In this document: positions 1 through 48,677 of the stretch, piece by piece
Position numbering within the stretch: position 1 is the stretch's first letter
How the letters are laid out: each line of letters starts with the position of its first letter
Assembly: GCA_050261575.1 (NCBI GenBank)
Contig: JBLNDL010000099.1
Location: 1 to 48,677 of the forward strand
Source of the DNA: Sphingomonadaceae bacterium
GTDB taxonomy: Bacteria > Chloroflexota > UBA6077
Direction: 5' to 3'
Length of the DNA: 48,677 bases
Program-made: the position numbers and the translations under genes
The notes under the pieces: generated by a model
What the model was told of the DNA's origin: nothing
Database searches by the model: none
Seen by the model: the letters and a program-made list of their open reading frames with translations, nothing else

Positions 1-210
1 GTGGACGAGGAGCGCTACTACCGGGTCGAGCGCCGCTACGGCAGCTTCCAGCGGAGCCTCGCTCTGCCCCAGGGCGTGAAGGCCGACGAGATCCAGGCCA
101 ACTACGACGACGGCATCCTCACGGTCACGGTACCGAAAGTCGAGGAGGAGAAGCCGAAGAAGATCGAGGTCAAGGCAAAGAAGGCGGTCGAGACCACGAG
201 CGCGAGCTGA
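1..210 (+). CDS. Hsp20/alpha-crystallin small heat-shock protein, C-terminal fragment (5' truncated; may not belong to this locus)
   Basis: ERRYGSFQRSLALP...A.YDDGILTVTVPK...KKIEV matches the alpha-crystallin core and IxI/V tail; followed by a homopolymer junction. Confidence 0.85.
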   Translation: MDEERYYRVERRYGSFQRSLALPQGVKADEIQANYDDGILTVTVPKVEEEKPKKIEVKAKKAVETTSAS

Positions 211-244
211 TCCCGATGCGGGCGCCGCGGCCGGCGACGGCCGC

Positions 245-304
<60 letters not shown>

Positions 305-319
305 CCCCCAACGGTCAGA

Positions 320-439
320 TCAGTGGGCTCGTCTGCGGTTCAGCAACTGCCAGTAGGCGATGAAGCAGAACACGAAGATGATGGTGATGATGTACTCCCA
401 GCCCTTGGTGTACACCAGAAACTCATGCAGGGTTTGCAC
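320..439 (-). CDS. 39-aa single-TM HmcD-like small subunit (MQTLHEFLVYTKGWEYIITIIFVFCFIAYWQLLNRRRAH)
   Basis: Translated by hand. GTG start with GAAAGGAG RBS, 23 nt downstream of the NrfD gene stop; TL.EF...TKG..Y plus a hydrophobic helix recalls Desulfovibrio HmcD. Confidence 0.75.
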   Translation of the reverse strand: MQTLHEFLVYTKGWEYIITIIFVFCFIAYWQLLNRRRAH

Positions 440-462
440 GACGTTCTCCTTTCTGCCCCTCC

Positions 463-1692
463 CTACAACTCAGAGGGGAAGTCGGGGTGCTCGTACAGGA
501 CGGGCATCCGGTTGACGATCCACCTGAAGGTGAGGATGAACACGGTCACGATGGCAATGGTGATGGCGAACTCCGACCATCTGGGGAAGTAGCGATTGGG
601 CAGCTCCCAGTTGAAGGCGACCATGCTTACGTTGATCCGGTTCAGGATGATACCGAGAACCGTGATGACGGCAGTCGCCCTGACCAGCCGCACCGATCCG
701 GTGATGGCGCCTCTGGCGAAGAGGAAGCAGGGTATCAGCACGAAGCCCAGCAACTCCACCAGGAACCAGAGCCCCAAGGGGGTCCCCAGGTAGCCCCAGG
801 CGTCGGCGTGCATGATGCCGATCAGCTTGATGCCGAAGTAGGTGAACATCACCACCGAGGCCGCCTTGCCCAGTCCCAGGGTCAGCCTCTCCAGCTTCTC
901 GTGTCCGTCGTGGCCCACCTGATCGCTGAAAACCCGATGGGAGATCATGCTCTCCACGATCACCATGGAGAGGCCGGCGAAGATGCTGGACACGAAGAAG
1001 AAGAGTGGTATCAGCGGCGAGTACCACAGGGGGTGTAGCTTGTTCGGTGCCAGCAGGAAGAGGGCTCCCAGCGCGGACTGGTGGAGGGTCGAGAGCATTA
1101 CCCCGAAGATCGTCGCTCCGAGGGCCAATCTCACCGCCCACGCCCTGAGTCTCTTCCATCCGAGCCATTCGAAGACGGCCGGCGAGAACTCCAAGAACTG
1201 GCAGGTCAAGTAGAGGGCCACGTGCCAGGCCACCAGGAACATCACCGAGGTGACCCCCATCGAGACCACCATCGGGAACGGGAGCCTCCATGGCCGGCCC
1301 AGGTCGAAGCAGAGTCCCACCACCACGAAGAAGTAGCCCAGGAACCCGGTCAGGATAGCCGGGCGGACGATCGGCTTGTACTCCTTGAGCCGGAACACGT
1401 AGACCGTGGTGGCCAGGGTGTAGCCGCCTGCGGCGAGCGCCACCCCGCACAGCACGTCGAAGCCGATCCACAGTCCCCAGGGATACTCGTCGGTGAGGTT
1501 CGTCGTGGCGGCCAGCCCCTGGGTGAAGCGCTCGACGGCTACGGCCAGCCCCACGAGGACGATGACGCCCGCGACGGCGTTGAAAGGCGTGGCCAGCGAC
1601 CTCACGTACTCGGAGAAGGTCTGACCCATGAAGAGCTTCTCTTCGACCCACGAGCGGCGTCGGACTACCTTTTCGGCATAAGTGGTCGTCAT
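463..1692 (-). CDS. NrfD/PsrC-family integral membrane protein (HybB/HmcC-like), 409 aa
   Basis: PWGLWIGFDVLCGVALAAGGY, DLGRPWR, LSTLHQSALG, HPLWYSP motifs; about 10 TM helices; ATG at 1692 with GGAGG RBS overlaps the upstream stop. Confidence 0.92.
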   Translation of the reverse strand: MTTTYAEKVVRRRSWVEEKLFMGQTFSEYVRSLATPFNAVAGVIVLVGLAVAVERFTQGLAATTNLTDEYPWGLWIGFDVLCGVALAAGGYTLATTVYVFRLKEYKPIVRPAILTGFLGYFFVVVGLCFDLGRPWRLPFPMVVSMGVTSVMFLVAWHVALYLTCQFLEFSPAVFEWLGWKRLRAWAVRLALGATIFGVMLSTLHQSALGALFLLAPNKLHPLWYSPLIPLFFFVSSIFAGLSMVIVESMISHRVFSDQVGHDGHEKLERLTLGLGKAASVVMFTYFGIKLIGIMHADAWGYLGTPLGLWFLVELLGFVLIPCFLFARGAITGSVRLVRATAVITVLGIILNRINVSMVAFNWELPNRYFPRWSEFAITIAIVTVFILTFRWIVNRMPVLYEHPDFPSEL

Positions 1693-2657
1693 CGTCGCGC
1701 CTCCTTCTGGCCCTCGGTTCCGCGCTTCTCCTGCTCGGACTTCTCGCCTCGGCGGATCAGGGCGTTGACGCCTGTCAGGGCCGCCGGCCATATCATCAGG
1801 ACGAGTGGCACCGCCAGCAGGAACTCGCGGGTGTACTCCGCCAGCGGCTTCTTACCCAGGTTCTTGGGGAAACCGATCTGCTCGAACGGAACCGCGGAGA
1901 GGTAGAGCCAGCCCGTGCCCCCGGCCTCCGTCTCGCCGAAGATGTGATCGACGTACTTGTCCGGTTCCTGGAGGATGCGCTGCCTGGCGGTCTTAAGCAG
2001 GTCGCTCCGCTTGCCGAAGATGGTGGACTTGGTGGGGCACGCGGCGGCGCAGGCGGGCGTCCCCCCGGTCTTGATGGCGTTCTCGTAGCACATGATGCAC
2101 TTCTTGATCGCCGGGGAGAGGGCGTCGTTGTACTCGAAGCTGAGGTTGCCGTAGGGACAGGCGATCATGCAGTAGCGGCAGCCCATGCAGACGCTTTCGT
2201 TGTAGACCACCGGCCCCTCGGGTGTCTTCTTCAGAGCCCCGACCAGGCAAGCTGAGGCGCAGGCGGGCTCCTCGCAGTGCATGCACTGCTCCTTGCGGAA
2301 AACGGGAGCCCCCGTGGCGGGGTTGGTGTAGCGGTTCACCACGGTGAACGCCTGGGCGCTCGGTCTCCTCTCTCTGTCCATGACGGACGGTTCTGTGGGC
2401 GGCGCAGGCAGGTTGTTGGCCTTGGCGCAGGCTGTCTCACACATGCGACAGCCGACACACTTGGTGACGTCTGTGAGCATGCCGTACCGGTCCGGGTGGC
2501 CGAGGAACTCCTCGGCTGCGTTGGCCACGCCCGTTCGGCTGAACCCTCCCAGGGCGACGGACCCTCCCAGGACGGCGGCCCCTCGGAGAAAGCCCCTCCG
2601 CGAGATCGCGGGGCCAGATGGTCCCTTGCGCTGGGCGCTGCCTCCTCGGCTTGACAT
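1689..2657 (-). CDS. Tat-exported 4Fe-4S dicluster protein (HybA/HmcB-like) with C-terminal TM anchor
   Basis: SRRGFL Tat motif; CVGCRMC..C, CMHC..PAC..C, CMGCRYC..CP and CIMC..PAC..CP give four clusters; GGT.WLYLS.VPF HybA-like motif; hydrophobic C-terminus. Confidence 0.92.
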   Translation of the reverse strand: MSSRGGSAQRKGPSGPAISRRGFLRGAAVLGGSVALGGFSRTGVANAAEEFLGHPDRYGMLTDVTKCVGCRMCETACAKANNLPAPPTEPSVMDRERRPSAQAFTVVNRYTNPATGAPVFRKEQCMHCEEPACASACLVGALKKTPEGPVVYNESVCMGCRYCMIACPYGNLSFEYNDALSPAIKKCIMCYENAIKTGGTPACAAACPTKSTIFGKRSDLLKTARQRILQEPDKYVDHIFGETEAGGTGWLYLSAVPFEQIGFPKNLGKKPLAEYTREFLLAVPLVLMIWPAALTGVNALIRRGEKSEQEKRGTEGQKEARR

Positions 2658-2682
2658 GGTACTTGCTCCCTCCACTCTCTCC

Positions 2683-3066
2683 TTATACACCCGTCATCAG
2701 GGCTGGAATGCTGAACAGCTCACAGGCCACGCACTCGGGCTTCAGCCGAGAGTCCTCGGTGTCCTGCATTACGGCCAGCCAACACGGCAGATCGGGCCGA
2801 AGAAACGCGGGGCAGGACTCCTTGACTGTGCTGGGGCACCCCTTGATTCTCCAGCAGCAGCGCTTGGCCTGGTCCTGCCGCGGCGGCGCGAGGCTCACAC
2901 CGCCCGCCGCCGCCAGGGCGGGCTCAGGGTAGAATCTGTTGAGCCGAAGCCAGAAGCGCTTGACCTGGCCCGCAAGGGTCCCCATCCCCATGAAGACTCC
3001 ATAGAGGGTGAACGCGATGACCACCAAGGCGCAGAGCACCAATCCGACGAAAACCGCGGGGCCCAC
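2683..3066 (-). CDS. Membrane-anchored Cys-rich 'two-CW'-type protein (127 aa)
   Basis: GTG start after AAAGGAGG; N-terminal TM helix; CW-x2-K-x-C-x7-CP-x8-CW-x15-CxxC. Confidence 0.75.
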   Translation of the reverse strand: MGPAVFVGLVLCALVVIAFTLYGVFMGMGTLAGQVKRFWLRLNRFYPEPALAAAGGVSLAPPRQDQAKRCCWRIKGCPSTVKESCPAFLRPDLPCWLAVMQDTEDSRLKPECVACELFSIPALMTGV

Positions 3067-3086
3067 GATGATCGCCTCCTTTCCTG

Positions 3087-3458
3087 TCAGGGCTGCATGC
3101 TGCGCGGGGGCGCCAGAAACCGCTCGCAATCGAGGCAGTCGGCCTGCAGCCTCCCGCGCTCCAGCTTCATCGCCTGCCAGCAGCGCAGCTCGGGGTGGCC
3201 GGAGGATGGGCACGAGGCCCGTCGCTCGGGTGAGCAGGCTTTGAACTCCCAGCACCGATCGGGCACGCCGGGCGTAAGCCGCCGGCTTTGGCCCGAGTCC
3301 TTCGGTCCGACCGTTGCGGGATGCTCCCCACACAGGATCTGCACCTTCTTGTCGGACTGGTGCCGGCGGTAGCCGATCAGGAAGAGGATGGTCACGGGCA
3401 TCCCCATCTGGATCGCGACCATCACCGCAACTCCCACGGCCTCTCTGATCGTGTCCAT
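3087..3458 (-). CDS. Membrane-anchored Cys-rich 'two-CW'-type protein (123 aa), paralogue of 2683-3066
   Basis: ATG after GGGAGGGG; N-terminal TM helix; CW-x2-K-x-C-x7-CP-x8-CW-x13-CxxC. Confidence 0.75.
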   Translation of the reverse strand: MDTIREAVGVAVMVAIQMGMPVTILFLIGYRRHQSDKKVQILCGEHPATVGPKDSGQSRRLTPGVPDRCWEFKACSPERRASCPSSGHPELRCWQAMKLERGRLQADCLDCERFLAPPRSMQP

Positions 3459-3656
3459 CGCCCCTCCCTCACTTGCCCAAGCAGTATCCCAGCGTCGCCG
3501 TCGGGCTCCATCGGCCTGAGGGATGGTGCTGCGGAGTGCGGGAGAGGGGAGCCACATGAACGTGAGTCGTAGGGCGTGAGCCAGAGGTATGACCGGTGGA
3601 TTCGATGGTTGCGGCGGGCATTAGCCTGGAGACCTAATACTCTTGGGTAGCGCCTA

Positions 3657-3685
3657 TTGTGCGGCGTAACGCGGAAACCTATAAT
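3657..3685 (+). promoter_or_regulatory. sigma70-type promoter for the response regulator/kinase operon
   Basis: TTGTGC-17 bp-TATAAT, about 40 bp upstream of ATG 3725. Confidence 0.55.
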
Positions 3686-3724
3686 GGTTTGGCGACATGT
3701 AGGGCGTCTGCTTGGGAGAGCTTC

Positions 3725-4393
3725 ATGGCGGAGAGGATCCGGATCCTGCTGGCGGATGACCATACGGTGTTGCGGGAGGGCATGAGGGACCTCCTCCAGA
3801 AGGAGAGCGACCTGGAGGTCGTGGGGGAGGCAGGAGACGGCGAGGAGGCCGTCCGGCTGGCTGGGATCCTGCGGCCGGACGTGGCCCTGATGGACATAGT
3901 GATGCCGAAGCTCAACGGCATCGAGGCCACTCGTCGCATCAAGGAGGTCAGTCCCTCCACCGCTGTCCTGGTTCTCACTGCCTACGAGGACGACCGCTAC
4001 ATTCTCGGCCTTCTAGAAGCCGGTGCCGCTGGCTATCTTCTTAAGAGTTCTCGGGCTTCCGATCTGGTGGGGGGCATCCGCGCCGTGTCGGCGGGGGAGT
4101 CGGTGCTGCTGCCCGCGGTCACAGCTCGGCTGCTGGCAAAGGCCGCTGCCTCGGCGGAGGGATTCTCCTGCTGTGCGAAGGGTGCGGAGCAACTGACCGA
4201 ACGGGAGTTGGAGATCCTGAGGCTCGCGGCCAAGGGGATGGGGAACAAAGAGATCGCCAGGCATCTGCTGCTGAGCGTACCGACGGTCAAGGCCCATCTG
4301 GTGAACGTCTTCAACAAGATGGGCGTGGGCTCTCGAACCGAGGCGGTGCTGCAGGCTGTGCGCAAGGGTTGGGTCGAACTGGAACCAGCCTGA
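3725..4393 (+). CDS. NarL/LuxR-family DNA-binding response regulator
   Basis: REC domain (LADDH, DVALMDIVMP, GYLLK) plus LuxR HTH (LTERELEIL...NKEIA...TVKAH). Confidence 0.95.
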   Translation: MAERIRILLADDHTVLREGMRDLLQKESDLEVVGEAGDGEEAVRLAGILRPDVALMDIVMPKLNGIEATRRIKEVSPSTAVLVLTAYEDDRYILGLLEAGAAGYLLKSSRASDLVGGIRAVSAGESVLLPAVTARLLAKAAASAEGFSCCAKGAEQLTERELEILRLAAKGMGNKEIARHLLLSVPTVKAHLVNVFNKMGVGSRTEAVLQAVRKGWVELEPA

Positions 4394-4486
4394 GGCTTCG
4401 ATGGCGGAGCTGGTTGGCCGCCGACGGCGGTGGCCTGTCGGGAAAGGAGACTAGCCTGCGCTGACGGGTGGTGCGGCGAAAGGTAG

Positions 4487-6427
4487 TTGAATTCTCCCCA
4501 CCTCTGGCTGACCCTTGCCATGGTGGCGGTCGGCGGGATCCTTCACTACTGCGACCAGCTTTCGTTGCTGCAAGCGGGTGTCTGCGCACCGCAGCCCGTT
4601 CACACCATGGATCGGGTGCTTTTCGTGGTGCCCGTCGCCTACGCCGGCTTCATCTTTGGCCCCAGGATGGGGGTCCTCATCCTCGCGGTAGTCACCTGGC
4701 TGATGCTTCCACGGGCCCTCCTCATATCCCCCTATCCCACTCGTGCGATCCTCGAGGTACTCAGCACCATCCTGGTTTCCTGCCTGATCCTCCTGTGGTT
4801 TCGGGGACAGCAGCGGGAGCGCGAACGAAGGCTGGAGGTCCTGAGCAGGCTGGAGATGGCTCGTAAGGAGCTGGCATCGCAGGTCGACGTAATCAGACGC
4901 AGCGAGCGCCGTCTGGCAGCGATCAACGAGGTTGGCAGCGTGGTGAGCCAGTCTCTGGAGCTTCCCAGCGTCCTGCAACGTGTCCTGGACCAGGTGGTGG
5001 AGGAGATGGGGGTATCGGCCGCGATGATCTTCCTGAAGGATCGGAGTGGCGAGAGGCTGGAGTTGGTGGCTCACCGCGGGGTGTCGGATGAGTTTGCCAG
5101 GGCGACGACTCCGCTCACGGTGGGGGTGGGGTTCAACGGCCGTGTGGCCCAGACGGGCGAGCCGATGGTGGTGGAGAACGTAGCCCAGGACCCGCGTCTC
5201 TGCCTGTCCGCCGTGGTCGAGGAGGGCATCCAGTCCCAGTTGATCGTGCCACTTCGCTCCAAGGGGAACACGATAGGCACTCTCTGCGTGGCCGTACGCA
5301 GCAGTCGCACCTTCTCCTGCGACGACCGGGAGCTGCTGGCCGCCATCGGCAGCCAGGTGGGGATCGCCATCGAGAACGCTCGTCTCTACCAGGAGGCGAT
5401 CAACTCCCAGGAGAAGTACCGCGACCTGTTCGACAACGCCACGGTGGCGATCTTCGTCCAGGATCTGGATGGGCGGATAACCCAGGCCAACAAGGCATGC
5501 GTAGGCCTCACTGGCTACTCCCTGGAGGAGCTTACGGGGCTCTCCGTGAGGAAGCTGATCCCTTTCCACGCCTATTCCGGCCTGGCCAAGGTTCAGCAGG
5601 CCCTGCTTCGGGGGGAAGGCTTGGCTTCACCCTACGACATTCAGATGGTGAGGCGGGACGGCAGCGAATGCATTCTCTCCATGACCACCAGACTCGTGTC
5701 CGAGAATGGACAGCCTCGGGGATTCCAGCACATCGCCATCGATGTCACCGAGCGCAGGCGGATGCGGGATACCCTGAACTACTACGTGCGGCAGGTCCTC
5801 ACCGCGCAGGAGGAGGAGCGAAAGCGGATCGCGAGGGAGCTACACGACGAGACGGCCCAATCCCTTCTCCTCACGCTGCAGAGGGTGGACGCCATCAGCT
5901 ACGGCTCGGACGTGAAGCTGCCCAAGGCGGCCGAGGCCGACCTGGAGGAGTTGCGAGGGCTGCTGCTCCAGACCCTGGGTAACGTGCGGCGACTTACTCG
6001 GGACCTGCGGCCGCAGATCCTAGACGATCTGGGGCTGGTGCCGGCCGTGGAGTGGCTGGTGGAGGAGGTGGAGAAGCAGTGTGGGCTGAAGGGCACCGTC
6101 CAGGTGGTTGGGCGGCGCCGGCAGTTGCCGCAGGAGACTCAACTGCTGCTCTTCCGCATCGCCCAAGAGGCGCTGAGCAACGTGCGCAAGCACTCGGCCG
6201 CGACGGAGGCATCGGTGGTGCTGAGCTTCGGCAAGGATCGGGTGAGCATCACCATCGAGGATAACGGCCGGGGGTTCCGGATGCCCGATAACGTGAGCGA
6301 ACTGGCCAGCAGCGGGAAGCTGGGGCTCCTGGGCATGTCCGAGCGGGCGCGGCTGGCGGGCGGATCGCTGTTCATCGATGCCCTGCCAGGCCGCGGGACC
6401 CGGGTGGTCGCCGAGCTGGCGGGCTAG
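4487..6427 (+). CDS. Membrane sensor histidine kinase, TM-GAF-PAS-HisKA_3-HATPase
   Basis: About 4 N-terminal TMs; GAF (VPLRSKG..IGTL...AIENARLY); PAS; EERKRIARELHDE; QEALSNVRKH; DNGRGF; GLLGMSERA. Confidence 0.95.
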   Translation: MNSPHLWLTLAMVAVGGILHYCDQLSLLQAGVCAPQPVHTMDRVLFVVPVAYAGFIFGPRMGVLILAVVTWLMLPRALLISPYPTRAILEVLSTILVSCLILLWFRGQQRERERRLEVLSRLEMARKELASQVDVIRRSERRLAAINEVGSVVSQSLELPSVLQRVLDQVVEEMGVSAAMIFLKDRSGERLELVAHRGVSDEFARATTPLTVGVGFNGRVAQTGEPMVVENVAQDPRLCLSAVVEEGIQSQLIVPLRSKGNTIGTLCVAVRSSRTFSCDDRELLAAIGSQVGIAIENARLYQEAINSQEKYRDLFDNATVAIFVQDLDGRITQANKACVGLTGYSLEELTGLSVRKLIPFHAYSGLAKVQQALLRGEGLASPYDIQMVRRDGSECILSMTTRLVSENGQPRGFQHIAIDVTERRRMRDTLNYYVRQVLTAQEEERKRIARELHDETAQSLLLTLQRVDAISYGSDVKLPKAAEADLEELRGLLLQTLGNVRRLTRDLRPQILDDLGLVPAVEWLVEEVEKQCGLKGTVQVVGRRRQLPQETQLLLFRIAQEALSNVRKHSAATEASVVLSFGKDRVSITIEDNGRGFRMPDNVSELASSGKLGLLGMSERARLAGGSLFIDALPGRGTRVVAELAG

Positions 6428-6445
6428 GCGCGCCGCTATGCTCCC

Positions 6446-7900
6446 TCACTCCTCGCCGCTCTCTTCTGCCTTTGCCTGGTTCCACAGCTCGTCCTGCTCC
6501 TCCAGGGGGAGGGAGGCGAAGTCGAGACCTTGCCGGCGCGCCAGCTCCTCCATGCGACTGAAACGCTCGACGAACTTCTGATTGGCCGAGCGGAGGGCCA
6601 TCTCGGCGTTTACCCCAAGGTGGCGGGCGACGTTCACGAGGGAGAAGAGGATGTCGCCCATCTCGGCTTGCCGCTCGGTGGCGTTCTCTGTCCGGGAGAG
6701 CTCCTCCACCTCCTCGGACAGCTTTTCCAGCACCGGTTGGATCTCCTTCCAGTCGAATCCCACGCGGGCGGCCCGCCCCTGGACCTCCTGCGCGGCCTGG
6801 AGGGCTGGCATGTGCTTGGGGATGCCGGCGAACATGCTCTCGGCCTCCTCCTTCTTGCCTCGCTCCGCCCTCTTGATGGCCTCCCAGTTGGCCAGCACCT
6901 CCTGTGCTCCGCTGACCGACACCTCGCCAAAGACGTGGGGATGGCGCCTGACCATCTTCGCGGCGATGGCACCGATGACGTCTGTGACGTCGAAGTCGCC
7001 GGCCTCGTCGGCGATCTGGGCGTGGAGCAGCACCTGGAGGAGGAGATCCCCCAGTTCCTCGCTGAGGGTGGCCGGGTCCCCCTTGTCGATCGCCTCCACC
7101 ACCTCGTATGCCTCCTCGACCACGTAGGGCTTGAGGCTCTCGTGGGTCTGCTGCCGATCCCAGGGGCAGCCATCCGGAGCCCGCAGCCTCGCCACTATCC
7201 TGACAAACGAGTCGAAGCTTCCCAGGGCTCGGTCGGGTGTGGAGGCGGGAACGAAGAGGGCGGTCAGGTGATCCACCTCCGGCTGCCGGTCCAGGTCGTG
7301 GAGGTGCACCGTTCGCACGGACTGCTCGCCCGGTGTGCCGGCGGCAGTTATCAGGGTTACCGGGTGGTCGTCGGGGTAGCGGCGTAGCAGCTCCAACTTG
7401 ACGTCTGACGCCACCAGCCGATCCTCGATCTGGTACACCAGCAGGTCGACTAGGGGGGAGGCTGAGGAGACGTGGGCGGCATCGAACAACTGCAGCCCCC
7501 CGCTTAGGGTGGTGCGCGCCGCCGCGAGGCTGGCCTCCACGAAGGAGACGCCGGGCATGACCCGCACCTCGAACCCTCGTTCTGGGGCGAGCCGGAGGAT
7601 CTCTCGCACGGAATCCTCCGCCATGGAGGGATCGCCGGGCACGGCGTAGACGAGCCCTCCCTCGCGCTGGGCGATGGCGAGCACCTCCTGCGCCAGCTCC
7701 AGGTAGAGCTTCTCGAAGGACTCGCAGCGGTCGTAAACGTAATCCAGCGATTCCCACTCGATGGTGGGGGGGAACTGCTGGACCGTGGGATGGCGTGAGG
7801 TTCGAAGCCAGACCTTGGGTGCCTGCTCAAGGACGGCGGCGGCCTTCTTGGTCAGCAGGGTGTATGGTCCTGGGCCCAGCCCCACGATGGTGATCTTCAC
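6446..7900 (-). CDS. mazG: YabN-like tetrapyrrole-methylase/MazG nucleoside triphosphate pyrophosphohydrolase (start approximate)
   Basis: ITIVGLGPG...RTSRHP...YAVPGDP N-terminal domain; LRAPDGCPWDRQQTHESL, EELGDLLLQV, RRHPHVF MazG motifs. Confidence 0.92.
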   Translation of the reverse strand: MKITIVGLGPGPYTLLTKKAAAVLEQAPKVWLRTSRHPTVQQFPPTIEWESLDYVYDRCESFEKLYLELAQEVLAIAQREGGLVYAVPGDPSMAEDSVREILRLAPERGFEVRVMPGVSFVEASLAAARTTLSGGLQLFDAAHVSSASPLVDLLVYQIEDRLVASDVKLELLRRYPDDHPVTLITAAGTPGEQSVRTVHLHDLDRQPEVDHLTALFVPASTPDRALGSFDSFVRIVARLRAPDGCPWDRQQTHESLKPYVVEEAYEVVEAIDKGDPATLSEELGDLLLQVLLHAQIADEAGDFDVTDVIGAIAAKMVRRHPHVFGEVSVSGAQEVLANWEAIKRAERGKKEEAESMFAGIPKHMPALQAAQEVQGRAARVGFDWKEIQPVLEKLSEEVEELSRTENATERQAEMGDILFSLVNVARHLGVNAEMALRSANQKFVERFSRMEELARRQGLDFASLPLEEQDELWNQAKAEESGEE

Positions 7901-8013
7901 GAGTGCATTCGCTCCTCTGTTCTCTATTGATGCGGATTCGGGTGTCTGCCGGCTGTGCCGGTCCATGCGCCTATGGTAACATAGCAGCCTCCGATCCGTG
8001 CCGCGGGCCACGC

Positions 8014-8042
8014 TTGACACGGGGAGTATCCATAACTATGAT
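8014..8042 (+). promoter_or_regulatory. sigma70-type promoter upstream of the lipoprotein gene
   Basis: TTGACA-17 bp-TATGAT. Confidence 0.65.
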
Positions 8043-8142
8043 GCCCCCAGCAACTACTTCCTTGCCCGCGCCACGGCGGACATCTTTCGGAGGTCGGGTC
8101 ACCTTTGACCCCTGGGGGCCCGGCCAGGAGCTGGAGGGGCGT

Positions 8143-8697
8143 ATGCCCAGCAACAGGGAACCGGTGCGTGGCCTGGTGGCGCCGGCAGTAGTGGTCCTCC
8201 TGGTCACGTTTGCCCTGACCCTGGCAGGCTGCGACTTCATCGTTGAGGAAGCTCGCACCTTTCGCGGAGGCGCCGAGCCGGGCGCCAAGCCCACCGCGGT
8301 TGCCGATCTGCCTGAGTACGACGTGGCCGTTAGCGCCATAGACTTCGATCCTCCCCTCAAGCGTGAGACCCTGGTCAGCACCCAGAACTCGGTGAAGCTG
8401 CTGGCGGCCGTGGAGAATCGAGGCACCATGCCGCTGACGGGGCTGCTCGTAGAGGCCCGGGTCACGAGTCAGAAGGGCGACTTCACGGCCGACGACCGTG
8501 TGCCCATCGACAGACTCTCTCCCGGTGAGACGAAGGTGGTCGAGTTCGAAGGGGTTGCCCCCGCCCAGGTGCTGCCGAGGTCCACCTCGTATCGGGTCAG
8601 AGTGCTGGTGGAGAGCACGCAATCGAACACCAACCTCCGCAGCGCCAGCCGTGAGGTGATCGTCCGGGTGGTGGAGGACCGGGTCCCTCAGCAGTAG
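8143..8697 (+). CDS. Putative lipoprotein with CARDB/Ig-like beta domain
   Basis: GGAGG RBS; hydrophobic signal ending LAGC (lipobox); DVAVSAI...VENRG...LSPGETKVVEF is CARDB-like. Confidence 0.7.
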   Translation: MPSNREPVRGLVAPAVVVLLVTFALTLAGCDFIVEEARTFRGGAEPGAKPTAVADLPEYDVAVSAIDFDPPLKRETLVSTQNSVKLLAAVENRGTMPLTGLLVEARVTSQKGDFTADDRVPIDRLSPGETKVVEFEGVAPAQVLPRSTSYRVRVLVESTQSNTNLRSASREVIVRVVEDRVPQQ

Positions 8698-8816
8698 CCC
8701 GAGCAGGGGCTGCCCTGCGCATCCTGGTTCTGCGCGCAGAGTACCCGCTCCCCAGGCTCGTCAGTCCCCTCCGTCCGCTTCGCCCCGTACCGGCTCGTTA
8801 GCCATCTCTTGATATC

Positions 8817-8845
8817 TTCAACTGGGGTGATCTGTGCGGTATAAT
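8817..8845 (+). promoter_or_regulatory. sigma70-type promoter for the DUF881 pair
   Basis: TTCAAC-17 bp-TATAAT, 25 bp before ATG 8871. Confidence 0.5.
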
Positions 8846-8870
8846 CGCCTGGTACAGAGAGGATGGACCA

Positions 8871-9695
8871 ATGGCCGACAGTGCTGCCCCGACCGAGATT
8901 CCCAGGCTACCCTCCACCGTCCCAGGGTTGAGCGTCGAGAGGGTCAAGACCTCCCTGCGCAAACCGTTTGACATACCCTCGCGATACCGTTGGTTGACGA
9001 TTGTGGGGCTGGTCCTGGGCCTCTTCATATCCGTCGAGTGGCAGGCGCCCGTGGCCAAGGCTCCGGTGACCTCCGACTACCCCAGAGAGCTGGGCAGGGA
9101 GACCATCAAGAGGCTGGAGTCCGAGCAGAAGGAACTGAAGCAGATCATTGCCGACTATCGGGCTCAACTGTCGGAGGTCCAGAAGGATGCCGCCAGCCGA
9201 AAGACCACCCTTGCCGGCATCAACGCCGAGCTGGAGAGCCAGCGGATGCTGGCGGGGCTGGTGCCGCTGGTGGGCCCCGGCGTGCAGGTGACGCTGGACG
9301 ACAGCAACGTCAAGACCATTCCGGCGGGGGAGGATGCCAGCCACTACATCGTCCACGACTACGACATTCGGGATGTGGTGGCGGTGCTGTGGCTGTCGGG
9401 GGCGGAAGCCATCGCCATCAACGGCGAGCGGATAGTGGCGAGCACCTCCATCTACTGCGTCGGCAGCACGATCCTGATAAACGACACCCGCATGTCTCCC
9501 CCCTACGTGATCTCAGCTATCGGCCCCCCCGCGATGGAGGAGGCGCTGAACTCCCCGGCTCGCCTGCAGAAGCTGAAGCAGAACGCGCGACAGTACGGGG
9601 TGCTGTTGAAGATCAACCAGTCCAAGGAAGTGCAGATTCCCGCCTACTCAGGCCGGTTCTCCGCTCGGTACGCCGGCCCGAGCAGTACCAGGTAG
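8871..9695 (+). CDS. DUF881 family protein (TM + coiled coil)
   Basis: AGLVPLVGPGVQVTLDD, VHDYDIRDVV..LW..GAEAIAINGERI, SPPYVISAIG. Confidence 0.9.
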   Translation: MADSAAPTEIPRLPSTVPGLSVERVKTSLRKPFDIPSRYRWLTIVGLVLGLFISVEWQAPVAKAPVTSDYPRELGRETIKRLESEQKELKQIIADYRAQLSEVQKDAASRKTTLAGINAELESQRMLAGLVPLVGPGVQVTLDDSNVKTIPAGEDASHYIVHDYDIRDVVAVLWLSGAEAIAINGERIVASTSIYCVGSTILINDTRMSPPYVISAIGPPAMEEALNSPARLQKLKQNARQYGVLLKINQSKEVQIPAYSGRFSARYAGPSSTR

Positions 9696-9704
9696 GTAGC
9701 CGCC

Positions 9705-10376
9705 GTGCGTAGCCTTGCCGCTCAGATCACGCTCACCCTGGTGTGCCTCCTACTGGGGGTTGCCCTCGTGGTACAGTTCCGTACCCAGGGCAACATCATT
9801 AAGTCGATTATGGTGGACTCCAGCACCGAGCAGGCGACGATCATGAAGGGGCTAGTAGAGAGCAACTCCGCGCTCCGGAAGGAGATCGCCGCCCTCGAGT
9901 TGCAGCTCGCCCAGTATCGGGATGGTGAAGGCGAGGGGAACATCCTCAGCCTGGCCAGGGATCTAAACGAGATAAAGGTGGTGAACGGGCTGATCGAGGC
10001 GTCCGGACCCGGCGTGGAGTTGGTGTTGGGAGGGCCCCTGGCCCCAGAGGAGCTGCAAGACGTTATCAACGAGCTTCGGAACGCCGGTGCCGAGGCGATC
10101 ATGCTGAACGATCGGCGGGTGGTTGTGAATTCCGTGATCTCTCTCGAGCGATCGGGAGCGGTGCTGGATGGCGAGCCGCTGATTCCTCCCTACCAGTTCG
10201 CGGCTATCGGCGATCCAGAGACGTTGGCGAGGGCCGTGGATCGAAAGGGCGGTCTGGTGCCGGCGCTGCTGGCCAACCATCCTGAGCTCGAGATGGATCT
10301 GCAGAAGCGCGACAGGCTGGTTGCACCGATCTACGAGCGGAAGCTGGAGTTCCGATACGCGAAGGCCGCGCAGTAA
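9705..10376 (+). CDS. DUF881 family protein (second copy)
   Basis: GPGVEL, LQDVINELRNAGAEAI.LN..RVV, PPY.F.AIGDP. Confidence 0.88.
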   Translation: MRSLAAQITLTLVCLLLGVALVVQFRTQGNIIKSIMVDSSTEQATIMKGLVESNSALRKEIAALELQLAQYRDGEGEGNILSLARDLNEIKVVNGLIEASGPGVELVLGGPLAPEELQDVINELRNAGAEAIMLNDRRVVVNSVISLERSGAVLDGEPLIPPYQFAAIGDPETLARAVDRKGGLVPALLANHPELEMDLQKRDRLVAPIYERKLEFRYAKAAQ

Positions 10377-10398
10377 CCAGTGATCAGTAACGAGTAGT
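10371..10398. repeat. Tandem heptamer repeat (CAGTAAC CAGTGAT CAGTAAC GAGTAGT)
   Basis: Four imperfect 7-mers between convergent genes. Confidence 0.55.
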
Positions 10399-10401
10399 GG
10401 A

Positions 10402-10635
10402 TTAGTGGCAGGTAGCGCAACTGCCGCCACCGCAGCCGGAGCACCCTCCGCCGGAGGAAACCGACGGTGCCCCTCCGTCGCCGGAGCTTCGGACGGCCGC
10501 AAAGGTGGAGAGCAGCTTGTGTGTGTTGCTGCCACCACAGCGAGGGCACGAGGGTTGCTCGTGTGCTCGGCCGAGCGATATCAGCTTCTCGAACTTGGTG
10601 CTACAATCTGGGCAGAAGTACTCGTAAATGGGCAT
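10402..10635 (-). CDS. FmdB-family zinc-ribbon protein
   Basis: MPIYEYFCPDC..KFE...CPRCGG...KLLSTF, Gly/Cys-rich tail. Confidence 0.9.
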   Translation of the reverse strand: MPIYEYFCPDCSTKFEKLISLGRAHEQPSCPRCGGSNTHKLLSTFAAVRSSGDGGAPSVSSGGGCSGCGGGSCATCH

Positions 10636-10674
10636 CTGGGAGTCTCCGTTTCTCGGCAACAGCCTACGCTAGGG

Positions 10675-10703
10675 ATTCTAAGTCTGCCACATTGACAGGT
10701 CAA
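10675..10703 (-). promoter_or_regulatory. Promoter of the FmdB-like gene with a palindrome over the -35 box
   Basis: Minus-strand TTGACC-17 bp-TAGAAT; TTGAC-AG-GTCAA palindrome at 10692-10703. Confidence 0.55.
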
Positions 10704-10792
10704 GGATGATGGGGCAGGGCGAGCGCCCTGCCCTGTGTGTGATATGAGGTCGGCCGGTGGGCCGCCCTTCACCCTTTAGAGGGAGGCTAGCT

Positions 10793-12232
10793 TTGAGGGA
10801 TCTGGCTTCGCGCTGTCTCGACATGGCGAGGGCGTTGAGAGCCAGGTATGCCGACGTTCGGATCCTGCGGGTTCGAGACGAGGAGATCGTGGTCAAGAAC
10901 GGCAGGGTCGAGGCGATGCTGGTCCGCGAGGAGGAGGGGTTCGGCGTTCGGGCGATAGCCGACGGTGCTTGGGGCTTTGCCGCCAGCCGTCGATTGGAGC
11001 CGGCCGAGGCCGATCGGATCGCCGCCCTCGCCGTTCAGGTGGCAAGGGCCAGCGCACTGGCGAAACGGTCCGACGTGCGGATCGGGGACCCGGTCGTGTC
11101 GATGGGGAGCTACACCACTCCCGTGAAGATCGACCCCTTCGGGGTGTCGGTGGAGGAGAAGATCGGCCTGCTGCTCCAGGCGGACGCGGCGATGCGGTCG
11201 GTGCCCGGCGTGAGCGTGGCTGAGAGCAGCATCCAGTCGATTCGGACCGAGAAGCTGTTCGCCAGCACCGAGGGCAGCTTCGTCGAGCAGGAGTTGGTGG
11301 AGACCGGCGCCGGCATCGAGGCGACGGCAGTCCGGGACGGGGAGGTGCAGAAGCGCTCCTACCCGAACAGCTTCGGGCGCCATCAGGGGACTGCGGGGTA
11401 CGAGTTCGTGCTGGACATGAAGCTGGCGGAGAACGCCCCGCTGATCGCGGAGCAGGCGGTGCAGCTTCTCTCGGCGGAGCAGTGCCCCAGCGACCTGGTC
11501 ACGACGGTCATCCTGGATCCCACTCAGGTGGCCCTGCAGCTTCACGAATCCTGTGGCCATCCCATCGAGCTGGATCGTGTGTTGGGCACCGAGGCCAGCT
11601 TCGCGGGGACCAGTTTCCTAACCATGGACAAGCTGGGCAGCTTCCGGTACGCGTCGCCGGTGGTGAACATCGTGGCCGACGCCACGGTCCCCGGCGGGCT
11701 CGGCACCTTCGGCTACGACGACGAGGGTGTGCCCGCACAGCGGGTGCCGATAGTCCAGAACGGTGTCTTCGTCAACTACCTCACCTCGCGGGAGACCGCC
11801 GCCCTGCTGGGGCAGAACAGCAACGGCACGATGCGGGCCGATGGCTGGAACCGGATACCCTTGATCCGGATGACCAATGTCAACCTGGAGCCGGGCACCT
11901 GGAGCCTGGAGGACATGATTGCGGACACCGACGAGGGAATCTACATGATGACCAACAAGAGTTGGAGCATCGACGACCGCCGGCTCAACTTCCAGTTCGG
12001 TACGGAGATCGCCTGGGAGATCAAGGGCGGCAAGCTGGTGCGGATGTTCAAGAATGCCACCTACACCGGCATCACTCCCCAGTTCTGGGGCGGCTGTGAT
12101 GCCGTCGGGCGCGAGTGGAGGGTGTGGGGCATTCCCAACTGCGGCAAGGGTCAGCCCATGCAGGTTGCCCACGTGGGCCACGGGGCTGCTGCTGCCCGCT
12201 TCAGAAACGTCCGCGTGGGTGTGATGGGATAG
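10793..12232 (+). CDS. tldD: TldD family metalloprotease
   Basis: HESCGH..ELDR zinc motif, GYDDEGV, RMTN, CGKGQP; TTG start after GGGAGG. Confidence 0.92.
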   Translation: MRDLASRCLDMARALRARYADVRILRVRDEEIVVKNGRVEAMLVREEEGFGVRAIADGAWGFAASRRLEPAEADRIAALAVQVARASALAKRSDVRIGDPVVSMGSYTTPVKIDPFGVSVEEKIGLLLQADAAMRSVPGVSVAESSIQSIRTEKLFASTEGSFVEQELVETGAGIEATAVRDGEVQKRSYPNSFGRHQGTAGYEFVLDMKLAENAPLIAEQAVQLLSAEQCPSDLVTTVILDPTQVALQLHESCGHPIELDRVLGTEASFAGTSFLTMDKLGSFRYASPVVNIVADATVPGGLGTFGYDDEGVPAQRVPIVQNGVFVNYLTSRETAALLGQNSNGTMRADGWNRIPLIRMTNVNLEPGTWSLEDMIADTDEGIYMMTNKSWSIDDRRLNFQFGTEIAWEIKGGKLVRMFKNATYTGITPQFWGGCDAVGREWRVWGIPNCGKGQPMQVAHVGHGAAAARFRNVRVGVMG

Positions 12233-12242
12233 GGGGATCTCG

Positions 12243-13577
12243 GTGATAGGAGAGCAAAGGATTCGCGAGCTTGCCGACGATCTGCTCAGCTACTCCACAG
12301 CCGATCAGACAGAGGTTACGTTCACAGTGGTCGAGACGGGCCTCACCCGTTTCGCCAACTCGGCGATCCATCAAAACGTCTTCGAGAGCAACGCCGAGGT
12401 GAGGGTAAGGGCGGTGCTGGGGAAGAAGATCGGGGTGGCCACATCCAACAGCCTCGATCCGGTGGCTCTACGTCGGTTGGTGGACACAGCGGCCGCTGTC
12501 GCCCGCCGCCAACCGGAGAACCCGGACTTCGTCTCCCTGCCCGGGCCGAGGCCCATCCAGCGGCTGAACGCGTGTGACGAGGGGACGGTCACCTGTACGC
12601 CCGAGGAGCGGGCGGAGATGGTTCGGATCGTGTGCACCGCGGCCGTGGACCAGGGTGTGTCTGCGGCGGGTGCGCTGGAGACGGCGGTGCGGGAGTACGC
12701 GGTGGCCAACTCCCTGGAGGTGTTCGCCTACGACACCCAGAGCACGGCCGGACTCAGCACCGTGATGTCCGCGGAGAGCGGCTCCGGTTACGCTGAGCAG
12801 AACAGCGTGTTCATCCACGCGCTGGATCCCGAGGGCGTGGCTCGTGAGGCGATAGACAAGGCGCTGCGCAGCCGGTATCCGGTGGACCTTCCCCCCGGGG
12901 AGTACGTAACCCTCCTCGAGGAGTACGCCGTCGCGGAGATGCTGTTCTACCTCGCCTACATTGGGCTGGGCGCTCAGGCGGTGCAGGAGGGTCGCAGCTT
13001 CATGAACGGCAGGTTTGGCCAGCGGATCGTCGACCCCCGCATCGACATCTGGGACGATGGATGGGACCCACGGGGCTTCCCCTGGTCCTTCGACTTCGAG
13101 GGGGTCCCCAAGCAGCGGGTCGAGATGATCGCCCGCGGGGTGGCCAACGGCGTGGTGTACGACAGCTACACTGCTTACCGAGAGGGGAAGGAGTCTACGG
13201 GCCACGCGTTGCCGGCGCCGAACCCCTACGGTCCCCAGCCCCTCAACCTGTTCATGGGGACCGGAGACGCCACCAAGGAGCAGATGCTGGCCTCGGTCGA
13301 ACGGGGCCTGTGGGTGACCCGGTTTCACTACGTGAACGTGCTCCACCCCACTCAGACGGTGCTCACCGGGATGACCCGCGACGGCACCTTCCTGATTGAG
13401 AACGGGCAGATCGTGGGACCGGTGAAGAACCTCCGTTTCACCCAGAGCGTGCTGGAGGCTCTCTCCTCGGTGAGGATGATCGGCCGGGATGTGAAGTTCT
13501 GCCATCCGGAGGTGGCGGTGGTGGTCCCGGCTCTGCTGGTGGATCGCTTCCGCTTCACCGGCGCGACCGAGTTCTGA
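12243..13577 (+). CDS. pmbA: TldE/PmbA family protein
   Basis: TRFANSAIHQN, FDFEGVPK, STGHA, TGMTRDG; lacks HExxH; directly follows tldD. Confidence 0.88.
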   Translation: MIGEQRIRELADDLLSYSTADQTEVTFTVVETGLTRFANSAIHQNVFESNAEVRVRAVLGKKIGVATSNSLDPVALRRLVDTAAAVARRQPENPDFVSLPGPRPIQRLNACDEGTVTCTPEERAEMVRIVCTAAVDQGVSAAGALETAVREYAVANSLEVFAYDTQSTAGLSTVMSAESGSGYAEQNSVFIHALDPEGVAREAIDKALRSRYPVDLPPGEYVTLLEEYAVAEMLFYLAYIGLGAQAVQEGRSFMNGRFGQRIVDPRIDIWDDGWDPRGFPWSFDFEGVPKQRVEMIARGVANGVVYDSYTAYREGKESTGHALPAPNPYGPQPLNLFMGTGDATKEQMLASVERGLWVTRFHYVNVLHPTQTVLTGMTRDGTFLIENGQIVGPVKNLRFTQSVLEALSSVRMIGRDVKFCHPEVAVVVPALLVDRFRFTGATEF

Positions 13578-13685
13578 GGAGGTTGTCGGAGGGCTTGCGG
13601 TGCTCTGCGCGGAGAGCGTCCGGCGGCGTGGGCAGGGTAGCCCCGGAATCGCGAAGGACATATGGGTGATTGCCTAGAGCGGTCC

Positions 13686-14384
13686 ATGGATTACGATGAA
13701 CTCGAAGCGAAGTTGGGCATGAAGTTGCCGGATCGGGAGCTGATCCGGCTTGCCATGGTTCACACCTCTTACTTGAACGAAAACCCGGGTTTTGCCCCCA
13801 CTTCCAACGAACGGCTGGAGTTTCTGGGCGACGCGGTCATCGGGGCGGTCGTGGCGGATTATCTCTACCGCACCTTCCCCGATCTCCCCGAAGGCCAGCT
13901 CACCAGCCTTCGGGCGGCGGTGGTGCGGGCTAGATCGCTGGCCAATTGGGCAAAGCAGTTGCAGTTGGGGAAGCTACTGCTGCTGGGAAAGGGTGAGGAG
14001 GCACATGGGGGGCGCGAGCGGGAAGGGCTCCTCGCGGCTGCCTTCGAGGCGCTGATCGCCGCTGTCTACCTCCAGCACGGCTACGACGGGGCGAAGCGTG
14101 CCCTGGAACTGTTCCTGCCCGCTGCGATAGAATCGGTCATCCGCAGGCAGGCCGCGGTCGATGCCAAGTCTCAATTGCAGCACCTCTGCCAGGCCACGAT
14201 GCAGGCCACACCGGTGTACCGGGTGGTGGACGTCTCGGGTCCTCCCCACAAGCCTACCTACACCGTCGAGGTGATGGTGGGTGATCAGCGCCTGGGGCTT
14301 GGGACCGGACGCAGCAAACAGGCGGCGGAGCAGGCGGCGGCGACCGAGGCGCTCGAGGGGTGCAAAGGCGCTGACAGATCGTAA
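13686..14384 (+). CDS. rnc: Ribonuclease III
   Basis: NERLEFLGDAV signature; dsRBD (DAKSQLQ...GPPHKP...G.G.SKQAAEQAAA). Confidence 0.96.
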   Translation: MDYDELEAKLGMKLPDRELIRLAMVHTSYLNENPGFAPTSNERLEFLGDAVIGAVVADYLYRTFPDLPEGQLTSLRAAVVRARSLANWAKQLQLGKLLLLGKGEEAHGGREREGLLAAAFEALIAAVYLQHGYDGAKRALELFLPAAIESVIRRQAAVDAKSQLQHLCQATMQATPVYRVVDVSGPPHKPTYTVEVMVGDQRLGLGTGRSKQAAEQAAATEALEGCKGADRS

Positions 14385-14426
14385 GGGCCCTATTCTGTCT
14401 CCGTTTCCCAGTCTGGAGTCTCCCCT

Positions 14427-17400
14427 TTGTATCTCAAACGTCTAGAGTTGATTGGCTTCAAGAGCTTTGCGTCCAAGACGGTTCTGGAGTTGGACCGTGG
14501 GATCACCGTCGTTGTTGGACCCAACGGCAGCGGCAAGAGCAACCTGGTGGACGCCATCCGGTGGGCGCTCGGTGAGCAGAGTCTGCGCGCGGTGCGAAGC
14601 CGAAAGAGCGAGGAGGTGATCTTCGCCGGGAACGCCCGAAAGGCACCCGTGGGCATGGCAGAGGTGACCCTGGTGCTGGACAACTCCGACGGGACGTTGC
14701 CAGTGCCCTTCAGCGAGGTTTCCATCAGCCGCCGGCAGTACCGGTCGGGAGAGGGCGAGTATCTGATCAACCGGACTCGGGCTCGGCTGAAGGACGTGGT
14801 GGAGCTTCTGACCCACGCCAGCCTGGGGCCCGATGCCTACGCCGTGGTGGGCCAGGGGGCGGTCGACGAGGTGCTGTTGCAGCGCCCCGAGGAGCGGCGT
14901 TCCATGGTGGAGGCCGCGGCAGACATCAGTCGGTATCAGCTCAAGCTGAAGGAGAGCCTGGACAGGCTCTCTGAGACCGAGGGCAACATCCGGAGGGTGG
15001 AGGACATAAGGGGGGAGATAACCCCCCGCCTGGCCAAGCTGCGCACCCAGGCGCACAGGGCCCAGCGCCACGAGCAGTTGTCGCGCCGCTTGCGGGAGAT
15101 GGTCCAGTGGCGCTACCTGCTGGAGATCCGCCACACGCGGGAGCGGGCCGCCGCCGAGTTGGGGCGTGAGGGGGAGTGCGCGGCGAGAGCCCAGGAGGCC
15201 GCCCGGCTCCAGGAGGCATCGCGCCTGCAGGTGAGCCAGTTGCGCAACCGGCTGCGCGACGAGGAGGCGGCGCTGGAGGCCGCACGGGAGCGGCTAAATG
15301 CCCTCCGTCTGGCGAAGGCCAAGAGCGAGCGAGAGGCTGCGCTCGCTCAGGAGCGGGAGGCGGCCTTCCGGCGGCAGCGCAGCGAGGCCGAGGAGGAGCT
15401 GTCGCGTGCCCGGAAGGAGCGGCTGGAGTTGGAGGCCGAGCTTCGGAAGCTGGAGGACCTCCGGTCGGAGCTGTCGGAGCGGGTTGCGAAAGCCCGAGCT
15501 GAGCTGGCGCCCGTGGAGGCGGAGCGGCAAAGAGCGAGCTCTGAGCTTCGGCTGGTGCAGGCGCAGTTGGATAGACTCTCCAGCGAGCGGCAGGCGGCGG
15601 CCTCGCGGCGGCTGGAACTGCAGGAGCGGCGCAACTCCCTGGAGAGGGAGATCCGGAAGGCCGAGGCGGCGCGGAAGGAAAGTCTGGCGGCTGCCGAGGA
15701 GGCCACCGGCCGGCTGGCTCGGCTGGAAGAGGAGGCGGCCAGGACCCAGGAGGGCGTGGCCGCTCTCAGGGAGCAACTGGCGCAGACCGAAGCGCGCCAT
15801 AGGGAGGCCCAGGAGAAGCTTCGGCCGCTAGGTGCCGAGTTGGAGGCCGCCCGCAGGGATGAGCGGCAGGCGTGGGAGCAGGACAACGCCCTTCGAAACA
15901 AACTCTCCCTGCTGCGGTCCCTCAAGGAGGAGCACCGCGGGCTGGCCTCCGGGGCCAAGCTGCTGCTGGAGGCGCGGCTGCCTGGCATCAGGGGGACCCT
16001 GGCATCCATGATCCGCGTGCCCAAGGAGTACGTCACTGCGGTGGGCGCCGCGCTGGGAGGCGCGCAGGGTTACGTGGTTGCGGAGGGCTTCCCGGAGGGG
16101 CTGGAGGCGCTGCACTACCTGTCCCAACGGAAGGGACGGGCCACCATCGCCCCCCTCCGACTGGAGAAAAGGGAATCCCCTCAGGCAGTGGTGGCGGAGC
16201 TACGGTCTCGCCTGGACGGGCTGCTCGATGGCATCCATTATCACGGACTCGCCGCCGATCTGATCTCCTGCCCCGAGGAGGCCCGAGACCTGGCCGCGCG
16301 TTACCTGGGAGTGAGCCTGGTAGTGGAAACCCTGCCCGACGCACTGAAGCTGTACGAGCGTCTCACGAGGCTGACCGACGGCAGGCTGGCCTTCCAGGTG
16401 GTCACCATGGACGGGCGGCTGGTGCGGGCGAGGGGGGACCTCGCCTGCTCCACGAACGGGGAGAAGGACGGCGGTCTGCTGGCGCGGGAGACCGAGCTCC
16501 AGGCGCTCACGGAGTCCGCGGAGGGCGCCAGGGCGAGTCTGGAGGAGGCGAAGGCTCGCGTCGCCCGCTTGGAGGCGGCCCAGTCGGAGCTGTCCAGGCA
16601 GGTGGCCACGGCGTCGGCCGAGGCGGCGAGGCTCCAGAAGGAGATCGCCGGGCGCAGTTCCGCATCAGGCGAGCTGGCATCGCAGTTGGCCAAGCTGGAG
16701 GCGGCCATCGAGTGGCAGCGGTCCCGAGCCTCGGGCGCCGAACGGGAGGCGGCCCAAGCGCGGGAGAGGTTGGGCAAGATAGAGCAGGAACTGGGCGCGG
16801 CGGAGGCCAGGGAGGCCGAGGCACGCGCGAAGGCCGAGCAGCTACGGGAGGATCTGGCAGAGCAGCAGGCGTTCGTGGCCGAGATCGGCGGACGTCTCTC
16901 GCGTCTGCAGGGTGAGCTGTCGAGTGCACAAGGGCGTCTCAGGGAGGTGGAGGCGAGGCTCTCCGCCCTCTCGGACGCCCTCGAGCGGGCCGAGGGGAGG
17001 GTGAGGCGGCAGGAGACCAGGGTCGCCGAGTTCTCCGAGGCCATGATCCACCTGGCGGAGGGTCCGCTGGGGGGCTTCTCCGCCGAGATGCAGAGCGAAC
17101 TGGAGTCGCTGGAGGGGCAGGTGTCGGAGGCGGCCAGGAGGGTGGCTCTGCTCAGGGAGAGCAGCAGCGCGGCGGAGGCCAAGCTGGCGGAGCTGACCGA
17201 CGCCCAGGAGGCGGCCAGGGAGCAGCTCTCCGAAGTCCGATCGAGGGCCCAGCGCGCCTCCGTGGAGCTGCTTGCCCTGGTGAAGGAGGCGGCGAGAGAC
17301 TCGGGGGTGGAGATGGAGTTGCCGGAGGATCCGGGGTCCTCTGGCGAGCTGCTGGAGCATGCCGACCGGATGGTGGCGGTTCTGGGCGGTGCCCTGGGTG

Positions 17401-18095
17401 AGATGCCCGCGGATGGCTTTCCCGAGACGCTGCAGGCGGCGACCCAGAAGGCGGAGGCGCTGCGCAAGGAGCTGCAATCGCTGGGCACCATTAATGCGGA
17501 GGCCCCCGAGGAGTATCGCCTTCTCTCCGAGCGCAACGCCTTCCTCTCCACACAGTTGGACGACCTGCGGGAGGCCGAGCGCACACTCCGGAAGGCCATC
17601 GAGGAGCTGAGACAGTTGATGGCGGATCGGTTCCAGTCCACGTTCGAACTGGTGAACGCCGAGTTCGCGCGCTGCTTCTCCATCCTCTTCGGTGGTGGCA
17701 ACGCCAAGCTGGTTCTCACCCAGCCCGATCAGCCGCTGGAGGGAGGGGTGGATGTCGTGGCTACCCCTCCGGGGAAGAGGGGAGGCAACCTCCTGGGTCT
17801 GTCCGGCGGGGAGCGGGCCCTCACCGCGGTGGCGCTGCTGTTCGCGCTGATGAGGGTGAACCCCAGTCCCTTCTGCCTGCTGGACGAGGTGGACGCCGCG
17901 CTGGACGAGTCCAACGTGCAGCGGTTCTGCGACATGGTGCGGGATCTGACTGCGACGACGCAGTTCCTGATGATCTCTCACAACCGGACTACTATGGAGG
18001 CCGCAAGCGTCCTTTACGGGGTCTCCATGGCCTCCGACTCGACCTCCAGGGTGATGTCGCTGAGGTTGGCCGCGGATGGAGCCGAGGCGCGCTGA
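14427..18095 (+). CDS. smc: Chromosome segregation protein SMC
   Basis: GFKSF, Walker A GPNGSGKSN, long coiled coils with hinge, LSGGE, LLDEVDAALD. Confidence 0.96.
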   Translation: MYLKRLELIGFKSFASKTVLELDRGITVVVGPNGSGKSNLVDAIRWALGEQSLRAVRSRKSEEVIFAGNARKAPVGMAEVTLVLDNSDGTLPVPFSEVSISRRQYRSGEGEYLINRTRARLKDVVELLTHASLGPDAYAVVGQGAVDEVLLQRPEERRSMVEAAADISRYQLKLKESLDRLSETEGNIRRVEDIRGEITPRLAKLRTQAHRAQRHEQLSRRLREMVQWRYLLEIRHTRERAAAELGREGECAARAQEAARLQEASRLQVSQLRNRLRDEEAALEAARERLNALRLAKAKSEREAALAQEREAAFRRQRSEAEEELSRARKERLELEAELRKLEDLRSELSERVAKARAELAPVEAERQRASSELRLVQAQLDRLSSERQAAASRRLELQERRNSLEREIRKAEAARKESLAAAEEATGRLARLEEEAARTQEGVAALREQLAQTEARHREAQEKLRPLGAELEAARRDERQAWEQDNALRNKLSLLRSLKEEHRGLASGAKLLLEARLPGIRGTLASMIRVPKEYVTAVGAALGGAQGYVVAEGFPEGLEALHYLSQRKGRATIAPLRLEKRESPQAVVAELRSRLDGLLDGIHYHGLAADLISCPEEARDLAARYLGVSLVVETLPDALKLYERLTRLTDGRLAFQVVTMDGRLVRARGDLACSTNGEKDGGLLARETELQALTESAEGARASLEEAKARVARLEAAQSELSRQVATASAEAARLQKEIAGRSSASGELASQLAKLEAAIEWQRSRASGAEREAAQARERLGKIEQELGAAEAREAEARAKAEQLREDLAEQQAFVAEIGGRLSRLQGELSSAQGRLREVEARLSALSDALERAEGRVRRQETRVAEFSEAMIHLAEGPLGGFSAEMQSELESLEGQVSEAARRVALLRESSSAAEAKLAELTDAQEAAREQLSEVRSRAQRASVELLALVKEAARDSGVEMELPEDPGSSGELLEHADRMVAVLGGALGEMPADGFPETLQAATQKAEALRKELQSLGTINAEAPEEYRLLSERNAFLSTQLDDLREAERTLRKAIEELRQLMADRFQSTFELVNAEFARCFSILFGGGNAKLVLTQPDQPLEGGVDVVATPPGKRGGNLLGLSGGERALTAVALLFALMRVNPSPFCLLDEVDAALDESNVQRFCDMVRDLTATTQFLMISHNRTTMEAASVLYGVSMASDSTSRVMSLRLAADGAEAR

Positions 18096-18241
18096 TGGCC
18101 CGCTTGGCCCGGCGTCGACTGGATTGAGCCGATCCGGATTCGCTGTTTGCGCCCGAGAGTGGCCTCCTGTAGGATTCGAGAAGGATTCGCAGTATGTCGT
18201 CTCGGTTGCGGAGATCGTCGACTTGGGGGCATTGAGAAAGA

Positions 18242-19168
18242 GTGGTTTTCGATCGTTTCAGGAAGATCGACAGTAGCCTGCGGCGGACCCGAGAGTCCTT
18301 CTTCGGGAAGATCGCTGGCGTTTTCAGCCGCGGGAGCATCGACGAGGATCTGTGGGACGAGCTAGAGGAGCTACTGATCCAGGCAGACGTCGGCGTGGAG
18401 ACCACGGAGAAGCTGCTGGATCGTCTGCGGACGCGAGCCAGGAAGGAGCACATCGCCGAACCCTCCGAGCTGTACTCGGCCCTCAAGGATGAGCTTCGGG
18501 CCCTCCTGGGAGAGGGCGATTGTTCCGGCCTGCTGCCGGAGGAGGGGCTGGGCGTCGTGCTGGTGGTCGGTGTCAACGGCGTCGGCAAGACGACGACCAT
18601 CGCCAAGCTGGGTAAGCACTGGAGTGACCAGGGGCGAAGGGTCATCCTTGCGGCCGCGGACACCTTCCGTGCGGCGGCCATCGACCAATTGAAGATCTGG
18701 GGCGAGCGAGCCGCCTTGCCGGTGGTGAGCCACCAGCCCGGCGCGGATCCCGGCTCGGTGGTCTTCGATGCCCTGACCGCGGCGAGGTCGCGGGGCGCCG
18801 ATCTGGTGGTGGTGGACACGGCGGGCCGGCTCCACACCAAGTTCAACCTGATGGAGGAGCTGAAGAAGATCAAACGGATCGTGGAGAAGCAGGCTCCCGA
18901 GCGGCTGACCACGGTCCTGGTGCTGGACGCCACCACGGGGCAGAACGGGCTGATGCAGGCCAAGCAGTTCCAGGAAGCGATCCACATCGACGCGGTGGCC
19001 GTAGCGAAGCTGGACGGCACCGCCAAGGGCGGGATCATCTTCGCGATCGGGGATCAACTGGGTATCCCCGTATGCTGGGTGGGAACCGGGGAGAAGATCG
19101 ACGACCTGGCCGAGTTCGACCCCGATCGATTCGTGGAGGCACTTCTAGCTCCCTCCGAGAAGGAGTGA
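18242..19168 (+). CDS. ftsY: SRP receptor FtsY
   Basis: GVNGVGKTTTIAKL, DTFRAAA, DTAGR, KLDGTAKGG. Confidence 0.97.
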   Translation: MVFDRFRKIDSSLRRTRESFFGKIAGVFSRGSIDEDLWDELEELLIQADVGVETTEKLLDRLRTRARKEHIAEPSELYSALKDELRALLGEGDCSGLLPEEGLGVVLVVGVNGVGKTTTIAKLGKHWSDQGRRVILAAADTFRAAAIDQLKIWGERAALPVVSHQPGADPGSVVFDALTAARSRGADLVVVDTAGRLHTKFNLMEELKKIKRIVEKQAPERLTTVLVLDATTGQNGLMQAKQFQEAIHIDAVAVAKLDGTAKGGIIFAIGDQLGIPVCWVGTGEKIDDLAEFDPDRFVEALLAPSEKE

Positions 19169-19189
19169 GCCGGCCGGCGCAAACCCTCG

Positions 19190-19222
19190 CCCCCTTCCCC
19201 GACCGGGAAGGGGGTTCTTGTT
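19190..19222 (+). terminator. Probable intrinsic terminator after ftsY
   Basis: 10-bp stem CCCCCTTCCC/GGGAAGGGGG, 5-nt loop, followed by TTCTTGTT. Confidence 0.55.
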
Positions 19223-19241
19223 CGGGCAGGAGTGGGCATGC

Positions 19242-20144
19242 CTACGCGTTGCTCGTGGTCTGGACGAGGGAGGCTTGAGCGAGGGCGATCGCCCCCAGCA
19301 CTCCCGATCGGTTCCCCAGGCCGGGCGGGACGATGTAGCTGTCGATCCCCTGCAGGATGGTGCTGGACTGGACGTACCCGTTCAGTAGACGCCGCACCCA
19401 GTCTCGCACCAGCGGATAGAGCCCCGTTCGGCGCATCACTCCCCCGCCGATCACGATGCGCCGCGGCGAGTGGGTCAGGACCAGGTTCGCCAGGGCCTGG
19501 GCGATGTAGTGGGCCTCCAGTCCCCAGGCTGGGTGGTCGTCGGGCAGCGTCTCGGCCCGCTGCCCCCATCGCGCCGCCAAGGCGGGGCCAGAGGCCAACC
19601 CCTCGAGGCAGTCACCGTGGAAGGGGCAAATGCCGGGAAAGGGGTCGCGTTCCCGGTCGTGGCGCACCAGCATGTGGCCCATCTCCGGGTGTACCAGCCC
19701 GTGGATGGGCGCCCCCCCGCACACGATACCGCCCCCGATGCCCGTTCCAACCGTCACGTAGATCGCTGGATCCTCTCCCCGTGCCGCTCCCCAGCGGTAC
19801 TCCCCGAAGGCGGCGGCGTTCACGTCGGTATCGAAGACCACCGGGACGTCGAGGGCATCCCGCAGCATCCCCACAATGTTGGTTTGGACCCAACCCGGCT
19901 TCGGCGTGGTCGTGATGTACCCGTAAGTCGGGGATGCAGGGTTCGGGTCTATGGGGCCAAACGAGCCGACGCCTAGGGCGGCTATGCCCGGCATTTCCTG
20001 CCTGAAGAAGTCGACAACCCGTCCGATCGTTTCGACCGGATTGGTCGTGGGAAAAGTGATCTCTGCCCGGATGTTCTGCGGCCCGCTGCCGACCATGCAG
20101 ACGAACTTGGTGCCTCCTGCTTCCACTCCTCCATAGAGCTTCAT
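19242..20144 (-). CDS. ROK-family sugar kinase (fructokinase type)
   Basis: GGVEAGGTKFVC, SFGP, TTPKPGW, DTDVNAAA, HPEMGH, CPFHGDCLEGLASG. Confidence 0.92.
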   Translation of the reverse strand: MKLYGGVEAGGTKFVCMVGSGPQNIRAEITFPTTNPVETIGRVVDFFRQEMPGIAALGVGSFGPIDPNPASPTYGYITTTPKPGWVQTNIVGMLRDALDVPVVFDTDVNAAAFGEYRWGAARGEDPAIYVTVGTGIGGGIVCGGAPIHGLVHPEMGHMLVRHDRERDPFPGICPFHGDCLEGLASGPALAARWGQRAETLPDDHPAWGLEAHYIAQALANLVLTHSPRRIVIGGGVMRRTGLYPLVRDWVRRLLNGYVQSSTILQGIDSYIVPPGLGNRSGVLGAIALAQASLVQTTSNA

Positions 20145-20479
20145 GGCAGACTCCTCTGCACCCGTAGTCTCGTCTCTCCATCCTACTCCAATCGGCGAAC
20201 CGTGGGGAGGGGCTCCTGGGACGCTGCTGCTCCTTCCTGGCAGCCCGACTCCAGGCGCGACTTGGAGCGGCTGCGAAACGCCGCGCAGGGGGGAGTCCGG
20301 CCCGAATCCTGCAAGGTGAAAGAGGCGGACCTGCTGCGGATCGGTGCAACCTCTTGGGCTGCAACGCGGGAGCGCGCCCGTCCCAACCCATCGGCTCCCG
20401 TCTCGATGCCCTGCTTCTTGAGTCAACGGCCCGGTGTGGGGTGCGTCGTGAACTGGCAGGCTCGAAGAGGAGGTGCACA

Positions 20480-21727
20480 ATGCCACAACCGGGGCCGATC
20501 GAGGATCTCGTTGCGGCACCAAAGAAGCCTCGAATAACCTACATGGCCAGCTACCCTCCCCGAGAGTGCGGTATAGCCACCTTCACCAAAGACCTGGTAG
20601 AGGCCGTCGATCGGGCCTTTCCGGGCAATCCGGGGAAGATCATCGCGCTCAACGAGAGCCAGGCCACCTACCGCTACGGGCCGGAGGTGAAGGTTGCGAT
20701 CACGGTGGACGACCTGGACAGCTATCGGGAGGCGGCGGAGTACGTGAACCGCTCGAGGACCGACCTGTTGTGCATCCAGCACGAGTACGGCCTGTTCGGC
20801 GGGGAGCATGGGGAGAACCTCTTCGCCTTCTTGGACGCCCTGAAGAAGCCCCTGGTGATAACCATGCACACCGTGCTGCCGAATCCCAACGATCATCTGC
20901 GGATGGTCACTCGGCGGCTGATCGCCAGGGCGGACGCCACAGTGGTGCTTGCCAGGAAGGCGCTAGAGGTCCTGGCCGAGGATTACGGGATACAGGACGA
21001 ATCGGTCCGCTACATCCCGCACGGCGTGCCCAACGTCCGCAAGCTGCCCTCCTCCCGCTTCAAGTCGATCCTGGGGCTCGAGGGCAGATTCACCGTCTCC
21101 ACCTTCGGTTTGATCAATCCCGGCAAGGGGATCGAGTACGCCATTCGGGCACTCCCCAGGGTGGCGAAGAAGTACCCCACCGTGCTGTACCTGGTATTGG
21201 GCGAGACCCATCCCGGGGTGAGGAAGAACGAGGGGGAGAGCTATCGGAACCATCTCCACGGCCTGGTGTCGGAACTGGGGCTGCAGAAGCACGTGAAGTT
21301 CAACAACCGCTACCTCACCCACAACGAGATCGTCAGCTACCTGATGGCTACGAACATCTACCTGGTGCCGTACCTGAACCCCAATCAGATCGCCAGTGGG
21401 ACTCTGGCCTACGCCGTCGGCGCGGGGAGAGCGGTCGTGTCGACCCCCTTCATCTACGCCCAGGAACTCCTGGGAGACGGCCGGGGTGTGTTGGTGCCCT
21501 TCCGTGACTCCGAGGCAATCTCGGACGCGCTGGATGAGCTTATCGGGAACCCCGGCCTTCGGGCTGAGATGGCTATGGCCGCCTACGCCTACGGCAGAAA
21601 CATGACCTGGCACAACGTCGCACGGGATTACGTGCAGTTGTTCGACGTCCTGCTGCACCCCTCGGATCCGGTGGCCGCTCCTATAGTGGCACCGGTGGCC
21701 TCCGAGCAGCGCGCAGCGGTGAGGTAG
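20480..21727 (+). CDS. GT4-family glycosyltransferase
   Basis: SYPPRECGIATFT, QHEYGLFGG, IPHG, TFGLI.PGKGIE, Q..SGTLAYA. Confidence 0.9.
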   Translation: MPQPGPIEDLVAAPKKPRITYMASYPPRECGIATFTKDLVEAVDRAFPGNPGKIIALNESQATYRYGPEVKVAITVDDLDSYREAAEYVNRSRTDLLCIQHEYGLFGGEHGENLFAFLDALKKPLVITMHTVLPNPNDHLRMVTRRLIARADATVVLARKALEVLAEDYGIQDESVRYIPHGVPNVRKLPSSRFKSILGLEGRFTVSTFGLINPGKGIEYAIRALPRVAKKYPTVLYLVLGETHPGVRKNEGESYRNHLHGLVSELGLQKHVKFNNRYLTHNEIVSYLMATNIYLVPYLNPNQIASGTLAYAVGAGRAVVSTPFIYAQELLGDGRGVLVPFRDSEAISDALDELIGNPGLRAEMAMAAYAYGRNMTWHNVARDYVQLFDVLLHPSDPVAAPIVAPVASEQRAAVR

Positions 21728-21754
21728 GTTGTCCAGGTCGGGACAGGAGACGAG

Positions 21755-22924
21755 ATGACACGGGAGAGGGTTCCGGGCTTCAAGCTGGATCGCTTGAAAC
21801 GGATGACTGATGACACCGGGGTGGTGCAGCACGCGCTCTACGCGCTCCCCGACTCCAACCACGGCTATTCCATAGACGATCAGGCTCGCGCCCTGATCGT
21901 GGCTCTCAAGCACTTCAACCTGACGGGCAACTGGTCGAGTCTGGATCTGGCGACAACCTATCTGCGCTTCCTGAACTACGCCCAACTGGCAGACGGGAGA
22001 TTCCACAACTTCATGGGCTTCGACCGTCAGTGGCAGGACGTCGTCGGATCCGAGGACTCCAACGGCAGGGTGGTGTGGGCACTGGGCTGCACCACGCTCA
22101 CCGGAGTGGAGGAAGACCTCCAGATGACGGCCAGGACCATGCTGCTCCGCACCTTCCCCTGGCTGGGCCGGCTGCAATACCCGCGGGCCAAGGCATTCGC
22201 AATCCTTGGACTCTACTACTACCTGCGGACCGAGCCCGACGACCAGGAGGCGCGAGAACTGGTGAGCCGGCACGGTGATGGCCTGGTAGCCGCCTTCGAG
22301 CTGAATGCAGGCGAGGGCTGGTGGTGGTTCGAGGATATCCTCACCTACAGCAATGCTCGATTGCCCCAGGCCCTCATGCTGGCCTACCTTGTGACGTGGA
22401 ACCGGCGCTACCTGGAGGTGGCCAAGGCCAGCCTGGACTTTCTGCTCCAGGTGTCCCATCCGGATGGGACGTCCCACATCGACCTGGTGGGCCAGGCAGG
22501 CTGGTACCCTCGCGGCGGCGATTGCGCGCGCTTCGACCAGCAACCTGTGGACGCCAACGCGCTGGTGGACGCCTGCCTGGCAGCGCACCAATTGCTGGGA
22601 GACAGACGCTACCTCGCCGAGGCCCACCTGGCCTTCGCCTGGTTTCACGGTCGCAACTGCCTCGGGACGCCCCTCTACTGCGAGAGCACCGGCGGCTGCT
22701 TCGATGGCCTTACACCCATGGGGGTGAACCGCAACCAGGGTGCGGAGTCCACTATCTCCTATCTTCTCTCCTATCTCTCGATGGTCGAGGCCGGCCAACT
22801 GGCACTGAACGAGGTGACCCGAGAGAAGCGGCGCCCCCAGTTGGTGGTCCCGCGGCTGGTCCCACTGCAGCCGACGGGAGACGGAAACTCGACTGTGGGG
22901 CCCTCCTCGGTTATCATTAGATAG
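21755..22924 (+). CDS. Six-hairpin glycosidase-like protein (normally the C-terminal half of fused GT4 proteins)
   Basis: MTDDTG..QHA, GYSIDDQARAL, SEDSNGR..WALG, WFED.LTY.NARLP, FDQQP, N.NQGAEST. Confidence 0.8.
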   Translation: MTRERVPGFKLDRLKRMTDDTGVVQHALYALPDSNHGYSIDDQARALIVALKHFNLTGNWSSLDLATTYLRFLNYAQLADGRFHNFMGFDRQWQDVVGSEDSNGRVVWALGCTTLTGVEEDLQMTARTMLLRTFPWLGRLQYPRAKAFAILGLYYYLRTEPDDQEARELVSRHGDGLVAAFELNAGEGWWWFEDILTYSNARLPQALMLAYLVTWNRRYLEVAKASLDFLLQVSHPDGTSHIDLVGQAGWYPRGGDCARFDQQPVDANALVDACLAAHQLLGDRRYLAEAHLAFAWFHGRNCLGTPLYCESTGGCFDGLTPMGVNRNQGAESTISYLLSYLSMVEAGQLALNEVTREKRRPQLVVPRLVPLQPTGDGNSTVGPSSVIIR

Positions 22925-22959
22925 CAGGACTGTTACACGGGACAATCAGGAGGCGCCAA

Positions 22960-24318
22960 GTGTTTGAGAGCCTCTCAGACAAACTACAGGCCGTCTTCTC
23001 GCGGCTTCGAAACAAGGGAAAACTGACCGAAGAGGACGTGGATCTGGCCTTGAAAGAGGTCCGCATGGCCCTCCTGGAGGCAGACGTCAACTTCAAGGTC
23101 GTCAAGGGATTCGTCGCGAAGCTGCGGGAGCGCGCTGTTGGGGCGGAGGTGCTGGAGAGCCTGACGCCGGTCCAGCAGGTGATCAAGATCGTCAACGAGG
23201 AGTTGATCGCCATGCTGGGTGGCGGGCAGGCGAAGATCGCCACGGCCCCGACCCCGCCGACGGTCATCATGCTGGTCGGGCTGCAGGGGTCCGGCAAGAC
23301 GACGACTATCGCGAAGCTGGCGATGCAGTTGCGGAAGCAGGGCCATCGCCCGCTGCTGGTGGCTGCCGATACCTACCGGCCTGCGGCGGTCAAGCAGATC
23401 GTCACGCTGGGCAAGCAGATCGACATGCCGGTCTTCAGCGACGAGAAAGGGAAGCCGCCGCAGATCTGCGAGGCGGCGGTCAAGCACGCCAGGCACACGG
23501 GGCTGACCGCGGTCCTCATGGACACCGCGGGACGGCTGCACGTGGCGGACGACATGATGGCCGAGTTGGAGGAGATCCAGCGACGGACCAACCCGACCGA
23601 GACACTGCTTGTGGCCGATGCTATGACCGGCCAGGATGCGGTCCGTGTCGCGGAGGAGTTCAACGCCAGGGTCAAGCTGACCGGGCTGATCCTTACCAAG
23701 ATGGACGGTGACGCACGAGGCGGCGCCGCCCTCTCCATGCGCTCTGTGACTGGGGTTCCGATCAAGTTCGTGGGTGTCGGCGAGAAGCTGGACGCCCTGG
23801 AGCCCTTCCACCCGGAGCGGATGGCATCCCGGATCCTTGGCATGGGCGACGTGCTCAGCCTGATCGAGAAGGCCCAGGAAAACTACACTCGGGAGCAGAG
23901 CCAGAAGCTGGAGAAGAAGCTGAAGGCCGGCACGCTCGATCTGGAGGACTTCCTGGAGCAGATGCAGCAGTTGAAGAGCATGGGCCCGTTGAGCCAGATC
24001 CTGGAGATGGTCCCGGGGCTCAACAAGCTGGCCCGGGCGCCGGAGACGGCTGCCGCCCTGGACGGGAAGCAGATGAAGCGGGTGGAGGCGATAGTCCTCT
24101 CGATGACTCCGGAGGAGCGCCGGAACCCCCAGATGATCGGCGGCAGTCGCAAGAAGCGGATCGCGCGCGGTAGCGGGACCACGCCTGCGGAGGTGAACCG
24201 CCTGCTGAACCAGTTCTTCGAGATGCAGAAGATGATGAAGGCGATGGCCTCGGGCAAGGGGCCCTTCGGGAAGGGCAAGGTCAAGCTTCCGTCCGGCTTC
24301 CCGGGCATGTTCGGATAG
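22960..24318 (+). CDS. ffh: Signal recognition particle protein Ffh
   Basis: GLQGSGKTTT, DTAGR, DARGGAALS, RILGMGD, M domain (SMT..ER, RIARGSG). Confidence 0.97.
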   Translation: MFESLSDKLQAVFSRLRNKGKLTEEDVDLALKEVRMALLEADVNFKVVKGFVAKLRERAVGAEVLESLTPVQQVIKIVNEELIAMLGGGQAKIATAPTPPTVIMLVGLQGSGKTTTIAKLAMQLRKQGHRPLLVAADTYRPAAVKQIVTLGKQIDMPVFSDEKGKPPQICEAAVKHARHTGLTAVLMDTAGRLHVADDMMAELEEIQRRTNPTETLLVADAMTGQDAVRVAEEFNARVKLTGLILTKMDGDARGGAALSMRSVTGVPIKFVGVGEKLDALEPFHPERMASRILGMGDVLSLIEKAQENYTREQSQKLEKKLKAGTLDLEDFLEQMQQLKSMGPLSQILEMVPGLNKLARAPETAAALDGKQMKRVEAIVLSMTPEERRNPQMIGGSRKKRIARGSGTTPAEVNRLLNQFFEMQKMMKAMASGKGPFGKGKVKLPSGFPGMFG

Positions 24319-24392
24319 GCCGTGGGTGGCGATCAACCGTAGCGATCAACTGAAGGGGCGCGGCGCCGCGCCCCTGTCCGTGCATATTGGCG

Positions 24393-24746
24393 CTACGAAC
24401 GTCGCGACTGACGGGTAGCTTTCAGGAAGAGGGCCGCACCCAGTACGAGAGGCCCAGCCAGGCCGACGATGGTGCTGGCGGTCCGGCGACCGGTGGACAG
24501 TAGCCCCACCGAGGCGAAGAACGAGAGGGAGATCCCTGCCAGGTAGGCTGCGGTGGGCACTCGCTCCACCGCAGCCATCACGCGCTCGACGTCCGGAGAC
24601 GGCCTGCCACCCTGTTGCAGCACCCGCTGGACCCGTGCCCAGGCGAGTTCGGCCTGCTGGCGCAACTCCCGCCCTCGCTGTCGGGGACCGCCCGATGCCC
24701 CCAGTCCCGAGGGGCCTTCCTCGCCGAAGCCCTCCGCCTCGCTCAC
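24393..24746 (-). CDS. Hypothetical small membrane protein (117 aa)
   Basis: GGAGGTG RBS before GTG; two hydrophobic segments in the C-terminal half. Confidence 0.55.
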   Translation of the reverse strand: MSEAEGFGEEGPSGLGASGGPRQRGRELRQQAELAWARVQRVLQQGGRPSPDVERVMAAVERVPTAAYLAGISLSFFASVGLLSTGRRTASTIVGLAGPLVLGAALFLKATRQSRRS

Positions 24747-24776
24747 CTTCCGCCACCTCCCCCTTGCAGCCTGACG

Positions 24777-24814
24777 GGTCTGAGCCCTGAGAAGGGTAGC
24801 TCAGGACTCAGGCC
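24777..24814. repeat. Heptamer-based inverted repeat (CTGAGCC CTGAG ... CTCAGGA CTCAGGC)
   Basis: Same unit family as 43498-43556. Confidence 0.55.
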
Positions 24815-24882
24815 CCATCGGCCGACTACCGGCTGAATGACACCGGAGAATGGGAAGGCTAGCGTCGCAGAAGCCGTGCCAC

Positions 24883-26031
24883 CTACTGCTTCTCGCCGAG
24901 GGCAAGGACGCGAGAGGCGATGGCGTCACCGACCTGGCTGGTGGAGTTTCGGCCGCCAAGGTCGGGGGTTCGAACCTCACGCTCGCCCAGCAACTCTTCC
25001 ACGGCCTTCTCCACCAGGAGCGCAGCCTTCTCCTCGCCCAGATGCTCCAACATCATCCCGCCTGCCAGGATGGCCGCGATCGGGTTGGCGATACCCTTGC
25101 CCGCGATGTCGGGGCCGCTGCCGTGAATCGGCTCGAACATGGAGGGCCCGCCCTCCGGGTTGATGTTCGCGCCCGGGGCCATGCCCATGCCGCCGACGAT
25201 GCCGGCGGCCAGGTCGGTGATGATGTCGCCGAAGAGGTTGGGGGCGACCACAACCTGGTAGTGCTCCGGCCGCCGAACGAAGAACATGGTGATGGCGTCC
25301 ACCAGGGTGAACTCTAGCTCAATGTCGGGGTAGTCCTTCGCCACCTTCTTGATCGACTCACGCCAGATCTCGTACATCTCGCCCAGGACGTTCACCTTGT
25401 CCACGGCCGTTACCCGCTTCATCCCCTTCTTCCGTGCCAGCCCGAAGGCGAAGCGAGCAACGCGCTCCGCGCCAGCCGCGGTCATAGCCCCGATGTGGAA
25501 GCCCATCTTCTGAGGGGGATCGACCTTGACCTCCATCCCGAAGTTGGCCGTGTAGAGCTCTCGCTTGAGAACGATGTCGCCCTTGTAGCCGGCACCCTCG
25601 AAGTGGTCGCCCAGGCTGATGTAGAAGTCCTCGCTGTTCTCCCGGACCACGTAGAAGTCGATCTCACCGGGCTTCTTGTCCTTGAGGGGGCTGTCCACTC
25701 CGGGGTACAGCTTGACGGGTCGGAGGTTCACGTACTGGTCGAAGTGGAAGCGGGTCTTGAGAACGGCCCCCGTCTGCATGATCTTCTCGGATACCCTGGG
25801 GTCTCCGAGCGCTCCCAGCAGGATGGCCTCGGTCTTCGACATCTCGTCGAGATCCTGATCGGTGACCCCGACGCCGGTCTTCAGGGCGCGTTCGGCGTTG
25901 AGGGAGATTTCCCTCCATTCCCACTGGATGGCCGAAACCTGGCCCGCAGCCTCCAACACCTTCTTGGCCTGGGCGATCACCTCGGGCCCGATGCCGTCGC
26001 CAGGCATCACTGCGATGACGTGCTTGGACAT
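24883..26031 (-). CDS. Isocitrate/isopropylmalate dehydrogenase family protein (LeuB-like)
   Basis: [46 protein letters not shown]. Confidence 0.9.
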
Positions 26032-26295
26032 CTACCTTCCTCCTAGAAGATGGTGCGGGAATCGCCGGGGAAGCTGCGGAACGGCCCACTCGGGTCGCCC
26101 GCGGGGCCAGCATAGCATAGCAGACGATGTTGGTGCACGGAGCATTCGGCCCGCGACCCGATGAGAGGACGGAACGAGAAATGCGCATTTCGCAAGAGGA
26201 CTCCGGGACGGCGACCTGCTGTCGACCCGCAGCGTTCGTGGAGCGGGGTCGGAGGCGCCGCCTCGGGGTGCTCGTCGAGAAAGGATTGTTGTGTC

Positions 26296-26925
26296 TTGAA
26301 AGCCGCTCCCTTCTTCCTGATCTTCGCCATACTGCTCGGCGGGGTCCTGGTCGCGGTGCAGACGGCCGTCAGCTCCGAGGAGGAAGACGTGGGCGTGGAG
26401 CGACCGACGGTCACCCCCAGGCCGCGCCCCACCTCGCCGCCCAGGGAGTCCGCCACCGTGCCGACCCCCGGTTTGCTTTCCGGAGCCACCTCCGGCGTGG
26501 CATCGCCCACTGCCGCCCCTCAGGCGGCGACTTCGCCACCGCCCCCGACCGCGACGCCACCTGCCAGCCCCAGCTCCGTGCCGCAGGTGGCTCCGCCGCC
26601 CTCACCGAGCCCCGCGGCCACGGCTACGGCAGTGCCCGTCGGTTCGCCGACTCCGGGTTCGGGCCCGTCGCCGACTGCCCAGGTCGCGGCGCCGTCACCC
26701 TCGCCCACGGCAGGGTGGATGATGCGAGTGGGCAACACGGATGGGCAGGGGGTGTATCTGCGACGCACTCCGCGCATGGACGACACAATCCGGCCCTGGG
26801 TAGATGGCACCCCGATGGTCGTGCTCGGCCCGCCCGAGACCGGTGAGGGGCATAGCTGGCTCAGGGTGCGGGCGCCGGACGGGACCGAGGGCTACATCCC
26901 GGTGCAGTACCTGGTGGGAGGGTAG
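26296..26925 (+). CDS. Membrane-anchored Pro/Thr-rich protein with C-terminal SH3-like domain
   Basis: TTG after AAAGGA; N-terminal TM; PT/PS-rich linker; GNTDGQGVYLR..P...W..V..PDG.EGYI...YL. Confidence 0.75.
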   Translation: MKAAPFFLIFAILLGGVLVAVQTAVSSEEEDVGVERPTVTPRPRPTSPPRESATVPTPGLLSGATSGVASPTAAPQAATSPPPPTATPPASPSSVPQVAPPPSPSPAATATAVPVGSPTPGSGPSPTAQVAAPSPSPTAGWMMRVGNTDGQGVYLRRTPRMDDTIRPWVDGTPMVVLGPPETGEGHSWLRVRAPDGTEGYIPVQYLVGG

Positions 26926-26955
26926 GTAGCCTGCGTCGCGACGCCCTCGGGCCGG

Positions 26956-28662
26956 TCAGGCGGCCTTGTGGCAGCTCAGACAGGAGCCGTCCTGCCTGCC
27001 CTGGTGGTTATCTGGCATCCCCAGGCCGCCCGTTGCCCCGACGCCGGGTCCTCCTGCGGTATGGCAGGTGGAGCACTGCTCCCTACCCTGGGTTGGATGG
27101 GGCGTATTGGGGATCGCGGTGGGAGCCGAAGGCTGGCCCTGAGTGGAGGCGACGGGGGCGCCGGAGGGCTGCTGATCCCCCGTGGCCTGCTGGGCAGGAG
27201 ACGCCGGGGGCTGCTGGGCCGGCGCGGGCTCGGACTGGGCTGGAGCACCCTGCGCAGCCGACGCTACGGGTGCTGGCGCCGGTGGAGCCGGTTGCGTCAG
27301 GTAGTGGCAGGTCTGGCAGTCGGCACCGATGGTCCGCCCCTTCGCCTCACCCTGAATGCCCACCAGCTTGCCGTGGCAGCGCATGCAGCCGTCGTGGCCA
27401 ACCCAGTCGGGGTAGGTGCTCGGGGTGACTCGCATGTGGGGGAATACCGTGCGCTGGTATATCCTCTTCGCCTCTGCCACCGCCTGCCCGATTTCCGCCT
27501 GATGCTCAGCATAGACCTGGGGCTGCTGGATGCGATAGAAGGCATCGATGCTGTCGATCCTCCCCAGCGCCTCCCGGTACTCCTCCTCGCTGATGCTTTG
27601 GCCGATCTCCCCCACGGCCTGCATCACCTGCTGCTTGATGAAGGGGATCTTCGAGTTGATTCTGCCCTCCAACATAGCGCGGTCCACCTCCTCCTGCACG
27701 GGAGCGAAGTGATGGGCGGTGCGGTTGTGGCAGTCGATGCAATCCATGAAGCGCTCTTCCCTCTCGATCCGCTGCGGAGTCACCTCCGCCTGCCTGTCGG
27801 GCAGGGCGAACTCGTCCACTGTCCCGTCGGGCTTCTCCACCCGTACCCAGCCGATCTCGCTGCGGGATTCGTTTAGCGGCAGGTAGTACACCTTGGCGGT
27901 GGTGTGCCAATGGATTCCCTCGCCTCGGGCGCTACCGCCGACGCGAAAGATCATCGGCTGGACTTTGGGGGTGTTCTGCTCGTCCTGAGCGTAGTGGACG
28001 ATGTTCCGCTGCAGGTCGCCGTAGAAACGCTCGGGTCGGTGGCACTGCTCGCAGGTGTCCCGGCTCGGGCGCAGGTCCTGGATCGGGACCTCGATTGGCC
28101 GGGAGTAGAGCCCCAGGCTATAGCTGAACACCTGCCGGATGCCGGAGATCTTGGACTTAACCAACCAGGGAGCGCCGGGGCCAATGTGACAACTGACGCA
28201 GCTCACTCGGGCGTGCGAGGAGGCCTCGTAGGCAGCACCCTCGGGCTCCATCACCCTGTGGCATACGTCACCGCAGAACTCCTTGGTCTCCATGAACTCG
28301 GCAGCGCCGTAGGTGGTGACGGCCATGAGGGAGAGGATGCCCGCGGTGACCCCCGCGAAGATGGCCAGCCCACGCCGCTGCCGGGAGTCGTTCAAGTCGA
28401 GAATGGGGAACGCCTTGGCCACCAAGCCGAGGCGGGCCAGACGCCGCCGCTCTCTCAGGACCCCGATCGGTATCAACAGCAGCCCCAACGTCAGGATGGC
28501 AGGGCCCACGAGGAAGGTGAGAATGCCAGTGTAAGGGCTGGCGATCGCCCCGGTGGCGCCCAACACCAGCAGGACGAGGACGATCACGAGGGAGAAAATC
28601 GCCATGACCGCGCCTAGGAGACTGACGGGGTTGACCATGGCCGCGGGATACTTGCCTTCCAT
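26956..28662 (-). CDS. NapC/NirT-type membrane multiheme cytochrome c (8 predicted hemes)
   Basis: 3 N-terminal TMs; CGDVCH, CVSCH, CEQCH, CIDCH, CMRCH, CQTCH, then a P/A/Q linker and CSTCH, CLSCH. Confidence 0.9.
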   Translation of the reverse strand: MEGKYPAAMVNPVSLLGAVMAIFSLVIVLVLLVLGATGAIASPYTGILTFLVGPAILTLGLLLIPIGVLRERRRLARLGLVAKAFPILDLNDSRQRRGLAIFAGVTAGILSLMAVTTYGAAEFMETKEFCGDVCHRVMEPEGAAYEASSHARVSCVSCHIGPGAPWLVKSKISGIRQVFSYSLGLYSRPIEVPIQDLRPSRDTCEQCHRPERFYGDLQRNIVHYAQDEQNTPKVQPMIFRVGGSARGEGIHWHTTAKVYYLPLNESRSEIGWVRVEKPDGTVDEFALPDRQAEVTPQRIEREERFMDCIDCHNRTAHHFAPVQEEVDRAMLEGRINSKIPFIKQQVMQAVGEIGQSISEEEYREALGRIDSIDAFYRIQQPQVYAEHQAEIGQAVAEAKRIYQRTVFPHMRVTPSTYPDWVGHDGCMRCHGKLVGIQGEAKGRTIGADCQTCHYLTQPAPPAPAPVASAAQGAPAQSEPAPAQQPPASPAQQATGDQQPSGAPVASTQGQPSAPTAIPNTPHPTQGREQCSTCHTAGGPGVGATGGLGMPDNHQGRQDGSCLSCHKAA

Positions 28663-28956
28663 CGCACCTCACCTTCGAGAGGAACTAACCAGAGCGGTTG
28701 AATCCGGGATGGCTGACCGACCGAGAGCCGTCTCGGCGGGCGGGCGTCATCTAGAATAGCATGCTGATTGGGAACTCGTCTGCGGGCCCCCGCCGATGGC
28801 TGGGACGAACCAGGTTAATAGTGCGCCTGGCTGCACGTAGTCTACTACAAGCTGGCTGGCCCTTTCTACTCCCCCCCTTACAATCTCTTGGCACTCCTCT
28901 TGCTCGTCCTCGCGACTCTCACGTCCAGGACGACGTGGCTGAAAGGAGTGGCAAGG

Positions 28957-29541
28957 ATGCTCAAGGTGTTGAAGGTGACCGCAGCGGTGTTGCTGCTACA
29001 GTCGATGATGCACGTCACAGTGCTGGCCCAGGACTTCACTTCACTGGTGTCCAGCGCTGCTTCGGCCACCCAACAGTTCGTGGACCAGACAAACCTGGCC
29101 CTGGAGGCGACCGATCTGGCTACCCTTCAGGCGCGGACTCGCACCGCGGTGGCCACCGGCCAGCAGGTGGAGTCGCTCCTGCAGACGGCTCTATCCGTGG
29201 CTCCCGACGATCCATCCCGATCCCGAGTGGAAGGGGTCCTGACCCACATCAGGGCGGCTGTGGCGTCCGGGCAGGATGCGCTTCAGGCTACTGAGTTCGG
29301 TGCTGCTCGGGGCGCGGTAGACGCCATGAGGGGCGAGGCCGAGGAGGCTCTCACCGAACTGGCACCGTTTGGCCGCGAGGTGGTCGCTCCGGCGACGCCC
29401 GTTCCTGCCCAGTTGCCTCAGGCAGGCGATACAGTATCGTCTCCTTGGGGTGGAGCCTTCGCCGCGGCAGCCCTGGCCCTGGGCGGTGCCGGTGCCATTC
29501 TGGCCGGTTTGGGGATTCGTGCAAAGGCTGCCTTGCGGTAG
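28957..29541 (+). CDS. Secreted helical protein with LPxAG sortase-like sorting signal
   Basis: AAAGGAG RBS; signal peptide; C-terminal LPQAG + hydrophobic stretch + basic tail. Confidence 0.65.
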   Translation: MLKVLKVTAAVLLLQSMMHVTVLAQDFTSLVSSAASATQQFVDQTNLALEATDLATLQARTRTAVATGQQVESLLQTALSVAPDDPSRSRVEGVLTHIRAAVASGQDALQATEFGAARGAVDAMRGEAEEALTELAPFGREVVAPATPVPAQLPQAGDTVSSPWGGAFAAAALALGGAGAILAGLGIRAKAALR

Positions 29542-29700
29542 CCTTCCTTCGGTGGTTGGGGGTTGGCAGCGCCTGCCCCCAACCACACCGTGATCGCTCC
29601 GGATGCATTCACCTCGATACCCAGCTACAATACGCGGGATGTGGCAGGGCTCTTGCACCTGCCGCAGCACAGTCGCGAGGGTGGCGAGGGGGACGAGTGC

Positions 29701-30180
29701 ATGCCCAGGGTTAGGACGATGGCCGCCGTGTCTGCCGGCGGCGTGGTGGCGAGAAAGGTGGACGGGCGGATCCAGGTGGCCCTCGTCGGCGACTCTCAGC
29801 GCGGCGCCTGGTATCTGCCGAAGGGTGGTCTGGACAAGGGCGAGACCATCGAGCAGGCGGCTCTTCGCGAGGTGACCGAAGAGACGGGCTTGAAGGTGAA
29901 GATAGTGAGACCCATCAGGGCCATAGAGTACTGGTTCTTCGTGCGGGGGGGACGGGTCCACAAGAAGGTCCACTACTTCCTGATGGAGCCCACCGGCGGG
30001 GACTTCTCGTTGAGGGACGAGGAGAACGATAGGGCCGGCTGGTTCGACCTGGACGAGGCACTCGCGATCATGAGCTACGCAAACGAGGCCGAGGTGGTCC
30101 GCGAGGGGGTGGCTGCCCTGCAATGCGAGCCTCACCCTACAAAGGAGACCCGCTCGACCGCTTCAGATACTTCTTCCTGA
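29701..30180 (+). CDS. NUDIX hydrolase
   Basis: SAGGVV; LPKGGLDKGETIEQAALREVTEETG Nudix box. Confidence 0.92.
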   Translation: MPRVRTMAAVSAGGVVARKVDGRIQVALVGDSQRGAWYLPKGGLDKGETIEQAALREVTEETGLKVKIVRPIRAIEYWFFVRGGRVHKKVHYFLMEPTGGDFSLRDEENDRAGWFDLDEALAIMSYANEAEVVREGVAALQCEPHPTKETRSTASDTSS

Positions 30181-30808
30181 TCTTGGTGAAGCTGGAGGCT
30201 ACGTGGGCTAGGGGGGTCGTCAGCTTCCCGTGGATCGTCCCCTGGGCAAGGGATCGCAGAAAACCGTCTCTCCCCTCGAAATCCGGCATCTCCACGTATG
30301 AGTTGCCCAGTTCCCACCAGACGTGGGAATCGCTTCCCGCTCCCTGCAGCTTGCCGTGCTCCCGAGCGAAGCTCATCGCCTTCTCCACGTCCTGGTGAAA
30401 GGAGATGCGGGAATTGTAGGTCTCTATGACGTCCACCTGGTCCAGGATCTCCATCAACGCCTCTCGACGGAGGACGCTTCTGCGGATCCGATCGAACGGG
30501 TGGGGCACGTAGACTACGCCACCCTGGCGGCGGATCTCCTCCACGGTGGCGCCTGGGCTCTTGCCCCGCGGGATCTCGTCGGTGAGGAAGAGGCCAATGA
30601 TCTCCCCCTCTGTCGTCTTGATCTCCTCACCTGGGATGACGTGGAAGGGGGCGAGGCTCTGCAACCGGCGGACGGCGGAGAAGCTGTTGTGGTCGGTGAG
30701 GGCGATGCAGTCGATGCCTCTCCGGAGGCAGGTGCGTACGATCGTGTCCAGCGACATGTTGCAGTCGGGGGACAATTGGCTGTGGAGGTGCAGATCGCAC
30801 TTCAGCAT
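30137..30808 (-). CDS. PHP-domain metal-dependent phosphoesterase
   Basis: DLHLHS, ALTDHN, GEEI, PHPF, AGSDSH. Confidence 0.9.
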   Translation of the reverse strand: MLKCDLHLHSQLSPDCNMSLDTIVRTCLRRGIDCIALTDHNSFSAVRRLQSLAPFHVIPGEEIKTTEGEIIGLFLTDEIPRGKSPGATVEEIRRQGGVVYVPHPFDRIRRSVLRREALMEILDQVDVIETYNSRISFHQDVEKAMSFAREHGKLQGAGSDSHVWWELGNSYVEMPDFEGRDGFLRSLAQGTIHGKLTTPLAHVASSFTKIRKKYLKRSSGSPL

Positions 30809-30810
30809 GT

Positions 30811-31251
30811 CTAGATCGAGATCAAGGCCACGAATATGCCCAGGCTGGCCCCGACGAGGACTTCGATCCGGGTGTGGCCCAACAGCTCTCGCAGCCGTTC
30901 CTCGTTCAACCTCTGGTGTTTGAAGTACTCATCTAGCATTCTGTTCAAGATGCGTGCCTGGATGCTCACTGCCTGCCGTATGCCCGCAGCGTCGTACATC
31001 ACGACGGCGGCGAACACCACTGCCAGAGCAAAGGCGGTGGACTTCACCCCGTCGGTAGCGGCCACCGAGGTGGCCAGTGCAGCCACCAGGGCAGAGTGGG
31101 AGCTGGGCATCCCTCCGGCGCTGACCAACCGCCAGAGGTCGAGTCTGTGCTCTCGGAGGAGAATGACCAGCACCTTGAGGACCTGGGCGACCGCCCAGGC
31201 CACGAACGAGACGATCAAGATGCGATTCTCGAGAAGGTCCAACGCAAACAC
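30811..31251 (-). CDS. Divergent PAP2 family (DUF212) membrane protein
   Basis: GGMPSSHSA, VMYDAAGIR, LRELLGHT..EV. Confidence 0.92.
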   Translation of the reverse strand: MFALDLLENRILIVSFVAWAVAQVLKVLVILLREHRLDLWRLVSAGGMPSSHSALVAALATSVAATDGVKSTAFALAVVFAAVVMYDAAGIRQAVSIQARILNRMLDEYFKHQRLNEERLRELLGHTRIEVLVGASLGIFVALISI

Positions 31252-31288
31252 CCTCAGGCGTCAGTGGTGGGTGACGAGCGGCTACTCG

Positions 31289-31519
31289 TCACTCGCTGCC
31301 CATCGGCTCCGACTCACCGCTGGCCAGAAGCCGACTCACCCGCAGCTCTGCTTGGTCCAGCTTCGAGGTGCAGAGGTTAGCCAACCTCATCCCCAACTCG
31401 AACTGCTCGATGCTGGCTTCCAGAGGTAGACCGCCCTCCTCCAGGGTCTGGATGGTGGTCTGGAGTCTCTCGAATGCCTCCTCGAAAGAGAGGTTGTCGA
31501 GAGGGAGTTGTTCGTTCAT
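31289..31519 (-). CDS. xseB: Exodeoxyribonuclease VII small subunit
   Basis: SFEEAFERL...LE.G.LPLE.S...FE.G..L...C...L..AE; follows xseA. Confidence 0.92.
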   Translation of the reverse strand: MNEQLPLDNLSFEEAFERLQTTIQTLEEGGLPLEASIEQFELGMRLANLCTSKLDQAELRVSRLLASGESEPMGSE

Positions 31520-31521
31520 GG

Positions 31522-32868
31522 CTAGCCCTCCTCACGACTCGAAGACGCTGTGCCGTGGTTCGTCCTGGCTGGCGCAGACACGGTGCCCAACCTGGCAGAA
31601 ACTGGCGATGGTGCCACCACCTCCGCCGCCTGCCCATGCTCCGTGGGTTCCGAACCCTCGGTCGAGGTGGCCGTCGACCGGATGGTTCCATCGGCAACCC
31701 TGATCCTCAGCGGGTCCCCCGGCTCCACGAGACGATGGCTTCGGACGAGCACCCCTTTTCCCAGGTTCTCGCAGAGGCAATAGCCGCGCTCCAGGGTCTG
31801 CAAGGGGCTGAGCGCCTCCAGCCGGAGCGCGGAGCCACGGAGAAGCTCGCGGGTCACTTGGAGCCTGTGGGCGAGGCAACGGTGTCCCCGCTCGATCAGG
31901 TCATCGACGCCGCGTCGGCGGGTCGCGATCTCGACCTCCGGTGAGTGGCGATCCAGGAGCCGTTTGGCCCGATCCAGGATGCTTTCCGACTCCTGCAGCC
32001 TGTCTCGCAGGGCCCGCACAAGGCGACGCCTGAGGTCCGCTATCTGCATGCGGCAGTCTAGCACATTGGGCGTAACCAGTTCTGCCGCTGCGGATGGGGT
32101 TGGTGCTCTCAAGTCGGCGACGAAGTCCGCGATGGTGTAATCGGTCTCGTGGCCGACTGCCGACACGACCGGCACCACGGAGCCGAAGATGGCCCTGGCA
32201 AGCCCTTCGTGGTTGAATGCGGCGAGGTCCTCCATCGATCCGCCACCCCTTGCGATGACGATGAGGTCCAGGGGCGCTCTTTCGAGATGGTAGTGGTTTA
32301 GCATCTCGAGCGCGGCTATCACCTCACCAGGCGCTGTGTCTCCCTGGACGGAGGATGGAGCGAAGACGATCTCCACCAAGGGGTAGCGGCGGCCTACGAT
32401 GGTCAGGAAGTCGTGGATGACCGCCCCGGTCGGCGAAGTGATGAGTCCGATGCGCCGAGGATAGGTGGGCAGCGGTCGCTTGCGCTCGGGGGCGAACAGT
32501 CCTTCGGCTTCCAGCTTGGCTCTAAGCGCCTCGAACTGGAGGTAGAGCAGTCCCACGCCCTCCGGCTGGACGGAGTCCACGTAAAGCTGGCAGCTCCCCT
32601 GAGCCTCGTAGAACGAGACACGGCCGTGGACCAGGACGCTGAGGCCGTTGGAGAGCTCGACCCCGAGCCTCCGCTGCGAGGCTCGGAACAGGGCACACCT
32701 CAGTTGGGACTGGCCGTCCTTCAGGGTGAAGTAGAGGTGTCCGGAGGGCGAGCGGGAGAAGTTGGATATCTCCCCGTGAACCCACAGGTCGGCCAGCAGC
32801 TCATCGTAGTCCATGAGCTGCTTGATGTAGGCTGTGATCTGGCCGACCTCGTAGATCTGCAAGTGCAA
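31522..32868 (-). CDS. xseA: Exodeoxyribonuclease VII large subunit
   Basis: GEISNF...SGHLYFTLKD, ARGGGS.EDL, SAVGHETD, RAPTPSAAAE, LSPL.TL.RGY. Confidence 0.96.
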   Translation of the reverse strand: MHLQIYEVGQITAYIKQLMDYDELLADLWVHGEISNFSRSPSGHLYFTLKDGQSQLRCALFRASQRRLGVELSNGLSVLVHGRVSFYEAQGSCQLYVDSVQPEGVGLLYLQFEALRAKLEAEGLFAPERKRPLPTYPRRIGLITSPTGAVIHDFLTIVGRRYPLVEIVFAPSSVQGDTAPGEVIAALEMLNHYHLERAPLDLIVIARGGGSMEDLAAFNHEGLARAIFGSVVPVVSAVGHETDYTIADFVADLRAPTPSAAAELVTPNVLDCRMQIADLRRRLVRALRDRLQESESILDRAKRLLDRHSPEVEIATRRRGVDDLIERGHRCLAHRLQVTRELLRGSALRLEALSPLQTLERGYCLCENLGKGVLVRSHRLVEPGDPLRIRVADGTIRSTATSTEGSEPTEHGQAAEVVAPSPVSARLGTVSAPARTNHGTASSSREEG

Positions 32869-32879
32869 CCTCGCTCGAC

Positions 32880-33015
32880 GAGCGATCAGCTATCAGCCGT
32901 CAGTCCTCTGGGACCACAGGTGTCTCTCGATACGGTATAGGTTTCCAGCCAGGGAATCCGATACGAGCCAGAGATACCTGCTCAGCCCGATAGCTGATGG
33001 CCGATAGCTGATAGC
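32880..33015. repeat. Inverted pair of heptamer arrays (CAGCTAT-type 32880-32903; CTGATAG-type 32987-33014)
   Basis: GAGCGAT CAGCTAT CAGCCGT versus CCGATAG CTGATGG CCGATAG CTGATAG; the right array lies in the last codons of the BCCP-like ORF. Confidence 0.65.
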
Positions 33016-33437
33016 CTGACTATCGGCTGCCCGTACTCGACGGGCTGGCCGCTCTCCACCAGGAAGTCCTCGACGATCCCAGCGACGTTGGAGGACACGC
33101 TGTGGGGCACCATCATCACCTCGATGTAGCCCACGACGTCGCCGGGCTCGATCCGGGTCCCCACTTCCACCTTCGGAGGGTCGGAGGGTTTCTCCGATCG
33201 CCTGAAGACTCCGACCGCTGGAGCCAGAACGACGAGCGGCTCCTCCTCGCCTGTCTCCTCGACGGTCGGTGCCGGTGCCGATTCCGACGGCTGCGCACGG
33301 GCCACCGACCGTCGCAGCGACACCCAGAAGTCTCCCTCCTGGATCTCGCATTCCTCGACGTCGCTGGCGGCAAGCAGATCCATCAGTCTGCCCAACTCTT
33401 CGGGATCGATGCCATCGAGGTTCAGCGGTCGAGCCAT
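32982..33437 (-). CDS. Biotin carboxyl carrier protein-like (AccB fold) lacking the biotinylated Lys
   Basis: AccB-like N-terminus (L..LM......V.E.EI), AP.VGVF.R, G.V...LVE.GQPVEYGQP; IEVMMV replaces IEAMK; downstream of efp as accB often is. Confidence 0.8.
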   Translation of the reverse strand: MARPLNLDGIDPEELGRLMDLLAASDVEECEIQEGDFWVSLRRSVARAQPSESAPAPTVEETGEEEPLVVLAPAVGVFRRSEKPSDPPKVEVGTRIEPGDVVGYIEVMMVPHSVSSNVAGIVEDFLVESGQPVEYGQPIVRLSAIGHQLSG

Positions 33438-33997
33438 TACCCGACGCGCTCCAGGTAGGTCCCGGTGCGGGTGTCCACGCGGATCGTCTCGCCCTGGTTT
33501 ACGAAGAGGGGAACCTGGACCGTGAGGCCGGTCTCCAGGGTTGCCGGCTTGGTGCCACCGGTGGCGGTGTCGCCCCTGAAGCCTGGCTCGGTATGCTCGA
33601 TCTTCAGATCCACAGTGATGGGGAGTTCCACGCCTATCGGCTGATCGTTGTAGCTGAGCAGCTCCAGCGTGACGTTCTCCTTCAGGTAGTTGACTGCGTC
33701 GTCCAACTGGTCTCGGGTGAGAGCGATCTGATCGAAGCTCTCGGTGTCCATGAAGTGATACTGGTCGCCATCGCTGTACAGGTACTGCACGGTCCTGTGG
33801 TCCAGCCGCACCCTCTGGAACTTCTCGGTCGCCTGGAAGCTCCGGTCGGTTATCTGGCCTGTCCGCACGTTGCGGAACTTCAGCCTCACCTGGGCGCTTC
33901 CTCGCCCCATCTTGATGTGCTGGAAGTCGATTATCTGCTGAAGCTGGCCGTCCAGCTCGATGATTATGCCCTTCTTGATGTCACCAACGTTGATCAA
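33437..33997 (-). CDS. efp: Elongation factor P
   Basis: QYLY, FMDTESFDQI, PGFRGDTATGGTKPATLETG, VPLFV, VDTRTG.Y..R; TTG start after GGAGG. Confidence 0.96.
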   Translation of the reverse strand: MINVGDIKKGIIIELDGQLQQIIDFQHIKMGRGSAQVRLKFRNVRTGQITDRSFQATEKFQRVRLDHRTVQYLYSDGDQYHFMDTESFDQIALTRDQLDDAVNYLKENVTLELLSYNDQPIGVELPITVDLKIEHTEPGFRGDTATGGTKPATLETGLTVQVPLFVNQGETIRVDTRTGTYLERVG

Positions 33998-33999
33998 TT

Positions 34000-35103
34000 C
34001 TATACCTCCATTGCTTCTAGCTGCTTCGGCGACCGCGTCAGCACGACTGGCTTGCCGCCCTGCAAGGTTACCAGATCCTCGATCCGGATACCCCCCCATC
34101 CAGGCAGGTAGATCCCAGGCTCCACGCTGAACACCATTCCGTCTTCCAAGACGTCTTCCGACGTTCGACTGAGCCTCGGAGCCTCGTGAATGGCTAGCCC
34201 CACCCCGTGGCCCAAGGAGTGAACGAACTGCTCACCGAGTCCGGCGGCTCCGATCACCTTTCGGGCGAGGGCGTCGGCTTTCCTCCCCACCATTCCCGAC
34301 CGAATCCGCTCCTCTGCCCTGGTCTGCGCGTCCAGGACCACCTTGTACAGCTCCTTCAATCGATCGTCTGCCTCACCGAGGACGATCGTGCGGGTGATGT
34401 CGGAGCAGTAGCCGTTCACCCGGGCTCCCCAATCGATGATGATGGTCTCGCCCGTCTGCAGGGGGCGATCCCCTGGGACGTGGTGGGGTCTGGACGCGTT
34501 GGGGCCAGAAGCCACGATTGGGTCGAAGGAAACCCCCTCGGATCCGTGCCTGCGAAGGAAGGCTTCGATCTCCCAGGCCAGCTCCCGTTCAGTGATCCCC
34601 GGTCTGGCGATTGAGAGAATGTGGGTGAATGCCTTGTCCGCCAGCGCCACGGCAGCTCGAATGGCCTCCAGCTCCTCCGCATCCTTCGATGCTCGCTGGA
34701 GGTCCACCACATCGTAGGTCGGGACCAGCATCGCGTTGGGATCGACAACCCCTCTGAGCTCCTCGAAGGTGCGGTAGGTCAGGTGGTTGCCCTCGAAGGC
34801 GATCCTTGACAGCCCAAGCTCCGGAAGGATCTGGCTCAAGGTGGCCGCCAGCTTCTCCTCGATCCGCAGCACCTCGTAGTCGGGAGCCTCTTCTTCGGCC
34901 TGTTCCACCGTTCGGCCGTCGGTCAGCAGGAGGTTGCGAGCTTCAGTGATGAGGAGATACCCTGCCGAATCCATCGGCGGGTGATCGTGTCCCGTGAAGC
35001 CGCTCAGATAGCGTCTCGACTCGGGCTGCGAGATGAGGAATGCGTTCACCCCGATCGTCGCCATCGTCTCCCGAAGCTTGGCGATGCGTGGGGCCACTGC
35101 CAT
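34000..35103 (-). CDS. Xaa-Pro aminopeptidase (M24 family)
   Basis: YLSGFTG, DWGA...GYCSDITRT, HSLGHGVGL.IHE.P, SVEPGIY, GIRIED. Confidence 0.94.
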   Translation of the reverse strand: MAVAPRIAKLRETMATIGVNAFLISQPESRRYLSGFTGHDHPPMDSAGYLLITEARNLLLTDGRTVEQAEEEAPDYEVLRIEEKLAATLSQILPELGLSRIAFEGNHLTYRTFEELRGVVDPNAMLVPTYDVVDLQRASKDAEELEAIRAAVALADKAFTHILSIARPGITERELAWEIEAFLRRHGSEGVSFDPIVASGPNASRPHHVPGDRPLQTGETIIIDWGARVNGYCSDITRTIVLGEADDRLKELYKVVLDAQTRAEERIRSGMVGRKADALARKVIGAAGLGEQFVHSLGHGVGLAIHEAPRLSRTSEDVLEDGMVFSVEPGIYLPGWGGIRIEDLVTLQGGKPVVLTRSPKQLEAMEV

Positions 35104-35137
35104 ATGGACCTCCTCGTTCCCTCTCTTCGGAGAGGCT

Positions 35138-35185
35138 GCCCTCACCCCGTGAACGTGCCTTTAGGCACGTTCACGGGGTGAGGGC
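35138..35185. repeat. Perfect 23-bp inverted repeat between topA and the peptidase gene
   Basis: GCCCTCACCCCGTGAACGTGCCT-TT-AGGCACGTTCACGGGGTGAGGGC. Confidence 0.85.
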
Positions 35186-35190
35186 CTGTG

Positions 35191-37386
35191 TTACGCCGTG
35201 CGCTTCCTGGTCGAGCGGGCGGTCTTGGTGGCCCGGCCCTTTGCCAGCACCGGCGCCGTTTCGGCGGCGGTGCTCGCACCCTCCGGTTCGGCCGGGCTGC
35301 AGCGGACGCAGCGCGCGCCTCCCTTCCCGACCTCCACCATCAGCCCACCGCACTGCGGACAGGGCTGCGGCAGTGGCCTCTGCCAGGAGGTCCACTTGCA
35401 CTCGGGGAAGCGGCTGCATCCATAGAAGGTGCGCCGTTGCTTCGTACGCCTCTCCACCAGGTCGGCGCCGCACTCGGGGCATGCCACGCCGATCTTCTTG
35501 AGGAGCGGCTTGGCATTCCTGCACTCTGGGAAGCCGCTGCACCCCATGAACTTCCCGAAGCGGCCCATGCGGATGACCATGGGCTTGCCGCACTTCTCGC
35601 ACACCTCGTCGGTGGGCTCCGGCTCGATCTTCACCCGCTCTATGCTCGCGCCGGCCTTGTCCAGGTCCTGCCTGAAGGGCTCGTAGAAGGCGCGGACCAC
35701 GGGTACCCAGGGCTGCTCGCCCGAGGCTACCCCGTCCAGCTTCTCCTCCATGTTGGCGGTGAAGTCGACGTCGATCACCTCCGGGAAGTTCTCCACCAGG
35801 AGGTCGTTGACGATGCAGCCCAGCTCGGTGGGGCAGAGCCTCTTGTCCACTCGCTCCACGTAGCCGCGCTCCTGGATCGTCGAGATAATCGGGGCGTACG
35901 TGCTGGGCCGGCCGATGCCCCTCTCCTCCAGCGCCTTCACCAAGGTGGCCTCGGAGTAGCGCGCTGGCGGCTGGGTGAAGTGCTGTTCGCTGAACAGCCG
36001 CACCAGTCGCAGATCCTCTCCCGTCGCAAGCTCCGGCAACGGCTTCTGGGTGTCCTCGTCCTGCTCCTCGTCGTCTCGGCCCTCACGGTACACGGAGAGG
36101 AAGCCCGGGAACACCACCAGGGATCCTGTGGCCCGGAAGAGGTAGTCGCCGCTGGACTGAGCGCCCTTCGCTTCCACATCCACCGTGGTGACTTCGTACC
36201 TGGCCGAAGCCATCTGGCACGCGACGAAGCGCTTCCAGATCAGGTCGTACAGTTTGAACTGATCGGCGCTCAGGTGCTGCTTGATCTTCGACGGCTCCCT
36301 GAACACCGAGGTGGGCCGGATCGCCTCGTGGGCCTCCTGCGCGAGCTTGCTCTTGGTCCTGTAAACACGAGGAGCCTCCGGAACGTTGTCGGGTCCGTAG
36401 CGCTCCTGGATGAAGCCGCGCACCTCCCTGACCGCCGACTCCGCTATCTGGGTGGAGTCGGTTCGCATGTAGGTGATCAGGCCCACGCTGCCCTCCGAGC
36501 CCACGTCGAGGCCCTCGTATAGTTGCTGTGCAACCGCCATGGTTCGCTTGGCGGTGAAGCCCAGCTTGCGCCCCGCCTCCTGCTGCAGGGTGCTGGTCGT
36601 GAAAGGAGCGGCGGGGGTGCGCGCCTGCTCCTTGACCCGCACGTCGGCGACCCGATACGCCGCTCCCTCCAGGTCGGCCAGCACACGTTTCGAGTCCTCC
36701 TCGTTGGCCAGCTCGGGCTTCTTGCCCAGGGCCTGCACCAGGGTCGCCCGGAACGTGGCTGGCTTTCCGCGGCCGATCCTGGCGAGCTTCTTGGCCAGTT
36801 CGGCTTCCACCGTCCAGTATTCCACCGGGTTGAAGTTCTCGATCTCCCGTTCTCGCTCGACGATGAGCCGCACGGCGACCGACTGGACGCGGCCGGCCGA
36901 GAGGCCTCGGCGCACCTTTCTCCACAGCAGCGGGCTGAGGTTGTAGCCTACCAGCCGGTCGAGGATACGCCGAGCCTGCTGAGCATCCACCCGCTTCATG
37001 TCGATCTGGCGGGGGGCCTTGACGGCCCTCTGGATCGCCTCCTTGGTGATCTCGTGGAACTCGATGCGACGGATCGGCTTGTCGTCCGCGCCGATGGCCG
37101 TCGCCAGGTGCCACGCGATCGCCTCACCCTCGCGGTCGGGGTCGGTGGCCAGGAAGATGGCATCGGCGGCCTTTGCCCGATCCTTCAATTCCTTGACCAC
37201 CGACCTCTTGTCGCGAGGTATCACGTACTTTGGGGAGAAATCGTGCTCCAGGTCGACGCCCAATTCGCTCTTGGGCAGGTCGCGGACGTGCCCCATGCTG
37301 GCGTCGACGGAGTACTCCTTCCCCAGAAACTTCTGAATCGTCCTGGCCTTGGCAGGCGATTCCACGATCACAAGCTTTTTCGCCAC
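35191..37386 (-). CDS. topA: DNA topoisomerase I
   Basis: IVESPAKA, ATDPDREGE, SAGRVQS, ITYMRTDS, GIGRPSTY, C-terminal zinc ribbons. Confidence 0.97.
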   Translation of the reverse strand: MAKKLVIVESPAKARTIQKFLGKEYSVDASMGHVRDLPKSELGVDLEHDFSPKYVIPRDKRSVVKELKDRAKAADAIFLATDPDREGEAIAWHLATAIGADDKPIRRIEFHEITKEAIQRAVKAPRQIDMKRVDAQQARRILDRLVGYNLSPLLWRKVRRGLSAGRVQSVAVRLIVEREREIENFNPVEYWTVEAELAKKLARIGRGKPATFRATLVQALGKKPELANEEDSKRVLADLEGAAYRVADVRVKEQARTPAAPFTTSTLQQEAGRKLGFTAKRTMAVAQQLYEGLDVGSEGSVGLITYMRTDSTQIAESAVREVRGFIQERYGPDNVPEAPRVYRTKSKLAQEAHEAIRPTSVFREPSKIKQHLSADQFKLYDLIWKRFVACQMASARYEVTTVDVEAKGAQSSGDYLFRATGSLVVFPGFLSVYREGRDDEEQDEDTQKPLPELATGEDLRLVRLFSEQHFTQPPARYSEATLVKALEERGIGRPSTYAPIISTIQERGYVERVDKRLCPTELGCIVNDLLVENFPEVIDVDFTANMEEKLDGVASGEQPWVPVVRAFYEPFRQDLDKAGASIERVKIEPEPTDEVCEKCGKPMVIRMGRFGKFMGCSGFPECRNAKPLLKKIGVACPECGADLVERRTKQRRTFYGCSRFPECKWTSWQRPLPQPCPQCGGLMVEVGKGGARCVRCSPAEPEGASTAAETAPVLAKGRATKTARSTRKRTA

Positions 37387-37391
37387 GTCGC

Positions 37392-38471
37392 CTATCCTCT
37401 AACGTAGTTCATTCCGCCGGTCTGACGTGCCAGCCCCTTCAACTCGAGCATGGTGAGGGCGCTGGATACCACGGACATCGGAAGGCAGACCGAGCGCCTG
37501 ATCTCGTCGATGTGGAGCGGCTCGTGGCTGAGACAGCAGAGGATCTCTGCCTCCGTCTCGGTCTCGGGGACCGCTTTCCGGACGTCTCGCTGCTCCGCGG
37601 CCGTCTCCAGGTGCAGCTCCTCCAGAATGTCCTGGACGCTGCAGGCGGGCTTCGCGCCTTCCGATATCAGTCTATTCGGCCCATGGCTTGTTGGGCTGAA
37701 GATGTTGCCGGGTACCGCGAACACGTCGCGCCCCTGCTCGAGCGCGAACTCGGCGGTGATGAGTGCGCCGCTGGTCTCCTTGGCTTCCACAACAACACTG
37801 GCAAGGGACAGGCCAGAGATGATCCGGTTTCGGCGCGGGAAGTTGACTCCGTCGGGCTTGGTTCCCAGGGGAAACTCGCTCACCAGGGCCCCTCGCTCCG
37901 CGATCTCGGAGGCCAACCTGCGATTCTCACCTGGATAGATTATATCAAGACCGCTGCCCAGCACCGCGACGGTGCGACCTCCCGCCTCCAGCGCTGCCCG
38001 ATGGGCGCAGCTATCGATCCCTCGGGCGAGGCCGCTCACCACCGTCACGCCCTGATCGGCGAGGCCTCGAGCGAAGCTCTCCGCTACCTGCTTTCCGTAG
38101 ACCGTGGGCACTCGGGTCCCGACGATGGCTACTGCCAGTTCGTCGGTGGCCAGCAGATCCCCTTTCAGATAGAGCACGGGCGGCGGGTCCGCGATGTTGC
38201 GGAGGGGCGGCGGATAGTCGGGATCATCCAGGGTGAGCAGCCGGATTCCCAGCCGTTGGAGCTTCTCCATTTCTCTGGCCAGGTCGATCCGCGGTCGGGC
38301 TGCGACCAGGGATTCGATGGTGCGACGGTCCAGGCCGGCTTCGGCCAGCAGGGCCGGCCGGGCCTTCCACGCCGCCTCGGGGCTGCCAAGGCTCTCCACC
38401 AGGCGGCGGAACCTCGCCGGGCCGATGCCCGGCACCAGGCTGAGTCCCACCCAGAACGCCTTCTGGTCCAC
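37392..38471 (-). CDS. dprA: DNA-processing protein DprA
   Basis: YP..LR.I.DPP, AIVGTR, VSGLARGID, FPRRNRIISG, SGALITA, VPG; GTG start after GGAGG. Confidence 0.95.
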   Translation of the reverse strand: MDQKAFWVGLSLVPGIGPARFRRLVESLGSPEAAWKARPALLAEAGLDRRTIESLVAARPRIDLAREMEKLQRLGIRLLTLDDPDYPPPLRNIADPPPVLYLKGDLLATDELAVAIVGTRVPTVYGKQVAESFARGLADQGVTVVSGLARGIDSCAHRAALEAGGRTVAVLGSGLDIIYPGENRRLASEIAERGALVSEFPLGTKPDGVNFPRRNRIISGLSLASVVVEAKETSGALITAEFALEQGRDVFAVPGNIFSPTSHGPNRLISEGAKPACSVQDILEELHLETAAEQRDVRKAVPETETEAEILCCLSHEPLHIDEIRRSVCLPMSVVSSALTMLELKGLARQTGGMNYVRG

Positions 38472-38924
38472 CAGCGTCACCTCCAGAAGGGAGTAGCTCA
38501 CCTGGATTCCAGACCCCAAGCGGGCGGTTGGGGATTGTAGCATAGAACCCGGGGGCCACAACAGGTACGGCACACTGGGAGAGCAGGTTCCCTGACCCGA
38601 TTTGCCGGCTTGCCCCGGTACATCGTGTATCTTGGTAGAGATCATGCGTCGGGCGCGCGTGTTACAATGTGCTTGAGGGTCCGTGTGGAAGCGCACGTCG
38701 CAGAGGATGTGGGGCGGGCTCCAAGTCACCATCACCCGCGTCATGCCAGACTTCGTTATTCGGTCATCTGCCTTTTCCCTGATGCCGGCGAACCTGAGAT
38801 CACCCGATGGAGAGACCGTTCGGGCGAGGCACCTGAGCAGGGTGGGGCCAATCGGGAATGACCTGTCCCCCTGGGTTCACGGTGGGCAAACGGATCGACA
38901 AAACTGCTGGGAGGATAGCGACTC

Positions 38925-39881
38925 ATGAAGTGGGATGATCTGCTTCGAATGGAGCGGGTGGTGGAGGAGACGAACGACTGGCGCCACCGCCCGGCCAACG
39001 TCTACACCGACGGCGACGGCCGGGCCCTCGTCTCCAAGGTCTCAACGGTCGATCGTGATCTCAAGGCGGCCGTCAAGCAGGCCGTCGACCTCGTCGGAGG
39101 GGTGCGGCGTGCGCTGCGACCTGGCGACAGGGTGCTGCTGAAAGCCAATTTCAACAGCCCCGACCCTCTGCCAGCCGCTACCGATCTCCCCTTCCTGGCC
39201 GCGGTGGTCGAGCTGCTGCGCGAGGAGGGCATCACCGACCTTACCCTGGGGGAGCGCTCCGGATGGCCCGCTATGCCGACCTCGGCGGTGCTGGAGAAGC
39301 TGGGCGTTTTTTCCGCGGCGAAGGAGATGGGGTTGAAGGTGATCGACTTCGATCCCGGACCGTGGATGGACGTGCGGCTGGGGGAGGAGGCGCGGTGGTG
39401 GAAGAAGGTAGCCTACCCCAAGGCGCTCAAGCAGTTCGATAAGATCGTCTACCTGCCCTGCCTGAAGCACCACTTCCTCGCCAGCTATACTGTGAGCCTC
39501 AAGCTGGTCGTCGGCCTCACTCACCCGCGGGAGATGGTCTACCTCCATGCCGACTTCCGAGGCGGCAAGCCACACGAGCCGATGTACCTGAAGCTGGCCG
39601 AGCTAAACCTGCCGATTCGGCCCGATCTGATCATCGTGGATGGCCGGAAGGCCTTCGTCACCGAGGGGCCCGTAAAGGGGGAGGCGGTAGAGCCTGGGCT
39701 GATCATCGCCTCGGGTGACCAGATCGCTCTCGACGCGGAGTGTCTCAAGGTGCTGAAGTCCTATCCACGGGACAACATGCTTCAGGCACCCGTCTGGAAG
39801 ATGCCCTTCATCACCCGCTGCATCGAGTTGGGGCTCGGCGTCGCGAGCGAGGAGGAGTATCGGGTGGTCGAGGCGATCTGA
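38925..39881 (+). CDS. DUF362 domain protein
   Basis: GDRVLLKANF, LP.LK.H, PDLIIVDG....GP, ASGD.IALD. Confidence 0.8.
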   Translation: MKWDDLLRMERVVEETNDWRHRPANVYTDGDGRALVSKVSTVDRDLKAAVKQAVDLVGGVRRALRPGDRVLLKANFNSPDPLPAATDLPFLAAVVELLREEGITDLTLGERSGWPAMPTSAVLEKLGVFSAAKEMGLKVIDFDPGPWMDVRLGEEARWWKKVAYPKALKQFDKIVYLPCLKHHFLASYTVSLKLVVGLTHPREMVYLHADFRGGKPHEPMYLKLAELNLPIRPDLIIVDGRKAFVTEGPVKGEAVEPGLIIASGDQIALDAECLKVLKSYPRDNMLQAPVWKMPFITRCIELGLGVASEEEYRVVEAI

Positions 39882-39984
39882 GGAGGTATCGCTGGCGGGA
39901 GACCCGCACTCTACCTAGTGATGCTTGCTTGAGGCTCGCTTCTTGCGCAGGTCGATCACCAACGGTGCGGGGGAAGGGGGCGCG

Positions 39985-40968
39985 ATGGAGTACGGCAGCC
40001 TGATCCGCCGGGCATGGATGCTAACGTGGCGGCACCGGTTCCTGTGGGTGCTGGGGTTGTTCGCCTCCAGCACCGTCGGCTCCTGCTCCCCCATCGGTGG
40101 TGGCGGACCAGGGATGCAATGGCGGACGGGGCCGGAGGAGATGCGCCGGGTCTCTCCGGACCTGGAAGGGGCCCTGCGCTTCGGCGAGCGGTGGTTCAGC
40201 GCCAACCTGGACGTGGTGCTGGTGGTAGCGGTGCTGGCAGCACTGCTGGGGCTGGTCGCGGCGGTGCTGTCCCTCCTTGCTCAGGGCGCGATGGCCCGGG
40301 CTACCGCCGACCTGGCCTTGGACCGCCCCACCACCCTCGGCGCCGCGTGGGGCGCCGGCGTCCGATTGTTCTGGCGCTATCTCTTCCTCTGGTTGCTCTT
40401 CATCGCCCTCGCTATCGCCGTTGGACTGGTCGTTGCGCTCTTCTGGGGGTTGACCTTCGCGGCATCGCAGTTCCCCGCCGATCCCTCGCGCACCATTCTG
40501 ACGGCGGCGGCGGGGCTCGTGGCGACCCTGACCTCGCTGATCTCGATTCCGGTCTTCATCGCTCTGAGCGTCGTGGTGGCTTTTGCACAGAGGGCCATTG
40601 CGGTGGAGGACGTGGGGCCGGTGGACGCGCTGGGGATCAGCCTCCGTCTCGTGCGATCCCACCTCGGGACGAGCGCCCTGGTGTGGCTCATCAATCTGGC
40701 GCTGGCCTTCGCATTTGGCATCGCCATCGCCATCGGGGTAGTGGTGATCGTGATCCCGCTAGGTGTGGTGGCTGCCGCGCTCTTCGCCATCACGGGCGTA
40801 TCGGTGGCCTCGATCGCCTACCTCGTCGCGGCGGTGCTGGCGCTGATCATCGCAGCCTGGATCATGGGCGCCGTGGCCAACAGCTTCTTCTGGAACTACT
40901 GGACCCTGGCCTATCTGCGCCTCACGGATAGGCTGACGGATCGGCTGGAGCCAAGGGTACAGGACTGA
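39985..40968 (+). CDS. Multi-pass membrane protein of unknown function
   Basis: MEYG.LI.RAW..TWR.RFLW.LG N-terminus; 6-7 hydrophobic segments; WTLAYL near the end. Confidence 0.8.
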   Translation: MEYGSLIRRAWMLTWRHRFLWVLGLFASSTVGSCSPIGGGGPGMQWRTGPEEMRRVSPDLEGALRFGERWFSANLDVVLVVAVLAALLGLVAAVLSLLAQGAMARATADLALDRPTTLGAAWGAGVRLFWRYLFLWLLFIALAIAVGLVVALFWGLTFAASQFPADPSRTILTAAAGLVATLTSLISIPVFIALSVVVAFAQRAIAVEDVGPVDALGISLRLVRSHLGTSALVWLINLALAFAFGIAIAIGVVVIVIPLGVVAAALFAITGVSVASIAYLVAAVLALIIAAWIMGAVANSFFWNYWTLAYLRLTDRLTDRLEPRVQD

Positions 40969-40969
40969 G

Positions 40970-41009
40970 GGGTGAGGGCCGGGGATCTCGGTTGCGCCGG
41001 CCCTCATCC
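40970..41009. terminator. Hairpin between convergent genes (possible bidirectional terminator)
   Basis: GGGTGAGGGCCGG / CCGGCCCTCATCC stem. Confidence 0.45.
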
Positions 41010-41016
41010 CTTGCCT

Positions 41017-41778
41017 CTACGCCTTAGCTTCCGCCGTCAGGCGGACGATCTCGACGAAGGAGTCGGCCTTCAGGCTGGCGCCGCCGACGAGGCCGCCGTC
41101 GATCTCCGGCTGCCCCATGAACTCCGCGATGTTGTCGGGGGTCACGCTGCCCCCGTATTGAATCCTCATCTGCGCTGCGGCATCCTCCCCGAAGAGGGAG
41201 GCCACGACCCGCCTGATGATGCCGATCACCCGGTTCGCCCCGGCGCCGGTCGCGGGCTTGCCGGTGCCGATGGCCCACACGGGCTCGTAGGCTATCACGA
41301 GGCCCTCGATGCTCTGCAGTCCCGCCAGTCCGCCCTTGACCTGTCGGGTCACCACCTCTTCGGTCAGGCCAGCCTCGTACTCCTCCAGCCTCTCGCCCAC
41401 ACACATGATCGGTTTGAGACCGTGGTCGAGGGCCGCCTTCACCTTCTTGGCCACGAGGTCGTCGGTCTCTCTAAAGTAGAGCCGACGCTCGCTGTGGCCG
41501 ATGATGACGTAATCCGCGAGACCCCGCAGCATCAGGGGGCTTATCTCCCCCGTGTACGCGCCCTTCTCCATGAAATGCATGTTCTGAGCACCCACGAGGA
41601 TGGAGCTGCCCTGAAGGTGGTCTCGCACTGCCGCCAGTGACACGAAGGGAGGGCAAACCACCGTCTCCACCCCCTGGATGGCCTCCGCCCGAGGCCTCAT
41701 GGCGTCGACCAGGGCCACCGCCTCCCGCAGGGTAGTGTTCATCTTCCAGTTGCCGGCAATGATGGGTGTTCGTGCCAA
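41017..41778 (-). CDS. tpiA: Triosephosphate isomerase
   Basis: AGNWKMN, GHSERR, AYEPVWAIGTG, YGGSV, LVGGASL. Confidence 0.97.
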   Translation of the reverse strand: MARTPIIAGNWKMNTTLREAVALVDAMRPRAEAIQGVETVVCPPFVSLAAVRDHLQGSSILVGAQNMHFMEKGAYTGEISPLMLRGLADYVIIGHSERRLYFRETDDLVAKKVKAALDHGLKPIMCVGERLEEYEAGLTEEVVTRQVKGGLAGLQSIEGLVIAYEPVWAIGTGKPATGAGANRVIGIIRRVVASLFGEDAAAQMRIQYGGSVTPDNIAEFMGQPEIDGGLVGGASLKADSFVEIVRLTAEAKA

Positions 41779-41837
41779 ACTCCTACCTCCCACGACGAGG
41801 ACCGAGGGCACGCAATCGGTTGGCCTCAGGAACGACG

Positions 41838-41912
41838 GTGGGGGCAGACCCGTGTGCCAGCCCTGGGCGCGCATACAGCGTGACGCGAGCGGGCACAGCG
41901 CCACCGCCCTAC
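41838..41912. repeat. Degenerate GTAG-type REP-like pair
   Basis: GTGGGGGCAGACCCGTGTGCCAGCCC ... GGGCACAGCGCCACCGCCCTAC; similar degenerate units at 24355-24376 and 45790-45870. Confidence 0.4.
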
Positions 41913-41926
41913 CGGTACGGCTGCAC

Positions 41927-43480
41927 TCAGTCCTCGATCAGACTCTTTCCCGTCATCTCCTTCGGTTGCGGGATGCCCATCAAATCCAGGATGGTAGGCG
42001 CTATGTCGCACAGCGCACCACCCTCCCTGAGATCGACCCCCCTGGTCTGCTCCCCCACCAGCATGAATGGAACGAGGTTGGTGGTGTGGGCGGTGAAGGG
42101 GCCGCCTGCCTCGGGATCGATCATCATCTCGGCGTTGCCATGGTCCGCCGTTACCAGGGCGATCCCACCTTGCTTCAGCACCTGCTCGACGATCTGCCCC
42201 ACGCAGCCGTCCACCGTTTCCACGGCCTTGATGGCGGCAGGGATCACCCCCGTATGGCCAACCATGTCGCCGTTGGCAAAGTTCACGACGATGAATGGGT
42301 GCTCGCGCTCCTTCAGGACGTTAAGCACCACCTCGCACACCTGAGGGGCGCTCATCTCGGGCTGCATGTCGTAGGTGGGCACCTTGGGCGACGGCACCAG
42401 CAGCCGATCCTCCAGAGGGAAGGGCTCCTCGCGACCGCCGTTGAAGAAGAAGGTCACGTGCGCGTACTTCTCCGTTTCGGCGGTGTGGAACTGCCGGATC
42501 TCGTTCTCGCTCAACACCTGGGCGAGAACCCTGTCCACGTTCTCCGTGGGGTAGGCCACGGTGACCGGAAGACCCTCCTCGTACTCGGTCATGGTGACCA
42601 CCAGCAGGTCCTGCAGCTTGGGACCTCGGTCGAAGAAAGGCATCTCGTCCACTACCAGCGCACGGGTGATCTCTCTGGTGCGATCCGTCCTGAAGTTGTA
42701 GAAGATCAGGGCGTCGTGGTCGGAGATGAGCGACTCCCGGCCCTTCTCTGGGGTCTCGCACACTACCGATGGATGGAGGAACTCGTCGGTGATCCCCAAG
42801 TCGTAGGATGCCCGGATGATGGACTGAGCGGAGGGACCGCTGTTGCCCCTGCCGTACACCATCATCCGGTACGCTTTCTCAATGCGATCCCACCGACGGT
42901 CGCGGTCCATCGTGTAGTATCGGCCCGAGACCGTGGCTATCCTGCCGGTGCCCAGCTCCCGGATCCGTTCCTCCAGCTCCTTGGTGTACTCGAGGGCGCT
43001 CGTGGGCAGGGTGTCGCGTCCGTCGAGTATGAGGTGCACCTCTACCTGCGGCAGATGGTGCTGGGCGGCGAGGGCGAGCAGCGCGTACAGGTGGTCCACG
43101 TGGCTGTGAACCCCACCCGGGCCGAGGAGGCCCAGCAGGTGCAGCTTGGATCCCCTGGACTGGACGTGCTCGATAGCCTGAAGGAAGGCCGGATTCCGGA
43201 AGAAGCTTCCGTCCTGGATGGCCATCGAGATGCGAACGATGTCCTGGTACAGCACTCGCCCAGCCCCGATGTTCAGGTGCCCCACCTCCGAGTTGCCCAT
43301 CTGGCCTGCCGGAAGCCCCACGCGGGTCCCGGATGCCTCCAAGGTCGTGTGGGGATACTTCTTCCAGAGGGAGTCGATTACCGGGGTTTTGGCAAGGTCT
43401 ACCGCGTTGCCGGGACCAGCCGGGGCAATGCCCCAGCCGTCCATGACGATCAAGACCACTGGTTGTATGTTTGGTGTCAT
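41927..43480 (-). CDS. gpmI: 2,3-bisphosphoglycerate-independent phosphoglycerate mutase
   Basis: DGWG, QMGNSEVGH, DGRD, GRYY.MDRD, AETEKYAHVTFF, DMVGHTG, TADHGNAE. Confidence 0.97.
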   Translation of the reverse strand: MTPNIQPVVLIVMDGWGIAPAGPGNAVDLAKTPVIDSLWKKYPHTTLEASGTRVGLPAGQMGNSEVGHLNIGAGRVLYQDIVRISMAIQDGSFFRNPAFLQAIEHVQSRGSKLHLLGLLGPGGVHSHVDHLYALLALAAQHHLPQVEVHLILDGRDTLPTSALEYTKELEERIRELGTGRIATVSGRYYTMDRDRRWDRIEKAYRMMVYGRGNSGPSAQSIIRASYDLGITDEFLHPSVVCETPEKGRESLISDHDALIFYNFRTDRTREITRALVVDEMPFFDRGPKLQDLLVVTMTEYEEGLPVTVAYPTENVDRVLAQVLSENEIRQFHTAETEKYAHVTFFFNGGREEPFPLEDRLLVPSPKVPTYDMQPEMSAPQVCEVVLNVLKEREHPFIVVNFANGDMVGHTGVIPAAIKAVETVDGCVGQIVEQVLKQGGIALVTADHGNAEMMIDPEAGGPFTAHTTNLVPFMLVGEQTRGVDLREGGALCDIAPTILDLMGIPQPKEMTGKSLIED

Positions 43481-43497
43481 TCTCGGCTTTCTCGGTC

Positions 43498-43556
43498 CTG
43501 AGCCCTGAGTGCCGAGTCCTGAGTGGTGGCAGCGCAGGACTCGGCACTCAGGACTC
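43498..43556. repeat. Heptamer-based inverted repeat, 22-bp stem with 1 mismatch
   Basis: CTGAGCC CTGAGTG CCGAGTC CTGAGTG ... CAGGACT CGGCACT CAGGACT. Confidence 0.75.
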
Positions 43557-43559
43557 GTG

Positions 43560-44747
43560 TCACTTGTCTTGTAGCGCCGCGACGCCGGGAAGGGTACGGC
43601 CCTCGATCAGTTCGAGGGAAGCCCCACCCCCGGTGGAGATATGGGTCATGCGATCCGCATATCCCATCTGCTCCACGGCGGCGACCGAATCGCCACCGCC
43701 CACCACGGTGACCGCATCCTGCTTGTTCGCCAGGATATCGGCTATCGCCTTGGTTCCCTCGGCGAAGCGTGGCATCTCGAAGACGCCCATGGGGCCGTTC
43801 CAGAAGATGGTTCGGGCGGGGGCCAGCAGCTTTCGATACTCCTCCACTGTCCTGGGGCCGATGTCCATGATCACCCAGTTGGTGGGAACGTGCCTCACGT
43901 CCACCACTGCGGACGGGGCGGTGGCATCGAAGCGCTCGGCCACCACCACATCCACTGGGAGACCGAGGGCGATGCCCTTGGCCTTGGCCTGCGCCATCAG
44001 CTCCCTGGCCACGTCCAGCATGCCGTCCTCTACCAGGGACTTGCCAACGTCGATCGCCTGGGCCATCAGGAAGGTGTTGGCCATCCCGCCGCCGATGATA
44101 AGGGTATCCACCTTATCCAGTAGGTTGCGAAGCACCTTGATCTTGGTGGAGACCTTCGCTCCCCCGATGATGGCGGCGAGGGGCCGCGCGGGGTTCTCCA
44201 GGATCCCATACAGGGAGTCCAGCTCCTTCTGCATCAGGAACCCGGCCACGGCGGGCAGATAGTGGGCCACTCCCTCGGTGGAAGCGTGAGCACGGTGGGC
44301 CGTGCCGAAGGCATCGTTGACATAGAGATCGCCGAGCGCCGCGAGTTGCTTCGCGAACTGGGGGTCGTTGGCCTCCTCCTCCGGATGGAAGCGAAGGTTC
44401 TCCAGCAGCAGCACCTCGCCGGGATTCAGATCCCGGACCATCTTCTCCACTTCCGGGCCGACGGAGTCCGGGGCGACCTTAACCGGCTGCCCCAGCAGTC
44501 GCTCCAGTTCACGGGCGACGGGGGCCATCCGCATCGACTCCACCACCTTTCCCTCCGGGCGGCCTAGGTGGCTCATGAGCACCACTTTGGCGTTGCGCTC
44601 GAGCAGGTAGCGGATCGTGGGCAGTGCCGCCTCGATGCGGGTGGCGTCGGTGACGTGCCCCTGTTTGTCCAGGGGCACGTTGAAGTCCACGCGGACGAGG
44701 ACCGTCTTGCCCGCCACATCCACGTCGCGAACGGTCTTCTTGTTCAT
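43560..44747 (-). CDS. pgk: Phosphoglycerate kinase
   Basis: [49 protein letters not shown]. Confidence 0.98.
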
Positions 44748-44751
44748 GGCC

Positions 44752-45777
<1,026 letters not shown>

Positions 45778-45879
45778 CTACAGTGCAGGCCGCGCCAACC
45801 TGGCGCCCCGCTCCTACAAAGATGCGGTTCCTGGGTACAGGAGAGGGGCGACCAGTTAGCCGCCCCTGCAAGTTCTGGG

Positions 45880-47190
<1,311 letters not shown>

Positions 47191-47235
47191 CTAGGATTCC
47201 GTATCCATAACAAAGGGTCGGGGGAAGCCGCAGGG

Positions 47236-47360
47236 CCGAGGACCGAGGAGTGAGAACTGAGGCAATGCCCACCCTCAGCCCTCGGTCCTCAGTCCTCACT
47301 CCTGGCTCGTCGGTCCCTGACCCTTGTCTCCGATCCCAGATTCCCGGTCCCTAGACCCTA
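47236..47360. repeat. Heptamer arrays: inverted pair 47236-47301 plus a further degenerate array to 47360
   Basis: CCGAGGA CCGAGGA GTGAGAA CTGAGGC ... CTCAGCC CTCGGTC CTCAGTC CTCACTC; then CCGATCC CAGATTC CCGGTCC CTAGACC. Confidence 0.65.
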
Positions 47361-48431
47361 TCCCTGCCTACTGGGGGGTAGGCCCAGGTCCTGCCGGAGC
47401 TCCTCGTAGTTGAGGTGGACCTCCAGCATTCGCTCGTAACGCTTGACCTTCTTCTCCTCGTGGAACTGAACCTCGGCAAAGGCCTGCTCCACCAGACCGG
47501 CCGCGGCGAGGGTGTCCTGTTGGACCAGCACCACCGGGACGCCCAACTCCTCTGCCCGACCTAGGATCAAGGGACTGGGATGGAGGTTACCTGTCAATAC
47601 AAGTGCTTTGGTGGAGGTCTCCAGCGCCGCCAATTGGATGTCGGGCCGGTCGCCTCCCGTGATGACCACCTTGTTGGGCTTCCTCCGGAAGTAGTTGAGC
47701 GCGTTCTCGACGCTCATGGCACCTACCATAACGTTCTCCACCAGTTCGTCCATGTGCTCCTGGCCGGAGATCACTCTGCCCCCCAACCGGGCCACCAGGT
47801 CGCCCACGGTGGCTGCCATGAGCATCCTGTCCTCGGGGATAATCGCGTAGACCTTTACACCCCTGCGATTCAAGAACGGGGTGAGGGACTCGGTGACGAA
47901 CTCCAGCATGCTCTGGGGGACGGCGTTCAGCACTACCCCGAGGAACCTCTCGCCGAACCACTTCTTGGCGAGGAGGATGTTATCCCCCATCAACTCGCTG
48001 CTGCCACGCATCACCAGGAGGCAGTGGCCGTCGACCATCTCGGCGATGGTCTTCGGGTCCAGCCCAACCATGGAACCCGCGGCCAATCCTCCCACCCCTT
48101 CGACCACCATCACGTCCTTCCCGGCGGAGGCGGTACTGTAGGCCTCGGCGACCTTGTGGGTGAAGTCCCCGGTCTTCTCCGCCAGGATCCACTCGAGGAC
48201 CTCCCCGTCGATCACCACTGGGGTCAGGACGTCCATTGGCTCCGTCAGCCCCAATGATCGCTTCATCACAGCCGCGCAGGTTCGAGCGCTCTCGACCTGC
48301 CTGACCGCAGCCGTGACCGGCCTGATGTATCCGACACTCAAACCCTCGCTGGCCATTCTCCTTGCCAGGCCCAAGCAGAGCACCGTCTTTCCCGCGAAGC
48401 CCTCCATGGACATGACGTACAGGGTCACCAT
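47358..48431 (-). CDS. Phosphotransacetylase N-terminal-like protein (BioD-like + DRTGG domains)
   Basis: AGKT P-loop, VVEG, VGAM, VITGGDRPDIQLAALE, LVLTG; no PTA catalytic domain. Confidence 0.88.
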   Translation of the reverse strand: MVTLYVMSMEGFAGKTVLCLGLARRMASEGLSVGYIRPVTAAVRQVESARTCAAVMKRSLGLTEPMDVLTPVVIDGEVLEWILAEKTGDFTHKVAEAYSTASAGKDVMVVEGVGGLAAGSMVGLDPKTIAEMVDGHCLLVMRGSSELMGDNILLAKKWFGERFLGVVLNAVPQSMLEFVTESLTPFLNRRGVKVYAIIPEDRMLMAATVGDLVARLGGRVISGQEHMDELVENVMVGAMSVENALNYFRRKPNKVVITGGDRPDIQLAALETSTKALVLTGNLHPSPLILGRAEELGVPVVLVQQDTLAAAGLVEQAFAEVQFHEEKKVKRYERMLEVHLNYEELRQDLGLPPSRQG

Positions 48432-48677
48432 CGTCAGCACCCTCCCTTTCCTCGAATCCCAGTCGATTCTCGTCGGCGTCGATCAGCACCACAGCCGAGG
48501 CTACCGGAATCGGGGGCGGCGGGGGCCGGGGCGTGCCCGGCGGGGGGTCGCGCGCCCGGGGGGGGCGCCGATTCCGGTAGCCTCGGCGGTGGTGCTGATC
48601 GACGCCGACGAGAATCGACTGGGATTCGAGGAAAGGGAGGGTGCTGACGATGGTGACCCTGTACGTCATGTCCATGG
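48404..48677. repeat. Terminal fold-back: 110-bp inverted repeat (48404-48513 / 48568-48677, one mismatch) around a GC-rich low-complexity spacer; probable artefact
   Basis: The last 110 nt of the window are the reverse complement of 48404-48513. Confidence 0.9.

Follow-up and report, generated by a model that had tools for sequence, protein, structure and literature searches.

The window, a 48,677-nt stretch of Chloroflexota DNA, holds at positions 320–6427 a unit that is conserved in Chloroflexota and complete here: a five-gene operon and a divergent pair of response regulator and sensor kinase (Table 1). The last three operon genes encode an Nhc/Hmc-type core that is poor in cofactors, and two small Cys-rich proteins, CW-A and CW-B, come first. 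The interpretation that we favor, and to which we give an even chance of being right, is that of an Nhc/Hmc-type quinone module without a cytochrome, in which the CW subunits, tethered to the complex, would sense redox or metal state on behalf of the two-component system next to it.

Table 1. Features of the window discussed in the text
Feature	Position	Strand	Remarks
CW-A	3087-3458	-	123 aa; ATG start, ribosome-binding site GAGGGAGGGG
CW-B	2683-3066	-	127 aa; GTG start, ribosome-binding site AGGAGG
HmcB/NhcB-like Tat-exported 4x[4Fe-4S] protein	1689-2657	-	322 aa; C-terminal membrane anchor
HmcC/NhcC-like NrfD-family integral membrane subunit	463-1692	-	409 aa
HmcD/NhcD-like single-helix subunit	320-439	-	39 aa; final operon gene
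NarL/MadR-type response regulator, REC + GerE HTH	3725-4393	+	divergent from operon
Sensor histidine kinase	4487-6427	+	about four N-terminal membrane helices, GAF, PAS, HisKA_3, HATPase_c
CCGATG-N19-GATACT element	3483-3514	-	candidate promoter or regulator site
Poly-G/poly-C sequencing artefact at contig end	245-302	.	poly-G 245-266, poly-C 267-302
Octahaem cytochrome, membrane-anchored	26956-28662	-	NrfH/NapC-like N-terminal module; partner candidate of the preliminary description

A conserved operon and a divergent regulator-kinase pair

The five minus-strand genes at 320–3458 are as the preliminary description had them, and so is their tight packing; the gaps of 5–23 nt that it gave are near to those found here (20, 25, and 23 nt, with one 4-nt ATGA overlap), values that depend on the start codons chosen. 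Five metagenome contigs retrieved by a CW-B-type DNA pattern (L210–L214) all keep the order CW-A, CW-B, HmcB, HmcC, HmcD gene for gene, L211 and L212 being cut by contig ends, and the five genes are therefore not chance ORFs. All five matches to this pattern sit inside this operon type only, and CW-A/CW-B homologue pairs carry consecutive accessions in three MAG records.

L210, L213, and L214, the three orthologous contigs that extend far enough, each have the divergent regulator and kinase. The response regulator (PF00072, 95.1 bits; PF00196, 70.5 bits) lies in an ORF that opens at 3659, with 3725 as the best start and the one that agrees with the orthologues in L210–L214, against which it scores 342–377 bits. 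The window kinase scores 891 bits against its L213 orthologue and shares 39% identity over 651 aa with a kinase encoded beside soluble two-CW genes in L183. It has GAF and PAS input domains of its own, which counts against a sensor role for the CW proteins. The CCGATG-N19-GATACT element, some 25 nt 5' of the ribosome-binding site of CW-A, is present in all 4 orthologous intergenic regions that were aligned; a sigma-70 consensus scan of positions 200–4000 returned no promoter.

An artefactual junction beside the operon had been suspected, and the G22/C36 run near the contig end bears this out. Runs of G or C of at least 15 nt occur within about 250 nt of an end in 17 of the 103 contigs of the assembly, and neither side of the run overlaps any of the assembly's other contigs. 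Bases 1–244, an Hsp20 C-terminal fragment, are not reliably adjacent to the operon. In the orthologous contigs, hmcD is followed by a CDF cation-efflux gene after about 300 nt (L213 and L214) or by a convergent kinase-regulator pair (L210), and no redox-related gene follows it in any of the three. Because the operon stops at hmcD in contigs that continue, the junction conceals no downstream gene for a cytochrome, hydrogenase, or molybdoenzyme, and the earlier claim that neither a cytochrome nor a catalytic subunit is encoded in cis holds.

The Nhc/Hmc-type core

The three core proteins find their best NCBIfam matches in HmcB, HmcC, and HmcD. The HmcB-like protein scores 366.9 bits against NF045715 (below the cut-off of 420), the NrfD protein scores 532.8 bits against the HmcC model NF045714 (just below the cut-off of 550), and the 39-aa ORF passes the HmcD model NF045712 with 40.3 bits (cut-off 34). 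The second-best family matches, HybA and HybB of E. coli hydrogenase-2, are well below their cut-offs at 230.1 bits (cut-off 263) and 256.1 bits (cut-off 450), respectively. With its Tat signal (TIGR01409, 21 bits, cut-off 16.7) and, as read from the sequence, Cys in four groups to hold four clusters and a hydrophobic helix at the C-terminus, the HmcB-like protein is an outer-face, tail-anchored four-cluster FeS protein. It is accompanied by an NrfD-type membrane subunit (PF03916, 73 bits, cut-off 25.8; 718 and 659 bits against the L213 and L210 orthologues) and by the single-helix subunit.

This B-C-D order of Tat FeS, NrfD-type, and small one-helix subunits is that of Desulfovibrio NhcABCD and HmcABCDEF. 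In the available text of PMC8076601, Nhc is listed as NhcA/B/C/D, without E/F subunits, and NrfD proteins are described as lacking a cofactor and having a quinone site near the outer face. The window operon likewise stops at D, but it differs in that two CW genes hold the upstream position with no HmcA/NhcA in the operon, that its B and C proteins fall just below the equivalog cut-offs, and that it belongs to a Chloroflexota bacterium instead of a sulfate reducer. An intermediate form is found in the same-family genome G002, where a haem-bearing version consists of an HmcD-helix::8-haem cytochrome, HmcB, and HmcC; the four same-family genomes G001–G004 contain no clear CW genes. The FeS and NrfD pair of E. 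coli HybA/HybB is a membrane module for catalytic subunits that have no membrane anchor, and Dehalococcoides HupX/OmeB serves anchorless catalytic subunits in the same way, but no hydrogenase or reductive dehalogenase genes adjoin the window operon.

If the HmcBCD core behaves as its family would suggest, it would mediate electron exchange between the quinone pool of the membrane and periplasmic redox proteins whose genes lie elsewhere. Searches for MenA (TIGR00751) and MqnA/D (PF02621) found neither, and only a sub-threshold MenB-like gene, adjoining a UbiA-family gene on contig C95, turned up. If quinones are absent, then the core could instead be a membrane anchor and proton path.

The CW proteins and their other loci

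CW-A and CW-B are paralogues (39% over 51 aa, E 6e-11), both single-pass, with an N-terminal helix (A-type in CW-A, B-type in CW-B), a positively charged stretch after it, and then a six-Cys two-CW-like domain. Neither matches anything in Pfam or NCBIfam, even at E<=10 or E<=0.01. The NCBIfam model NF045718, "two-CW domain-containing protein," has the same C-W ... C ... C-P ... C-W ... C-x2-C pattern, but CW-A and CW-B add the N-terminal membrane helix and stay below its 35-bit cut-off, with no match at E<=0.01; 8 of 39 CW relatives match it weakly (E>=0.15 only), and the related soluble protein P0142 does so at E 1.4e-5. Judged by this pattern, the CW domain is a diverged version of the "two-CW" domain of NCBIfam, which is unpublished; our literature search found no relevant paper on it. 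Six Cys, including a C-P pair, are invariant and two CW motifs recur across 33–39 CW sequences (C71, C77, C85, C95, W96, C112, and C115 in CW-B, which has 125 representative homologues at E<=1e-3), and these six Cys suggest that the CW proteins bind metal. Models of the domain are small, helical, and confident (pLDDT 83.4 for the AF2 model of CW-B, and 76.5), and the six-Cys domain gave no fold match.

The company that the domain keeps shows where it resides. It forms the C-terminus of a hybrid histidine kinase in L194, and MerR-HTH proteins have a CW-like C-terminus (hhalign probability 78.6%, E 1.7e-5); since it is elsewhere soluble or fused to such cytoplasmic kinase and MerR domains, the CW domain faces the cytoplasm. 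In L051 and L111, a helix motif similar to the A-type helix of CW-A is the N-terminus of NrfD itself, and P0037 is a natural HmcD-helix::CW fusion (NF045712, E 5e-6) to whose N-terminus the window HmcD is 53% identical over 34 aa (E 5e-14).

Twenty-nine other Chloroflexota CW loci were chosen from the best-scoring matches and come from related genomes, so the counts that follow are descriptive and not independent. FeS and NrfD genes follow CW in 18/29, which upholds the expected conservation of CW genes beside such homologues, and an 8-haem cytochrome lies 3' of CW on the same strand in 19/29. The earlier proposal that two small proteins stand in the place of the cytochrome is thus right for CW-B, which occupies that slot, and wrong for CW-A, as CW precedes the cytochrome in these 19 loci. 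An HK-RR pair sits directly upstream of CW on the same strand in 15/29 (15/24 if only loci with an upstream flank of 3.7 kb or more are counted), and with L210, L213, and L214 this makes the NarL-type two-component system a conserved neighbor. Clusters of the form HK-RR-CW-8-haem cytochrome-FeS-NrfD (L050, L052, L057, L058, L060, L062, L068, L070, and L093) have the CW family, the FeS/NrfD pair, and the NarL-type regulator in common with the window, but they keep the cytochrome, have one CW gene, place HK-RR-CW all on one strand, encode more DsrO/QrcC/QrcD-like FeS/NrfD proteins, and have a kinase that matches the window kinase over the catalytic core only (39% over 228 aa).

Retrieved flanks of L043, L056, L077, L087, and L123, in which CW follows HK-RR, contain no FeS/NrfD pair or MHC8-type cytochrome; L056 and L087 have, on the other strand, a pair of MHC9 and cytochrome b genes. 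In L183, L059, and L188, a cytoplasmic NuoE/NuoF/NuoG-like operon begins with a soluble two-CW gene, and in L183 and L189 such a gene is divergent from an RR and GAF-PAS-HisKA_3 HK pair (Pfam scan of neighbors); in L189, a cNMP-binding protein and an acetyl-CoA-synthetase-like enzyme are encoded downstream instead of the NuoEFG-like genes.

If CW-A and CW-B were themselves redox-active Fe-S subunits, they could provide a cytoplasmic electron entry or exit, as a minimal HmcE/HmcF substitute or as ferredoxin-like carriers for whichever enzyme follows. We consider this unlikely. In its favor, the CW genes are co-operonic with the FeS-NrfD core and 20–25 nt ahead of it, the HmcD::CW fusion exists, the soluble form heads NuoE/F/G-like operons as a dedicated carrier might, and the six invariant Cys include the C-P pair. 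Electrons entering there would, however, meet an NrfD subunit of the cofactor-free kind outlined in the available text of PMC8076601, with its quinone site near the outer face, and neither haem b nor another transmembrane wire is encoded. Fusion to a histidine kinase and to MerR is typical of sensors, not of electron carriers, and in 5/29 loci CW follows HK-RR with no FeS/NrfD or MHC8-type cytochrome in the retrieved flanks.

The octahaem cytochrome and other potential partners

HmcA/NhcA is absent from the operon, the orthologous contigs, and the genome. The preliminary description saw here a plug-in, quinone-coupled dock, with the octahaem cytochrome (8 CxxCH; PF03264 and TIGR03153 matches) as its candidate partner and the CW proteins replacing the missing cytochrome. 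We regard this as quite improbable, although no partner is encoded in cis and octahaem homologues do occur within 8 kb of CW in 7/29 loci. In those 7 loci, the octahaem gene shares a separate operon with a cytochrome b gene of its own and one for a 9-11-haem cytochrome, which points to a shared pathway or regulon rather than docking. The octahaem protein has its own NrfH/NapC-like membrane module of the quinol-dehydrogenase type, its gene is about 23 kb from the operon, and no homologue was detected on L210, L213, or L214. In addition, the CW domains are cytoplasmic and so cannot replace a periplasmic cytochrome. Further multihaem cytochromes (on C5, C1, and C43) and seven molybdoenzyme loci in the genome could also dock, and the only NiFe-type match, on C47, is weak.

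A possible sensory role for the CW subunits

In the sensor model that we prefer, the helices of CW-A and CW-B would dock on HmcC/HmcD, and the Cys6 domain would bind a metal or Fe-S centre and report redox or metal state. The signal would pass to the adjacent kinase, and together they would make up a three-component loop regulating the operon. Domain fusions and gene neighborhood suggest that CW probably links the complex to the neighboring sensor kinase. However, CW is always the first gene of a regulated operon, so its association with the kinase may be that of a regulated target and not of a partner. LiaFSR-type three-component systems likewise combine a small membrane protein with a HisKA_3 kinase and a regulator of the NarL type, and in the cbb3 oxidase-PrrBA pairing the kinase signal is drawn from a respiratory complex, the same idea as proposed here. 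The likeness is one of gene layout and idea; in the window, the accessory protein bears a Cys6 domain, and GAF and PAS are part of the kinase.

A sensor is not the only small, Cys-rich, cytoplasm-facing protein that might come first in operons for cofactor-rich enzymes; the CW proteins could also be assembly or maturation factors, such as cytoplasmic chaperones for cofactor insertion or for Tat export of the FeS subunit. This seems very improbable to us, since CW also heads operons for cytoplasmic NuoEFG-like enzymes, which need no Tat export, and since the domain also occurs in fusions with a kinase and with MerR regulators. The conserved membrane helix, fused to HmcD or NrfD in some proteins, speaks for a stable rather than a transient association.

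An HmcBCD-like operon led by two CW proteins

The operon consists of five minus-strand genes separated by spacers of 20, 25 and 23 nt and one ATGA overlap, and its last three products resemble Hmc subunits more closely than any other family with which they were compared. The FeS protein, whose four Cys groups correspond to four [4Fe-4S] clusters, scored 366.9 bits against the HmcB model NF045715 (cut-off 420), the top of 34 families, with HybA second at 230.1 bits (cut-off 263). The membrane protein reached its top score with the HmcC model NF045714 (532.8 bits, cut-off 550), followed by HybB (256.1 bits, cut-off 450), and passed as a member of the NrfD family (PF03916, 73 bits against a gathering score of 25.8). 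The small ORF that closes the operon passed the HmcD model NF045712 (40.3 bits, cut-off 34). Divergent from CW-A, the first of two small CW membrane proteins that lead the operon, are a regulator with REC and GerE domains (Pfam), the start of which was set by comparison of orthologues, and a kinase with N-terminal membrane helices followed by GAF, PAS, HisKA_3 and HATPase_c domains (Pfam), a combination that identifies the pair as a NarL-type two-component system. These gene models and family scores agree with the preliminary description, which had reported the same operon facing the same divergent pair.

About 25 nt 5' of the CW-A ribosome-binding site is a CCGATG-N19-GATACT element, kept in all four orthologous upstream regions, which may be a promoter, a regulator-binding site or another control site. 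A scan of window positions 200-4000 returned no sigma-70 promoter; its single terminator-like site lies within hmcD, and shuffled sequences would be expected to give more, 1.7.

Coordinates of the features discussed, on the window (contig C99), on other contigs of the same genome (C), or on loci and metagenome contigs fetched for comparison (L)
Feature	Sequence	Position	Strand	Size and remarks
Hsp20 fragment	C99	1-244		C-terminal 69 aa
G22 then C36 run	C99	245-302
Small ORF, HmcD-like	C99	320-439	-	39 aa
NrfD-type protein, HmcC-like	C99	463-1692	-	409 aa
FeS protein, HmcB-like	C99	1689-2657	-	322 aa; twin-arginine signal, four Cys groups, C-terminal hydrophobic anchor
CW-B	C99	2683-3066	-	127 aa
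CW-A	C99	3087-3458	-	123 aa
CCGATG-N19-GATACT element	C99	3483-3514	-
Regulator, start	C99	3725
ORF adjoining octahaem gene	C99	26161-26925		254 aa
Octahaem cytochrome	C99	26956-28662	-
Paralogous multihaem cytochrome operons (L197)	C5	155802-168965		two operons
Molybdopterin oxidoreductase frame	C18	15997-17256		one in-frame TGA
Molybdopterin oxidoreductase frame	C6	44495-45859		one in-frame TGA
MerR-CW-like gene	L011 (G001)	5188-5619
MerR-CW-like gene	L012 (G003)	8667-9038
Two-CW-led NuoEFG-like operon	L183	6142-12163
Two-CW-led NuoEFG-like operon	L059	1996-8824
Two-CW-led NuoEFG-like operon	L188	116-6331
Two-CW matches	L184 (G337)	5598-6507
ORF between CW-A and CW-B	L212	3162-3308		48 aa

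The operon ends at hmcD

The window is the entire contig C99 of an assembly of 3.72 Mb in 103 contigs, and close to its left end hmcD is followed by a run of G and then C. Homopolymer runs of G or C, 15 nt or longer and no more than about 250 nt from an end, occur in 17 of the 103 contigs, so this run is a sequencing or assembly artefact. The bases ahead of it encode only part of an Hsp20 protein, of which the assembly holds no other copy; neither this fragment nor the sequence from position 303 on overlaps another contig of the assembly, so the sequence after hmcD is unreadable in the genome itself.

Orthologous operons supply the missing end. When a CW-B-type motif was back-translated and scanned as a DNA pattern against a metagenome collection, five contigs (L210-L214) were returned, and all five hold the divergent regulator and kinase, then CW-A, CW-B, HmcB, HmcC and HmcD; two of the five end inside the unit and three (L211, L213 and L214) are near-identical, so that the set stands for about three lineages. 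A CDF cation-efflux gene (PF01545) follows about 300 nt after hmcD in L213 and L214, and in L210 hmcD is followed by a convergent kinase-regulator pair; the operon therefore ends at hmcD. The preliminary description had proposed a module with neither catalytic subunit nor cytochrome, its downstream end lost at the artefact; the orthologues bear this out, with no such gene directly downstream. In L212, an ORF between CW-A and CW-B encodes a B-type membrane helix (the kind defined below) alone, lacking the Cys domain.

A core of the Nhc/Hmc kind lacking its cytochrome

According to PMC8076601, the nine-haem complex Nhc of Desulfovibrio comprises subunits A-D only, and the window operon resembles it in that it runs from B through C to D and then stops, with no E or F; it differs in lacking the nine-haem cytochrome NhcA. 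Of the subunits of Hmc (HmcABCDEF), HmcD passes, HmcB and HmcC fall just below their cut-offs, the 16-haem HmcA is missing, and no HmcE-like gene follows hmcD in the orthologous contigs. The operon is further from hydrogenase-2, since both HybA and HybB scores are under their cut-offs and NiFe hydrogenase genes are not adjacent: the window contains no hydrogenase gene, and across the genome PF00374 gave a single match of 70 positions, on C47.

The HmcA (NF045713) and NhcA (NF045784) models found no match in the genome, a weak negative because both were also silent in the control genomes. Neither the operon nor its orthologous contigs contain a CxxCH-rich ORF, and the 8-haem cytochromes of related loci, used as tblastn queries, found no homologue in the genome. 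For the cytochrome b HmcE (NF045716), the genome gave only a 23-bit match on another contig, and none follows hmcD in L210, L213 or L214. NF045717 was ruled out as a model for the CCG-domain subunit HmcF, as it describes a DivK-type regulator.

The FeS-NrfD-small-helix core is of a kind already known; what is new is its form here, with no cytochrome and with two CW proteins at the head. An arrangement intermediate between this form and the more common one described below is found in a genome of the same family (G002), where an HmcD-like helix is fused to an 8-haem cytochrome and followed by HmcB and by an HmcC with 53% identity to the window NrfD protein.

A six-cysteine domain with two C-W motifs

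The two CW proteins are paralogous to each other (39% over 51 aa, E 6e-11), and neither matches any model in Pfam or NCBIfam. An exhaustive phmmer search with CW-B identified 125 representatives (E<=1e-3), of which nearly all measure 59-171 aa and one 1593 aa; a word-indexed search with CW-A returned three. A search for related loci with CW-B as the sole query matched 91 pattern stretches and no relative. In our alignments of 39 full-length proteins (A1) and 33 domain segments (A5), six Cys and two C-W pairs are invariant, following the pattern C-W-x4-C-x7-C-P-x8-C-W-x14/15-C-x2-C, with both C-W motifs inside a Cys-rich stretch of about 55 residues. The N-terminal helices are of two kinds, a widespread A-type and a B-type, and in both CW-A and CW-B an Arg/Lys run directly follows the helix. 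Because the domain is elsewhere soluble or fused to cytoplasmic domains, this domain context places it on the cytoplasmic side.

NCBIfam contains a curated two-CW model, NF045718 (35-bit cut-off). CW-A and CW-B gave no match to it at E<=0.01, and the genome none at E<=10; 8 of the 39 relatives matched weakly, all at E>=0.15 (best E 0.15), and a related soluble protein, P0142, matched at 25.4 bits (E 1.4e-5). Judging from the family name and from P0142, the C-W motifs are probably the defining feature of the NF045718 family, and the window proteins are a divergent branch of this domain, which is named but unpublished.

The domain has a curated name and no detectable structural relative. The AlphaFold models are confident (pLDDT 83.4 for whole CW-B, 76.5 for the domain), and Foldseek returned 0 PDB matches for whole CW-B and 0 matches for the domain. 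In a wide structural search (VIA), full CW-B found only long-helix and coiled-coil matches to its membrane helix, with Z at most 5.6, and the domain-only model found no chain with Z>=2 among 48,161. PDB sequence profiles built from the two alignments gave nothing meaningful, the protein atlas held only unnamed Chloroflexota clusters with every structure row at TM<0.4, and our literature search found no account of this operon or of the two-CW domain, nor any published function or structure.

CW genes beside 8-haem cytochromes, NrfD proteins and kinases

A profile search placed the CW family in 48 of 401 Chloroflexota genomes, that of the window included. For comparison we assembled 29 loci, 20 from the highest-ranking profile matches with a locus (16-kb regions) and nine from a pattern scan of species genomes. 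Among the at least 120 loci listed, that scan gave 16 true CW genes; we dropped 104 loci for want of the domain, as well as one duplicate and six loci of 636 bases, and all 10 true matches that were listed with a title are from Chloroflexota.

In the commonest layout a CW gene has, downstream on its own strand, a gene for an 8-haem cytochrome anchored at its C-terminus (19/29 loci), with FeS and NrfD genes next in 18/29. These and the other counts over the 29 loci are descriptive rather than a test, the loci being score-selected and from related genomes. A HisKA_3 kinase and NarL-type regulator lie directly upstream of CW on the same strand in 15 of the 29 (15/24 with enough upstream flank), and in five of the 29 CW follows the kinase-regulator pair with neither an FeS/NrfD pair nor an 8-haem cytochrome detected in the fetched flanks. 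The window departs from the common layout in four ways: the 8-haem cytochrome is absent, a second, B-type CW gene occupies its slot, HmcD is free-standing, and the regulator-kinase pair is divergent. The genomes G337, G113 and G170 (loci L184, L185 and L186) each contain up to six two-CW matches, including tandem soluble pairs of about 120 aa.

The octahaem cytochrome of the window, put forward in the preliminary description as a candidate docking partner of the FeS-NrfD module, can be judged from the same loci. Homologues co-localise with CW clusters in 7/29 regions, as such a partner might; yet in those seven they always have their own cytochrome b and multihaem partner, and the protein itself carries an NrfH/NapC-like quinol module. 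These features point to a shared pathway, and we consider docking improbable. A 9-11-haem cytochrome and cytochrome b pair is present in 11/29 regions. The ORF adjoining the octahaem gene in the window has no Pfam match and combines a membrane helix with a long linker rich in Pro, Ser, Thr and Ala.

Fusions and soluble forms of the domain

The CW domain is also found physically joined to HmcD and NrfD helices. In P0037, from a Dehalococcoidia MAG, an HmcD-like helix 53% identical to the window HmcD (E 5e-14) is joined to a CW domain, and in loci L051 and L111 the NrfD proteins, the nearest to the window NrfD among the 29 loci, have an extra N-terminal helix with the A-type motif. On the regulatory side, a hybrid kinase in L194 (REC-GAF-GAF-PAS-HisKA-HATPase_c) has a CW domain at its C-terminal end, and in two genomes of the same family there are MerR-HTH proteins whose C-terminus is CW-like (hhalign probability 78.6%, E 1.7e-5). 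Both MerR-CW-like genes stand beside a locus for HdrD-like, NarI-like, FeS (lacking a Tat signal) and 620-aa NrfD proteins, and near NifB/NifX-like and Mrp/MinD-like genes.

In L183 and L189, from low-GC, small Dehalococcoidia-like genomes, a soluble two-CW gene is divergent from a regulator and kinase of the window architecture, and the L183 pair is orthologous to that of the window, its kinase being 39% identical to the window kinase over 651 residues, membrane region included. The two-CW gene of L183, like those of L059 and L188 in genomes of the same kind, comes first in an operon whose other products are NuoE-like, NuoF::GltD-like (about 1,046 aa) and NuoG/FdhA-like (molybdopterin) proteins; in L189 it is followed instead by a cNMP-binding protein and an acetyl-CoA-synthetase-like enzyme. 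The CW domain thus accompanies this type of kinase in redox operons of different kinds. The ORF layout of L187 is like that of L183.

These contexts bear on what the CW proteins do. If they were Fe-S electron-transfer subunits or carriers, their place in the operon and the NuoEFG-like context would fit, but the fusions to a kinase and to MerR proteins and the lack of any transmembrane wire would not, and we think this role unlikely. That they are maturation factors seems very improbable.

A putative tethered redox sensor

NrfD-type complexes play a central part in anaerobic respiration, yet to our knowledge their accessory subunits and regulation are poorly known outside the Proteobacteria and Desulfobacterota. 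From what is known of the families, HmcB on the outer face would carry electrons between the quinone site of HmcC and periplasmic redox proteins whose genes lie elsewhere, possibly coupled to proton movement. The fusions and the gene neighbourhood suggest that CW-A and CW-B would dock through their helices on HmcC and HmcD, would carry a Cys6 centre, metal or Fe-S, on the inner side of the membrane, and would inform the adjacent kinase, closing a three-component loop by which the operon is regulated. A predicted complex of HmcC (alignment A3) with CW-A (alignment A4) scored 0.00, which speaks neither for nor against binding. We give this mechanism as a whole, HmcBCD core, CW proteins and adjacent kinase together, an even chance of being right.

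Alternatively, the entire unit may be a signalling device rather than a respiratory enzyme, with the HmcBCD core as a receptor sampling the redox state of periplasmic carriers or of the quinone pool, and the docked CW-A and CW-B, their domain a new Fe-S or thiol sensor fold, relaying it to the TM-GAF-PAS-HisKA_3 kinase. The CW-kinase-regulator trio would then have been re-used in Chloroflexota to control redox operons of three or more kinds (HmcBCD, 8-haem cytochrome-FeS-NrfD, and cytoplasmic NuoEFG/formate-dehydrogenase-like), a reading that we regard as rather doubtful.

The locus defines a conserved core of the Nhc/Hmc type from which the cytochrome has been lost, together with a family of small membrane proteins whose unpublished six-Cys domain is repeatedly encoded next to NrfD complexes and a dedicated kinase. 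With the tethered sensor, it offers the testable hypothesis that respiratory complexes of Chloroflexota carry a redox sensor of their own. The domain is small enough to be tractable for spectroscopy and structure determination; if it is a sensor, it would be a new input module for bacterial two-component signalling, and would aid the annotation of many genes now called "hypothetical" in genomes of Chloroflexota and Dehalococcoidia.

Other redox genes of the genome

Multihaem cytochromes on C5, C1 and C43 and seven molybdoenzyme loci are encoded in the genome, and all are candidate partners of the FeS-NrfD core. Among genes for quinone biosynthesis, the MenA, MqnA/D and MqnC equivalogs were absent or below cut-off. 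The C5 locus consists of two paralogous operons, each pairing a multihaem cytochrome (with 11 and 9 CxxCH) with a protein of the cytochrome b561 type, and a gene that lies upstream of the first operon shows 49% identity to the one after hmcC in G002. The in-frame TGA codons of the molybdopterin oxidoreductase frames on C18 and C6 may encode selenocysteine, and the C6 gene adjoins another NrfD gene.
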